64,000 bases of DNA from Raillietiella orientalis (GCA_036172245.1 JAYWIR010000031.1:496001-560000); one strand, 5' to 3'. Counted from the stretch's first letter, positions 1 to 64,000 are shown. Program-made: numbers and translations. Notes: generated by a model from the letters alone, not told the origin.

Positions 1-924
1 CTTACATCAGGGAGAGACCGCTTCGCCTTCCCTCCCCTTTCCATCTCCTCCCGCTTTCCCGCGCGAGGCGGACCCGTTTCGCCGCGGCCCGCGTCCGTCG
101 AGACGCGAACGTCTCTAAGCGCCTACGTGGTTGCGGGAAGCTGCGATCGCACATCTCCTGTTACATCTCGTGCGAAGAGGTGCGGAGACGAAAAGAGTTG
201 CATCTTCCTTCTCATCCGAGTGCCCGTATGGATTACTCGCCCTTGTTCCTGGAAATCTCCCCGTGCCCGATGCGGCTTCGGGTTTCTCTCTCCTCTCTGG
301 CCGCTCCGGAGTGGCGGCTCCGAAACGTCACGAATAGGATGCAGAAGGCGCGCTTTCGCTGCCAGGATAGTACTGCTGGAGGGAAGAGACGACCACATCG
401 CCCCCTTGGGAGGGACTCCTTCCTCTCCCACGGCCGCCGCCGCCTCCATCTTGGCGGGCGCTTCTCGACAGAGGGCTCTGTGCGTTGGTGGCGCTCCTCG
501 GCGCTTGCGGGCTTTTGCTGCTCCTTGAAAGCTTCCCTCCCTCCGGAGGCTCGATGAGGGAAAGAGGAGGAGGGAGAGGAGGGTTGGTGGTGGAAATGCA
601 TGGCGTCCTGCTCCTCTGGCCTTGGTTACCGTGGGATGCGATCGGCTTCCCCCTTGTGCGAGCGCAGTTCCTTTGGCGACGCCGTGCTTACAGCTAATGG
701 AAGCCGCGGAAAATGGAATCCAGGGCGAATCCCCGCATAAATCTAGGTAATGACACTTCGGGTACACAGCGCGGAGGATGCAGCTTCCCGTGGAAGGGGG
801 AGGGAAGGAGGAGTTTGCCTCGCCAGAAACGCATGCTCTTCGGGGGCATCCAAAGCGGGCAAGCGACCGACCGCGTGGCGATGGGCAGGTGATGGCGCGA
901 TTCCTTCAAGCGAGCTGCTTTGTG

Positions 925-1170
925 AAAGAAGGAGGAAGGAAGGAGAATGAGGACGGAAGTATGAAAAGAAAGGGAGGAGGTGGAAGGCAGGAGAATGAGG
1001 AGAGGATGGGAGGAGGAGGAAGGAGGAGGACAATAGGGAAGGAAGGAGGAGGAGAATGGAAAAGAAAGGAGGAGGAGGAGGAAGGGAGGAAGAAAGGAGA
1101 ATGGAGAATGAAGGAGGAAAAGGAAGGGAAGAAGAGAGTGGAAGTGGAGGAAGAAGGGAAGGAAAAGCAT
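925..1170. repeat. Purine-rich low-complexity tract (GGA/GAA)
   Basis: Almost entirely A/G. It explains the E/G/R/K-rich and F/S/L/P-rich spurious ORFs here. Confidence 0.9.
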
Positions 1171-3218
1171 AGTGGTTCGAAAGCTGGAACCGACCCTCGT
1201 CCTCTATCGGTGACGCACGAATGTTCAAAGGCCTCTGCCACGTTCGAGGATCCACATGCGCCGAAATTCCTTCAGCTCAATCGGCTGGTAGCTGTGGCTA
1301 GGTTTTCAGGAAGGGTTCGCGGATCCCCAGGCCTTTCGAACCTTCCAGTGATTCCGTTTGCGGAGATCGGAGAGGGAAAAGAGTGTCATGGAGAGACTCT
1401 TCTACATTCCATCCCAATCGAGAAAGATCCTCTTCTACAGACGGCGTGTGCACGGAGGGAGGCTCTCTCACGGCGTTTCCGTCGACCATTTTCAAGCAGC
1501 TCGCGACTCCTCCCCCCATCGGATCGGCCGCCCCTCTGTGCCAAAGGTCCCATCCCGTCCGCTCCTCGATGGCCACAGGCGGCAACGCCGCCGTGCATGC
1601 TGAGGACCCTCGCGGCTAGGCCATCGGGACGCTTTGATCGCACTTCCGCGCGGGTGGCAGCTGGAACCCAGTCCATTTTTCGGGAGTGGAACCGGGACCC
1701 ATGGTGTCCTCACGAAGCGGTGGGTACGTTCCCGTCGGCTACGGTTCTTCTCGCGCTAATTTATGTTAATGATTGCAGCTGCTGTTTGCAATCCTCTGGT
1801 CCCATTAATCATCTGCAACTCGGAGCGGTTTCGGAGAGCAGGGGAGCGCGGGAGCGTTTATCCAGTTTGGATCCAATTAAGTACCAAAGCGATTTGAATG
1901 TCATCAGCTTGTTTTCGCGGGTCTTCTCAACACGGTCGGAACGCGGGTGCGGAGGAGGCGCTGCTTCGTACACAAACAGCATGGGTGGGAATGCGCATCT
2001 TCCCGGTTCGCTGCGAGGTTTGGCCCTGGAGAAGTTCGGGAATCGTGGAAGGAAAACAAACAAACAAACAAGAAGAAGAAGCCAAGAAAAATGAAAGGAA
2101 TGGATGAGAAAAAAAATGGGGGGGGGAGGGGAGAAACATGGCAGGTCCAGCTGTCTTACCCGCACTTACCCCTCCTCCTGGGGCCCACGGATGGAAACAC
2201 TCTCGACGTCAGCTGATGCGAGGTGATCCTCTGAACAAGTCGCACGGCATCGCATCTTCTTCCCTCCATCCTCCCATCCTGATCGTCCCTCCCTCCCAGA
2301 GCTAGGAATCGTCGGAAGAATAGCGCCGTCCCCTGCTCGTACCCGCCACGCTTTCAACCTGTTTTGACTACCTCGAGCCTCGGGCGCTTTCCCGCTCGCG
2401 CTCTCCGAGAGCGAAGATCAGCGAGAGAAGGGGGAATATGTGTACACTGAAGTTTGTACGATGAGGGACGAGGTTCTTTGTTGGGACGAACCCGCGCGAG
2501 GGGTCCTGCGGCAGCGGCCTTCGCCCCCAACCCCGATCATCGGAGATGCTGCCTGCCGCTCCTCTCTGTGGTCTTCCTAGTCGTGTAGCAGCGGAGGAAC
2601 TCTGCGAGCGTACCAATGCACGCCACCTGGTCAGGGTCGGCTGCTCGACCTTCCTCCGCCAGCAGGCCATCGCTGGGCGACCCGAACGAGCGGGATGTGT
2701 GCGCACATCGGGGTGCCATTTTCCTGAATCGCATCCCGGGGTTCGCTGTGGTTCATTCCAGTAGCTGCTCGGCTATGGGAACGAGCGAAGAATCCTTCGG
2801 CTTTTGCACTGACGCCTCGAGGCGTGCAGCACTCTCAACGAACGGTCTCGGGTGGTGCCTTGCAGAGCCATCTCCCGAGGAGCGCCCGGTCGGGCAGCGG
2901 CGGCGGAGGTCGCGGAAAGCGCTCTCCGCTAGACCCGCTTTTTCACTCGGGCGGAGGAAGGGAGGGCCATTTCGCGTTCCCCCGCTCGGGAGGAACCGGG
3001 GTCGCAAGGTCCGCCTGCAGGAGGCACCGCCACTTTCTCCGTTGGTGCCTCCGGTCACCGGTTGCTTCCTCTTTCCCTCCGTCCCTGCCCGCTCCCTCCG
3101 AGCGAAAAGTTCACATGATTCCTTCTCCCTCCTTCCCCCCCCTCCGGTTGGTTGCTAGGCGCCAGGAGGCCGCATGGCGGCGATCTAGGGATCTCTTTCA
3201 GGACTCCCTTCTTTTCAG

Positions 3219-3450
3219 GTTGAACCAGGACAGGAACGGCGGAGCCTGGTGTCCGCTCAACCAGATCGCCGAGAACGTGTACGAATACCTGGAAGTGCAA
3301 CTGAGCGGGATTCACGTGATCACATCCGTTCAGACTCAGGGGAGGTTCGGGAACGGGCAAGGGCAGGAATACGCTGAACACTACCGCCTGGAGTACTTCC
3401 GCCCTGGATTTTCTGCCTGGAGGTGTTACCGCGACCGGAGGAACTCAGAG
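3219..3450 (+). CDS. Ddr: DDR exon, discoidin (DS, F5/8 type C) domain part 1
   Basis: Acceptor ttttcag at 3212-3218. Encodes (R)[77 protein letters not shown]. Ends at GAG|GCAAGT (GC donor). Confidence 0.93.
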
Positions 3451-6400
3451 GCAAGTGCACCGCTTGTTCCAGAGGGCACGGCTTCCTCCCGCTGCCCCTC
3501 TTCCCTCCGGAAGAACGGGGGAAGCGGACGACCTTTGGCCGCTGCCGCGCCCGGTGAGGGGAGGGAAATTTCCCGGCTCCCAGGGAAGGAGAAAGCAGTC
3601 TCGGAGCATGGGATTCTCCTGGACGGAACGCGGAAGGCGAAGCGGAGACGACCACCGCCGCGAGCGACCTCGCCGTCGCGAATGTGTTTTGTTTTTTCTT
3701 TTTGGGGCCTTCCCGAGCGCTGCGGCCTCCTCCGAACGCGCTGCCCAGGGAGGGTCCGGGCGTTCTCTCTCGATTCCCCGCCGTCGTCAGCAGTCCGCGG
3801 GAAGGAGGGGAAGGGTGGACGTTGCCTGCGGAGGCGCCCGGCTCGTCCTCGGCTCTGGACCGGCCGCTTCCTCCTGCGCTGCCGTCGCTTCCGCGACCGA
3901 AGGGGTGCCTGCCGCCTCCTCTCGAGTCGGCGATCTGCGTGCATCGTCATCTGCCGCGCGCATCCGGCGCACGCCGAGTTTCGAGGCAGGTGACGACTCT
4001 CTCTCCCCCTCTTCCCCCTCCGTACGAATCAGCGGCGGTGACGCAACTCGCCAGCCGGGGAGGGAGGGGAGGGGGGTTACCCGCGCTGACGATTTCGGTC
4101 CGCTTGGCCATCCCGATTTCGGAGCGACCGGACAACCGGGGCGTTCACACACTCGACGGCGTTCCGTTTTCTCGAAATCACAAGCGGTGTGGCGTTACCT
4201 GTGGCAACGCTTCGCGCTGGATGGAGTTCCCTCCTTTCATCTGGCTGTTTGTGTTATCGGCCTAGGAATCCCGAGCGAGAGTATCGATCAGCAGATTCTT
4301 CGTAGGTGTTTCTGAAGCCACGGGATAGCTCTCTAGCGTTTCTGCTGACGCGGGTGCGCGCGTTCCCTCAGGCGGCGGCGACGGTCGCGGGACGCCTCTC
4401 CTCACGCTGGCGATAATGACTGATTCATGATTTAGTGAACGCGTGAGCGAAACGACGACGCGAGTGACGACCGAGATGGTTATCGGCGCGCCTCGGCAAC
4501 CGCGCGTGTTCATCACAAGAGCGGGAAGGATGCGATTGTTTTCCCGGAGGATTTATATCTGCCGATTCCGAAGGAGAGGTCGGAATGGATCCCCTCATGC
4601 AGGGGCGCCCGTACAGGTGCTCGCATGACACGGCGGGATCCACCAGAAGGTGATTCACACGACGCGCGTCCGCGGCCCTGTTGGCGCACGCGGGACTCCG
4701 CCTTAGTGACATGCCCAATCTCCTCGTTCCAGGTTCTGGAAGGGAACGCCAATACTTATCTGGCGAACAAGCAGAGGCTGGACCCACCGCTGATAGCGAC
4801 GAAGATTCGGTTTGTTCCCCACAGCATCCATCCCAGAACGATCTGCCTCAGAGTGGAACTTCATGGATGCAAGTTTTCAGGTAAATCCTCCGCACTGCCT
4901 TTTCAGTGCGCCATTTTCCTCTCTCTCTCTTTTGTCTTTTGATTTTGATTTTTTTAAAAAAAAGCTTCAGTGTCTCTAAGAAGCGCAGTCGTTAAGATCT
5001 CGAGGCATTGAGCTTTCCGGTTCTGTCGCAGATGGGCAGAACACGGATCCCAATGATGCGGATGCATGTCGTGAAGCTGATTGCAGGAGCCATTCGACGG
5101 GGGCATTTCCTATAAGCAGACGCGCGCGCGCGTTTCCCTGCAGAGGACCGTTGCCAGCGGGATATAGAGACCATCAAGTTGCATTTCCTCGTACTGGGAG
5201 ATTTCGAGCTCTCCCATCGTTGCCACATGGCTGCTTTAATACCTCGCGGCCGAATCGCCCCCTAATGGCCTTAGTGTTCCAGAACTCGTTCCGTGCTTTC
5301 AGGAACACGCAGCCATAAACCTCTTGAGCGCGCAAAATGGGTTTGCAAAATAGTCAGGGGGATCCGGTAGAAGACGCTTGCCGCGCCGACTGAACTGCTC
5401 CAGAGTTTGCTCTCTGACACAGCACAGCATGAGACAACACACTTTTGAGAGAGAAAAAAGAGGGCGAAGAAGAAGAAGAGAAAAACAGACTTAATCAGAT
5501 ATTCGACTAAGGAAGATTCTTCCGTTTTCACTGCGAAAAGGCTTCATCGCCTTCCACGAGCCATCCGCGTCATTTCGAGGGGTGAACAAGAAGTGCTCTC
5601 TGCTTCGCGAACGCAGCCACGGACGGTGGTTCAGGGCAAAAGCACGCGTTCGTCGACGCGACATCAAGATGGTCGAGCAGACAGAGAAGGTGGAAGAAGA
5701 GCAAGCGAACGAAACGAACGGATCAGTGAGAAGCTCTTCTCGATCACGATGCTGGAGCTCTGCTAAAGGCGCGACGATTTATACGGAAAGTTCTTGTGCG
5801 AAAATTCGACACCAGGGTCTTCGGGTTGGTCCCGGAGCTCCTGGCGGTCACTTCTATGAAATATCCAGAGCGTAGCGCGCTGCGCTCTTTTGTCACCCTT
5901 CACTTCCGGTTCCTCTACAAGCTCAGCCTTCGTCGACGCATGCAACGAAGAATAAAGCGTCTTCGAATCTTGAGCTCTTAGAGGTGGGCAGACGTTCGGA
6001 GGTCGCACCCCAGCAAAACAGAGGTTCTCTGGGCGACTTGCAGAGCTATCGCCCATCCATAAAGAGCGCGGAAGGTAATCGGCAAAGGGAAAACGGCGCA
6101 CACAAGTCCTCTGCCGAAAGTGGGCCATCCTTTGCGATGTCATCAGGAGAACACTCAAGATACCGACAACATAGAATTCAAGAGAAATACAGCATGTAAA
6201 CAAAAACAAAAAGCAAAGTGAGCAGGGAAATGGAATCCCCTTTTTCGCATCTCCGGCGTATCGTCAGACAGAGGTCCCTCATGAAGACGTGTCCCACGGA
6301 TCGCCTAGGTGATTTCTCCCTTCTTAGCGTGTCGAACGCAGGCAGGCTCGCGTCTGTCTGCACCTTTTCCTATAATCGAAAAATCCTTACGAAAGTTCGG

Positions 6401-9400
6401 CTTCGGAAGGCTCGAAAACTCTTGCGCCTTCTGCCTACGTGCTAATTATCTCGCCCGCCGGATTTGCATAAGCTGGCACAAATGCGTCTTTTTATCTTAG
6501 TTGAATTTCCTCATCAGCAGTCTTTACGCACGTCTTTTTTTTGTGCGTTTATGTAGATACGCTGCCGTTTCCTCCGACACTGCACGTATCGCATTCATCC
6601 GTGGATTCGAATCTTGGGGATGGGAGTTTTTCGGACCTGCTCATGGGGCGCGGATACGCCCGAGACACACGCTTTCCCTATTTCTGGATTTCCCTTGCTG
6701 AGTCGCTCTTGAAATTCGAATTGATGCAGCGTCGCCCTGGCCAAGGACGAGTGTTGGAGGCATTCGGGAAGAAGTTTTATTTTCCGTGTGATGCAGACAT
6801 TTCCTTCTTCATCACCTATTTTTCTGGTAACGTTCATTGATTTCTAATCCGGAATATCTGTCTGCGTGGGTAGCTCGTTTAGAATTTATATGCAGGGCGT
6901 CTCTCCTACCTTGGTTTTGTCGACTTATTCGCTTTATTTACAGCGAGACAAAGAGCTGGAATGGATGTTGCATCTTTGTTATAACCCATCAGAGGAAGGA
7001 AGCTTGCCGTAATTGGGAGCAGAAAGAAGTTTTTTCTCATCCTTCTGAGAGTTCGCATGCGTATGGGTCAAAGGCTGTTCGCCCAAGATTCGGTACTCGA
7101 GATTCGGGCGGCCGGAGTTCGAGAGGAGGAGGAGGCGGTACCTCAGAGCGCTGAAGACAAATGTCCCTGCTGAGTGCAACCCACACGATCTGAAGAAAAG
7201 AACGTCCTTGATTTTTCCCATCTTTGCGATGAGGAGGATCAAGGGCGGCTTCAATAGGACATTGTCCTGGGTGCGATAGAAAAGTATCGAACTTTAGCAT
7301 TCGGTGTGTGTGACAGCCGAAGGAGGCACTTGCACGCGACTGCGGAAAAGTGGACAGCAAGACTTCGTAATGCCCACTCTGGAAACCTGGCTGCCGGGGA
7401 GACAAGAGAAATGAAGCACAGTCGCACCAGAGATCGATCAGAGTGCGGCTTTTTTTTTTTGTTTTTCGAGTTTTGCAGGAAAAAGGAAGACGCGAATAGA
7501 TCATTGGAATGATTTTCGAAGAGACAGGAGAGCCAACTTCACAAGAAAGTTTTGACTTTTGGCGGAACTCTTTGCTTTTCCTTTATAAAAGGATGCCTGG
7601 CCGTGTCTATCGTGCATTTCCTCAGACGGAAGCAGCGGGAATGATGACGAAACGTGAAGGTCACTGGGGATTTCACAAACTCGGCCACGGAGAAACACCA
7701 GGCGGGATGGTAACACCGAGGCCCCGAGGTGCTTTGCACGAGTGCTGAATTTCCAACGAAGCACCCACAAGAAGATTTCCGGGCTCCTTTTGCTTCTGAG
7801 AAAATGTAGGAGAGGTGCGCGGCAAGTCTGTTGTTGTGCGGAAGACAGTGGCAAACTCCGGGTTTCTCAGAAGACGTCTTTGGCGATCATCGGCCACCCA
7901 GATTAGTTCAGGCAGAACACACACGAAGAACCCAGCCCCGCTTCGTCGATGGTCGAAGACAATTCTGGTCCTGGGATCGTTACGATTCCTTTCAGCATGG
8001 AATTTCAGCAAAGCCAGCGTTATATAGCCTTCTTTTCGACTTCCTGAGGTGGTTTTAAGAAACTCATAAAGGGTTCTCTGCGTCGCAGGCTCCTGGATTT
8101 CTGAAGTCGGCTCTTTTGTTCCTGTCATCAAAACTGTGAGCATTGATTTCCTGGCTCCCCGTTCCGATCTGTAGAGGGACTCCAGGGCATTACTGTGTTG
8201 CCGGTTACGCTATTGGTGAGTCGATTACTGGTTGATTCAGGCTCAGCAGCCGCGTCCGTCAGAAGCACAGGGTTGTCACGAGAGCAGCTTCCTCGCAGAA
8301 ACCGTGGGTCTAGCTGGCAGAGTGGCTGCTCGAGTGATTTTCTGAGGGTTTCTTGCACCTCGGAGTTCGACGTGAAGCGATCGAGATGAGCAGGAAAGAT
8401 AAAGAAAGAGGTGTCACGGTTCGCACGCAGCTTCGACGAGGTGAGCAGAGCACACTTGAGCAGCCCGGTCGCATTCCGAACCACTTCCCGGACCAGCTGT
8501 GCTCTAAAAGGAGTCACGGATGGAGAAATAGTCCCGAGTTTCAAGGAGGAATTCGTTGTCCTGCCTGACTCTGCTGAAGTTTCGGAATGACACATCTGAT
8601 GAAGATTCGTCCAGAGCCAGACTTTCCGCGAATTAGGATGCATTATAGTTGCCGTTCCCGTCGGGGTAATGCTATCAAAAAAAAAAAAATTAATGCGCAC
8701 GAAGTCTTTGGGAAACCCAAAGAATATCTATCACATCTAGAAGAATTATACGACTGACTACGAACCCTCCTAAAATGTAATTGACAATCACTGATGATGG
8801 ACCATTTTCCCTTGCATAGGAGAGCAGGAAACAAGAATTCTTAGATGGTAATATAGCATTAGTCAGATATGAAGCGAGCTCATGTTGGAGGTTCTCATAA
8901 CGGACGCGAGACCAGGATTCTCGCTCTCATGCAAAATCATTTAGAAAAATCGTTTCAGTTAATCTCCGCGCAATGTGTGTGTGTGTGTGTGTGTGTTTTT
9001 GTTCTCTTTTTTTTCCCCTTAATTGGATGTTCCGGACGGTGATCGTTAATTTTTTCTTCCTGAAGATGCAAAGGGTCCCCTCGAAAGGGACCTTTGGCAC
9101 ACCTCGACTCTGCGGAACTCTGCAGGAATTTTGTTCCGCTGGTCGCTTGGAGCGCGTGTGGCTTCCGTCAATTGACGAACGGTTTCAGCAAGGTTTCCCG
9201 GGATGCGAAGGGTTTTCTGTTCCCGGAGCCTTAGGGTTTTACTCCCGAGGTTCGCGTGTCAGGGAGCAAATGTTCCCGGTTACGGCGCTTTCCTCACTGC
9301 TCTCAGGGCCGTGGGTTTCCTCCCAGGCAGCGTTCGGGGAAAGCGAAGCCGAAAGGATCGCGAGGATCGCGTTCTGCCCGAAGGGAAAGGTTGCGGCGGC

Positions 9401-12400
9401 GTCGGGAACAACCCCGATCCGTCGCACCTGTGGCTCGATCTTGTTCGGGATGTTCTCCTGATCCGGCGGACAATGTTTTCCTGTGTCGGTCGGGCAGCGC
9501 AGGACGGCCCCGCAAAGCCCTTATGCCACCGGTTTGCTTCCCTCGTAGCAGCGATGCCATCGTGGTATGCTGCCACGTAAAGCTGCCACTGCGCATAATT
9601 GGATTTGCAGTTCAGCGTATCCAAACGGCTTTCGCCTTTCGGTTTCGCTCGCCTCAGCGATCCTTCCAGAGCGGAGCAGTGCGCAAAAAGTGCGTTTCCC
9701 TCCCCTCCCGTGCGCGAATTTCGAGTGATCGCTTGCATATGAATCGCAGAACGGTCGCCGGGGGCGATGGAAACCATTTTCCGCCGCGTCCCATTCCATT
9801 ATCGATCGGCTTTCCGTCGTACAGTCCTCGGTTGCCAGTTGATGAAGTCGTGTACCACTTCCAAGGAAAGAGAGGAAAAGAGCTCCGCTGCACTGTCGGT
9901 GGTTTTTTTTTTTTTTTTTTTTTTTTTCAGATCTCTGCTTTCCAACTGCTCTTCTTCTTTGCCCACTACCAATGCGAAAGCTCCTCTTCCTTACACGGTG
10001 GGTCGCTCGATGCCGTCTGCAGCGCTCTGGGAAACACTGACCACGCGCTGTGGAAGAAGTCCAACGGCTTCGCATTCGAAGAAGCCTTCAGTGGGTTAGC
10101 TGCAGCACGCGTGACTGCACGCGAGGGACGCGCAGTTCCCTACAAACTGCAAATCGGCAGTGGATTTGTCGATCTGTGGTGCGTGGGGAAGCCCAAGCAT
10201 TACGGGCAGTGCAAGACGATCGGATATCTCAAGAAGAGATGTGGAAGGGGAACTTCCTCCCCAAAGGAGGACCAAAGCATGAAAACATCTGCGGTCTGTC
10301 TTCTATCTGTGTCCATCTATCTATCCACCTACACACACAAATGCAGTGCATTCTAAAGCAGTTCGATACAGAGCTTCCATCCGAATTACAGCGCACGTTC
10401 TATATAGTCACCTTTGATAGAAGAAACTTTTGACATGAGCAACCCTTAATATAGTCAGCATTTTAAGTCTTCCGTCATTCGATAGAAAAAACTTTTTTTT
10501 CGACCACGTTAAAGATGGGGGAAAAATAAGAGAAATTCACTAACTATTCCGATGAAAAGTTGGATATTTTGCGTGAAATCGAGAAGGGAACGAAGCCAAA
10601 AGTGCTGTGTTTGAAAATCTGACAACTGAAAAAATCTCAAAATCTCATTTTCGTCCCCGAATATGACCTCTTACCTGCAACCACCCGACCAGCACGTAGT
10701 CAAATCTTCCAAAGTCCGTTGCGGCAAGCACTTGTTGATGACACTGGCATCTCGAGATGATGATATTTCCGTTGCTTTAAATAGCACCAAACGATGTGGC
10801 TCGTATGGCAGTAGAGTTGCGGAATGAAATTCGAAAGAGCGTCATTGTAAGTGCTTTTAAGCATCTGTGCTCACCAGCTGAAGAAACTGAGTTGAATTTA
10901 CCGATCGGCTATTTTGCTGGTGAAGATGATACATATATACCCACTGCAACACCGTTCGATTCCATAAGAGAAAATGTAGCAAGCGACTCTGGGATGATGG
11001 AATGGGCGGAAGGAGAAAACGAACCATGATCTGGGCACCGTCATGAACGCTCCTATGGAGCACGCAGAAGAGAAGATTTCGATGTTCCAAAATTTGATGT
11101 TGGCAAAGTTATTGGCCACCCATTCCATTTAGCCGCATTTAGTGCTCCGAAAGTGTGTGTCTTCCTGTTCGCGACATTCTTCTCCTGAGAAGAAGAATAC
11201 GGGAAAAAGCAACCGTGAAGAAGCTCGGATGAAATTTTATATCGCATCGTCATCATTTACTACATACACATTCATTATTTTTACTTTTGTAATTCGTGTT
11301 ACTGTTCAGCAGTTTGGTTGCTTTTCTTTGATTATCCAAAGTAATTTTTGTTTTTTTTATTTCGACTGCATCCTACGAAGTCAACATTTTCAACATTTTG
11401 ATCCCGGCAAAAGCGCCTGTGTCGAATGCACGCCGCGCTGCGTTTACTTCCTCCCTGACCACCCACCGGGAGCAGAACTCTTTCCGCAGGGCGTTTTTTG
11501 TGAACTTGGTGACAAGATTTTCAAAACGGGTCTCTGCGCAGATGACTCGGCCTCTCCGACCGACCGTTGGCGAATGTCTTCAGCATCAGCTTGCTCGCTC
11601 TGGTTCGAGTCGGCCGCGAATCCCGACTCGGGAGGAACAGCTTTCGGCCTCTCGAGCCCCGAGGACGCTTCGGCTGAACTTTCGAAGCTCTTCCGCCGCC
11701 ATTCGGGTGCCGTGTGGAGGCAGCCACCGGCACCTCGCACGCCCTGCTGACGTAACTTCGCCCATTCTTCCAATCTTTCGATTCCTTCAATCTCAGCTCA
11801 AGGCTGCATCTGGTAGCCAGCCGGATTCTTTCAGCATCTCTCCGGCACCTTCGTCATTAGGAGCTCCCATTCGAGGCAGTCCAAACAAGACTGGAACTCT
11901 TGGAGACTGGGCAGAGCGCATGGGTCTTCGTGCATTCATCGAGCTGATCGTTCTTTCCTTCTCTCGCTGCTTATCCGGTACGCATCTCGAGAAGGAATTT
12001 TTCGCATTTAATCATCCGCTTAATCTGCCTCATAACGTGCCACCCTTTTCTCTTTCACCTGTACCATTTTCTGACGCCCGCTCATAATTGGTAAGAGCTA
12101 CTTGAATCTTCGAAGGACTTTGCACTCGTTCTGCTTCCCTCCCCCTTCCTCTCCCCTCTCTCTTTTAAAAGTCTCTTTCGATTTTTTTCCTTTTCCTATT
12201 TCCCTTGAGTTCCTCTGGTGTTTCCTGAACTGGAGCGGTATCTGAGCAGGGCGTTGGGTGACATTTTGTCTCATTGGCTATTATGAAACGCAGGCACGTT
12301 GCTACGGAACGGTTAAAAACACGAAGTTTCGAGCGGGGGGTGCGTTCTGCCATTTTTTCATCTTCCTTCGCTTTGATGTTTTGCTTCGATCTCACCGTGG

Positions 12401-15400
12401 CTGCACCTTTCGTTTCTCGAGTGTTTTTGTCCTTCTCATCCCTTTTTCGGATTCCGCCTCTTTTGAAAATGCTGCCGCACTGTTGCCCACTCACTCCGAC
12501 TTTTTTTTTTTTTTTTGGCCTTCCGAGCTTCGAGCTGAAGGCGCCTCAAACATGTCGAACGAAATGAGTGAAGCAGATATTTAAGTTTTGGCAGATTGGG
12601 TTCTTTCGACATCCAGCAGGTACAATCCGAAGCACAATTCCGCGTCGGAGTTCAACCATACGCCGTGCTAGTGAAGGAGAGGTGGAGGTCTTCGCAACTT
12701 CTAAAAGACCCGACTGATTATTAGAGTGGTCCACCCGCCACCAATGCCTGAATCACAGCAGCCGCTGCATGCTTGCTCAGAAGCACGCGTCCGGCTGTAT
12801 CCTGTCGTTTCGAAATCGCTAATGCTTGATCGTTCCCGCCAGTCAGAAAGGTCAGATGTGTTCCATTACCTGCTCGGAAGCGTTCGCTTTGTCCTGAGAT
12901 GTGCAACAAAGGATTCTTGCCGGAGGACGCTCCAGCCGCCGGAACAAAGCATCGGGCACAACTCTCTGCTTCGCGTCTGCCGGCCCGCGGTGACTGTGAA
13001 GAATTCAAGATCCACACCGGAGAGGCTTTTGGAAAGAGAGAAAGTCTCGCCGAGCGAATTGGCGGTGCAGGAAGGAGACGGCACTTGGTGATGCAGCGTG
13101 GTTGCCGCCCCAAACAGATGCACCGCTGAAAGGTTCCTTCGTTGGTTCCTGGAAGTCCTTTTTCCGATAATTTGCTAAGAAGGATGGATGCGTTTCTCAC
13201 GTGCAGTAAGCTGCGCTTCCCTTTGCTGCACCAAAGAGGACTCTTTCATCTTCCTCCTCATTGTCTTAGAACGAGGTCCTGGAGCCCAAAGGAGATTACT
13301 CGAGCTGCGGCGTTAATTTTGTTGGCAGCTGAAATCTTTCGCGTTCAAACGGCGAACTTTCCCAGTAGAACTGTCCTGACCTCGAGAAATTATGCGCTTC
13401 TAAGTGATTCTCAGATAGATCCCGCCAGCAAAAGAGCTGCATTAATTGAGTCTTTTTAAAATTGACCCCCACAAAGAACTTCCAATTTTCCCACTAACGT
13501 TCAATTACATCATTCCAAGTGCTTCTTAATATTACACATTAGATTCAGATATTGAGGTAATGTTCTTTTGCTATCATTTCAGAAGGCTTGGTCAGTTACT
13601 CCATCCCGCAGGGCGTGAAAATTTCCAAGGATCTCGACGTTAGTGACAAAACTTACGATGGGCAGATGAAAGGGAATTTCCTTGTTAATGGTTTGGGTCA
13701 GCTCACTGACGGACGAATTGGCCCGGAAGACATTTACACTGATGCTGGTTAGAGAATTTTCAGCCGTCCCTTTCCCCCCCATTATACAGATGATCTAGGC
13801 TATGAGTGGGTAGGCTGGCGTAACGACTCCAAGGTGATCTCGAAACCCGTTGAGATAACTTTCGCTTTCGAGAGCGTCAGGGAGTTCACCTCACTGTCCC
13901 TCCATACGAGTAACATGTTTTCCCACGGAGCGAAGGTGATAAATGGATGTGCTTGTTGGTCCCACGTGTCTCTTAGCTTTTCTCCAAGGTGCAGACTTAC
14001 TTCAGCATCGGAGGTCGCTTCTATGATCGGCATCCGGTCACGGCCATGTACCCTGCGGACGACGCGCTGGAGCATCCTCGATTCCTGGAGGTGAACCTGA
14101 AGAAAAGACTGGCTCGGTTCATCAAGATGCACCTGTACTTCCCCGGAGAACTCTTGCTGATCAGCGAAATCCAATTCGTATCCGGTAATTCGTTTTACTG
14201 CTCGCTCCCCACGCTCCCAAGGCAAAAAGACCCGCGCTCGAATGGCTGGAAGCTTCGTTGGGTGAGTTGGGTGACGTCCGCTCGTGTATTGGGTGAGGTT
14301 GCGATCGCGCTTGCTTGCCTGTCGGGGAGGCGCCATCTTGCCGGCGCGAGCCACACGTACGCCAAGATTTCCGCATCCGATGGATTGCGGGAGCGATGGC
14401 ATATTCTATTCATTACGATAGGAGATGAACAAGTCTGCATCCGGCCGCTTAATTGACTTTCTCCGGCCGCTCCGCGTGCGAGCGTGTGCGAACGCGAGGG
14501 CGGACGGCCGTTCTGCTCAGCACTTCACTGCGTGTATTTGTGGTATGTATTTCGCGTGTGCCTTGTACGTGCGTGTCCCATGTACACATTACGAAGCGGC
14601 GTGCGAAGAAATCTGGCGCTTTCTGCCGTGTACGTGCTAGCTGGCCGAGTGGCTGCTTCTTTTCAGGCATCGTGCAAATGTCTCGAGACTGCATCCCATC
14701 CATTACCGCTGTGGTTGAAAGATTTTTGCACTTTACAGCATCTGCGTTCGGAATGCTTTGAGGATGCAGCCTGCAGCGAGGGTGATTTCCAGAGAATGCC
14801 CCGTCAGGGTTGTGCGCTTTTTTTTTTTTTTTTTTGGCTGCCTCTCATGCTGAGATTTTCGTCGAAGGCAGCACACTGAAATTCCAACCTACTCTAGCCG
14901 CTGCCATTCTTCGTGGTCCATTGTGAGGAAGGACTGCAGGGACGCTAAAGCGAATGTAATCCATGTGTCATATTTAATCATTATTGTGTGATTTATCTTT
15001 TGGGGAAATGGAAGTCCCTTTAAGAGTGGCATGGGCGACACACAGAGTCCAGATGCGCTTGCATTTCGGTCCACATACTCGCATAATCCGTTCTGTTGAG
15101 AATCCGGAGGATGTCCTCATGTAAGGGTGGTCACCTAGCCCGTTGTCCAGAGGAAAGAACCGTTTCTTTTCGCGCCCCTTCGAGGTCGGGTGGAAAAACT
15201 TTGAAAAGCGATTGGCAGAAAAAAGCAAAACGAAACGAAACAGGGAAGCTGCGTTTCCAGGGAACGGGTTCGTTTTGCCCGCAGTTTAAATTTCAGCCAC
15301 TCGGAAGAGTCCGATCAGCTTCCGATAGCCTGACGGCTCAGGCTCTGCTCTTCTCCCGCGTCTTTGAACGCTCGCAAATAAGTGCTCGCGTCTTAGGTCC

Positions 15401-18400
15401 CTCGCCAGTGCCAACATTCGAATTCTTCCGGCTTGCCTTCAGAGGTCATCTACTTACGAACGTGACGTGAACTATGTCGATTCTCGCGCGCATAGGAAGC
15501 AGCGCTTTCCCCCCATCCGAGGATTCCCCCTCGAGGCTGGCGTGGACGGCTGAGATCTCGGTGCGCGTGGGTTCTCGACGGCCGAATCTCGTGTCTCGCA
15601 AACCTTTGACGAACAGATCAAAGATTTAGAGAGCTTTAATCCACAGGATTCCTTGCGGTTGTCTTAGGAAGGAAGACCAAACCTTCATTGTGTTTCTTTG
15701 ATCTTCTTGCGGATGCTGCGTAACTATTTGTGTTTATCTCCGTTCGTGTGTCAGCATCTTTGGAATCTTTATTTAATCGACTCAGTTGACTCGCGGAAGA
15801 GGCTTCGACCGGCGATCAACCAGTGCGATTGTGCGGGCAGAGTTGATCCGCGCAAAGCGATTCGTAAAGAGGAGTGAAGAATTCGGAACGTGCGCGGAAA
15901 CTGTAGCAACGTTTTCAGATGGTCGGAAGACGGCGGTTGTTAGTGCCGAATAAATCAAGTGGACTGTTTTAAGTGGTTTCCGGTTTAAAGTCCATTTCCG
16001 TGGGCGGTTGTGATGGATGAAAGTCAGTCAACCGTGTTGCTGCTGCGAGTGTTGAGATTGCTGGCTGCTGTTTTTTTCATCAGCGTTTTTCAAATTTATA
16101 TCCACCGCTGAGGAGCAGGCTTTCCGGTTTCCATGGCAGCGTCGGAGATGCTCCTGGTTCGCGAGAGCTGTTCAGCTGGCTGAACGGTTTTGTAATTATT
16201 GCCCTTGGGAGAGAAGCTTGCAGCCCATGTAACAGGATTCTTCGTTTGAGCATACAAGAGCTGATATTATATGAGTCAACACTGATCGGCGCAAAGCAAC
16301 ACACCACGTTTTCCCAGTGAGCGCTTTCGAAAATGGGGGAACAATAAATTAACTGCGATTGCGAGAGCATGAAGTCTGCGTTTCACCGCAGCGGGAAAAA
16401 GATGAATACGGGTAATTTCAGTCCTGCGTGAAGAAATAACTCTTGGAACATGCTAACTGATCTTAAAGTACATGAATTTTCTCTGTTTTGTACACGGGAG
16501 AAAACTCTTAATGTGAAGATGAATTGCAGCAGTTTAGATCCGGATATTGAGCGGCATAAGTGCGCTAGGAATAGCTCGGCGGAGCTGCGTGCTAATTCAT
16601 TAAATGTTTTTTCGAGATCGATATCGGTTTCATCCTCTTCCTGTCATCTCTTGGATGCACCGAGTTCTAAAATATTGCGAATGTTTGGAAAACTTTTCCA
16701 GCCCTACGGTTTTTCCTCCGCACTTCTTTTCCTTTCGCAGTCTCCCGGATTTCTCTCCGAATTAATGAAGCTGTTTAAGTTGCGGTGTATTACCGCCTCG
16801 CTCATTTGAAAACCCACTTAAATGGAAACTGCTTCCTTGGAAATTTGGAAAACGGAGGACCCCTTGCAGCGACGCAATGCACGAGCGAGAAAATTGCTAG
16901 GCATCTCTGCATCTCCGATCCCCTGTAAGGAAAGTGTTTCTTTCTCCAGTTTTCCTTTCGCGCGTGCATTCAGGATTCAGCTGGTGTTCTTGAAAAGTGA
17001 TGGCTGGCTGGTCATTGGCGTTGCGCGAGCTCTCTCCCCATGGAAATTCATCACCATGCAAATAGTGCTGATCATCAACAGCTGGTTTACTTCCTTTTTG
17101 CCTTCTTTACTCAATTATTAATCAAAGACGTATCGCCACACGCACACACACACACACACACACATATGTAAGGAAGATCGCAAGTTCTAATTGAAGTCAT
17201 CTTTTCAAGACACTTTCAACTCCTCTTCTACAGTGCGGTCTTCCAGTCGTTCTCCCATAATGAATATAAATAACAGGATTGGTGTTTAAATTCGTCTCAT
17301 TGGTGTGAGTTTAAGCCTAGTGTGACCAGTGTGACTAGTGTTTAGCGATATCTAGCTCAAGGATTGCAGCCAGGTTTCACTTTTCGAAAGCACCGATTCA
17401 GACGGTGATGCGTCAGCTCAGTACGTCACTCGAGGAATTTTTTGCCAGTTCTCACAAGTTGTCTGCATCGCTGAGGATGTGCCGAGGACGCGCAACCCGG
17501 AAAACACGGAAACGGTTCCAAAAAGTTCACTTGCTTTGAGAAAAGCACGCCTTATTCTGGAGAACTTGATACCGCGCTTTTCCTTTGTGCTGCATAGTGC
17601 TAAGGCACTTTGGGCTCCTTTTGGGAAAGTCGCACGTTGCGTAGCTCTTTCCTGATGATGCAGTGCTCCAGGATCCATCTCTTAGCTGAAATTCAGCACT
17701 TCCCCGATGAAATCGGACATTCCTTTATTTCTTACTTCCCGATATAAATGATTCTCTGAGAAGTGTTCAGAGCGCTGTACCATGAGCGCATTGCTTCCCC
17801 GAGAGCCCAGGAGTCCAGCAGGAATTAATGTCCTGGCTCATTTCTCGGTATCTGCCAACTTAAGGAGAAAACCAGGGAAGAAATTAAGCAAGTGGACAAA
17901 TAGCAAAAGAAAGTCAAGGAATTATGGCAAACCATAAGATTGTGTTCTTGCAAAGCTGATTCATATGAGCTCAGTTAGCAAGTAATATCTTGTATTCATC
18001 GCAGATAGTTATGTAAGAAAATGCACGTCCGGGCATTTCCCAAAATATGGTATATGAATTGCGTCTTGTCCAAATTTTGGATGTAATCCGCATACTCCAT
18101 TAAGTGCACGATCAGTTGGTCGGATAAATGAAACGTGGAATTCCCAATATGGCTGTTTCGTGATTATCAGCGTGGTCTCCCTCAGTGTGCGAACGCACTC
18201 ACGTTTGTGTACTGATAATTATACATGAATGTTATACGTACAGATACAAGGATATGTGAACTACATGGCATGCAACGCTTCTCGGCCTTTGGCTCAGGTC
18301 GAAATGACCAAAGTGAAGGTACATATGGCCGCATGTACCTTATCTCTCATGTGCAAATGTTCGCGCCAAACAATATATACATTAGCTCACGTATACATCG

Positions 18401-21400
18401 CAGGGGATGCGTTACGTGTTATATGAACCCTATGAATTGCACGTGAGTAATAGAATAGCGTTCACAAAAGATAGGAAATGTCACTTAAATGCTATGACAG
18501 TGGAATATTTAATATCTTTTATCTATCTTAATCTTTCAATATAACTTTAAAGCAAGAAGAAAAAGAATTAAAAGTGTCGATTTACTAATTAAATTCAAAG
18601 GGAAAAAAAGTTCCGCTCCTATCATTCTCGCCGTTGAAAAACGTAACTTTTCGAGCTGTTTCGTCCACGAGAATTTGAATGTGGCCAAATGCAGGGATGC
18701 ATTCGTGTTGTTTTTGAAAAAAGCCGAATTACCACCGTGTCGGAGAGTTGCAGTTTATCCACGAGCGTTGTACGAGGCTGATTTTCCGCGTTGTACGAGG
18801 ACCGGCGTCGGGATGTTTCCGTCGCGTTCCACTCCTTCTGCTGCTCGTCCTCCCATGTGTTACGAGGCACACTTTCTGCTCGTTTCCCGGTGTCTAGGTG
18901 GTGTCTGCTCGTCTCCACGCGAATCGATGCACGCCGTGTGCAAGGCGATCGTCGTGCATAAAGGGGGAAGTGTGAAGTTTATGTGTTTGGACGAGTTCGG
19001 TCGGAATGAATGTTCTTCCACTTTGCCGTCCTTCGGAATAAACAGGTCGGCAGGGTGCCGTTGTTTGCTTCGGTCCCGTTACTGGCGGTCCACGCGCGGT
19101 GGTCGCCAAGGAGTGTGCGTGAAAGCTTTGTTATTTCCAGTTGTGGCTCACGGAGGCTTTTCCGAGGAGAAGGAACCGCTGCAAATGGCCGGCGTGCACT
19201 TCAGCAGCAACCAGAAGGCTTCGACGAAACCATCCGATGGAGGTAGGGTGGCCGCGCGGGTCGATTTGCCGGGGTCCTTTTTTCAACGGCCATCCGCTTC
19301 AGCCGTGTTCGTCGAAGTCAGCCAGCCGGACTGGGTTTACGTCGTCGCCATCCTTGTCAGCGCCATTCTCGCGTTGGGCGCGGTCATCATTGTCGTTTAC
19401 CTGCTTCCTCGTATGAAAACGGCATCTTGCTTCCGGGAGCAGAAGAACAGCACAGCTTCCCACCACGCGCTGTTGAGAGAGGCCATGAGCGAAAGGAACA
19501 ACTCGTTCGACATAAAGGTAGGTGAAAACGAGTGCACGAATGCTGGGGGGTGGTGTGGGTACGGCGGATGACTTCCAGCGACGACATTTCTTCCAGCTAG
19601 AGAGACTGGTTTTTCACGTAAGGGGTCCACACGCATCCAGGCTGCGCTGTAGATAACCGGAAGCCTGTAATCTGCGTGGTGACATCCACTTTTTCGCTTT
19701 TTCCCTTCTTAAAAAAAAGCACCATGCTCTGGTTCTTGATCCCTCAGGCACTCGAAACAGCATTTTCGGGATTATTTCGTTCCCTAGCCGAGGCGTCTTG
19801 TGTTCACCAGCAACCCAACGACCTTAGAGTAGCTCGTCCTCGCAGAGGTGGGGGTAGAAAGACATTTTCGCTTTAGCCTAAGTGGTCGCCCGACGCCTGA
19901 ATTTCTAGAGGTCACCAGCGGCAGCGTGCCAATTTGTTTTTAAGGACAGAGCTGAGTATCTCCTGGCCATAAAATCTGCATTCCTATCTACAGGATATTT
20001 GGGGTTTGTGAAGCAGGGACGAAAGAATTCGCAATTATGCTAGCAAACCAGGACAATGCTTTACTGCCTTGAGGCACAATATATGGGGAGAGTCTGCCAC
20101 CCACTGGACAATTTACAAAGCCTGCAAAAGCATCGAGAGATCGAGTTCCATCAGCATTGCAAAAAGAAATCTAGCAAGAGACCGAGGAATTATAAACAAA
20201 AGCTCTGGTTCAGATAATCGGGCAAGCGGTTGATGGCCAGTGAAGACCCACAGAGATGAATGGGGTGAAATGCCGAATGTGCAAGAATGAATCTGAATTC
20301 CGGATAGCCGATGAAGATTGGGTTCTCCAGGTCATGCAGATTCGTAGAGTGGATCAGTGTGTCCTTTTCGCTTGAGACGCGAGAGGAATTCCCGCGTGGG
20401 TGCGGGAAGAAAACGGAAGGCTTCCACGCATGTGACGCGTTCACGGAGCAGAAATCGAGTCGGGTCGCGCTCGGCGAGGAAGGAGACCCGCACGCCGGAA
20501 GCGTCGCGATCCAATCCGACTTTTTTTTTTTTCCCCACCACGTGTGAGCGTTCGATCTTAGTCTGGATCTGCTATGTTGGAAATGGGTCATCCGGCTTGC
20601 GATTACAAGATCGGAAACCTGCTTTCGCGTCTTCCCTGAGTGACTTGTCTCCTGCGTCCTCTCCGCTGAGGAGGATTCCAGACCGCAGGGAGACGCACGC
20701 ATTCGAAAAGAATTTCATTTCCATCTTCACTTAAAACAAAAAAAACGCTCGTTTTTTTTTTTTTTTTTTTTTATGACGTGGCTGTTACATCCGAACATCC
20801 TAAAACATAAAGTCTTGAACAGAGAGCAGGAAGAGCGCAACGACCTCCGGAGTCTGGGAGATCAGTAGCTTTCCAGGAAGCATCATCATCATCATCCCCG
20901 TTTATTTCCCTTCTCTCCCCATCCACGCACGGCACTTTAGAATGCTTCTCCCCCTCGAATCGAGGAATGCTTTTTGTTTGGAAACGCGGTCCGTATCTAT
21001 GGCCTCAGACTGGGCTGCTCGCGGCAATTAAGCGAGTGAGGATCGCCTCACCCCTACGTGCTGCGAGAAGGCTTGAGCGTGCTCTTCTGCAAAGTGGTAT
21101 TCGTCCCAAGATTACTCGACCATCATTCAAACAGCGAGGGAAAGCAGCCGAAAGGAACGAACCCGGTGGGGCCCGCAAAGATACAGAGAATCTCCACGTG
21201 ATGAAGTGATCAGCGATGGTGATTTCGAGGATGCATCGGTGGTGATGGCAGTGGTGGTACAGCGAAGTGAACCGCGCGGGGCCGCAGAACTGGCGACTTC
21301 TGCCGCAAGTGCCGCGTTCTTCGGGCGCGGCTCGCTGACGGTGGCGCGCACACGGGCGCACGAATTTGGCTTTCACGAGCGCGGAAACGATTGGAAGCGG

Positions 21401-24400
21401 GCGACCTGGAAGTCCATCGATCTCTGTGATGAATCGAGAGTCGAAAATACCAGCGGAATATGATGAGAGTAAGAGTTACCCCTTTCGTCTATTTTCCCCC
21501 CTCCATCAAAAACACACACACACACACACAAAAAAAAGGCACCTCGGTAAAGATAAACAAGAAGCGTTATGGAAAAATTGTCTCCGTGTGGACAGGAGAT
21601 CATGGCGAGTAGTGCCTGTCTTCTAAGACGGCCTGATCAAAACTGTGGGGGGTGTCCTCGGTGTTTTACAGAGGGCTCGCGGAGTATGTCTTCCGAGGGC
21701 GTGTGGACGGGAGCAAATAGAAAATCATGGGCAGAGGAGTGAGCCCTTGCGGGCTGGCACGAAAACGAGGGGTCTCACCCAAATGGTGGATTTCAGCAAT
21801 CGGGGGTTTCTGGAAACATGTGTTCCAGAAGGAAAACCATGACTCGGCATAGTTCCCATGCACACGCTGGGCAAGTCACATACGAGACCACTTGTTTCTC
21901 ATGGAAGGCGTATCTCTTCCAGTATAGAATCACCAAACGAAGCCGAAAGTTTTGCTGGTAAATTTCGGAAGGTGCATTGCTGCTCGTGGGTGGGAAGGTG
22001 ATCTCGTGATCGCTGATTGAAAATTTTGTGCTTCCTGTTCCAAATTCAGAGGGAGAAGAAAGAAAGAGGGAGAGGAACGTGCATTCTTTGTTGATAAACT
22101 CTTGAATCCAGGAACGTAAAATAGCTGTAATTTTTACCTAACCTTTGAGGATGTTGCTCTGCGTCGAAGGGCGTTTCATCATTGGGGTAGTGTGTGGGAT
22201 CAGACAAGAGTAATGGAAACTGAAGGCACGTTCAGCGTCACGTGACTTCAAGAACCAAAGAAAGCAAACAAGGCTCACTTGAGTCAATAACAATTCGTGA
22301 GTGGAGTGCAACTCTTCAGTGGGGCTCAACTCACACACGTCCGTATTCGGGGACGGAGGGCGTGGCGAGGATGTGGGGATGTATGGGAACGACAAGCATC
22401 CTCGGCGAAAAAGATGCAGATTCAAATTTCCGTGCTTCACTGATCGAGCTTTTCGTCGCTCCCGGTTGCGGAAAGATCTGTTCAGTGGATGACTGCAGCG
22501 GATGTTCCAAGAACAAGAGGAACGTGTGATTTTGACGGCAGCGTCTCTGAACAGAGGCTTTAGCGAGTTAGGGGGGAGAGTTAGGAGTGAAGGGTGCTTT
22601 GTGCAGCTCTTCCTGCGGAGGACTCGTGCACTGCTCGCTGAGGGGACTGTTCACGTGGAAAGTTCGGGAAGGAAAGCTCACCAGAAGCCGAACAGGAATG
22701 CAGCTCTTTGTAACACTCTTCCATCTGAAGTCCGGACGCTTCCCCCCCACCAGACTGTCGGCTCCTTTCCATCCGGGTCATGAAGTGGGTTCGCAGGCTG
22801 CAGGGTTTTCTGACCAGTTCCCGCAGGAGTCTGGAAGGGTGGCTCCGTGAAGACGCGTTGTGAATCAGTGTAGGTCAGCATTAGTAGGGAACTCCGGAAC
22901 ACCCGAAACGTCGTTTTTGGCTTCCTGAAAAATAAAAGGTCCCTACTGTATCTTCTTCAAGATCACATCATGTCCGTCTTTCAGCATCAGGTTCCCATTC
23001 CTTTCAAGGGGCTGTTTCCAGAGAGGAGAAGAGAAAAGGAAGCGAACTGATCTCGAACTTTCCAGAGCATGCAAAATACCAACAGAGAAGATATGTACAG
23101 CCAGATCGCCTTCGAGGAAATGGTCCCCGAGAAGAACGTAATCTACACGGAACCTTTCCAATCCATCGTTAATGGTTTTGGGTACTTTTGCACTGACAAG
23201 AAGCACAGTTCCGTCTCCACGTACGCGGAGCCAGAGGAGGAAGTTCAGAAAGTGGGATCGGAGTATCCCACGCTGCCGTTGGCAACCATCAGCAAGGCGG
23301 ATACATTCCACGTGGATCGCGTGAAGATGATGACGCCGACGTTTCTGTCGCCATCATTCCAGCAAGCCCAGCCATACGCTTCCAGCCTGATCCTCCAGGT
23401 AAGTCCCCCATCGTTCGGAGTAGCGCTTCAACCACTCTTCAAGCCGGACACGTTTCTGCCCAAGAGCAAGAGCTACTCTCCTGTGGTCGCCTCGGGAAGC
23501 GACGCCAAGCGGGAAATCGTGTGGTCCGACCTGCGGGTGGTGGAGAAGTTGGGAGAGGGACAGTTCTCAGAGGTCAGTCTTTTGCCTCTTCTCCGGGGAC
23601 CCACCAGCGTCTTTCTCGGAAGCGTAGGTGTTCTGCTGCCAGTACCTCGATCCTTGCGTGATTCCCAGCTGCACGACTGTGTTGGTGAAGTCTCTGAAGA
23701 CTTCCATGTTTGGAGAAGACAGGTTAGGAAGACCAAGTCGCCTTCCTTCCTCTCTGATGGCGCTTTCCAGGTTCAGCAGGGAGGAGTTCAAGCTGCTCTT
23801 CGACCTCAACGACCCTAGCATACTGCGCGCTCTGGGCGAAGTCAAGGAGAACCCGAGGGCTGTGGTGTTCGAGAGCACACAATATGGATGCCTCAAGCTG
23901 TATCTCCAGCGATGCCACGAAGAGCAGAGTGGCAGCCTGCCTGGCAAAAACCCTCTCAGGTACAAGAATCAGCATCTCGCAAGCACGGCACCGTCGATGT
24001 GCGTCTTTTCCTTCCAGTTACGGATGTCTGATTTTCTTTGCCGCCCAGATCGCTTCCGGCATGAAATACCTGGAAGAGAAAAATTATGTACACGGGAGTC
24101 TGGGATGCAGGTAAGAAGTTGCAAACACTGCTAGAGGATCGGAGGGAGACTGAGGCGGAGACCGATCTCATGAAGCGCACGCTGCAAAGAGCACTTACAC
24201 GCACCGGTTTCCACGGAAATGGGTTCAAACCCACGTCCCGGCAGAAGGGGTCGCCTCGCCGTGGAACCATCGGATCCGTTCTCGTTCCTCCAAGAGTTCG
24301 CGTCTCCGGAGTTGATGGCGGGAGGCGAGCGGTCGATCCTTCCTAGAGACCGCTTCCGGGATCAGCTTCTTCTGCACTTGGCTGGTGCCCAGGCTGCGCG

Positions 24401-25446
24401 CAACCTCCCGCTCCCTCTCCCGAATGTAAAGAGCTCTCGGACTCGCCTAGCCACCTCCGAAGCTTTCATGGCATCCGCGCCGAACGAAGGGAGAGGAGGC
24501 ACCCACAATTCCGCATCACGTTTCCAGGGAGCTTGATCAGCTTCAGCTCAGATATGGGTCACGCCCTTCAGGCACTCACGCCAGCCCAAGTCACTCTCGA
24601 TTCAAGATTCACTGAAATACCAGGGCATCCCAGATCATCCTTCGATCCTCTCCTTTGACTGGAACCTCGGCGAGTGTGTGACCATTTCCTCGTCCCGGTG
24701 CTTTTGCAGGCGTTGGCATGTCCACAGAAGACCCCCTTCTCCCGGTCTCTCGTGTTTGGCGTAGGGCGCGCCCCGCGTTTCCAGACCTCGTTCGCTTCAG
24801 ACTGATGAGATAGGAACCTTTGGGAAAGATCGCCGACGAGTGACCTCGAGAATGACGGGCGTTTCCCTCCTCAGGAATTGCTTCCTGGACTCCGGATACG
24901 CTGTCAAGATCGGCAACTTCGACTGGAGCGGGGGACCCTTCGGCGACGAGTACGTCCAGCTAGACAGAAATTCCGTGATGCGGCCGTTGCGATGGATGGC
25001 CTGCGAGACTGTGATCACCGTAAGCCAAGCGGCCCCTGCCTCGGGTTCCGTGCCCAAGGGTTCCTGTCTTGTTCCAGGGAAAGCTTTCCACGAAGAGCGA
25101 TGTCTGGTCCTACGCGGTAACCCTGTGGGAGATCCTGACGTTCGGCGTGATGCGGCCACACACCCTGCTGGACAATGATGAGGTCCTCGAGAATGTCCGG
25201 CACGCCTGGGTGGCGGACGGATTGCAGGTTCGCATCCCCTTCCCTGTCTTTTGCCCTCCCCCCTTTGGCTGGCCGCAACGAGCCGTGTTGCAGCTGTACC
25301 CGGAACAACCGTCTGTGTGCCCGAAGGAGATTTACGACCTCATGCTGGAATGCTGGCGGCGGAACGAAATGGAAAGACCCAGCTTCCGGGAAATACATCT
25401 CTTCCTGCAGAGGAAGAACCTGGGGTTCACACCCGACGCCACTTGA
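3219..25446 (+). CDS. Ddr: Discoidin domain receptor (DDR)-family receptor with a predicted catalytically dead kinase domain; 15 exons visible, 5' exon(s) missing. join(3219..3450,4733..4880,13583..13747,13790..13935,13977..14184,19141..19242,19303..19517,23066..23398,23444..23572,23628..23722,23771..23959,24018..24110,24875..25019,25078..25227,25294..25446)
   Basis: Manual splicing gives 2503 nt with matching phases at every junction and one open frame to TGA at 25444-25446. DDR hallmarks occur in the expected order: [69 protein letters not shown] helix, [59 protein letters not shown]. Confidence 0.93.
4733..4880 (+). CDS. Ddr: DDR exon, DS domain part 2
   Basis: gttccag| [49 protein letters not shown] |gtaaat, phase 0 to 1. 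Confidence 0.95.
8974..8995. repeat. (TG)n microsatellite
   Basis: Read directly. Confidence 0.95.
10400..11140 (+). mobile_element. Degraded, internally deleted pogo/Tigger-family (Tc1/mariner) DNA transposon in a DDR intron; ends approximate
   Basis: 10515-10610 reads, with frameshifts, [29 protein letters not shown], resembling a CENP-B/Tigger N-terminal HTH. 10775-11029 reads [25 protein letters not shown]...[12 protein letters not shown], resembling the Tigger post-DDE helix and acidic tail. A repeated atatagtca...gataga(g/a)aaactttt motif lies at 10400-10500. The segment is AT-rich. Confidence 0.65.
13583..13747 (+). CDS. Ddr: DDR exon, DS-like domain part 1
   Basis: atttcag| (E)[54 protein letters not shown] |gttaga. 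Not in the ORF track. Confidence 0.92.
13790..13935 (+). CDS. Ddr: DDR exon, DS-like domain part 2
   Basis: Follows a 42-nt intron. (D)[48 protein letters not shown] |gtgata. Confidence 0.9.
13977..14184 (+). CDS. Ddr: DDR exon, DS-like domain part 3
   Basis: Follows a 41-nt intron (tcttag|). [69 protein letters not shown] |gtaatt. Confidence 0.9.
17143..17164. repeat. (CA)n microsatellite
   Basis: Read directly. Confidence 0.95.
19141..19242 (+). CDS. Ddr: DDR exon, extracellular juxtamembrane linker
   Basis: ttatttccag| (V)[33 protein letters not shown] |gtaggg. Phase-compatible and in frame with the TM exon; a poorly conserved region. Confidence 0.65.
19303..19517 (+). CDS. Ddr: DDR exon, transmembrane helix
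   Basis: cttcag| (A)[38 protein letters not shown]...NNSFDIK |gtaggt. One hydrophobic helix followed by basic residues. Confidence 0.85.
23066..23398 (+). CDS. Ddr: DDR exon, cytoplasmic juxtamembrane region
   Basis: ctttccag| [14 protein letters not shown]...VIYTEP...STYAEP...EYPTLP...LILQ |gtaagt, phase 0. Confidence 0.75.
23444..23572 (+). CDS. Ddr: DDR exon, juxtamembrane end and kinase Gly-rich loop
   Basis: [43 protein letters not shown] |gtcagt. Confidence 0.85.
23628..23722 (+). CDS. Ddr: DDR exon, kinase beta2-beta3 (VLVK)
   Basis: gcgtag| [31 protein letters not shown](R) |gttagg. Confidence 0.85.
23771..23959 (+). CDS. Ddr: DDR exon, kinase alphaC to hinge
   Basis: ctttccag| [48 protein letters not shown]...KNPL(S) |gtacaa. 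Confidence 0.85.
24018..24110 (+). CDS. Ddr: DDR exon, kinase alphaE and degenerate catalytic loop
   Basis: ccttccag| [30 protein letters not shown](R) |gtaaga. HGSLGCR replaces HRDLATR. Confidence 0.93.
24875..25019 (+). CDS. Ddr: DDR exon, degenerate DFG and activation segment
   Basis: cctcctcag| [48 protein letters not shown] |gtaagc. Confidence 0.93.
25078..25227 (+). CDS. Ddr: DDR exon, kinase alphaF-alphaG
   Basis: gttccag| [50 protein letters not shown] |gttcgc. Confidence 0.92.
25294..25446 (+). CDS. Ddr: DDR last coding exon
   Basis: gttgcag| [50 protein letters not shown], then TGA. Confidence 0.93.
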   Translation: MYPEQPSVCPKEIYDLMLECWRRNEMERPSFREIHLFLQRKNLGFTPDAT

Positions 25447-26325
25447 GCGGCGCGCGCGCGTGCGCCGTCCCCGACGACTCATCGCCAGATTTCCTGAGGT
25501 CCTGTACTCCTTCGGCAGTGCCTCCGTCCTCCCGGCTGGCAGGAGCGACCTACCCAGAGAGTGTGGTATCCCCTGCAACACGTGTCGCAAACACTTCGAA
25601 CGAGTGGCGGGACCGAGGCGAAGGCTTGCCGTCGGCCACCATCGTCGCTTTGGTCCGAACGCTGCCGGTGAGGCCGTGCGGTGCGAGCGCGGTGCAGTCC
25701 GATATTAGGACGAAGAAACGAAAAAAAAAACAAAAAGAAAAAACAGGAAAAAAAAGCGAGTCGAGTGACGCATTGCAGAGCGTGGTGGCACATTTCTGGC
25801 TCTACAGAGTCACTCGCCCTGGTGAAGAAGCTCTGGAGCGCGCTCGTTTCACCCCCTCCACATCCCTTCCCTCCCTTTCGCCCTTTCGTCTTGCTCCCCA
25901 TTCCAGAAGAACGCGGATCGAACGCGTTACCGCAGCCCTGCCGAGACGCGAACCCCCCTCCCCCCCCCCCGAAAAACTCTTGTGGAAGGAGGCAGTGTTT
26001 ACAAAAACGGGAGAACCTTGTTTCGGGGAGTTCAGCTGAAGTTAAAATCCCCGGAGCGAGCAGAGTCATCTGGGAAGATTTGCTTTCGCAGTACGCCGAG
26101 GAAGCAGCAGCAGCAGCATTTCTCTTGGCACGCACGGAAAAAGCAAGGACAGATCCAGCGTGCGGGACAGCATCTCCCGAACTTTCAGAGAAGGACGGAG
26201 TCGCTCCCGGTGGGAGTTGCGCATCTGCAGAAGTGGACTCTGGACGAGTGACGGCCGGTGCTCGAAACGCCACGAAGACGTTCGCCCGGAAGCCCCAAGG
26301 GAAGCACACTTTCAGAATGATACAG

Positions 26326-26331
26326 AATAAA
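26326..26331 (+). terminator. Candidate polyadenylation signal of the DDR gene
   Basis: AATAAA about 880 nt after the stop codon; motif match only. Confidence 0.25.
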
Positions 26332-28637
26332 AGATCTCCTACCTGTTACGGTGACGTCATTTTTCACAGAATCCCGCAGACAAGATGGATCGCCGGCAGT
26401 ACCCTTATCATGCGTGAAACCGCCAGCAACTCCGCACGAGCGGGTTCGCGGAGCGCACACAAATCTTGGCGGCAGCCCGAACTCCACCGTGGACTAGTCG
26501 AGAGCGGACGTTCGGGAAGTTGCCGGATAATAAGAGCAGCGGCTTCGCAGAGCATACGCTGGAACGGGACGGCCGGTGTCTTGGCAGCATCCGTAGCTGG
26601 GAGTTCCCTCCATGGTAGCAGCAGCATTAGCTAGGGAAACTCGTTCGCTCTCCTTTCCTTTTTTTAGTTTGTGGGTGAGGAGCAGCAACGAAATGCTCCG
26701 AGTGACCGCTTCCATTTTCATTTGGACCCAACTTAAGTATAATGTTGGATGCTTCCTTCCCCAATCAGTCGGCTCGAGGTCCCATTTTCGGAGCCCCGCA
26801 GGTGTCAATGCTCTGGGAGAGGGAATTCGGATGCACCCAACTGCGTACCGCTTGACTGGAAGACACAGCTGGGTCACGCTCAGCTCGGTCTCGAAGTGGC
26901 ACCTATCAGGGGAGAAAGTCGCGGTGCGGCGAGACGGTAAAACTCGTGTGGCAGCCCTGCTCTTGGCGGAAAGGACGGGGAATGCACTGAAGGGGCGGGC
27001 CCGGGACGCAGCCCCGTCCCAAACGACTCTCACCGTCGGCGGCTCCTTTTGATCGGCCGAACCAACGGGATGAAAAGTCCTGGCGAAGAAGAACAACCAC
27101 GCAGCAGCAGCAGAGCGCCGAGAGCTCCAGACGACTGGCTGGCTACTTTCACGCCCTCGGTTCTGCGACACCACCTGGCGGCGGTGATCGAAACTCTCTG
27201 CGAGAACACAAAGGGCGACCCCAAACGACGGGCTCGGGGTTGTTTCACATGCTACGGGAGCGACAAGGAAACAAAGGGAAACGGAAGACATACGCTGAGT
27301 GCAAAGGGATACGGGCGTTTGGGGCGTGCGTCCGATTACATGCACCATCGTTCCCGCTCCGCAGCACGCCGGCAGGGGGAAGGCACGCGGGACGACGGTG
27401 AGGGTCGGAAATCCTCCAGAGTCTTCTTCTTGGCGAGATTTTCCTGGACCCAAAAGGCCAGGAAGGTCTCAGCCATTTCTTAATGAATGGGAGCCTTGGA
27501 CGGCGATTTTTTTGTTCCCTTTTGCGTGTGTGTGCGTGTGCGTGTGTCGACGTTCGCGTCCAATCGTCTGGACCAGTGGGAAACGGTCCAGCTGCTTCGA
27601 CGAAACTAAGGTCTCGAACGGTTCGTGCTCTCTTGCAACCGCAAGCAGAAGTGCCTCTGCAAAAAGTGAATGGATGAAGGTGGAGGGCGCCATTTAGATG
27701 AATTCCAAGTGAGTAGGAATGCCATGTGACACACACAAAAAATGCGAGTTCTCAGGAAAGGGAAAAGTGTTCTCCAAACAGGGAAGGAAACACGTGCTTC
27801 CTGCTTTTTCCTCCCCTCACCCTTATCCTTCCTTGCCGGGTGCAGATCGCCAAGTTCTGCAAGCTCGCGACTTTGTCTGTTTTCGGGCGAGAACGCATTT
27901 TCTGATTATTTTTTTTAGAGATGTGTGGGCCTCGCATGCTGGGACGTTTCTCATCGCCGGAGGAGAAGGGGAGTGGAGAGTAGCGCTCTGTGTATGCTGT
28001 TTGCGGGAGGGGAGGAGGGAAAGGGTTCTCCTGTTTATTTTAGTGGGGCCCGTCGCGCGCGCAGACCCGACGCGTTGCTCGACCTGGGTCGGCGTCGCCT
28101 GGCTGGATGGAACGGGAACGTTTTTTTTTCAAGGGAGGAGTGAGGGGGATCGCGCGCGCGCTGAGAAGAGGCTAGAAGGCTCTTCGCGGGAGGAATTTCT
28201 CTCCAGCACCACCTTTCCACACCTGTCCCCACGGCGGTTTCCCGAGCCTTCGCAAGGATCCATGGAGATGGTGTGGTTTCAGCAGAATCCGCGTCGCCCG
28301 CAAGATGGACTGTTGCGACGAACCGCTCAAATATCTCGCGCGACGAGAGGCTGCGGAACTCTTGCGCGGGTCGCGAGATGCATTTCTTGCAGCAGCTCCA
28401 AGCGGGGCGCCCGTTCGATTACACGGGCGTTCCAGCTGCCTCTTACACGGAGGAAGCTGACTGCGCGCAGTGGTCCACCGACGAGAATCGTTCGCCGTTC
28501 CGCCACGGAAGCAGAACGACGCGCAAGGATGCTGAAACCCATGGCAACACGGCCATGAATAAGGCGCTTTTTTGCATGTCCGATATGTATGCAGTTGTTT
28601 CAGGGGGTTGATGCATTAAAGGTAAAAAATGGTGATG

Positions 28638-29352
28638 CCTGCCATTTCCTGGATCCGCGAACGGGAAGCTTTAGAGCGCTTTTGAGCGATGGATGGTGTT
28701 GATTCTTTGTAGGAACGAACGATGCACTCGAAGGTATGCAGAGTAGGAGGAAGGGAATCCCTGAATGAAATCTGCTTCACGTCAAATCCGGAAATGGATT
28801 GACGCTCCATCTATTATTAGTGAATGGGGAGTGGCGAGGGTGATCGGTGTCCTCTGATGATTGGTGCTAGGAATGTCTTCTCGTAGTTACAGACTTCTCA
28901 CGGATGGCAGGCTCTTCTTTCCCGTTCGGAAATCTTCCCATCTTCCCTTGAGGCGGTGCCGCGAAAGCGCGCCCCGCGGAAGTGAAATTTGGAAAAGCCG
29001 TTGGCCTCCAACGGAGCTGCAGGTAGTCAGCAAGAGTTTCTTCGCACGGAGGCCAGAAATTTTCTTGGGAGACGCCAACTCTCCATATGCAAGGCTGGCT
29101 GTTTGGTATTCTCCTTTCTCAACACCAGTCACCAGAGAACACCAATCAGCTCCTCCATTTCCTGTTTACTAATAATAGATGGAGCGTCAATCCATTTCCG
29201 GATTTGACGTGAAGCAGATTTCATTCAGGGATTCCCTTCCTCCTACTCTGCATACCTTCGAGTGCATCGTTCGTTCCTACAAAGAATCAACACCATCCAT
29301 CGCTCAAAAGCGCTCCAAGTCTTCCCATTCCATGGGTCCAGGAAATGGTAGG
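28638..29352. repeat. Long inverted repeat: perfect 148-bp core (28674-28821 / 29168-29315) with imperfect outer (~35 bp) and inner (~47 bp) extensions and a ~250-bp spacer
   Basis: Base-by-base reverse complement. The ORF track shows the same peptide (MERQSISGFDVKQ...AQKRSK) on both strands. Confidence 0.97.
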
Positions 29353-31549
29353 AAATGGCGTTAGGGAACCGGCGAGCTCGTAACGAAGAGAAGGGAAAAC
29401 ATTGGAACAGCAAATGATTAAGACACAGGAATGGACAGAGACACACATAAAGCGCCCCGATGAACCATAAGACACACATAAATTACAGTTGTAGAGTTGA
29501 GGCTTTGGTAAAAACAACGACAGCAACAACAACAACAGCAGGAGCAGAAACGAAGCCATTCCGAGTGTTTTCACAAGACGGAAGGTTATCCAAACGAATG
29601 CCTCACTAATGACACAGGAAATCCCTGGATGGAGTGATTTATTTGAGAGAAAGAGACCCTGCGAGTTGCAGCCTGCAACCAATGTGGTGAGATACACGGA
29701 GCTTCTCTGAATCCTCTATTAGCAGACATCTTGATTCCACCTTTTAAACACCTATTCGTGATCTCCAGAACGCAGGACGCATCTCAATCTACAGAAGAGC
29801 TCGTACTCATGGGAGAACCACGTGAGAAAAGCACGCATGCACAAAGAAGGAACTTACCACCCCTTTAGCGAGCGAAGTTGCCATCAATAAAGCCGGGATG
29901 CGGCTGCTCCTAATTGCTAGAAATGAAAGGATGTGACTGCCTGCATCCCGGTTTCGGTTTTGGCTCGAGGTGGGCAGAGCCGCGCATCAGTGCTGTTGCC
30001 TTAGGTGTTTTGCAAAGATCCATCTTTCTCACCTCTCCTGCACAGACATCATCGTGGGTTGCGGAAGGTAAAAGGTGCTGGTAACACGGAATGAGAGGAA
30101 CGGAACTTCCCTTTTTTTTTTTGTCTCTCCCACTACGCGCACATCATTGACAGATGTGCATTTGGACAAAAAGGAACATGAAATGGGATTGGATAGAACC
30201 GTATCCATCGGAAATGCTTCCTGCCTCCCACTCCGAAACATCAGCAAGCAGATCAAAGGAGTGATTCACCTTTCATCTGGCGATTCACAGCAAGGTTGCC
30301 CTTCCAGGACGAGGTCCTCGGCATCTGCGAGCGCGGTGAGCGGTAGAGGGGAAAACGCACTCTCAGAGGAGAGCGGTTCGAAAGAGGAACGCGAGCAGAT
30401 TCCGGAAGCGCGCTGGACAGCACGTTTCCAGCATATTTCCTAGAAGGGAGGTACGGGAGGAAACCCCCCGCGCGAACGGAACCGGATTCAGGAGTTTCCG
30501 ACTCTGGATCTTGATCCTTCGACTTACCTGTGAGGAAAGAATCCAGAAACGCAAGCGACCCATTGGTAGAATGCAGCGGAACAGATGCCAGAAGTTCTCA
30601 CAGCTTCCTGGACATCAAAAAGGCAACCGGGAACTTGATTGGCCGCCATTTAATTAGCCCTTCTCTTTATTGCAGCACGTGACACGGAAGGGCGATTCGA
30701 ATTTTCATTTGGGTGCGAGCCGTCGCCGTCGCACCTCGGTTCCCCGCCATTGCCGGCGACCGCGCTCTTTGTTTTTGGGCTGATGTTCTTTGGTCGTCCC
30801 TCGCCAGCTGCTGATTATTCGCTCTGAGGGCTGCGCTTGCCCGGGCAGCAAATTTCGCCGTGACTCATGTAAGGCTCTCCGAGAGGAGGAAAAAAGAGGT
30901 CGCAGCGAATGGGGGGGCGGGGGAGAGGGAAGGATGCAACCCGCAAACGTACCAATCTCTTCGAAGCGCCTCGCTTCCTCTCCCCCTCCGGGTTCCCTTG
31001 GTCCGACCTCCCCTGCTCCTCGCATCTGCGTCTCCCCCTCTTCTCCAGGAGAGCTTTCGCGAACCTCTTCTGTGCTTGCTCTCCCGTAAATCACCCTGCG
31101 CTGGTTGGCCTTTCTATAAGGCCGGCATAAATTACGATCAGGCAGGGGAAGTTTCCTGTTCCCCAAATGCATATCAACTTCCCTCCCAACAAAAGCAACA
31201 CTCGCGAGCGGCAATCTGTGATCGGCGTGGAATCGGATCCGCGAAAGACCGCGAAAACTTTTTTTTCCCCCTCTTCCCCGCAAGACTTCGGCCGCTTTCC
31301 CTTCTGCTCCCAACTCGTTCGGATTCTTCGCTACAGCTGTTTCCACCTCGCGCGGCCGCGACCTGCCTGCCTTACGCGATTTTTCGCTTTCGTTCTCTCC
31401 TGTCCTTGCTATATATCCTTGATGCGTGCGGTACTCCTTTTTTTCCGTCCCCGCGCGCGTGCACTGCATGCACGGGACGCGCACCTCCTCTACTCTTTTC
31501 TCGAAGACCTCCCTAAGACCCACAAGCAAAAAATCTTGAAAAAGGAGAC

Positions 31550-32530
31550 GCGCCTTTCCGGAGGAATTTCGTGGGAAACTTCGTCCGTGCAGCCACAGCC
31601 TCCAGCGCCTCGAAGATGCAGTTCTCGATGAACACGAATATGTTCGTGGCAGCCCCATCCCACGAGTGGCCTTGAGGAAATCTGAGAGAGGTCATCGCAA
31701 CCACCCAAACCTTCCTGAGTTTGCTGCAGAGGGAGCTTTTGGTCCCATCCGGGATACGGCAACACAGGACTGCCCCCTCCATGGTCACACACTGAGCTGG
31801 AACTAGCTACTGGACATTCCTGAGTGGAGTGGTCCCCGGTGCTTTTGGACACGCACGCTCTTCCCTTAAAATGGTAGGAGTCAGCGCTACTGCTGCTGCA
31901 CTGGGGCCTCCCGTGCAACTTCCGCCGGTATCACTGGACACGGTGTGTATGTGGAGGGGAGCGCGTATCCCTCCCACACCTGCTTGTGGATTGTGTTGAT
32001 CCCCAGCCCCTCTGGGAACTTTGCCGCGACCCTAGGAACCCCCGGAGGCAACATTAGGGACTCTCTGAAACTCCTCCTCGTTCGCGATGTCTTTCGGCCC
32101 GCAGCTCGCTAGCAGCTCTTTGCTGCCTATATGGGATCATCGCTGCCTGGAGCGACGCAAGAAGAGGACATAGCGACAGGGGTGCACTTAGCCGTTCGAT
32201 TCATGAGGATAGCAATGAGATCGCCCCACCTGAAGCACTGCATGCAGCAAGAACTTGCCGGCATCCTGCAGAGGATGCAGAGGAACCGCCCCTAGCAGGA
32301 CGTGACTCCTTGCCTCAACCCCCAAACTTATTTATTTCCTCTATTTCTTTTTTCCTTCTTTTTTATTGCCCTTCTTCCCCATGGAGAACCTCACCGGTCT
32401 GAGAAACGGGTAACCCCGCAGGCTCCCGAAAAATTGCACGTGGTTGGACCACCAGCCCAGCCACAGAGACTGCGATTGTTTGTTTTTTCTATATGAAATA
32501 AACGCCTTGGAGCACCCGGGTGAGAACCCA
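31550..32530 (+). mobile_element. 5'-truncated, degraded non-LTR retrotransposon (L1/Tx1-like) 3' fragment, copy A; 5' end approximate
   Basis: Reads WSPVLLDTHALPLKW*ESALLLLHWGLPCNFRRYHWTRCVCGGERVSLPHLLVDC..QPLW, a C-terminal CCHC zinc region (zf-RVT-like) with stops. Followed by a T-rich 3' UTR and AATAAA at 32497. Confidence 0.7.
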
Positions 32531-32717
32531 AGGTTACAAATGGCACTGTGCACACACTCCGGCGTCCGGCTCTGCGTGCACTTCTACGCCCAGTCCCTGG
32601 CACGCAACTCCTGCGACCCTTCCACAGGACGACGAGAGGGAGAGATCCAAGAGACGAGCGGAAAACTCCCCAGTTCGCCCCAATAGGAGAGGACATCGGA
32701 CATTTTTTGCTCGGATC

Positions 32718-32790
32718 GGCGGCCGTGTGGCCGCGGTCTCCGAGGCGTGGCACCAAGAGTTGAAGGTTCGAATCCTGCCTGGGAAAGAGC
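32718..32790 (+). other. tRNA-derived (SINE-head-like) Pol III internal promoter remnant
   Basis: ggcggccgtgTGGCCGCGGtctccgaggcg...GGTTCGAATCCtgcct: an A-box-like motif and a perfect B box (32765-32775). I could not form a complete cloverleaf. Confidence 0.5.
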
Positions 32791-32874
32791 CGACGCCGAG
32801 AAATGGGGAGTGCACCGTGGGTTTCGATTTCTCCTCGCAGTACGGCTCTGGTTGCCTATTCGGATGCGGAGGCA

Positions 32875-34075
32875 CTGGTTGACACCCGCTCACTCCGGGG
32901 CGTTTATTTATAAAAACAAACACACGTGCCTGTGGCAGGACGTTTGATCCTGCCACGCTACTCATAACTACGAGAAGAACTCTATATCTAATTTGCTGTC
33001 CTCATGAAGAGGACAGCAAATTAGATGGCGTCCCTGTCGTTCCGGCCTCCTCTGGCGTTGCTCTATGCAGCCACGGTCCCGCCGCGTAGGCAACAGAGTG
33101 TTGCTATTGATGCGGCCGGCGTGAGCACGTCGCGCAGGAAGAGGCGCTTTCAAACGTCTCTGGCGTTGCCTCCGGGGGTTCGAAGGGTAGCAGCAAAGCG
33201 TCCCCAAAGGAGCCGGAGGGCAACACAGTCCTCTAGGAGGTGCAGGAGGGATTCTCGCTCCCGCACCTTGCGCAGTTTGAACCACATACACCCATGTCCA
33301 ATGATGCCAGCGGGCGTAGCACAGGAGGCCCCAGTGCAGCAGGATCAATGTTGACTCCTGACACTTCAAGGGGAGGACGCCGGTGTTCATTAGCACCCGG
33401 GACTACTGCAGGTTTTCCTCCGGAATACCCAGTAGCACTCTCCACATAAAGTCCACACACAGAGAAAACAAATGCGGGTGCGACACTGGTGGAACCTCCT
33501 ATCTAGCCGTAAGGCTGCTGTCCATATGCTCCCTAAGGGAGGACAGCACAGCGGCGAGGGAGGTTCTGCTTGCCCATGCACTCTTCACGGGATCTTTTAG
33601 GATCTCCCGGAGCGTGCAGCCGTTGTTGGTGAGTGCTTACAGGAAACGTCGCGCCTGTTCCGTGCTTGACCCCTGGATCCATGCCCACGTGCGAACGGCT
33701 CCCTACAATCAGGCACTACTGTTCGCGGGACAGCAAGAGATCCAGGCCAGTATGTCCACCTGCAAGGAAGGACGTGAGTTACACGCTGCCGGTGGCTTGC
33801 TGGACGAAGAGATGTGCAAGTTGGCACCCGGTGGTGTTCCAGAAACTTGCCACGAGGTCAAGTGTCCGAAACTGGAGCAGCAGCTCCATCCGCTCGAGCG
33901 TCAGGAGAATGCCTAGGCCACCGTCCCTGCGCAGAGCACACGAGTTCCGGAGGCGGATTCAGGCCTCCCTTTGCCCCAGAGGGCGATCCGGAGGAGGTTC
34001 TTTGTCCGCTTTCTAATGCTGCACTGGTGCAAGCCAGAAACCGGATGCTCCTGTTGACTTGCCGGGATTGGAAGT
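32875..34075 (-). mobile_element. 5'-truncated, degraded non-LTR retrotransposon (L1/Tx1-like) 3' fragment, copy B, convergent with copy A
   Basis: The minus strand reads, with frameshifts, KNLLRIALWGKGR/A*IRLRNSCALRRDGGLGI (post-RT FLW..GGLG motif), LPLKCQESTLILLHWGL and CARCG../ESLLHLLEDC (CCHC). Its tail tgtttgttttt..aaataaacgcc..ggag..cgggtg..aacc matches copy A. Confidence 0.75.
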
Positions 34076-34435
34076 CGACCCTTCGGGGTCCTTCCAGGAA
34101 TCAAGGAGTCCTTCAAGGTTCCCCTCCGGTTGCGAAAAGAGAGACGTACTATGGAGCTGGTTGGTGTCCTACTCGCGGGGTCGTCTCTCCAGAGTGTCAA
34201 GAAGCGCTCTGCTCTCTTCCCAGAGAGACCCTTCAGGGAAATCGGGAAGCATCCCTTCGGGGTTCTCTTCGGAGAAGGAAAGCAGAATCGGGTCCTTTTC
34301 CGGGGGGTCCCTCCGGAGAAGAAATTCAAGAGCGGATCCTTTTCGGGCACCCTTCAAAGAAGAAACAAGGAATGTTTCCCCCCTTCGGGGGGTCTCTTCG
34401 GAGAGAATAAGGAAGAGGTTCCCTTCAAAGACAGC
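34075..34435. repeat. Degenerate minisatellite, unit about 40-43 bp
   Basis: Recurring ccctt(c/t)cggggg(g)tc(t/c)cttcggagaagaaa units near 34253, 34294, 34338, 34380 and 34421, with looser copies from 34078. Confidence 0.7.
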
Positions 34436-37400
34436 TAGGGCGAGGATTCCTCTCTGGGTTCCCTCCCTCTTTTTTTCTAAGGAAAAAGGAAAAAAAGAGG
34501 GAGGGGACTCTGCAGGTCGGCAAAGGCATTTCCTCTCGGAACGGAAGCCGGCAAGACAAGAGCTCGGCGCACTTCGTTCACTGCTCATCTCGAAGCGCCA
34601 ATGAGCTCCCAGGGAAGAGGGTAGGGAGATGAGGAAACGAGTCGAGGTTCCTTCCAGACCCTTTGATTGTGCTCCCCATTCACCTGAAGAATGGGCGCTG
34701 CCCTGCGGGGCGCGGTTTCGAACGCAGCTGGCAGTTGAGCGGAGGCTATGGAGTTTTGGAAGGCGCCCACCCTTCACTGCACTGGATGGAGAAGGGGAAG
34801 AGTAGGGCAGGCGAAACACAAGGAAATGCCACGGCTGCTGCATGTCCAAACACTCTCGGAGCTTAGGTTGAGAAAGCTCCATCAGAGACGCCAACGGTTC
34901 CGCTTCACATTTGGCTCATGGCAACAGCGAATGCAGATGGGTTGGACGTTTGCAACAAGTGGCATGATGGATGCGATTCGTAGATCCATCGGAAGAGGAC
35001 GGCAGAAAAGGTGTGTGTGTGGAGGTGGGCGGGGGGGGAAGGAAACGCGCTGCGGTCCAAGTGAGAGATCCAGGTGCAGGTGACGGTTCTTCTAATGGCT
35101 AAGAGCCATCGAGCACTCCAAACAAAGGTAATTTGAGGTCTGTCACTTTCGCGGTGCAAGGGTCGCCGAGCAAGCATCTCTCGGAGCCCTGGGAAGGGGA
35201 CAAATACGAAGACCTGTCTCGGTTTCTGGCCAGGTCTGACCTGAGCAACGACAGCAGCCGGAAAGAACCTGAGAGCCGTTCGTTTCCCTTTCCTCTGAGC
35301 GCGGGCAGGGAACTCGCCACTGCGCCTCCAAGTTCTCGCAAGATGAATGGCTTCCCCACTTGCGCTGGTAAATTGTCGGTCTCGTGTGGCGCCCTCCATG
35401 TTTATGCTTGAAGATCATCAGGCGGAAACCCGAGGGCAGTGCGTGCTAGCGGTTGCATCCGCTGGCTCGCCAGAGGATTGGAAAGGGAGGGGGGTAGGTG
35501 CAGGGGAGGTACTGGTGGTAGGGCCTCGCTCCCATCCTCCGTCTTCTGCGAAAAACGCAGATTTTTTCGAGCTCCCCAGCTCACGGCTCCGAGCTCGCGG
35601 GAGGGGAAGGCCGCTCGCTGTCAGATGGAATTCTGAGATTGGGAAGGAAAGAATGATGGGGCTGAGGAAAGGATCTTCGTCTCGGCAAACAACAGGCTTC
35701 CATTCGGAGAAGCGAAACAGCGAGTGGAACCTCTGTTCTCGCTGGGAAGAGCGAGTTCCAAAGTCTCCGAGCGGCGTGGAAACTGCGACGTGTTCTTCCA
35801 GATGGCGCAAGTGCACGACCAGCCACGTGGAAGATAGGAGGCGCGGAGAGGCGTTTCGGTGGCAACGCCTGAAACGAAAGGGGCGTGCGGCTTCGCCGGC
35901 GTGGGTTTCCTTTCATAAGCACTTGAGGAAGGTCTTCCGCCGGAAACAGGAGTAGGGGCAACGAAAGGAAGAAACCGGGAAGTTCCTCCTCGTTGCATTC
36001 TTACGCTGCCAGTTGAGTTAAAAGTCGCCTTTGACAAGAACGCTCGTTTTGAAGTTCGAGATCGAGAACGCTGCGTCCCCCGAGGTCAGGGAGGGATGGA
36101 GGAAAAGGCTTCCAGCGTCACGAACAGTGCCTTCTGCCCGATTAGAAAAAGCCGTTGCTACACTGCGCACACGAGCAGGACCGCAGAGATTCGGACGTCC
36201 CAGAAACATGTGCGTTCCATGGAAACGGTTCGCGTTCCTGGAAACAAACGGGAGCGACGAATGGTAGATCACTGGAAGTGATTAAAATTAATGGCGTGTC
36301 CCATCTGGAAGGAGCGCGGGAACACCTCTGAAGACGTGCATGACAATCGTCGGCACAGAAGGGTTCGATATCAGCGAGAGGCTGCTAATTTGGTCCTGCT
36401 CAGCTAGACGCGGAGCCGGATGGGATGAATGAAATGGGACGTTTGAAAACAGAGCGCGCGCGATGCTCTTGCCGCTGCTGCAGGAAATAAAATCAACATC
36501 TCAACCCGACAGGAAAAAAAAAAAAAAAAAGTCTTCAGTTCCGGAATTTGATTTAGAAGGAGAAAGTGCATCTTTCTATCTCGGGGCAACCCGGCCTTTC
36601 CGAGACCAGAAGGTCGTGAGATCGAAAGAGGGACCACGAAACGAAAGCAGCACTTGAGGCACAAGAGTCTGGAGGCTGCCCAACTTCCGGCGACTCGACG
36701 TTTCCAGGCTCAGGGCGGCTTCAGAGATCAGCCATCCGACAGCGCGCGTTTGACGAGAGCGGCGAACAGCATCCGCACCGCTCTTGATTCAGCACAAAGA
36801 GTCGGAAGAGAGAGGGCTTCCACGGCGTCGCAAGAACGCGCGAGGGACGAGACAGAGTTCACGACCTCGCGCTACGCGCGCGCGCGACGAGACGACGGCA
36901 TCGGCAGTCCAGCAGTCCTCCGGATGCGTCGGGATGGAACCGCCGATTCCGACCTCACTAAGAGGCGATTCGTTTCAGCGTTTGCTCCGACGAGTTGCAG
37001 AGCATCTCGTCCTAACGATCTTTTCGCTACGCTTTCCACCTGCTTGCTGCGACAACGTGCATGAAATGCACGTAAAGGGAGGTAGATGAAGGAAGGTTCC
37101 ACGCTTCAGAACGCCTTGCTGGAGCCGTCCCTCGTCGGAAGTGGCTCCGCACAGGGTTTTTTTCGCCAATGGAGACAAAGAGATAAAGTTTTGGGGTTTC
37201 TTGGACAGGTGGATGCTTTGCTTCACTCTTTGCTAAGGAAAGGGCAAGACCTGGCCTGTCTCATCTGATTGGTCCGATGGCTGTACACGCTTCGGCAGTA
37301 CGCAGTGAAATCGAAACGATACAGAGAAGGTCATCATGGTCCTTACGCGGGGGCGACACTCAAGATCGTGAAGCACTGAGACGACAAGAATCGTGTCCTT

Positions 37401-39749
37401 CGTTGACGGTGCTCGCCTTTTTATTTTCCTTTTTTTTCCTTTTTCTTCCCGTGGAATATCTGGAGCTCCATTTAGCTGATGCCACTTCAGCCGACTGCGA
37501 ACGATACCGAGGTGCTGAAAGCGGGAAACAACAAGGTTACTCGTCCATGCGTTGGTTCCCCTTATGACTGAGCTCGAGAAATGTCGGACAGATGCAGGAG
37601 TCAACGAGTTAACTGGGAAACACGATCCGGCTGTGAGAAGCATCTCGGAAAATCCTGCTGTTTTTTCCCGATAGGATTTCCCTCCTGAAAGTCTCTTTCA
37701 AGAAGTTCGTTCTGAGGAGCTCCCGTCTGACCGCTTGCGGCGCTGCGAGATCTTGTCAGGAAGACTCAGAAGAAGAAGTTTTTTTTCCGCATTTCTCCGG
37801 TTCTTGCTGTATCCCACACTCGAGTCCATTAGGTTCTTTGCAAAAGAAAATTCCAGCGCCATGTTCCTTTGTCTTTCTTGGTTCAGAGCACCCTAAAAGT
37901 TGCTGATCTCTTTAACGGCGACGTGGGTGTGGGGAACGGCGAAGGAGCCACGGAGCATGGAATACGTTGAGGATTGCTCTCCTCGTGGACACCGTCTATG
38001 AACTCCTCGATGAAACCTTCGTATTTTGGCGCGGCGAGAGAGCGAGGTTGACCAGCACCCTTAAGCATGGAGACTCCGAAAGGGGCGTGTGACAGACTAA
38101 GTCCAGCAGGAGCTCAGAGTGCACGTCACGTAAACAGGGGATAGGGAATCATTCCGCGACACTCGGTGTGTTCCGAAACACGTATTTAGGATGAACATCT
38201 CATCTTGCGCTATGAGAAGAATTCCATGAAAGTTCTGGGGCTTTTTCTTTCCTCGCAACATCGCCATCACAGCTGGCTGCAGAAAATCCCGTTAGGACTT
38301 GCTTGTGTAATGACACAAAAAGGATCATGGACATCGCTGGGGGAAGTACTCGAACCAAAATTCTTCTAAGACTAAAATGATGACCGGGGTCCTTCCAAGA
38401 AAAAGACCAGTTGCGGATGCAGATTCGGAAGATTTTCAGATGTGGATTCTGTGCTTGAACCATTCGATTCTCTCCCACTGACAAAGCAAGCAGATTTGTA
38501 CGGAATCCTTTTGAGCTCAAAAACAACAGCAACAACAACAACCCTCCCTTTTCCTACTTTGCAATATGGAAGCAGATCGGGATGATTCCCACAATTCTGC
38601 CTCTTTCCTCCAAAATGCAGGGGGAAAAAAATATCGTTACGTTTAAATGATTTTCCCAACATAAGGCCTCGTGTGTCCGATTCGTTTCACAAGCTCCCGT
38701 CTTGAATCCAACACGTTTGCAGGGATGGACAAGATGTGCTTCAGTGCTGCTGAACACGAAGATAAGATAAATGCAGCTTCCGATAAGATGAATAATTTCC
38801 GGACGAAAGTAGTTAGAAACTACTTGAAGAGCCTATTTGTTTGGAGATATGGCTCCTCGTGATGTCAATCTGATAAGTTCCTCGTTGCCTTGTCTCTGCG
38901 ACGAGTCTTAGAAATCAAATCATCCAAGAAAAATGAAAACCTTTGGAACGGAGATGATGATTCGGAATTCAGCGCGTCGTCTGCGATACGGGAGTCGCAA
39001 AAGCTCCTTTCGGTTGAAGTAAAGGGAGGAGGAAGACACAAAGGATAAGTGAGTGGGAACATGAATTATCATTCGGAAAAGGATATCAGCCAAACTCCTG
39101 TTGGGATTCGGAGCATGCTGCTGCAGTACCCGATGCGTCGTCAGCAGAGAGAGAGAGAGAAAATGGTTTAATTCGCGTTCCAAGAGTCAGGGATCGAGAA
39201 AAACCCGTTCGCACCCAACTTTCCGTTGAGGTGCCTCTGCGTACCGAGCCGTCACGGCCAAAGAACGGGAGAGCTTGGATGTGGCTTGTGAGGGGATTCC
39301 CTTCGTCATCCGGCTGCACTGGGGTCGCCTATTAGTGAGAGCAAACACCCAGAGATCAGGGAAAAGAAATCTGTCCTCCGATGCAAAGTCCAGTGGGGAG
39401 AGAGGGGCAAAATAATTAAGTAAACAAAACCTATTGGGAAAGGGCGTCACTGGCTCCCGTCACTTCGTGTCCCGAATTTGGAGAGCAGCGGGGGGGGAAA
39501 AAAAATTCCCACCAGAGGCTCGAGGTCAGTCCCATCTCGCCGGTCCTCGAAGCAGAGAAAGAATTCTACCGGTTACAGTTCTGACTGAGGCATTCCGCGC
39601 AGGGAGCTCACTATGGCAACCGCTGCTGAGTGGGGAAGCAAGGAAGAACCGCCTCGGTGGGTCCTTCGGCTCTTTTCTTGGGAGAGGAAAGGCTTCTTTT
39701 TTTTTCCTAGGATCGCACTTTTGCAAACCGGGAAGCCACATCCGTGAGC

Positions 39750-40760
39750 AGCTGCGGGCGATGGAGAGTTCCAGTCAATCGGCATCGCTTGCAGGACTGC
39801 CACAAGGTAGATTCGTAGGTGATACGGGTGACCCCGGCGCAGAGAAGGGCATGACTCGTGACTGGTCTTCAGGGGCAAGGTCAAGTCGGGTGAAAGGGAA
39901 GCCGCGGAGGGTGGACTTCATGCTGGTGAAGCTTTCAGCGTCTTGTACAGAGCTGCAACAGCCGCCGCGCCCGCGTATGCGGGGGTTTCCGCCCTTCCCG
40001 CAACGTCACGAAGGACCTGCCGTGAATCGTCATGCCTTCCTCGCAGGGCACGGGGGGCGCAATGGCAGTGTGGCACAAACACGGGTGGATCCTCCGGGAT
40101 CCTGTATCACCTCCGCCAGCGTTGGTGCTCAGGAAAAACGCGTCAGCCCGGGCTCAGGCGCCACGGCTGGCTGAGCCCGGGGCGAACCTCAGTGTGCCTC
40201 CTACCGCGCGCCTGCGTGCTCCCTGTAACACAGGAAATCCGCAAGCGTTCGTCGCCACCGCTGCCTCATCTAACACACGATCTGATGGACTTTCCCCCTC
40301 CTGGAGTCGTTCTGGTGACGCGGGTCCGGCTCAGGAACCGTGACCAATCTGCCACGGTGGCTGGCCGGTGTCGGTCGCGGGAACGCGATGCTGCTGCAGT
40401 CCTGACCAGACATCGATCCTCGCCGACTCACGCATGAAACGCGACTTCGGGAGCGAGCACTTCCCCTGAGGGGTCGCTCATCCAGGAACCCATTTTCCAA
40501 CCGTGCATGAAAGTGCTCCCGGGATCCGATAGGCAGCTCCTGTCTGTAGTTCGCCACCAGTTCGAGGCGACCCTGTCCACGGAGGTGGCATTTCGATTCC
40601 GCAATCTGAAGAACCAGCGGGCAGCTTCGGACGGGGGTCCCCACTGCTTGAAGAAATGCTCGCGCGTCGAACGAGCCTTTGTTCTAGAACAAAAGGAATT
40701 GCTAGAGGGGAGATGGAGTGCGTGACCATGAAGCGGGTACCAGCCGGTCGGCCACGGCTG
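39750..40760 (+). mobile_element. Possible highly degraded non-LTR retrotransposon ORF2 C-terminal relic
   Basis: Frameshifted fragments in the expected order: VLYRA, AVWHKHGW, CVLPVTQEIRKR, THDLMDFP/LLESFW (like HLFxxCPxxxxFW), then a helical stretch ending LLEGRW. The similarity is weak and judged by eye. Confidence 0.33.
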
Positions 40761-42654
40761 CTAAGTTCCCAGGCTGCTCCAGTCCTCCGACGGAATCCTT
40801 CTATTTTCAGCCTGGGGGGCCCCCGGCTGCGTCGCGCCTACGAGGGCACACTCGTTCATCGGTGGTCCGCATGTGCCTGAGATGCGGGGGCATGCCGTGC
40901 ATCTCCAGCCTCCTCGGTTAGCGCTGAGGAGAGACGCCTTTGATCTGCAAGACTGGCCGATCAAGCTGGGTAAAAGAAACAAACAAACCCAAGACAAATT
41001 GCCCACGGCATCCTTGCATGAGTGGATGGGTGCTCATAGTCAGCACTGAATTTCGCTTTCCGGAAGACCCCCCTTTGATAAGACCCGGCTGATTCGCTGG
41101 AGGCTGAGCTGCCTCTTTGGACAGATTCTTTCCTCCCCCAGCGCAATCCAGGGAGTCTCAGAGGAGCACTGCGGCTCGGCAGGCGAATCAGCCAGTGGAT
41201 GGCGCTGTAAATCAACGGTAACATCTTTTTCATCCTTCCGAAGCAAAGGAACACCTCTGCCGCACATCAATCAAAGTGTGTTTGATGTACGAACACGTCC
41301 ATGGCAACGGGGATTTTCCCTTTGAACTTGAGCGGGAAAACACACCTTGCCGTTGTGCGTTCCTCGGCACCCGACACATCCTTTGAGTATCTTTGAAGTG
41401 TAAACCGTGCTCCACCTCCGTGTCGACTGAGGAGGCGCAGAAGCTCTTCCTCCGTAATCCGGGATCCATCCGGGGGAGTCGTTCGTTTTCTCCTGGAAGC
41501 CCCGGATGATTTCATCTGTACACAGTTAGGTAGAAGGAAAAAAAAAAAGAAGGATCATTTCCTGGGAATGAAAATAAACATTCTCGCGAGTCTGTCTCCA
41601 AGAGCAACGTGTGGTTTATTTGCGTTTGGTTTCGACAAGAAGGGAGGACGCTGCCCCCCGCAGAGAGGCCTTCGAGGACTTTCAGTCGGGTGGGGAGGTA
41701 GTCGTGAGCCTGCAAGAAACCGGGGCTCCAAGAGCAGGCGTCTTGTCTTCCGGGAAGGCGAGCAGCGCCCTCGCAAGATAGGATCTCGGGGCTGCTGCTG
41801 CGTATGCTGATCTCGTCTTTCTTTTACCCCCATCCTTCTCCCCTGGCTGGTGTGCCCCGTGCTGCCGGAGACGCTTCCTGTTTAGCGGCGGATGGTCTGG
41901 GTCGATCGTTGCGTTTTTCCCGGGCTGACCGCCAAGCCAGGGGGCTGAGCGACGGGAAGCCGAAAGAGTGACGGCTGCTTCTGCAGCTGACGGGATGGGA
42001 GAGCCCATCCGCATGCCGCCGGGTTGTGCAAAGTTCCGCACCGAGCGAAGAAGATCCAAGAAAGAATTTCCATTTGGGGGATGCCTTTTTTTTCTTCTTC
42101 CTTCCTTTTAATCTCCTCGCCGAAGAGAGAGGGGAGGAAAAAAAGATGCCAAGGAGGACCCGGGCAGGAAAAAAAAAATTGCTCTGGATGGTTGGACAGC
42201 TGACAAAGAGAGAGAGAGAAGATAAGTTTGCTGTCTTTCCGGATCCTCACGGGGACAGAACGGAGATGAAGAGAGCGAAGTTTCGGATAAAAATTAGTGG
42301 CTACTGGATCATCCGCGGCTCCTCGAGCCGAAGAGATGCGCTTCCTGGTTGTCAGTTGGACGAATTCGCACTGACAGTTGCGAGCTGCAGATAAATCGAG
42401 GGATGTAGATGCTGAGCAGCTTGTTTTTCCATTCCGCCGAGAGATCCATCCTCCGGAAGCCCGCTGCTCCCTTAAGGAATCTGCAACTCCTCCCTTCCTG
42501 AACGCTCCCCTCGTACCGGAAGGCGATGCCCTCCCTCGCTGCGGAAGACCCCGGCTCTGTCGCACTCGTCACTTGGAAGTGAGCTCCGGGGTAACCGGGC
42601 CTCCAGAACGTCAAGAAGCGTCTCTGTGCTGAGCACTCCAGCTTTAGATGGAGA

Positions 42655-42815
42655 TCTGCTCCTCTTCCTCTCTTCTTTCTCCTTGTCCCTTCTTCTTCTT
42701 CCTCCATTCCTCCTTCTCCTACCTTCTTCTTCCTCCTCCTCTTCTTCCTTCTTTCTTATCCACTCTTCTTTCTCCTGCTCCTCCTCATCCCTTCTTCTTC
42801 CTACACCCTTCATCC
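42655..42815. repeat. Pyrimidine-rich low-complexity tract (CTT/CCT)
   Basis: tcttcttcttcctcc... runs. Confidence 0.9.
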
Positions 42816-45800
42816 TCGGAAACAAGCGCTGCCTGGAGCTTGGGAAATCCACTGTGACCTTTCATGGCTTGCAATCTGGAGCGGGTTCCCCGCGGGTAGG
42901 GAAGCAGTCTCCCGCACCTTGTCCCGCGTGTGGGAAGGCTCGCCGAGGGCCCCCAAGAGCGCTCTGCTGCTGAGCTCCCCCTTCCGTCCCTCCTTGACCA
43001 AAACTTCGCTGCCGGCCCCTTTCTGCCTCTGCCATGTAAACAGCGTGCGGCTGTCAGCGCGTTCCTCGCATTCCCTCAGGCCTCTCGGAGGGCGCGTCAG
43101 AGGGCGCGAAAGTTCGGAGAAAGGGGAAGGGGGAGGCGGAGCGAAGGCGCCTCATTTTCGTCCGGGAACAGCGACGGGAGGGACGCAGGGATCCCACGGG
43201 CGGGACCGCACCCGCGGATAATTGCGAGTCGTCCCCTTCGTCGTCCTGGACACCGGTCCGCGCCCCGTCTAGTAGAGTTCCTCCGTCCCTCCCGCGCTTT
43301 TCGGGGTCGGGAGGACTCACAAAAAAAAAGGATCGGAAAAAAAAAAAAAAGGGGAGGATCGACGACAGGAACGCGGACTCCTTTTCTCCTGCCATCATCT
43401 TGATTGGAGAGAGGAGGAAAGACACCTCTTCCGACCTCTGAGGGCTCCATCCCAGCAGGGTGCGACGGGAGGGGAGGGAAGCTGCCGGCATGAAACCCGC
43501 TCGCTGACCTTTCCTCGATCCAAGGATGCTGCAGCCAGATCCTCCTTTGGGAGCCTGATTTTCCGGCTTCGAGGGGTTTCCTAGGCAGCTGCCAACGACG
43601 CTCGGATGGTCACAAGGAGACCTCGGCGCTCTTCTACGTCGGAGATGAAGCGCCGAAGGGGAGGAGAGGGACGCGGGTGGCTAAGCTACTCCTCCATCCC
43701 GGATGAGGGGCGTTCGCAGAGAGCCATCCCAGTCCCGTATACTTAGGCAGCCTGTCACCAAATCTGCCCGGAGACTGAAGACTGGGACCTCCGTTCCAAG
43801 GGGTGACGTCGTTGCGCGTGCGTCGGCGCCGGGCACTCACCTCTGTCGTCGTCGCAGGAGACGCCTGTTCCTGCACGGCGCCTCCGCTGTCGACTCTCGC
43901 GCGCGCCCCCTGGTGGCTCTCGAATCTTCGTGGGTCCCGGAAGATGGCAGCGAGGGAGCCACGAGGGGGCGTGGCGCAGCCGGGTGCTCTCGCGGTGGAA
44001 CCCGGAGCAGCTTCTGCTGCTGCTGCTGCTCCTCTCGTCCATCTCCCGCCCGTCACCTCCAGTGCATTTCCGTCCCCCACCGCTGCCGATGGTAAGCGTC
44101 TCCCGGGGTTTCCGTCTTGCTGCTGTGGCCTCTTTCGCTCCCTCCCCCTTTTCCCTCTTTTCTCTCTCTTTTCCTTCCCGAGGTGCCTCCTAGCAACCTT
44201 TTGGCTTCCGTCTGTCGCGACCAGGGGAGAGCGAAAAGATGGATGCGAACCTAGGAAAGATAACGGGATGGCGTGATCGATGGCGTTGGGCGGATGCGGA
44301 AGCTGGGGCGTGCGCGTCTCAAGGGAGGACGGAGGTGGCGACCAAAAGGGGAGGCAGGGGAAGGTCATTTTGCAGCGCTGTATTGAAGGGGGGGAGGGGA
44401 AACTGTCCCGCGACCGACTCGCCGCCTCGGGCGATGATCCTCCCATCCCAGATCTCCGACGATCTAACAACGAAATCCTCGTAAAGAGGAAGATGGCGTG
44501 CACGGATCTGCAATGCGAAGGGGGAGTGGGGGTAGTAAACGGGAGGGTGGGATAGTCGGCATCGAGGCGAGGAATCCCGTTCTCGGGGACCCTGCGTCGG
44601 ACAGCGACAGGAAGGGAGGGAAGTGGCCGGGTGGTTTGTGTCCTCAGACGTCGGGAGACGCCCGGCGTCCTCCGGGAGGCTCGGCCGATCTGCAGGTCGC
44701 CGAGGGAGAATGCAGGGATTCTGGGGTAGCGAAGCTGCCCCCGCGGAGGGAAGGAGGGTAGAGATGAAAGGATGACGTTCCCTTCCGCCTGTGACTTCCT
44801 GCGAGATGCGCTCCCGGACCATGGCGGGAAGCCTCAAGCAGGCTCGCGGAAGGAGGGGCGGGGGACGGTGCCCCAATGCCTGAGGGCGCACGCGATCTGC
44901 AGGCTCCCGTCCATCGTGCGAAGGGGGTCCCTGTCCCGCGCATCCCGCTCCCTCGCCCCCCATCCGAATCTGGACGCCTCCTGACAACCTCCAAGGGCCG
45001 GCAGGAGATCGTCGGAACGGGAGGTGTCTCTCGGGAGATAGGGGGTGGGGGGGTTAGTGCATCCCTGACGGCATCGGTAAGGAGGAAGACGAGAACCGCG
45101 GGTTCTCCATTCTGGCTCTGTGCGCAACCCGTCTGCTTGGGTCGCGCGTGGAGCCCTCCTGGACAAATGATCGGCGCCTGGGGAACGACTGCAGCCATTT
45201 CCGTGGAAACCGACTGTCGATGCGAAGGAAAGGGCGGGAGAACATGGGCGTAGCCCTGCAGCCTCCACCCCTCCGTACGCAGGGTGCTTCCCCCCTTCAG
45301 TGGGCGCAAGGAGCGCGGCCCTCCGGCAGTGAAGAGGGAGGAAGGAGAGGGACAGGGAAGGGGGAGAGGGTCATGCTCGCAAACCACGCTGGCTCCCCTT
45401 CCTTCCTACTCATCCCCTGACCTTCCTGGACTCTCCGCCCCAGTCGGCAGTGTCATTGGCGACCGAAGTCCTGGTGGTCAGCACCCTCCTGCAGGTGCTT
45501 ACCAAAGCGATCCTGCCAAAAAGTCGTCGAGGAGTCGATACGAGACCGAGGGTGCAGGGATGGGGGTGGGGTGAGCGCAGTCGCTTCCTTCCGGCTGCGG
45601 CGGACGGCCGTTTGGCAGTCCCTCTCGGAGAGGGCGTCACGCTAGGGACGGGAAGTGCTCCCCGGGACTCTGGCGAGAAAGCTGGTCTTCTCTCGCGACT
45701 CCTACGGCCACCCCGGGGAGCCCCCGCGCTCCTCAAGCAGCCCGTTGGGAGGTTGATTGCACTCCTCGAGGCGCGTAGGACGGCGGCAGCCGCCTAGGAG

Positions 45801-46499
45801 GCCGCGCGTCCCCTGCCTCGGTGCCAAGCCATGAGAGGGAATGCGCCTGGGAAGGGAAGGGTGGAGGAGGGGAGAATGTGCGCCCCGAGCTGCGGTTCGC
45901 GGTTTCCGGGGAACCGAGGGGGGAGAGGGAACAGTAGACATCCCTCGGCAGCCGGAGGAGGTGCGAAGACCCGGGGAGGAGCCGCACGCACAGCCAGGAT
46001 GTGGGTCCTTCGTCTGCCCGTTCCCACTCTCCCACGCGCTCCCCCTCTCCTTCGACCCTCCGGTGAGACTTCCTCTCCCTTATACTGGGACATGCCACTG
46101 GGGCTGAAGTCCGAGGGGGTGGGCCCTCCGGCCGAGGCACTCACCTGCCCGGCAGAAGAAGAGCGCTGAAGGTCGGACGCCTCTCACAAGGGGACCGACG
46201 CCCCGAAGCGTCCGCACGTCTCGAGTGAGCTTCCTGGCGCCCAGACGGGACATCGGCGCCAGGAAGTTCGAGAGGCAGGGCGACAGGGCGGCGCGTCCCC
46301 TCCTGCGACGCTCCTGGAGACAAAAACGTCGCTCTCCGCGCCTCGCGGTGGGAGCGCGGTTGGAGGAAGAGACAACATGTCTGCAGGGCGGCTGAGGAAA
46401 CGAACCGGCTTCCTCTCCCGCGTGGGGACGACCACCTGCTGACTCCCCCCCCCCTTTCCCCTTGCTTCCCCGCTTCTTTCCGGATGCGGCTCTGCTGAC

Positions 46500-46945
46500 G
46501 CTGAAAGTAAAAGAATGAAAATGAAGGTGAGAAGTACAGGTTAAGCCAACGAGGATAAAGAGATGATGACAAGAAAAGGATGGGTCGATGAGAATGATGA
46601 CAAGCAGAGAGAGAATGGTGGGAAGAAGAGGATAAAGAGAAAAAGAGAATGAATCGGTGAGGACTAGGAGAAGAAAATGGCGAGATGAGGACAAGTCGAC
46701 CAGGATGAAGAAAAGAAGATGGCGAGAGGCGGATGGGAGATGAAGAGGATGAAGTGAAAAGGAAGATGAGTAGACGAGGATGAGTAGAAGAAGCGAATGG
46801 CAAGAGGAGGATGAGGGGATGAAGAAGAGAATTAGGCGAAAAAGAGGACGAGTCGACGAGGATGAAAGGAAGAAGAGGATGGTGAGGTGAGAATGAGATG
46901 ACAAAGAGGACGGAGAGAGGAGGAGGGACAAAAAAGGGAAGCTTG
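46500..46945. repeat. Purine-rich low-complexity tract (GAGGATGA/AGAAGA motifs)
   Basis: Strong A/G strand bias with a recurring gatga motif. Confidence 0.8.
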
Positions 46946-49900
46946 ATGGAAGCCAGCAGCCGCAGCGGACTTCACCGGCGGAGCATCGTGACGCGAACGG
47001 GATTACCTGGCTGCCCTCTCTCCAGACACGAGACTCGTTCGCGGGGCCGTTAATCCCTCCGTGCCGAGGAGATGCCCTGTTTTGACGTCTTCGATCCTCC
47101 CAAGCTCCGCCGTTCCCGAAATACATTGTTCCTTCTGACGGAGGAAAGGTTGCTTGCGATTGCCAGCCAAATCCGCACCCATGGGGAGCTGTTACTTATC
47201 ATCCTGATGCATCTGGGATGTGTAAATCACGGATTAAGGATGATGCTCCAAACTCGAACCGGGAGCAAAGGAGATCTGCTCCGTTTTCCTTTTGGGCGGA
47301 GGAGGAGGGTGCGCAAGCGACGGCGCGGGGGGGACCCGGCACGGTCTCTGCGCTCCCTCCTCCCCTTTTTTCCCCCCACCACGCTCGTCCTCGGACGTTT
47401 CTTCCTCGTTGCCGTTGAATTATGGGCGCTCCGTTCTTTTAATAGGACGCCTCCACGCCGCGCGCACCGGCAGCGCGCCCAAGGAGGCTGCGCCGGTCTC
47501 CCTCCACAAGCGGATTTATGCGCGTGCGGAGCCCTACGCGAGCCGCCTGCAGCCTGCTCCACCTTCCCCCTCCGCTTCCGTATATCATGCGCGCGCGCTC
47601 CGGGGGGTGCAGGTGACAGTGGACGCGAATAACGCGCGAGCCAGCGGCTCCCGCGTCGGTCGCCACGGCGGCACCTCCTATCCCCCTCTGTCAGTCGCGC
47701 CCACGCCGCCTCTCACTCCGGGCCACGTCTCAGGTGAGGAGGTCGCCCCTGACGGGTCCCCAGAATTTATCACGCGCCTCCAATAATGCCCCCCCTCCCT
47801 AATTATTTCTGCTCCGGGAGTCCCTTCGCCCGCCCTGCCCCCTAAGAGAGAAAAATCCGATCGCCGGGATGCAGCCAGATTTATGAAACAGCCCGCCCCG
47901 CGCCGGGTAATCCGAGGGATAAATCAGCCTGCACGGAGGCGAAGGGGGACCGCGTGTTTGCGTTCCGCGAATCCGGGGAGAGCCTTCCCGACCGTCTGCG
48001 GTGGGAGAGCGGGCGGAAGAGGCGCGCGCGCATCCTCCTTTCCGGCTGATCCGGCGGTGGTGGCGCGGCACCGGTAGCTCGGCGGCGGCAGCGTCCTCTC
48101 CCTCGCGCGCGCGCGCGCCAGGATGCGTTCGTCCTGCCGCAGCGCCGTCGCTCGCCAGGGGAGCCGGGAGGAAGACGAGTGCGGGGAGGAGGCGGCGGGC
48201 TGGAGATGGCGCTGCCCTCCCCCAGCCGTCCGTATCTCCGCCTCCCAGATAGCGCTTATCTACGCAGCCTCGGGGCAAAAAACAAACAAACAAACAAACA
48301 AATCACAAAGGAAACGTGTCAGCGTTCGACCCCGAAACTGCAAGCGGCATCAAAACAGCAGCGCGTCCCGCCGCGATGATCCCCAGGAGAGACGCACTGA
48401 TGGAAAGAGCGATCGGGAGAGGCGGACGTGCGTTTGACGGAACTCAGCTTCTGTCTCGGTTGCTCCCAGAGAATCTGAGCGGGGATCAGTTCGGGGGCTA
48501 CACGCGCAGTTCTTCCTGGAAGAATCCGAACCGCTGCAAGGACTCGACTCACCTCGGAGGATACCGTCGCGGATTGTTCCAAGGCCCGGGTCACGCCGAG
48601 TCGCTTGCTCAAAAGAGTCATCCGCGTGCCTCAGGGAAATCGACGCGCCGTGAGGTGCGCTGCCTTCTCTCCTGCAATGCCTCTGAGTTCGTGGCAACAG
48701 GATGCCTGTTAGAGGCTTGGAGTGGATGTGTGCGGATGAGGAATAGATCTCGCAGAGAGCAGCACTCCCCCCTGTTGCGATCCCCGCCTTCAAACGCCGT
48801 TTCCTCATCCTCGAGGCTCACAAGAGCGTCCCTCTGGGGGCAAGGCACACTTCGCTGCGAACGCGCTGGTGGAGGTGGCCAGCTGTGTAGGACGTTTTCC
48901 CGTGTTTTCCATCACGTGAGCGGGCTTTTCCCGCCTCCGGCGGGAAGCGATTCCAGCGGGTCGCATTCCAGGAAATCCCAGGAGCAGATTCGGGCGAAGT
49001 GGGCTTAGCTCCCACTGCGAACGCGGCGACGGGTGGAGCTGCATGTGCGAGTGCGGGGGGAGGCCTCGGGCAGTGCTAGAGCCTCCCGCCCGACCACTCA
49101 GTGGCCCGGTCCTCTTCTGATTTCTCCTGCATCAGACCAACTTCGGCGTAGTTCCAGAACTGCCGTTGATCGCCGAACTTCCTTCCTTCCCGTCCTACTT
49201 CCTCTCTTGTTCCCTCAGCTTCCGCACTCCCTTTCCGCATCTCCTCTCCCATCCTCGGCCTTTCCCGTCTCCATGGAGGAGTGCCAGATCCTATGGCGGC
49301 ACCAGGTTCACCTGTTTTTCTACTCCCATTCCCTGTACGCGGAATCAGAAAATGTCATAAAGCGCGTTTCCCATGATGGGAAGGGTTAGCCTTTCCGCAG
49401 TGCGTTAAGATAACAATGATTTTTGGAAGCTTTGGCGCGTGTATCTGGAGCATGACTCTTTCAAAATGACAGCTGTTTTGGGTGGATGTCGCCTCAGGGA
49501 CTTGGAACCCCAATCGCTGGGCGGCTGGCTTTCGAAGTGTTCTGAGATCCTTTCGGAAGAGAGCCGCGTCCGTCTGCGGACGGCGGAGTCAGCCCGGCGT
49601 GCGCCACCACCAGGAGTCGCGCCGCGGTGGCTTCCCTCCTCCCTCTCTTCGAGTGCGTGAAGCTACCACGGGCGCCGCGAATGGAGTCGCTAGAAAGCAT
49701 CGGATGCCAGTTCGATAGAAAGGAATGGGGGTGGCGAGTGGAGGGTAAAACTGGAGATTGTGGATCGCCAGCGCATTGCCAAATGGATGTGGGATCGCTA
49801 GGAGGCAACGCCCTGCATGCGCGATGCTGCGGAGGCGATCCGAATGAGACGGTTGGGGATCTCCTTCGTCCGTTCGCCAGTTCCGAAGCTCCAATGGCAG

Positions 49901-51215
49901 TGACATTTCCTGATCCCGGCATCTTACCCACCTGAACCGTGAATCCGGGAGGTTACAACTCCTCCTTCTTCTCCGTGAAACGGGCATTCGAGAGTTGCTC
50001 CTGCAGAAGAAGCACCACGTTCTCCTCCGGGCCACCGAAGCACCTGTCGCGTTCCAGCCATCGTTCGCTTCCTCGCACCTCCCCGAAGCGACAGCCAAGA
50101 ACACGCGGATCGCGAATAATCACGTGTTTCCAGCTTCCTAGAATTTCGTCTGCCTCCGGTGGGATGCGGCAGCGATGCGACGAGACCGGTGACTTCGCGG
50201 AAGAGCGCAACTTCCCCCTCCCCATCCCGTGGAATACACCTACGGCGATCTCTGAAAGTCGGTCTCAATGGCCCGCGGTGCTTTGATTGGGCAGCGGCTT
50301 ATCTATGGGATCAATAGTGAGTATTCACTTTTCGCCTCCTTTGGCTTCCTGATGCCACGAGAGCTGAAGGGAAATCCATCACGCTTAGCCGAGATGAAGA
50401 ATGAAGATTCAGGCGGATGTCTCGCAGCTCATCCGATGATCCCGGCGGTTGGCCATCTTCCCCGACCCCACTACCTGTTCTCTGTCCCAAGAGTTCCCCC
50501 GGACGATTCGAGCTGGAATGCAGCAGCCTCTCTCGAAGGGATCTTGGAAACGGAATCTCAGCATCATTCTTCCGCAGGGAGAACGACTGCTGCGGTTTCA
50601 TACAGAATCGATAACAACGTAAGGCTATCGGATGCTTTGGAAGAAGCTGAATAACCAATTAAATGCCCCTTCTTCTTTTCTCTCCGAGAAGCGATTGGGT
50701 GCACTGCTGAATTGAATGCACGCTCCGGCATGCTTGGTTCCTGTTGATACTTGAAGCTTGCGCACTCATCCTGACCAGAGCTGCACGCGTGACGGAAACG
50801 GTTCGGCGGTCCACAGGAATGGCTTCGAGCGTTGGTAAACTCCGAAGTGACCACGGACGCAGCAGCGAGTGTGCTCACCGGTGGGTGCCAGGCTCAATCA
50901 GTCGATCAATTAATCTGCTTCTCTCTGCCAGCGAGGAAGCTGTGGCGGAGCCTCGAGACCTCATGGAAGCAGCGTTTTGCGTTCTCTTTCCCCAGTATTT
51001 TACTTCTTTCATTAGTTACTGATAATGGAAGGGATACGTTATAGAAAATTGATTACTAATGAAGACAGAAGACGCGAATTCCCCTTATCCAGATGGTAAG
51101 TCCGTAGCCATAAATCGCAGGAGATTTTCCTAGGAAACGAAAGAGATTATTCCATGCTGAACGTGATTTCCGAGATATCGGGCAAGTTTCAGGAACAGAA
51201 CAGCTCTCGTAAAGA

Positions 51216-51239
51216 AGAGAGAGAGAGAGAGAGAGAGAG
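51216..51239. repeat. (AG)n microsatellite
   Basis: Read directly. Confidence 0.95.
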
Positions 51240-51617
51240 GAAAGAAAATCCGAAAAGTGTCGTGACATCCAGATGAGGGGGAAATTCCATTGAGAAAAGC
51301 CTCAAAGATGAACGAATGCACCAGTTAACTCGAAAGTAGCGGCAAGCTGCTCCTCAACCCACGATGGTGAACTGTGAGAGGCGTCGATGTAGGGGAACTG
51401 TTTCCAAGAGTTTCTTCTCAAGGACGTCCCGATTCCGAGTGAGAAAGAAGCCTGAGGTAATCTTCCTCTTTCGAGTGCCGTCAATTTTTCGTTACATCAT
51501 TGTGTGCTTCCAGAATCCAGCATATCCATGTAGAACAAATGCAGTGAGAGCGTACAAATATAATACCATACATGTTTCATATGTTTACGTATTCTTTTAA
51601 TTGGCTTCCCTATCATT

Positions 51618-51687
51618 GAGCCTTCTACCACGAGTAGAGTGACTAGCTAATGGTACTTTTAGTCACTCTACTCGAAAGGGAAGGTTC
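51618..51687. other. Isolated ~70-nt hairpin with a perfect 15-bp stem
   Basis: cgagtagagtgacta (51631-51645) and tagtcactctactcg (51660-51674) enclose a 14-nt loop. There is an extra basal stem gagccttc/gaaggttc. Confidence 0.85.
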
Positions 51688-54600
51688 TCTGTTCCTTGAC
51701 TGAAGATCCCATGGTAGATACATGGTACTGTGTCTTTGATGCAACAAAGAGCAAGAACAAAAAGCCCCAGTTAGAGATTTTCGTGAGGTAATGCATGGTT
51801 TCTGAGCATTCGACATGCACGTTCAGATCTAGGACAGGGTTCAGGAATAGTGTTGTTCGGGTACTATGGTGACGCAAGAAACCCCATTCCTAAAAAGACC
51901 AATAAGACCAAAAAAAAAAAATTTGAAAGTCAACAAAATTTTAAAGCAAGGAGGAAAAAACTTTTATTCTGAGACTTTCCAAGACAAAATCGGTACAGAC
52001 ATCAGAAGAAACGACTGTCATTGCATTCTCAGTACCTTTCTAAAGTATTGATGCAGAATCAGTTTCCCAAAGCCCCAGAGTTGGTACTTTTGGAAGTCAA
52101 AAGGATCAACATGGCAAGTAGCCATGCAAGAAGAATCTTGTACTAAGGCCATGTGGAATTAAATCGGTTCAACAAATCTCCCTAGCAAACAGCAAAGAGC
52201 ATTGATCCTCACCTTCCAAAAACTGGCAGAAAAGCTGCTTTCACATTATGTATGCCTCTGGGAGAGAGAGAGAAAAAAACAAACAAACAAAAAAAAGCAA
52301 TTTTCGCTAAGAGAAGTCGCACACATCTGTGGATCATTTTAGATTCCGGAGTGATGTAATTATCATCCCAGGAGATCATGGAGCTGTAATCTTAATTACG
52401 ATCAGGGTTTTACAATCCTCGAAATCGTGACATCTTGCGACTTTCAGCTGCCTGCCACCAAGTGCTCAGCGGTCAACCGGGAAACAGATCGGCAAACTTG
52501 GAGTTTGCAGAAAAGTTTTTAGCTGGGCATCGAAAGATGGGGAGCTGTGTTTGCTTCGCCTTAGGACAATCCTAGCCGCCGCGAATTACGAACTGGACTA
52601 GCTCAACAAGACTGAGGACTTGTGAGATCATACACGTGTCATCTTCGTCTTCCCGCTATTTAATCCCATGAGCTCATCGCGGGTCAGTCTTTTTGAGGAA
52701 TTCGCGAATTCGAGTGCTTTCAGCTGTTCCCCCCGGAGGACCACACTGGCTCCATTTCCTCATCAGAAGCGAACGCAATCGAATTCCGGAGACCTTATTT
52801 ATGAATTTCACCCGATGAATGTGGTCCGTATGACTGTCCGTTTGCAGACGGGTCAGACGGACGACTTGCAGTATCCCAGAATCATCAAAACATGCCATTT
52901 CCTGAAAACAGGGAAAATCAAAAGCAGGGAAACCAACGAAGTGTTCCGTCGTATCGAAGGCAAATCGGTTCGCATCGACCCGCCTGGGGGGATGAGAAGC
53001 CCATTAGCATGAATTCTCGAATGAAACCTGCTGCTACAAATACTTGAGCATGGGTCACGTAATTGATACTCGCATACCAAAGGCTTCCTTCCTTCATCCT
53101 TCCTTCCAAAGGCTTCCTTCATTACATGGACCTACGACGCGCGCTGGATGCAACAGTTCATTAGTTCATGCGGCACTCAAGAGTTAGCTGCCACAGGCGC
53201 TTCATCTTTCAGTCACAGTTCGAGACCTTCGTCATTATACACTTCGCGTGAAGTTTCAGGTGGGATTTCCCTGAACTTGTGCGTCCTGGCTCTAGGGTGG
53301 TTGGTGATGGCTTTGATTATTCTTTGCCATGTGACGAATTTCTCATCGTTGCTCGCCTGTGCTGATAAATCATCATCATCAGGTTCCAAAACAGCTTGCG
53401 AACGGTGTCTTCCCGAAGTCAGAAGAATGTTTCGTCAACTGAATTGGGTAGGTTCACCAGTGCCGCTTGACACGACCTTGGTTTTTGCATGTTTCGGAAG
53501 GAAGGACTCTTGGTGGGAAAGTCCTTCCGACGATGGGGCAAAACGAAGAGGGAAGCGGTGATCAGGACACAGTTCTCACGCGTTCCGTCGCTAAGTGCAA
53601 CACGAGGTTTCTTCCTTTCCAGGGGAAACGTTCTGTAAATCGGTCCACCGGATGATACCACGACTGTTGGAATTCCAGCCACGTTTGCCGGTCCACCGAA
53701 AGGATGCAAGCTTGGCTTTCCATTTCTTCCGCGTTTTAGACCTTCTCTCATTTGTACGGTGGTTAAGTGTGGTTTTCGTCAAGCCCCGCTGGATGGTGCT
53801 TTTTTATTCGCCCATGAAGTCCAAAGTCGCTTTATTTTCCCCTTCCTTTTTGATTCCAAAAGTAATCTGTTTTTTTTTTTTCCATCAGCGAATTCCGATT
53901 TGCTTTCCTTGTTAATGCATTCATTCATCTGTGCTTTTACCACTCATTAGAGCACGAATCGCGATCCACGGACTTCCATCTTGAGGTGCGTTCTGTGCAA
54001 TGCGTGTAAGGAAAGTAAAAGAACTCACAACAAGGCAAAAACAAAATCTGCGTCTCCGTTTCATATAGAAAGATGTCCTTCTCTTGCTCATATATAAAAG
54101 ACCTGGAATTTTTCGCAATGGTTTGCCTGATCCATGACAGTTACACGACGGTTTGCTTTGCCGAAACTGCGGTTCCTGTTTCCCGATTTTCTCGGGCAAT
54201 CCTCATGATGCCGGGGAAGTCGAACTTTGCTAGAGACTTTTTAGCCGTCTCGAAAATTCAATATACTCCCCAGGGTTGATTCTTGTTTCCAGAACAGTCC
54301 TCAGGGCGCTGACATTCAGCAGCATCTCGAAAATTTGCATGTCCACAAGCATCAAAATCACCAAGAGAGAGGGCACCCCTGCAAGGGCACGCGGGCAGAA
54401 ACTGCAGTGGGAAACGGCGAGTTCGAGAAGAGTCCTCGAGCGCGTCGCCTCGGCGTGTTCCAGCAGGCCGTGCCTTAGGGCGCCCGGAGAACGGAACCGT
54501 TCTCCGGGCGTGACTCTCAAAAAGTGTTTTTTTCTCAGTGAGCTCCCAGAATGCATTCCTGCCGATGATGAAACTTGGGAGATATCTGGGATGCAAGATG

Positions 54601-57600
54601 ATTACTTTAAAGCACTGTTTTCTCGTCCTTAGATGCTTTTTTCTCAATGCTTTGGCGAAGGGGCGAGTCGTTGCTGCCGAACGTTTCCATGGAAAGTTCC
54701 ATGACTCATCCTGAATGAAACATGTCAGCCGTTAGTTGTAGTTCTTTAGAAACCCAATTGCATTTCTTATCTCATCCATCCCTAGTTCCTCTGTCTCTTG
54801 GCTTATCTGCTGCCTGATGTTTATTTAGCACTGTAATTGATCTTCGATTGCTCTTAACGTGCATTAAATTTAGAAAGCCTGGAAATATCTCGGTTTCCTT
54901 CCAAAAATAATTCCGGAGCGAACTATGCGAATTTGAGCGCTGCCTCTGTGGCTTCTACCCCCTTCAGGAGTCCAGTTCCTTTAAAAGCTTTTTGCAATGA
55001 AGGCTAAAGTCGATTCAAAATCGCTGGAAGCAAATAAGATAGATGTGTGACGGACCATTATATTAAGTCACCCCCTTTTTTTGGCTTTTTCAAAGTTAGT
55101 TGTGTATACGAATGGAGGGCGAAAATAAAAATAAAAAAAGAAAAGACAAACGAGCATCCAGTGTTTCTTTTAAGTTGATGAGGTTGTCACGATGCGCAAT
55201 GGTTTCTTAATGCCCGTTGCCATGGGAATACATCTGTTTACACGACGGTGAAAATGAGATGGAGGAATTACAGAACGCACTACCCTTAATGAGAACTCGC
55301 AGGTAAGAAAAATCATTCACGATCCGGCTTCCTCACCAGACCAACATCTAGGGGATCGCTCCATCCGTGCCTAGCTCAGGGCCGCCTTCTTCTCGTAATA
55401 GACGGAACGAAAAATTAATCAAGAGGACCGACAGAGCTCTTTTGCTCAGCTTTGCAGGGGACACATTTTGCCGAGGCGTTCTTCCGTCGCTGAGTCAATC
55501 AGTCGATGCAACAGCACGATGCGGCCATGCAAGCTACGCTGTAGGTATGTTCTGTTTCTGTCTCAGCATCTATAATTTTATAGCTTTTCAGAGTTTGGGT
55601 GATCCTGCTTTATTTGTTTTTATCTCTGAGTTCCTCACGAAACACGTGATTTTTTTTGCAGTACCAGAAGTAGCAGACGGGGAAAAAGACACGCTTTTGG
55701 TTCTTCCACGAATATGAATGCGAGAACAGCTGGTAGCAAAAGGAAAAAAAAAAAAATGATGCTGGAACAAGATGAAGAGAAAGGGAGGAAAGATTGGAAA
55801 GCAAGAATCCTTCAGCTTCTTTGTTCAAAGGAAGAGCATTCTAAAACCACGGAGAACCAGTCAAGCAAAAATAGAGAAAAGGAAAAAAAAATTACATTCT
55901 ACACACGCAGAAAAAGTAGAATGAAAAAGGAAAAGTTCAAAAAAATTCATGTTCCGCGGATCTTCGGTAGGTCATCTGGATGCATCGTGTTTGGAATGTC
56001 ACAACTGCGCCAGGGGGGGGAACAAAAGTCGAGGAAATTTCCTCCGTAAGAACAGGAGAAGAACTTCCACGTTGCAGCAACAAAGACGGCGGGCTCTCTC
56101 AGCAGGAGAATATTCCCAGCAGAGATTTCTGGAAAACGCATGGAAAAACCGATGACTGATTTGAGTTTTCCAGATCCAGCGCTGCATCACAAACACATAC
56201 CGACAGAATTGAAGATCCTTACACTTGAGCAGCGAAATCAGCGCAACTGCATCAACCACCATGCATAAAAAGAAACAAAGCATCAGTGCATCCCTGGTGC
56301 CTGGTTCGCCACTCATGGCGACAGAGAAGAACTGTTCCAATCAGCTCAGTAAGCCTTGCCGACGCCCCGATCCACCATTCCGCCCGCTCACCGAGGAGGT
56401 AGAAAGCAGTCGGAAAGCGTACCTTCGCGTAGGAGCAGTCGCGCCTGTCTCCCATCAGGTTTCAAAAGGAATGCCTAGTGGACCTCCAAATGTCACCAAG
56501 GAAGATCAGATCACAGGAAGGTAGCAGCTATGATCGCTTGGCGCTTTCGAAACAGCGTGCGTTTCCCTTGGAAAAATCATGCAGCGCACACAGAATGCAC
56601 TGATGGTTCGGTTGGCTGCCAACTCTTGCAGCACGAATATCAATCAGCACAGGAACCTCATGCAAGTATTCGCTTTCCCTCAGAGACAGGGGCATCATGA
56701 TGCTGATGCACGGTGAACCGACGGAAAAGTCACTTCATCCCATGGGTGGACTTTTGCGCACATTCGCTAATGGTCGTACCACCTGTGGGAATCATTAGCG
56801 CGATGGGAGCCACTCTGGGGTCAGTAAGATACTTTGATCTGCAATTGTCTTGATGCGATAAGAAACAAAAGAACGGTGGAATAATCCAAGGATAATCCGG
56901 GTGTGTTTCCTGCAGTCCACGAACAGATATAAAAAATTGTAACTTCATTCATTTATTGCGAGCTGAGTCTGCCTTCGAGTGGACCTTTTGTCAAGTTCAG
57001 AAAGAAGCAGATTAATCCTTCACACGATAGAGAAAACTTCATCTTTCACTCGGCCGGCATCTGCTTCGTCGTGTCGTTCATTTTTCGGGTGTCCTAAGTC
57101 TGTTCGCAGCTTCTCTATGTAGCTGGGAAAGCCGAACTGCTCCTGGTTTGGTATTCGTTCTTTCCCAAGCAGAATTTCGGATTCTTCATTCCGTCCGAAA
57201 CAGCGATCGGTTCAGATCTCCGGCTTTCAATCAGAGCCGTAGTCATCTACTCTTTTTTTTCTCGAAGAAATGAATTCTAGGAAACGCCTGAGCGACTGAC
57301 TTATCCTTGCTGCTAATTATCAGGATCCGACAAATTCGAAACGGGAGTTCGAGACTCGCAGTCTTTCACCACGAAGTCAGAAAGTGACATTTCGATAAGG
57401 AAAAACTGAAATCGAAATTCCTCGGCAGTTCATGAATTGACCTCCGAAAGTCTTTGTCTTTCTCTCCTCATAGCCTTCATTTTAATAGGAGACAGTTGGC
57501 GAATTCTGAAATTTTGTCGCGACGGAGATGATTCATGTGTTACCTATCAGCGACTTCAGTTAGTTCCGGTTTCAAGGAACGCTGTTGAGAATCCGAGAAT

Positions 57601-60600
57601 CGCCGTTTTGAGAGAACCTGCAAGAGACAGGGGTCTCATACAGACCCGATTTATTAAGCACTGAATTGGCATTCCGAATGCTGGCCGGAATGCCCATTTT
57701 TCTATTTTTTTTCCGATGGCTCTCTGTCTTCGGAAGAGCAGGGATGATGAAATGTGCACTTTAGATTTGGTTTTGATTACTTCCAGTTCTTCGGTACGAC
57801 TTCATTCTGAAGATGACCATGACGCTGCCTCCGAACTTTCAGGAGCCCCAAATGCAAAAGGAATGCAAAACGATGGATGCTGTGAGACCTTTCGTACAGG
57901 CTGCAGGCTGTACGAAGAGTGCAGGCTGTCTCATTCCTTTCCTGAAACGTGAAGACGATGTCAGAAAATCAAACGCCCATCTGAAAGACTGATCAAAAAT
58001 TCCGAAGGTGAAGATTTTGGCCTCGAAGCCTGAAAGCGTCCAAAATGCTTGCTGCTCTCCAGATAGCATCAGATCTTCCTAACACAGTGTGGGCAGCTTA
58101 GCAGTTGCACTCTTTCCCTGGTAGCGCCCACTCTCCCTGCCGCGTGTGATGTCCTGTGATCTTCAGACCTACGTCGAAACACTGTTAGAATGTGCAGTTG
58201 TGTGGTTTGCCTGTTTGCACTTCAGTGTATTTCGTTTTTTTCCCCCCCCTGTCATTTGGTTGCCATTAGTTTTAAAACTGGTATCCTTCAAGGACGTGAA
58301 CCAAATTCAGTAGTTTCGAATGAGCTTTGTCCTTGCTTGAGAACTTCCCATCTTCACTCTTTCGCCGCTCATCTTGGGCAGGTCTTCACTTCGATTCTCG
58401 AAGCCACGAAGAAGGGCACACAGCTCGTCGTCGGACAAACTGTCTCCTTCTTCAGACTTCATCCTAGTCGCGCAAACCGCAAACACCTTTGATCTCGCTT
58501 CCGTTTTCGAACGCTTTAGCCGAAATTGCTAGAAGAAATGTGTGCCCTGCGATGCTGGGAATTTCGTGCTCCACTCCTTTTGTTCTTTGCCGTTCTTCAG
58601 CACGCCGCATAAGCACTCCAGCCAACTGTGAATGTTTTCCCTGTTTCCTTGCGAAACATTGGTTGGATTTCATATACTCGCAAGAGATCCTTCTCTCCCG
58701 CGTCTCGTCTCAGATCAACATTTTTTTCTTTATGGGGATGAATGTCTCCATTGGGGTTTCCTAATGGTTTTATGCAATTGTGCTCGGCACCGAATCTGCA
58801 GTTTCATTCGAAGAATCAAAGGAAGCTTACTTTTCTCCTTTATGTGGAGGACAATCCTTGACCTTTCATGCCAAGATAATGTTCGAGTGTCGCAATGAAA
58901 TCTGATGTAAGTAGAGTGGAAGGAATCTTGGTGACTCACCGATCTCATCAGCTGGAGAAGAAATGGAGGCATATCGTTTCCAAGCATCCAGAGGCTCACA
59001 GATGCGAAGAAAAGGAGCAGTCTCGACCGTCATCCCTTGATAATTGCATCGCGATTATTGATTTTCCCATCGGATGCGAGGAATGCAGAGGTGCTCTTGG
59101 TCGAAAAGGCCAAGTTCCGGGCTCAGGAGGCAATCCAGCGCACCACCGCAGGTTCTGGAGAATGTGAAGCACACCGAAGTGCTGGACCTGCGCGAATCGC
59201 AAAGTTCGGCGATCACGTCCAAGAGCGGATTCCGGGATACACCGGAATCGCGAGGACGGTGCATCCCGGAATGTGCGTCCTCATGAAGCGTTCCTTCTGG
59301 AATTCCGCTTCAGGTGCGCGTTGTGGTCTTCACGTGCCCCCTCGGGACGGCTACTTCGAGCATCTTCGAAGAAGAAGAGACTCGTTCTCCCTCTCGCTTG
59401 CACTCTCGTTCTTTTTCTGCCTGCTTTCGTGGAGCTGCTGTGACCGCGCTTTTCCGTGTTCAGTTCATTCTGCCTTCCCGTAATAATAAGAGTATGTGTT
59501 GCAGTTTATTTTTATTCCTTGCTCTTTTTTTTTTTTGCTTCTTACGTGCTGCTCGATCATGCATCTCATCTTTGTGATTGATGCTTCTTCATTAATCATT
59601 TGTTAATTTTTCCCTAGAATCAAGGAAAGCGGAAACGAAAAACCCCAGCATCTGGAGAATCCACAGAAGAAGCTCAAGCGGAGGGAAAAAAATAATGCAG
59701 CTAAACAATAGGGGAGCTCACCATCCATCAAGAAACAGCACGGAACTGTTCCCTCGGAGCTGCGCATTTGCATTTCGAGTCTTACACAGAGATGGGATCC
59801 AAGAATGAGAAAAGCAGGTCTCACTGGAAACGTAGCATATGCTGAGCACCTCATGCGTCCGCGAAATGAGCAGAGATTCCAAGAAACAGTTTGGAAGAAT
59901 TGGACGTGGACCGAAGAGGGCATACACGAAGATGTCGAAACCCTCTCTTCATCCACGCAGCCGCCAGGGTTTCTTTCTAGAGCGAAACCGCGACGTAAGC
60001 CGGCGGTCGAAGCCATGTCAAAGGTTTCAATAAATCGAGATGACAGAGACCTTCACCAGAGCTTGAAAGTGCCTCTCCTGCAGACGTGGTATGGGGCAGC
60101 TCTATAAAATGGGTCACCAGTCGGAACAGAGATGGAAATTTTACTCGCCTGCAGAAATAAATTTTATACAGAAGCATGCATCCGTCCAGGCTTCCTTCTT
60201 TCCGAACTGGGAAGAGATGCAGATCTCCACAAATAAGAAGGCTGCCCCGGTTCATAAAACCACGGGTTCCCCAGTTTTAATGAGATGCCATCAATGTCTT
60301 GCAGAAATGAAATTGGACAGACTCTTGATGGAAGCTCTCTTCTTTGGTTACATCATACCAAGAGTTCTTTTTAGGAGCTTTCCTTATTCCTTATCAGTCA
60401 CTGCGAATCAAAGGCTCTTCAGGCAGCCCTGATCATAAACCAGTACTGGATATCGTGAACGTGGTCTGGGGGATAACAAATGCCTTTTCCTTTCGTACTT
60501 TCCGAAAGTACTCGTAGGTGGAAAGTGTAAAATGATTGCAAGAGGCCACAGAGACCCACTCGATTGCCTGTTTAACCTGTTTTTTTTTTTTTTTTTGGAT

Positions 60601-63600
60601 TCCTCAAATCCTCGCATGCGGAGTGCTTTTCCGTGAGAATCGTGGGAGTTTCTAAGCAATCGTTCCATCATTTCCGGTCTGCAGAAGCGATGTATTCTCC
60701 TCCGCCATTGGTTTGCAGCTGTACACTTTCTGCTTTGCAGAAGGCGGACTGATTCATTCTAAAATTTCCTACTTTACTCTCAGTATGCCACGAACACGGA
60801 CCAGTGATATCAGTTCGAAGTCTGTATCCTGCACTGCTTGCAGTTTTAGGTTTGATTCATGGAACCCTGCCTTCGGGAATTTTTTGAATAATCTTGGAAC
60901 TGCTTTTTAAAACAGTTCCGAAACACGTAATTCGACTGAAGATGATAAAGTATTCGAAATTGCTTCACAAAAGCTTTGTCTTAGTGGTGGATCAGGAAAA
61001 CTTATCCAAGGGATGATACATGAGATTTGCTGTTCGGAGCACTGATAAGTGCGAAAAGAAGATGGAAACATGTGCTGCAGAAACTTTTTCCAATTGGGAA
61101 AGTTGAAATACAGCCGATTAAAAATAGCAATTTCTCAAGTCATTCCCAAAGTGACTTACGACCTTTTGGATGGTAACGAGTTCCTTAATTCGCTTCTGAG
61201 CTCCTTCGTTTTAAAGATCTCCTAAAAGAAGAAGAAAAGCATCTTTTCTTGAACTGCATAGCAGTGAAACCCTGACTGATGGATCCTCAGCAGAAACCGA
61301 ACTTCGAAGCATTCTGTGAACAGAAATCAGCTCCATCATGCTGTCCGCTTGATGAAAGCAGCATCTGAGAATTTGCAAAAGCACAGATCTGGCAAAACAG
61401 TGGATGAATATTTCTAATCTTCCGGACATTATTCTAGCGCCTCTTTTTAAAATTTGCAACAAATAAGACTTCTTGGGTTTTTGCACATCACAATTGCATC
61501 CCTGAGCTTTCCATTTCAAGAGCCAGGCATTTTGATTCGTGGATTCCCCAGCATCATATGAATTTTATAAGATTTTGAATATTGAATACCATTTCCAGCT
61601 GAATGGATTCGGTGGTGTCTGCATCCGGGAGAAGAATGAAGTCACTGGATTTGATATCACCTGGTATATTCCGATGTAGGAGAAACCGACTTGTTGCCTA
61701 CATCCTGAGCCACAAACTGCGATACAAGTCAGAGGTTTTTTTTTTGTTTTGTTTTCTCTAGAAAAAAAAAAAGCCTTGTCTTCAGCTACACGATGTAGGT
61801 CCTCCTCCCTTCCTCTTATATTACGGGATTAGTGGGAGTGTAATTTGAACAAGTGATGGTCACACTGCTCCAGAACGGGAGCTTGATGGAGCAGATACAA
61901 ATTTGAAAGTGGCGATTATTTAGCAGCGATTTATGAAACGCCACTGCGAGGCATCAACCACTTCTGAGAGTGCACGGAGGGTGGGAAAATGCATCCTTTC
62001 GGTAATCTCGATAGAGTGCATACGAGTCTGTATGATCCATCCTAGGAAATGGTGTAGTTATCCGTGAACGTTCCTTCTTCCACGTATCATTACGTGAAGC
62101 TGGGCTCATTTCAAAAAGTGAGGAGCAGAGTTTCCATGCAGCGAGAGCAGTGCTTTGCAGTTAATCACATGCGAACGATAGATTCAGCACGGTCCTGGGA
62201 AAGGAGGAAAGCCAAAAATTGGAGTATTGGTTGGGCTCAAGGGGGGACGTGGTGCTACTCGATTGGTGGGTACCTTAGATTGGCATGTCAAAAGAAGAAT
62301 GCAGAGTATCCATCCCTGGTTAGTAGTGAATTCGATTATCAGCCAGCGGAAATTTTTCAAATTTATTATCAGCTTCTCGAATCTATCGGGGAGATGTGAC
62401 TGATGTGGACGTTCTTGATTTCAGGCAGTGCAGTAATGTAATCCTGTGAGTGTGAAATTGGATGAGGATTTCTCGCTCGGTTCCAAAAATATTCGGTTCC
62501 AAATACGGTACAACTTGCTCACAACGGCGACAGCACTGGAGCGGCTACTTTTGCCAGTTCGTGCTACAAGGGACAATGAAAAACTCGCTTGCAAACTCTC
62601 TACCGGACAGTCACATCCAGGATGTCTGCAATTGCAAATTTTATTTTGAATGTTTATTCTAAGAGAGCGAGAGAGAAAAAAACCCATTGCTAGAGGCTCG
62701 TTACACCCGTGTACACGGCAACAGGATTTCGCCATACGCCCTTGTTCATGAAGAAGAAGACAGCAACAAAAACCGTCAAGAGCCTCTTTCTGAAAACTCT
62801 TCTTTCGTTTTCCATGCTGATAAGAGAGTATTGGTTTCCTTGCGATCACAAGTTCCTTTCCGTATCAATCATCAATGATCGAAAAGGACGTCCAATGCTT
62901 CTGCGGCTGTCATGATGCCGAAAGAAAGAAAAAGAATGCCCACAATGCTGTAGCACATAAATAATCAAGTTGTTACCTGAGCTGCATGCGATAATTGAAG
63001 CTGTACACATTACTTCACAAAAACGAAAAACTGGTTCGTGGGAGATCAGCCATCCTGTAAGATCATTTTATCTGGCGTGTCACAGGACTCCATCTCGTTT
63101 TTCTCGTTTTGCTCATGTACCACTGCCTTTCAGGAGTGGGTGTTCTCAAACAGACAGCAGCTTCGAAAAAAGATGTTCCGGAAAGCAGGAGAGAAACATG
63201 AGTTCCCAGGGAGGCAACCGATCTCTACGGCACACATCGGTTGAAAAGTGAAGCTCTTAATGAACCCTTTCTTGTTCATCCAGTCTTTTCCTCTGAAATA
63301 ATATAATTCAAGATTCTGGACATCGTATACAAGATTGGAACCTTATCCTGAACTCCTGACGACATCTAGATTCCTTTACATTTGTCTAAGAATCTCTGCC
63401 TGATCTTTTTGAGGTGGTTGAGCCACTTACAGCGGAGGATATGACGGCGAACGGTCCTGTTTGAATAATCTTCAAAGTCAGAAGCAAGTAAGTGAAGTGC
63501 TATGTCATGCACGAGCTTTCCTTTTTATTTCTACGGCCCTCTGGGTCCAAGTTAAGATTTGGATTTCAAGTCTGTATCAGCTTGAGCTCTGCTATACATC

Positions 63601-64000
63601 CACGTTAATTCTTAGGGGCGAATTGAGTGACACTGAAAAGCAGAGTTGAAAGACAAATCTAAAAACAACGTATGTGCAGACCCCAGAAAGTTGAAATACA
63701 TGCGTGCCTTCCATGATCAAAAGTTCGGAAGAAAAAGGAAGAGTCCCGAGATCAGACGTAAAGGAATCATCAGATTCAGTGCGGAATCCACGAAACAAAG
63801 AATCGCGCATCTCCGAAGAAAAACACAGACGTGAATCAAACAAGATGTTGGAGAGGGATAAAAGAACGGAAACCATGGAGAGTGAAGCGGGGAGTTGAAA
63901 GCTTTTCATTTCAGAAGATCAGAAAGGATTGGACACTCCAACACTATTTGACTATCTTCTATCCGTCATTATTACACCTCCTATCTTCAACTCTAAACCA

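Follow-up and report, generated by a model that had tools for sequence, protein, structure and literature searches.

The DDR gene and its exons

The 64,000-nucleotide stretch of Raillietiella orientalis DNA analysed here (the window) contains one DDR-family receptor gene, at 3219–25446 on the plus strand, which we model as 13 phase-consistent exons giving an open frame of 868 amino acids. Of the 15 exons counted in the first-pass annotation of this DNA, 13 are supported. Usable splice sites bound each of the 12 introns (11 GT–AG and one GC–AG), and the clean splicing previously described holds for the six introns of the kinase region (55, 48, 58, 764, 58 and 66 nt, GT–AG throughout) but not for the intron at 3451–4732, outside the interval then under study, which opens with the single GC donor. 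The earlier statement that there are no stops or frameshifts stands: the seven kinase-region exons (23066/23507–25446) form one frame with a single stop at its end.

The discoidin (DS) domain was located on two plus-strand exons. The first part found (3219..3450) matches Pfam F5_F8_type_C (PF00754) at 27.9 bits, the discoidin domains of DDR1 and DDR2 in the PDB with E-values of 6e-13 to 5e-12, and seven DDRs in tblastn at 47–59% identity; the second (4733..4880), which ends in VELHGCKFS and is compatible in phase with the adjoining exons, scores 18.5 bits with the same profile and 50–64% identity in tblastn. Each exon alone falls below the profile cut-off of 28.2 bits; they cover profile positions 19–82 and 86–127, and the first ~18 positions were not located. 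An alternative acceptor for the first exon is possible ~18 nt upstream, and its 3′-end is the GC donor GAG/gcaagt. The DS-like domain (Pfam DDR1-2_DS-like, PF21114, cut-off 27 bits) is carried by three consecutive plus-strand exons, 13583..13747 (56.1 bits, splice sites read), 13790..13935 (60.0 bits, after a 42-nt intron) and 13977..14184 (57.4 bits, after a 41-nt intron), spanning profile positions 1–177. The extracellular stalk, transmembrane helix and start of the juxtamembrane region follow at 19141..19517 (+), where a weak match to DDR profile positions 372–460 (E 1.0) begins at the sole phase-compatible acceptor with a ttccag tract and the sole phase-0 donor is AAG/gtaggt; the helix is a 25-residue hydrophobic stretch, read by eye rather than called by a transmembrane predictor.

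The remaining plus-strand exons encode the long juxtamembrane region and the kinase domain. The exon at 23066..23572 carries the juxtamembrane region and the G-loop GEGQFSEV (23552–23572), and is placed by DDR profile positions 490–636 (E 3.7e-10) and by an alignment of 12 DDRs. It is followed by exon K2 (23628..23722; beta2–beta3 with VLVK), which the DDR profile alone misses and which is placed by its in-frame motifs; by K3 (23771..23959; alphaC, beta4–beta5, hinge and alphaD), with weak matches to Pfam (18.4 bits) and the DDR profile (15.7 bits); and by K4 (24018..24110; alphaE and the catalytic loop HGSLGCR(N)), matching Pfam PK_Tyr_Ser-Thr at 26.2 bits. Beyond the 764-nt intron (24111..24874, +), K5 (24875..25019) holds beta7, NFD, the activation loop and PLRWMACET and is placed by in-frame motifs and identity comparison, K6 (25078..25227) holds alphaF (KSDVWS) and alphaG and is matched in protein databases, Pfam and the PDB, and K7 (25294..25446) holds alphaH–alphaI and the stop codon, with an 89-bit match to the DDR profile as well as Pfam and PDB matches. 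A six-frame motif scan of the 764-nt intron, which separates the HGS and NFD exons, found no HRD-like exon and no DFG exon in kinase context that might serve as an alternative, and the intron contains no tRNA, matches no Rfam family and has no repeat copy elsewhere in the window.

Judged from its sequence, the product of this gene is a DDR by descent and architecture, and not an active DDR kinase. It has the full DDR layout of discoidin domain, DS-like domain, transmembrane helix, long juxtamembrane region with tyrosine motifs and DDR-type kinase domain, the last recognised by PF07714 on four kinase pieces. The first-pass assignment to the DDR family is thus borne out exon by exon by the three Pfam profiles, and the best solved relatives of the kinase domain in the PDB are human DDR2 (E 1.5e-20) and human DDR1. 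Among 517 database matches, the best 120 are nearly all named DDR, with C-lobe identities of 47–55%. There is no second DDR locus within the window, and neither an orthologue or close relative nor an annotated protein of this locus was found in a collection of 5.8 billion proteins.

No exon encoding the signal peptide or the first ~45–65 discoidin residues was found in window positions 1–3216, and in a search of this upstream 3.2 kb the plus strand scores no better than the minus-strand control; given these missing exons, the gene could be truncated at its 5′-end. Together with the lack of any annotated protein or close relative, this is what might be expected of a recently inactivated or unexpressed pseudogene, that is, a pseudokinase or fast-evolving DDR copy that has lost its promoter or 5′ exons and has not yet gained stops or frameshifts. 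However, introns in the ectodomain part of the gene reach sizes of 1.3–8.7 kb, which makes it plausible that the first exons simply lie upstream of the window.

Catalytic motifs and uneven divergence

The kinase domain lacks both catalytic aspartates. The catalytic loop reads HGSLGCRN instead of HRDLATRN, so that the HRD Arg is gone and the Asp is replaced by Ser, and NFD stands in place of DFG, with Asp changed to Asn and the Gly changed too. As these residues lie inside exons and adjoin strongly conserved positions, the HGS and NFD calls hold however the splice sites are placed. Two of the three activation-loop tyrosines are changed and one remains, and the P+1 Trp is lost (WMAWES to WMACET). 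Other elements are retained: the beta3 Lys in VLVK (with the Ala of VAVK changed to Leu), the alphaC Glu in REEFKLL, the catalytic-loop Asn, and the C-lobe motifs KSDVWS and ECWRR..ERPSF. The first-pass annotation had reported the double aspartate loss and the conserved Lys and Glu, and every motif that it quoted lies in frame where it had been placed. Of the three residues that mark a competent kinase, the beta3 Lys is present and the HRD and DFG aspartates are not. By sequence, a pseudokinase is a kinase domain without at least one of the VAIK Lys, HRD Asp and DFG Asp; this domain has lost two of the three and is still recognised by Pfam and DDR profiles.

Divergence is spread unevenly along the protein. 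When identity to 12 canonical DDRs is set against identity among those 12, the DS domain is hardly different (0.55 versus 0.57) and the DS-like domain somewhat lower (0.42 versus 0.55), while in the kinase domain the values are 0.33 versus 0.68 for alphaC–beta5, 0.48 versus 0.71 from alphaD to the catalytic loop, 0.31 versus 0.80 from beta7 to the activation segment (the lowest conservation anywhere in the protein), and 0.63 versus 0.75 for the C-lobe (alphaF–alphaI). The same concentration appears at single positions. From 95 full-length DDRs in public databases, we defined 119 near-invariant kinase columns (at least 95% identical among the 47 proteins of the 95 that keep the Lys, HRD and DFG); the window protein differs at 37 of these, of which 21 fall at residues 138–200 in a kinase domain of 296 residues, a segment that runs from the catalytic loop to where alphaF begins. 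It had been proposed that the fold is under selection. The conserved ectodomain and C-lobe, the latter also evident in the profile match of the last exon, agree with that proposal, but the N-lobe is too divergent to carry it, a 110-amino-acid read-through piece having no relatives among 1.84 billion representatives, and a stable kinase fold is therefore assumed here.

Might the domain nevertheless be an atypical active kinase, in which relocated acidic residues (the Asp of NFD, two positions past the lost one, or the Asp of CFLD) rescue catalysis? WNK kinases are known to catalyse with a relocated Lys, two new Asp residues do lie close to the active site here, and the retained beta3 Lys, alphaC Glu, catalytic-loop Asn and most of the G-loop make nucleotide binding conceivable. 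We nonetheless consider rescued catalysis very improbable: the domain has neither the catalytic base nor the Mg-binding Asp, the HRD Arg, DFG Gly, activation-loop tyrosines and P+1 Trp have changed as well, the leucine in VLVK may crowd the adenine pocket, and the activation segment has diverged most, contrary to what would be expected of a working active site.

The rate of change bears on whether the gene is decaying. Its branch in the DDR tree is very long (1.63 versus a median of 0.2), as would be expected of a pseudogene. The excess differs between the parts of the gene, however, and this difference counts in favour of a functional gene: the end branch measures 1.44 against a median of 0.11 (13-fold) in a kinase-only tree and 1.01 against 0.22 (4.6-fold) in an ectodomain tree. 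Uniform neutral decay would not yield divergence focused on catalytic elements next to a discoidin domain at canonical level, and the frame is open over all 13 exons. In a simulation of neutral drift (substitutions only, over 2226 nt of homology-supported coding sequence), the probability of finding no stop codon was 0.19 at 2%, 0.018 at 5% and 0.001 at 10% divergence, and drift sufficient to account for the changed near-invariant columns would almost always bring stop codons. The conservation pattern and the open frame thus fit a selected receptor pseudokinase and not an old pseudogene; a recently silenced copy is, in our estimation, unlikely.

Putative ligand site, juxtamembrane tyrosines and proposed function

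Features outside the kinase domain suggest how such a receptor might work. When the discoidin domain is aligned with human DDR1 and DDR2, the Arg of TQGR is matched, the Arg and Glu of TQGR...E are both conserved, and we take this Arg to occupy the position of the collagen-binding Arg of C. elegans DDR-2. A conserved discoidin Arg of this kind is described as required for collagen binding by the C. elegans receptor (PMC5161311). On the cytoplasmic side, the juxtamembrane region carries the tyrosine motifs DMYS, NVIYTEP, STYAEP and PYASS, so that Tyr is kept in four of the five juxtamembrane motifs conserved across 12 protostome DDRs, DMYS and PYASS being less certain matches in a variable region of the alignment.

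We propose, with a probability of roughly 70%, that the gene is functional and encodes a matrix-binding, DDR-type transmembrane receptor with a pseudokinase domain, most likely signalling without enzyme activity of its own, as far as sequence can indicate. Such a receptor would be unable to transfer phosphate but would still bind an extracellular-matrix ligand and cluster, and would relay the signal without catalysis. Most likely it would serve as a docking platform, with either an active DDR paralogue or a cytoplasmic tyrosine kinase phosphorylating its juxtamembrane tyrosines in trans; a role in adhesion or in organising the matrix may replace or accompany this one. There are precedents for parts of this scheme: on collagen, ‘donor’ DDR1 is reported to phosphorylate ‘receiver’ mutants of DDR1 that are themselves unable to signal (PMC5489314), and tyrosine-kinase-independent actions have been described for DDR2 (PMC8542384).

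Compared with canonical DDRs, no other part of the protein is conserved as well as the ectodomain, as might be expected of a pure adhesion or decoy receptor, whose extracellular part would bind matrix and hold the cell in place or compete for ligand, and whose cytoplasmic domain would have no role in signalling. A roleless cytoplasmic domain is nevertheless hard to reconcile with the strong conservation of the C-lobe and the last exon and with the retained tyrosine motifs, none of which would be expected to persist, and we regard a purely extracellular function as quite improbable.

Comparison with other DDRs and receptor pseudokinases

DDRs are usually regarded as collagen-activated kinases and, to our knowledge, are not commonly counted among the families with receptor pseudokinases. 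Kinase-independent signalling by vertebrate DDR1 and DDR2 is debated. The window protein shares its domain order, discoidin Arg and Glu, and juxtamembrane Tyr motifs with canonical DDR1, DDR2 and C. elegans DDR-2; these, however, are active collagen-activated RTKs, whereas it lacks both catalytic Asp residues. In C. elegans, the kinase activity of DDR-2 is reported to be required for axon regeneration (PMC5161311).

Catalytic residues vary considerably among the 95 full-length public DDRs: the beta3 Lys is kept in 63 and missing from 30, the alphaC Glu is kept in 71, and the DFG Asp is kept in 74 and missing from 20, with the DFG Gly kept in 86. The HRD Asp, in contrast, is kept in 93, the others being a gap and one exception (P0034) that resembles a model error, and all 21 anchorable sequences among 25 shorter matches read H[RK]D. 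On these alignments, the only unusual loss in the window gene, among DDRs, is that of the HRD Asp. Several insect paralogues likewise combine DDR architecture with decayed catalytic machinery: those of Diptera have VAVATL, HRDLATRS and SIG or TIG, those of Coleoptera have His or Tyr in place of the Lys together with DLG, and one DDR clade has DHA instead of DFG. The pattern is the reverse of that in the window gene, as degenerate insect paralogues keep the HRD Asp and many lack the Lys and alphaC Glu, whereas here Lys and Glu are kept and both Asp residues are lost. No special sequence affinity to any degenerate DDR clade was found; the window gene joins the DHA clade under LG+G4 only, a placement marked as one in which long branches meet, and does not join it under a mixture model.

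The closest analogue by description is Drosophila Smoke alarm (Smal, CG34380), presented in a preprint as a DDR without HRD and DFG that is functional in vivo in nociceptor dendrites, with mutant phenotypes (bioRxiv 10.1101/2021.05.12.443649). The first-pass caution that kinase-degenerate DDRs might already be described in invertebrates was therefore well placed. The two proteins are likened here by description rather than by sequence, both being DDRs that lack HRD and DFG, and on the same footing the window protein is set apart by its recognisable DDR kinase domain, beta3 Lys, alphaC Glu and conserved C-lobe. With Smal and the degenerate insect DDRs already known, the window gene is not a new kind of receptor; it adds a case in which the ectodomain, juxtamembrane tyrosines and C-lobe are kept and both catalytic aspartates are lost. 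Taken together with Smal and the insect DDRs lacking the beta3 Lys or DFG Asp, it suggests that catalysis has been lost repeatedly in the DDR family; were that the case, DDR signalling independent of the kinase would be both ancient and recurrent. Taken alone, the gene is one further natural ‘kinase-dead’ DDR for comparative work and not a new principle. A more speculative and rather doubtful extension is that it represents the sole DDR of its lineage, sensing matrix without intrinsic kinase activity, with the C-lobe as an allosteric or docking surface (HER3-like, ‘activator-only’, the N-lobe having decayed), the juxtamembrane tyrosines written by another kinase, and an origin independent of the insect cases.

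Vertebrate receptor pseudokinases (ErbB3/HER3, PTK7, RYK, EphA10, EphB6 and ROR1) similarly combine an intact kinase fold and lost catalytic residues with non-catalytic signalling, but they belong to other RTK subfamilies and none is a DDR. One of them, ROR1, labelled ‘inactive tyrosine-protein kinase’, is among the weaker PDB matches of the window kinase domain.

Family identity and exon structure

With seven full-length DDR proteins as tblastn queries, the 64 kb hold one single DDR locus, at 3219-25446 on the plus strand. Its place in the DDR family, as proposed in the first-pass annotation, is borne out by exon-wise Pfam searches, by the solved structures of human DDR1 and DDR2 and by the best 120 of the 517 C-lobe matches, which agree with one another. 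Searched exon by exon, Pfam places F5_F8_type_C on 3217-3450 (27.9 bits) and 4730-4879 (18.5 bits), DDR1-2_DS-like on three exons at 56-60 bits each (cut-off 27) and PK_Tyr_Ser-Thr on four kinase pieces. Among solved structures, human DDR1 and DDR2 come closest to the discoidin exon (E 6e-13 to 5e-12) and also to the kinase C-lobe (E 1.5e-20 for DDR2). Queried against 5.8 billion proteins, the C-lobe piece yielded the 517 matches from 550 candidates. The best 120 of these are nearly all named DDR, share 47-55% identity with the query and belong to arthropods, molluscs, a nemertean and a tardigrade. The juxtamembrane exon matched none of 264 longer candidate proteins and none of 61 candidates of similar length; the N-lobe read-through piece (23628-23959), a query whose score may be lowered by the translated 48-nt intron that it included, drew no protein at E <= 0.001 from a set of 1.84 billion representatives.

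With splice sites read from the sequence, the spliced gene model comprises 13 plus-strand exons in consistent phase and 868 stop-free codons; the first-pass annotation had counted 15 exons, and the remaining two are without support. The discoidin domain is encoded by exons 3219-3450 and 4733-4880, the DS-like domain by 13583-13747, 13790-13935 and 13977-14184, the transmembrane helix by 19141-19517, the juxtamembrane region and G-loop by 23066-23572, and the kinase domain by 23628-23722, 23771-23959, 24018-24110, 24875-25019, 25078-25227 and 25294-25446. All introns but one are GT-AG (eleven in total); the exception, 3451-4732, is of the GC-AG class and pairs a typical GC donor (GAG|gcaagt) with a 3' end reading ttccag. 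Introns of this gene fall into two size classes, as seven very short ones (41, 42, 48, 55, 58, 58 and 66 nt, located at 13748-13789, 13936-13976 and within 23573-25293) sit beside others of 1.3-8.7 kb. The 48- and 66-nt introns are in frame and stop-free, so that their retention would leave the frame open. The intron between the exons carrying the catalytic loop and the DFG position (24111-24874) measures 764 nt, more than 10 times its kinase-region neighbours (48-66 nt), and contains no tRNA, no Rfam family and no kinase-like exon, nor does it have a second copy in the window.

No exon encoding the signal peptide and the opening ~45-65 residues of the discoidin domain was found in window 1-3216, and on 1-3300 neither a full-length nor an N-terminal DDR profile scored better on the plus strand than on the minus-strand control. 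As ectodomain introns reach 8.7 kb, the missing 5' exons may sit upstream of the window start. An 'ASSS' stretch at ~2240 was considered as a 5' exon and rejected as a chance occurrence. Upstream of the first located exon, 900-1250 is a low-complexity purine/pyrimidine-rich stretch, with long open frames rich in Glu/Gly/Lys/Arg on one strand and in Ser/Pro/Leu/Phe on the other.

Catalytic motifs in this and other DDRs

The sequence confirms the motif readings made at first pass: the catalytic loop is HGSLGCRN, DFG is replaced by NFD, the G-loop reads GEGQFSEV, the VAVK of canonical DDRs has become VLVK, and one activation-loop Tyr is left out of three. In addition, WMAWES has become WMACET and the gatekeeper residue is Phe, while the beta3 Lys, the alphaC Glu and the catalytic-loop Asn are all retained. 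The HGS and NFD readings are independent of the splice model, since both lie inside exons and adjoin highly conserved residues. Alternative exons with canonical HRD or DFG, raised at first pass as a competing explanation, did not turn up in the window DNA: scanned for motifs in all six frames, the whole window shows no HRD-like site and no substitute exon with HRD or DFG, the 764-nt intron included, and the only DFG occurrences on the plus strand of 1-30000, at 4091 and 4115, are outside any kinase context.

Among 95 full-length DDR matches, the H[RK]D Asp is present in 93, the others being one gap and one exception (the public DDR protein P0034) that looks like a mis-modelled stretch; H[RK]D also occurs in all 21 anchorable sequences of the 25 shorter matches. 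At DFG, Asp is kept in 74 of the 95 and Gly in 86. Tabulation of the same 95 proteins reveals repeated motif decay among insect DDRs, with the beta3 Lys absent in 30, the DFG Asp absent in 20, Lys at the alphaC Glu position in 18 and the catalytic-loop Asn changed to Ser in 18. The dipteran proteins read VAVATL, HRDLATRS and SIG, those of Coleoptera have His or Tyr at the beta3 Lys position, and one insect clade has DHA in place of DFG, all under the plain database name 'discoidin domain-containing receptor 2'. Unlike these, the window DDR keeps Lys and Glu and loses both Asp.

The window protein is about equally identical to all DDR groups, with no clade favoured. The tree with DDR paralogues suggested at first pass was built, and a stable position was not obtained from it: LG+G4 trees place the window gene with the insect DHA clade in what is flagged as a long-branch join, whereas C20 mixture-model trees, one of whose two runs was a quick tree, do not. 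A kinase-dead DDR is already described, as the first-pass annotation had cautioned might be so: Drosophila Smoke alarm (Smal) is reported to lack HRD and DFG (bioRxiv 10.1101/2021.05.12.443649), and the window gene adds another case. Among the titles listed by our literature search for DDR pseudokinases, none was on such a protein. In a Schistosoma kinome paper, DDR is named within the main text only in a figure legend (PMC3117856), and a paper on Drosophila Ddr calls it simply an RTK, with 'catalytic', 'pseudokinase' and 'kinase activity' at 0 occurrences each (PMC10112903).

Constraint and decay

Divergence differs sharply between segments of the gene when identity to 12 canonical DDRs is compared with identity within those 12: 0.55 versus 0.57 in the discoidin domain, 0.42 versus 0.55 in the DS-like domain, 0.33 versus 0.68 in alphaC-beta5, 0.48 versus 0.71 from alphaD to the catalytic loop, 0.31 versus 0.80 from beta7 to the activation segment, and 0.63 versus 0.75 in the C-lobe (alphaF-alphaI). 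In DDRs the kinase is normally the slower part (median end branch 0.11, ectodomain 0.22), and this order is reversed in the window gene (1.44 and 1.01), whose end branch in the full-length tree is 1.63 against a median of 0.2. We defined 119 near-invariant kinase columns as those at least 95% identical among the 47 of 95 full-length matches that keep K, HRD and DFG; the window gene deviates at 37. The stretch running from the catalytic loop to where alphaF begins holds 21 of these deviations, the final 96 residues just 4.

In a substitution-only simulation of drift in the 2226 nt of homology-supported coding sequence, the probability of a stop-free frame is 0.19 at 2% divergence, dropping to 0.018 when divergence reaches 5% and to 0.001 when it reaches 10%; indels would push these values lower. 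Drift on the scale of 37 of 119 columns would have broken the frame, and neutral decay is thus unlikely to have left the gene open. Change has fallen on the catalytic elements, in a gene that has kept its reading frame as well as its ligand-binding domain and C-lobe, and this is the pattern of a functional pseudokinase. A pseudogene that died very recently is a less likely alternative. The sequence comparisons give the pseudokinase reading good support, and we put the probability that the gene encodes a functional receptor pseudokinase at roughly 0.7.

Possible mode of action and downstream sequence

In the discoidin domain, the Trp, Arg and Glu around GAWCP and TQGR...E align with human DDR1 and DDR2, and we take the TQGR Arg to be the collagen-binding Arg of C. 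elegans DDR-2. Collagen binding by the nematode receptor is described as requiring a conserved Arg (PMC5161311). Five juxtamembrane motifs are conserved across protostome DDRs, and Tyr is kept in four of them (DMYS, NVIYTEP, STYAEP and PYASS, two of these matches being less certain in a variable alignment region) and replaced by Phe in the fifth. Signalling-incapable DDR1 is reported to be trans-phosphorylated by functional DDR1 on collagen (PMC5489314), and kinase-independent actions are reported for DDR2 (PMC8542384). From the ligand-site residues, the retained tyrosines and these two precedents, we infer that the window DDR would work through partners, most likely as a docking platform: the receptor would bind its matrix ligand, ligand-bound receptors would cluster, and their tyrosines would be phosphorylated by another kinase. 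Adhesion alone, with no docking role, is the main alternative. Whether the docking platform would itself bind nucleotide is uncertain, as the retained Lys, Glu and Asn would allow binding but the replacement of the VAVK Ala by Leu may speak against it.

Downstream of the gene (25500-64000), GC content varies between 0.42 and 0.65, and Pfam has no match at E <= 0.001 for any of the 107 stop-to-stop ORFs (at least 115 aa, both strands). About 3 kb beyond the DDR stop codon lies an inverted repeat (28638-28866 / 29123-29352; ~230 bp, 90% identity), both arms of which share one ~60-aa open frame (MERQSISGFDVKQ...) and which may represent the termini of a small mobile element.
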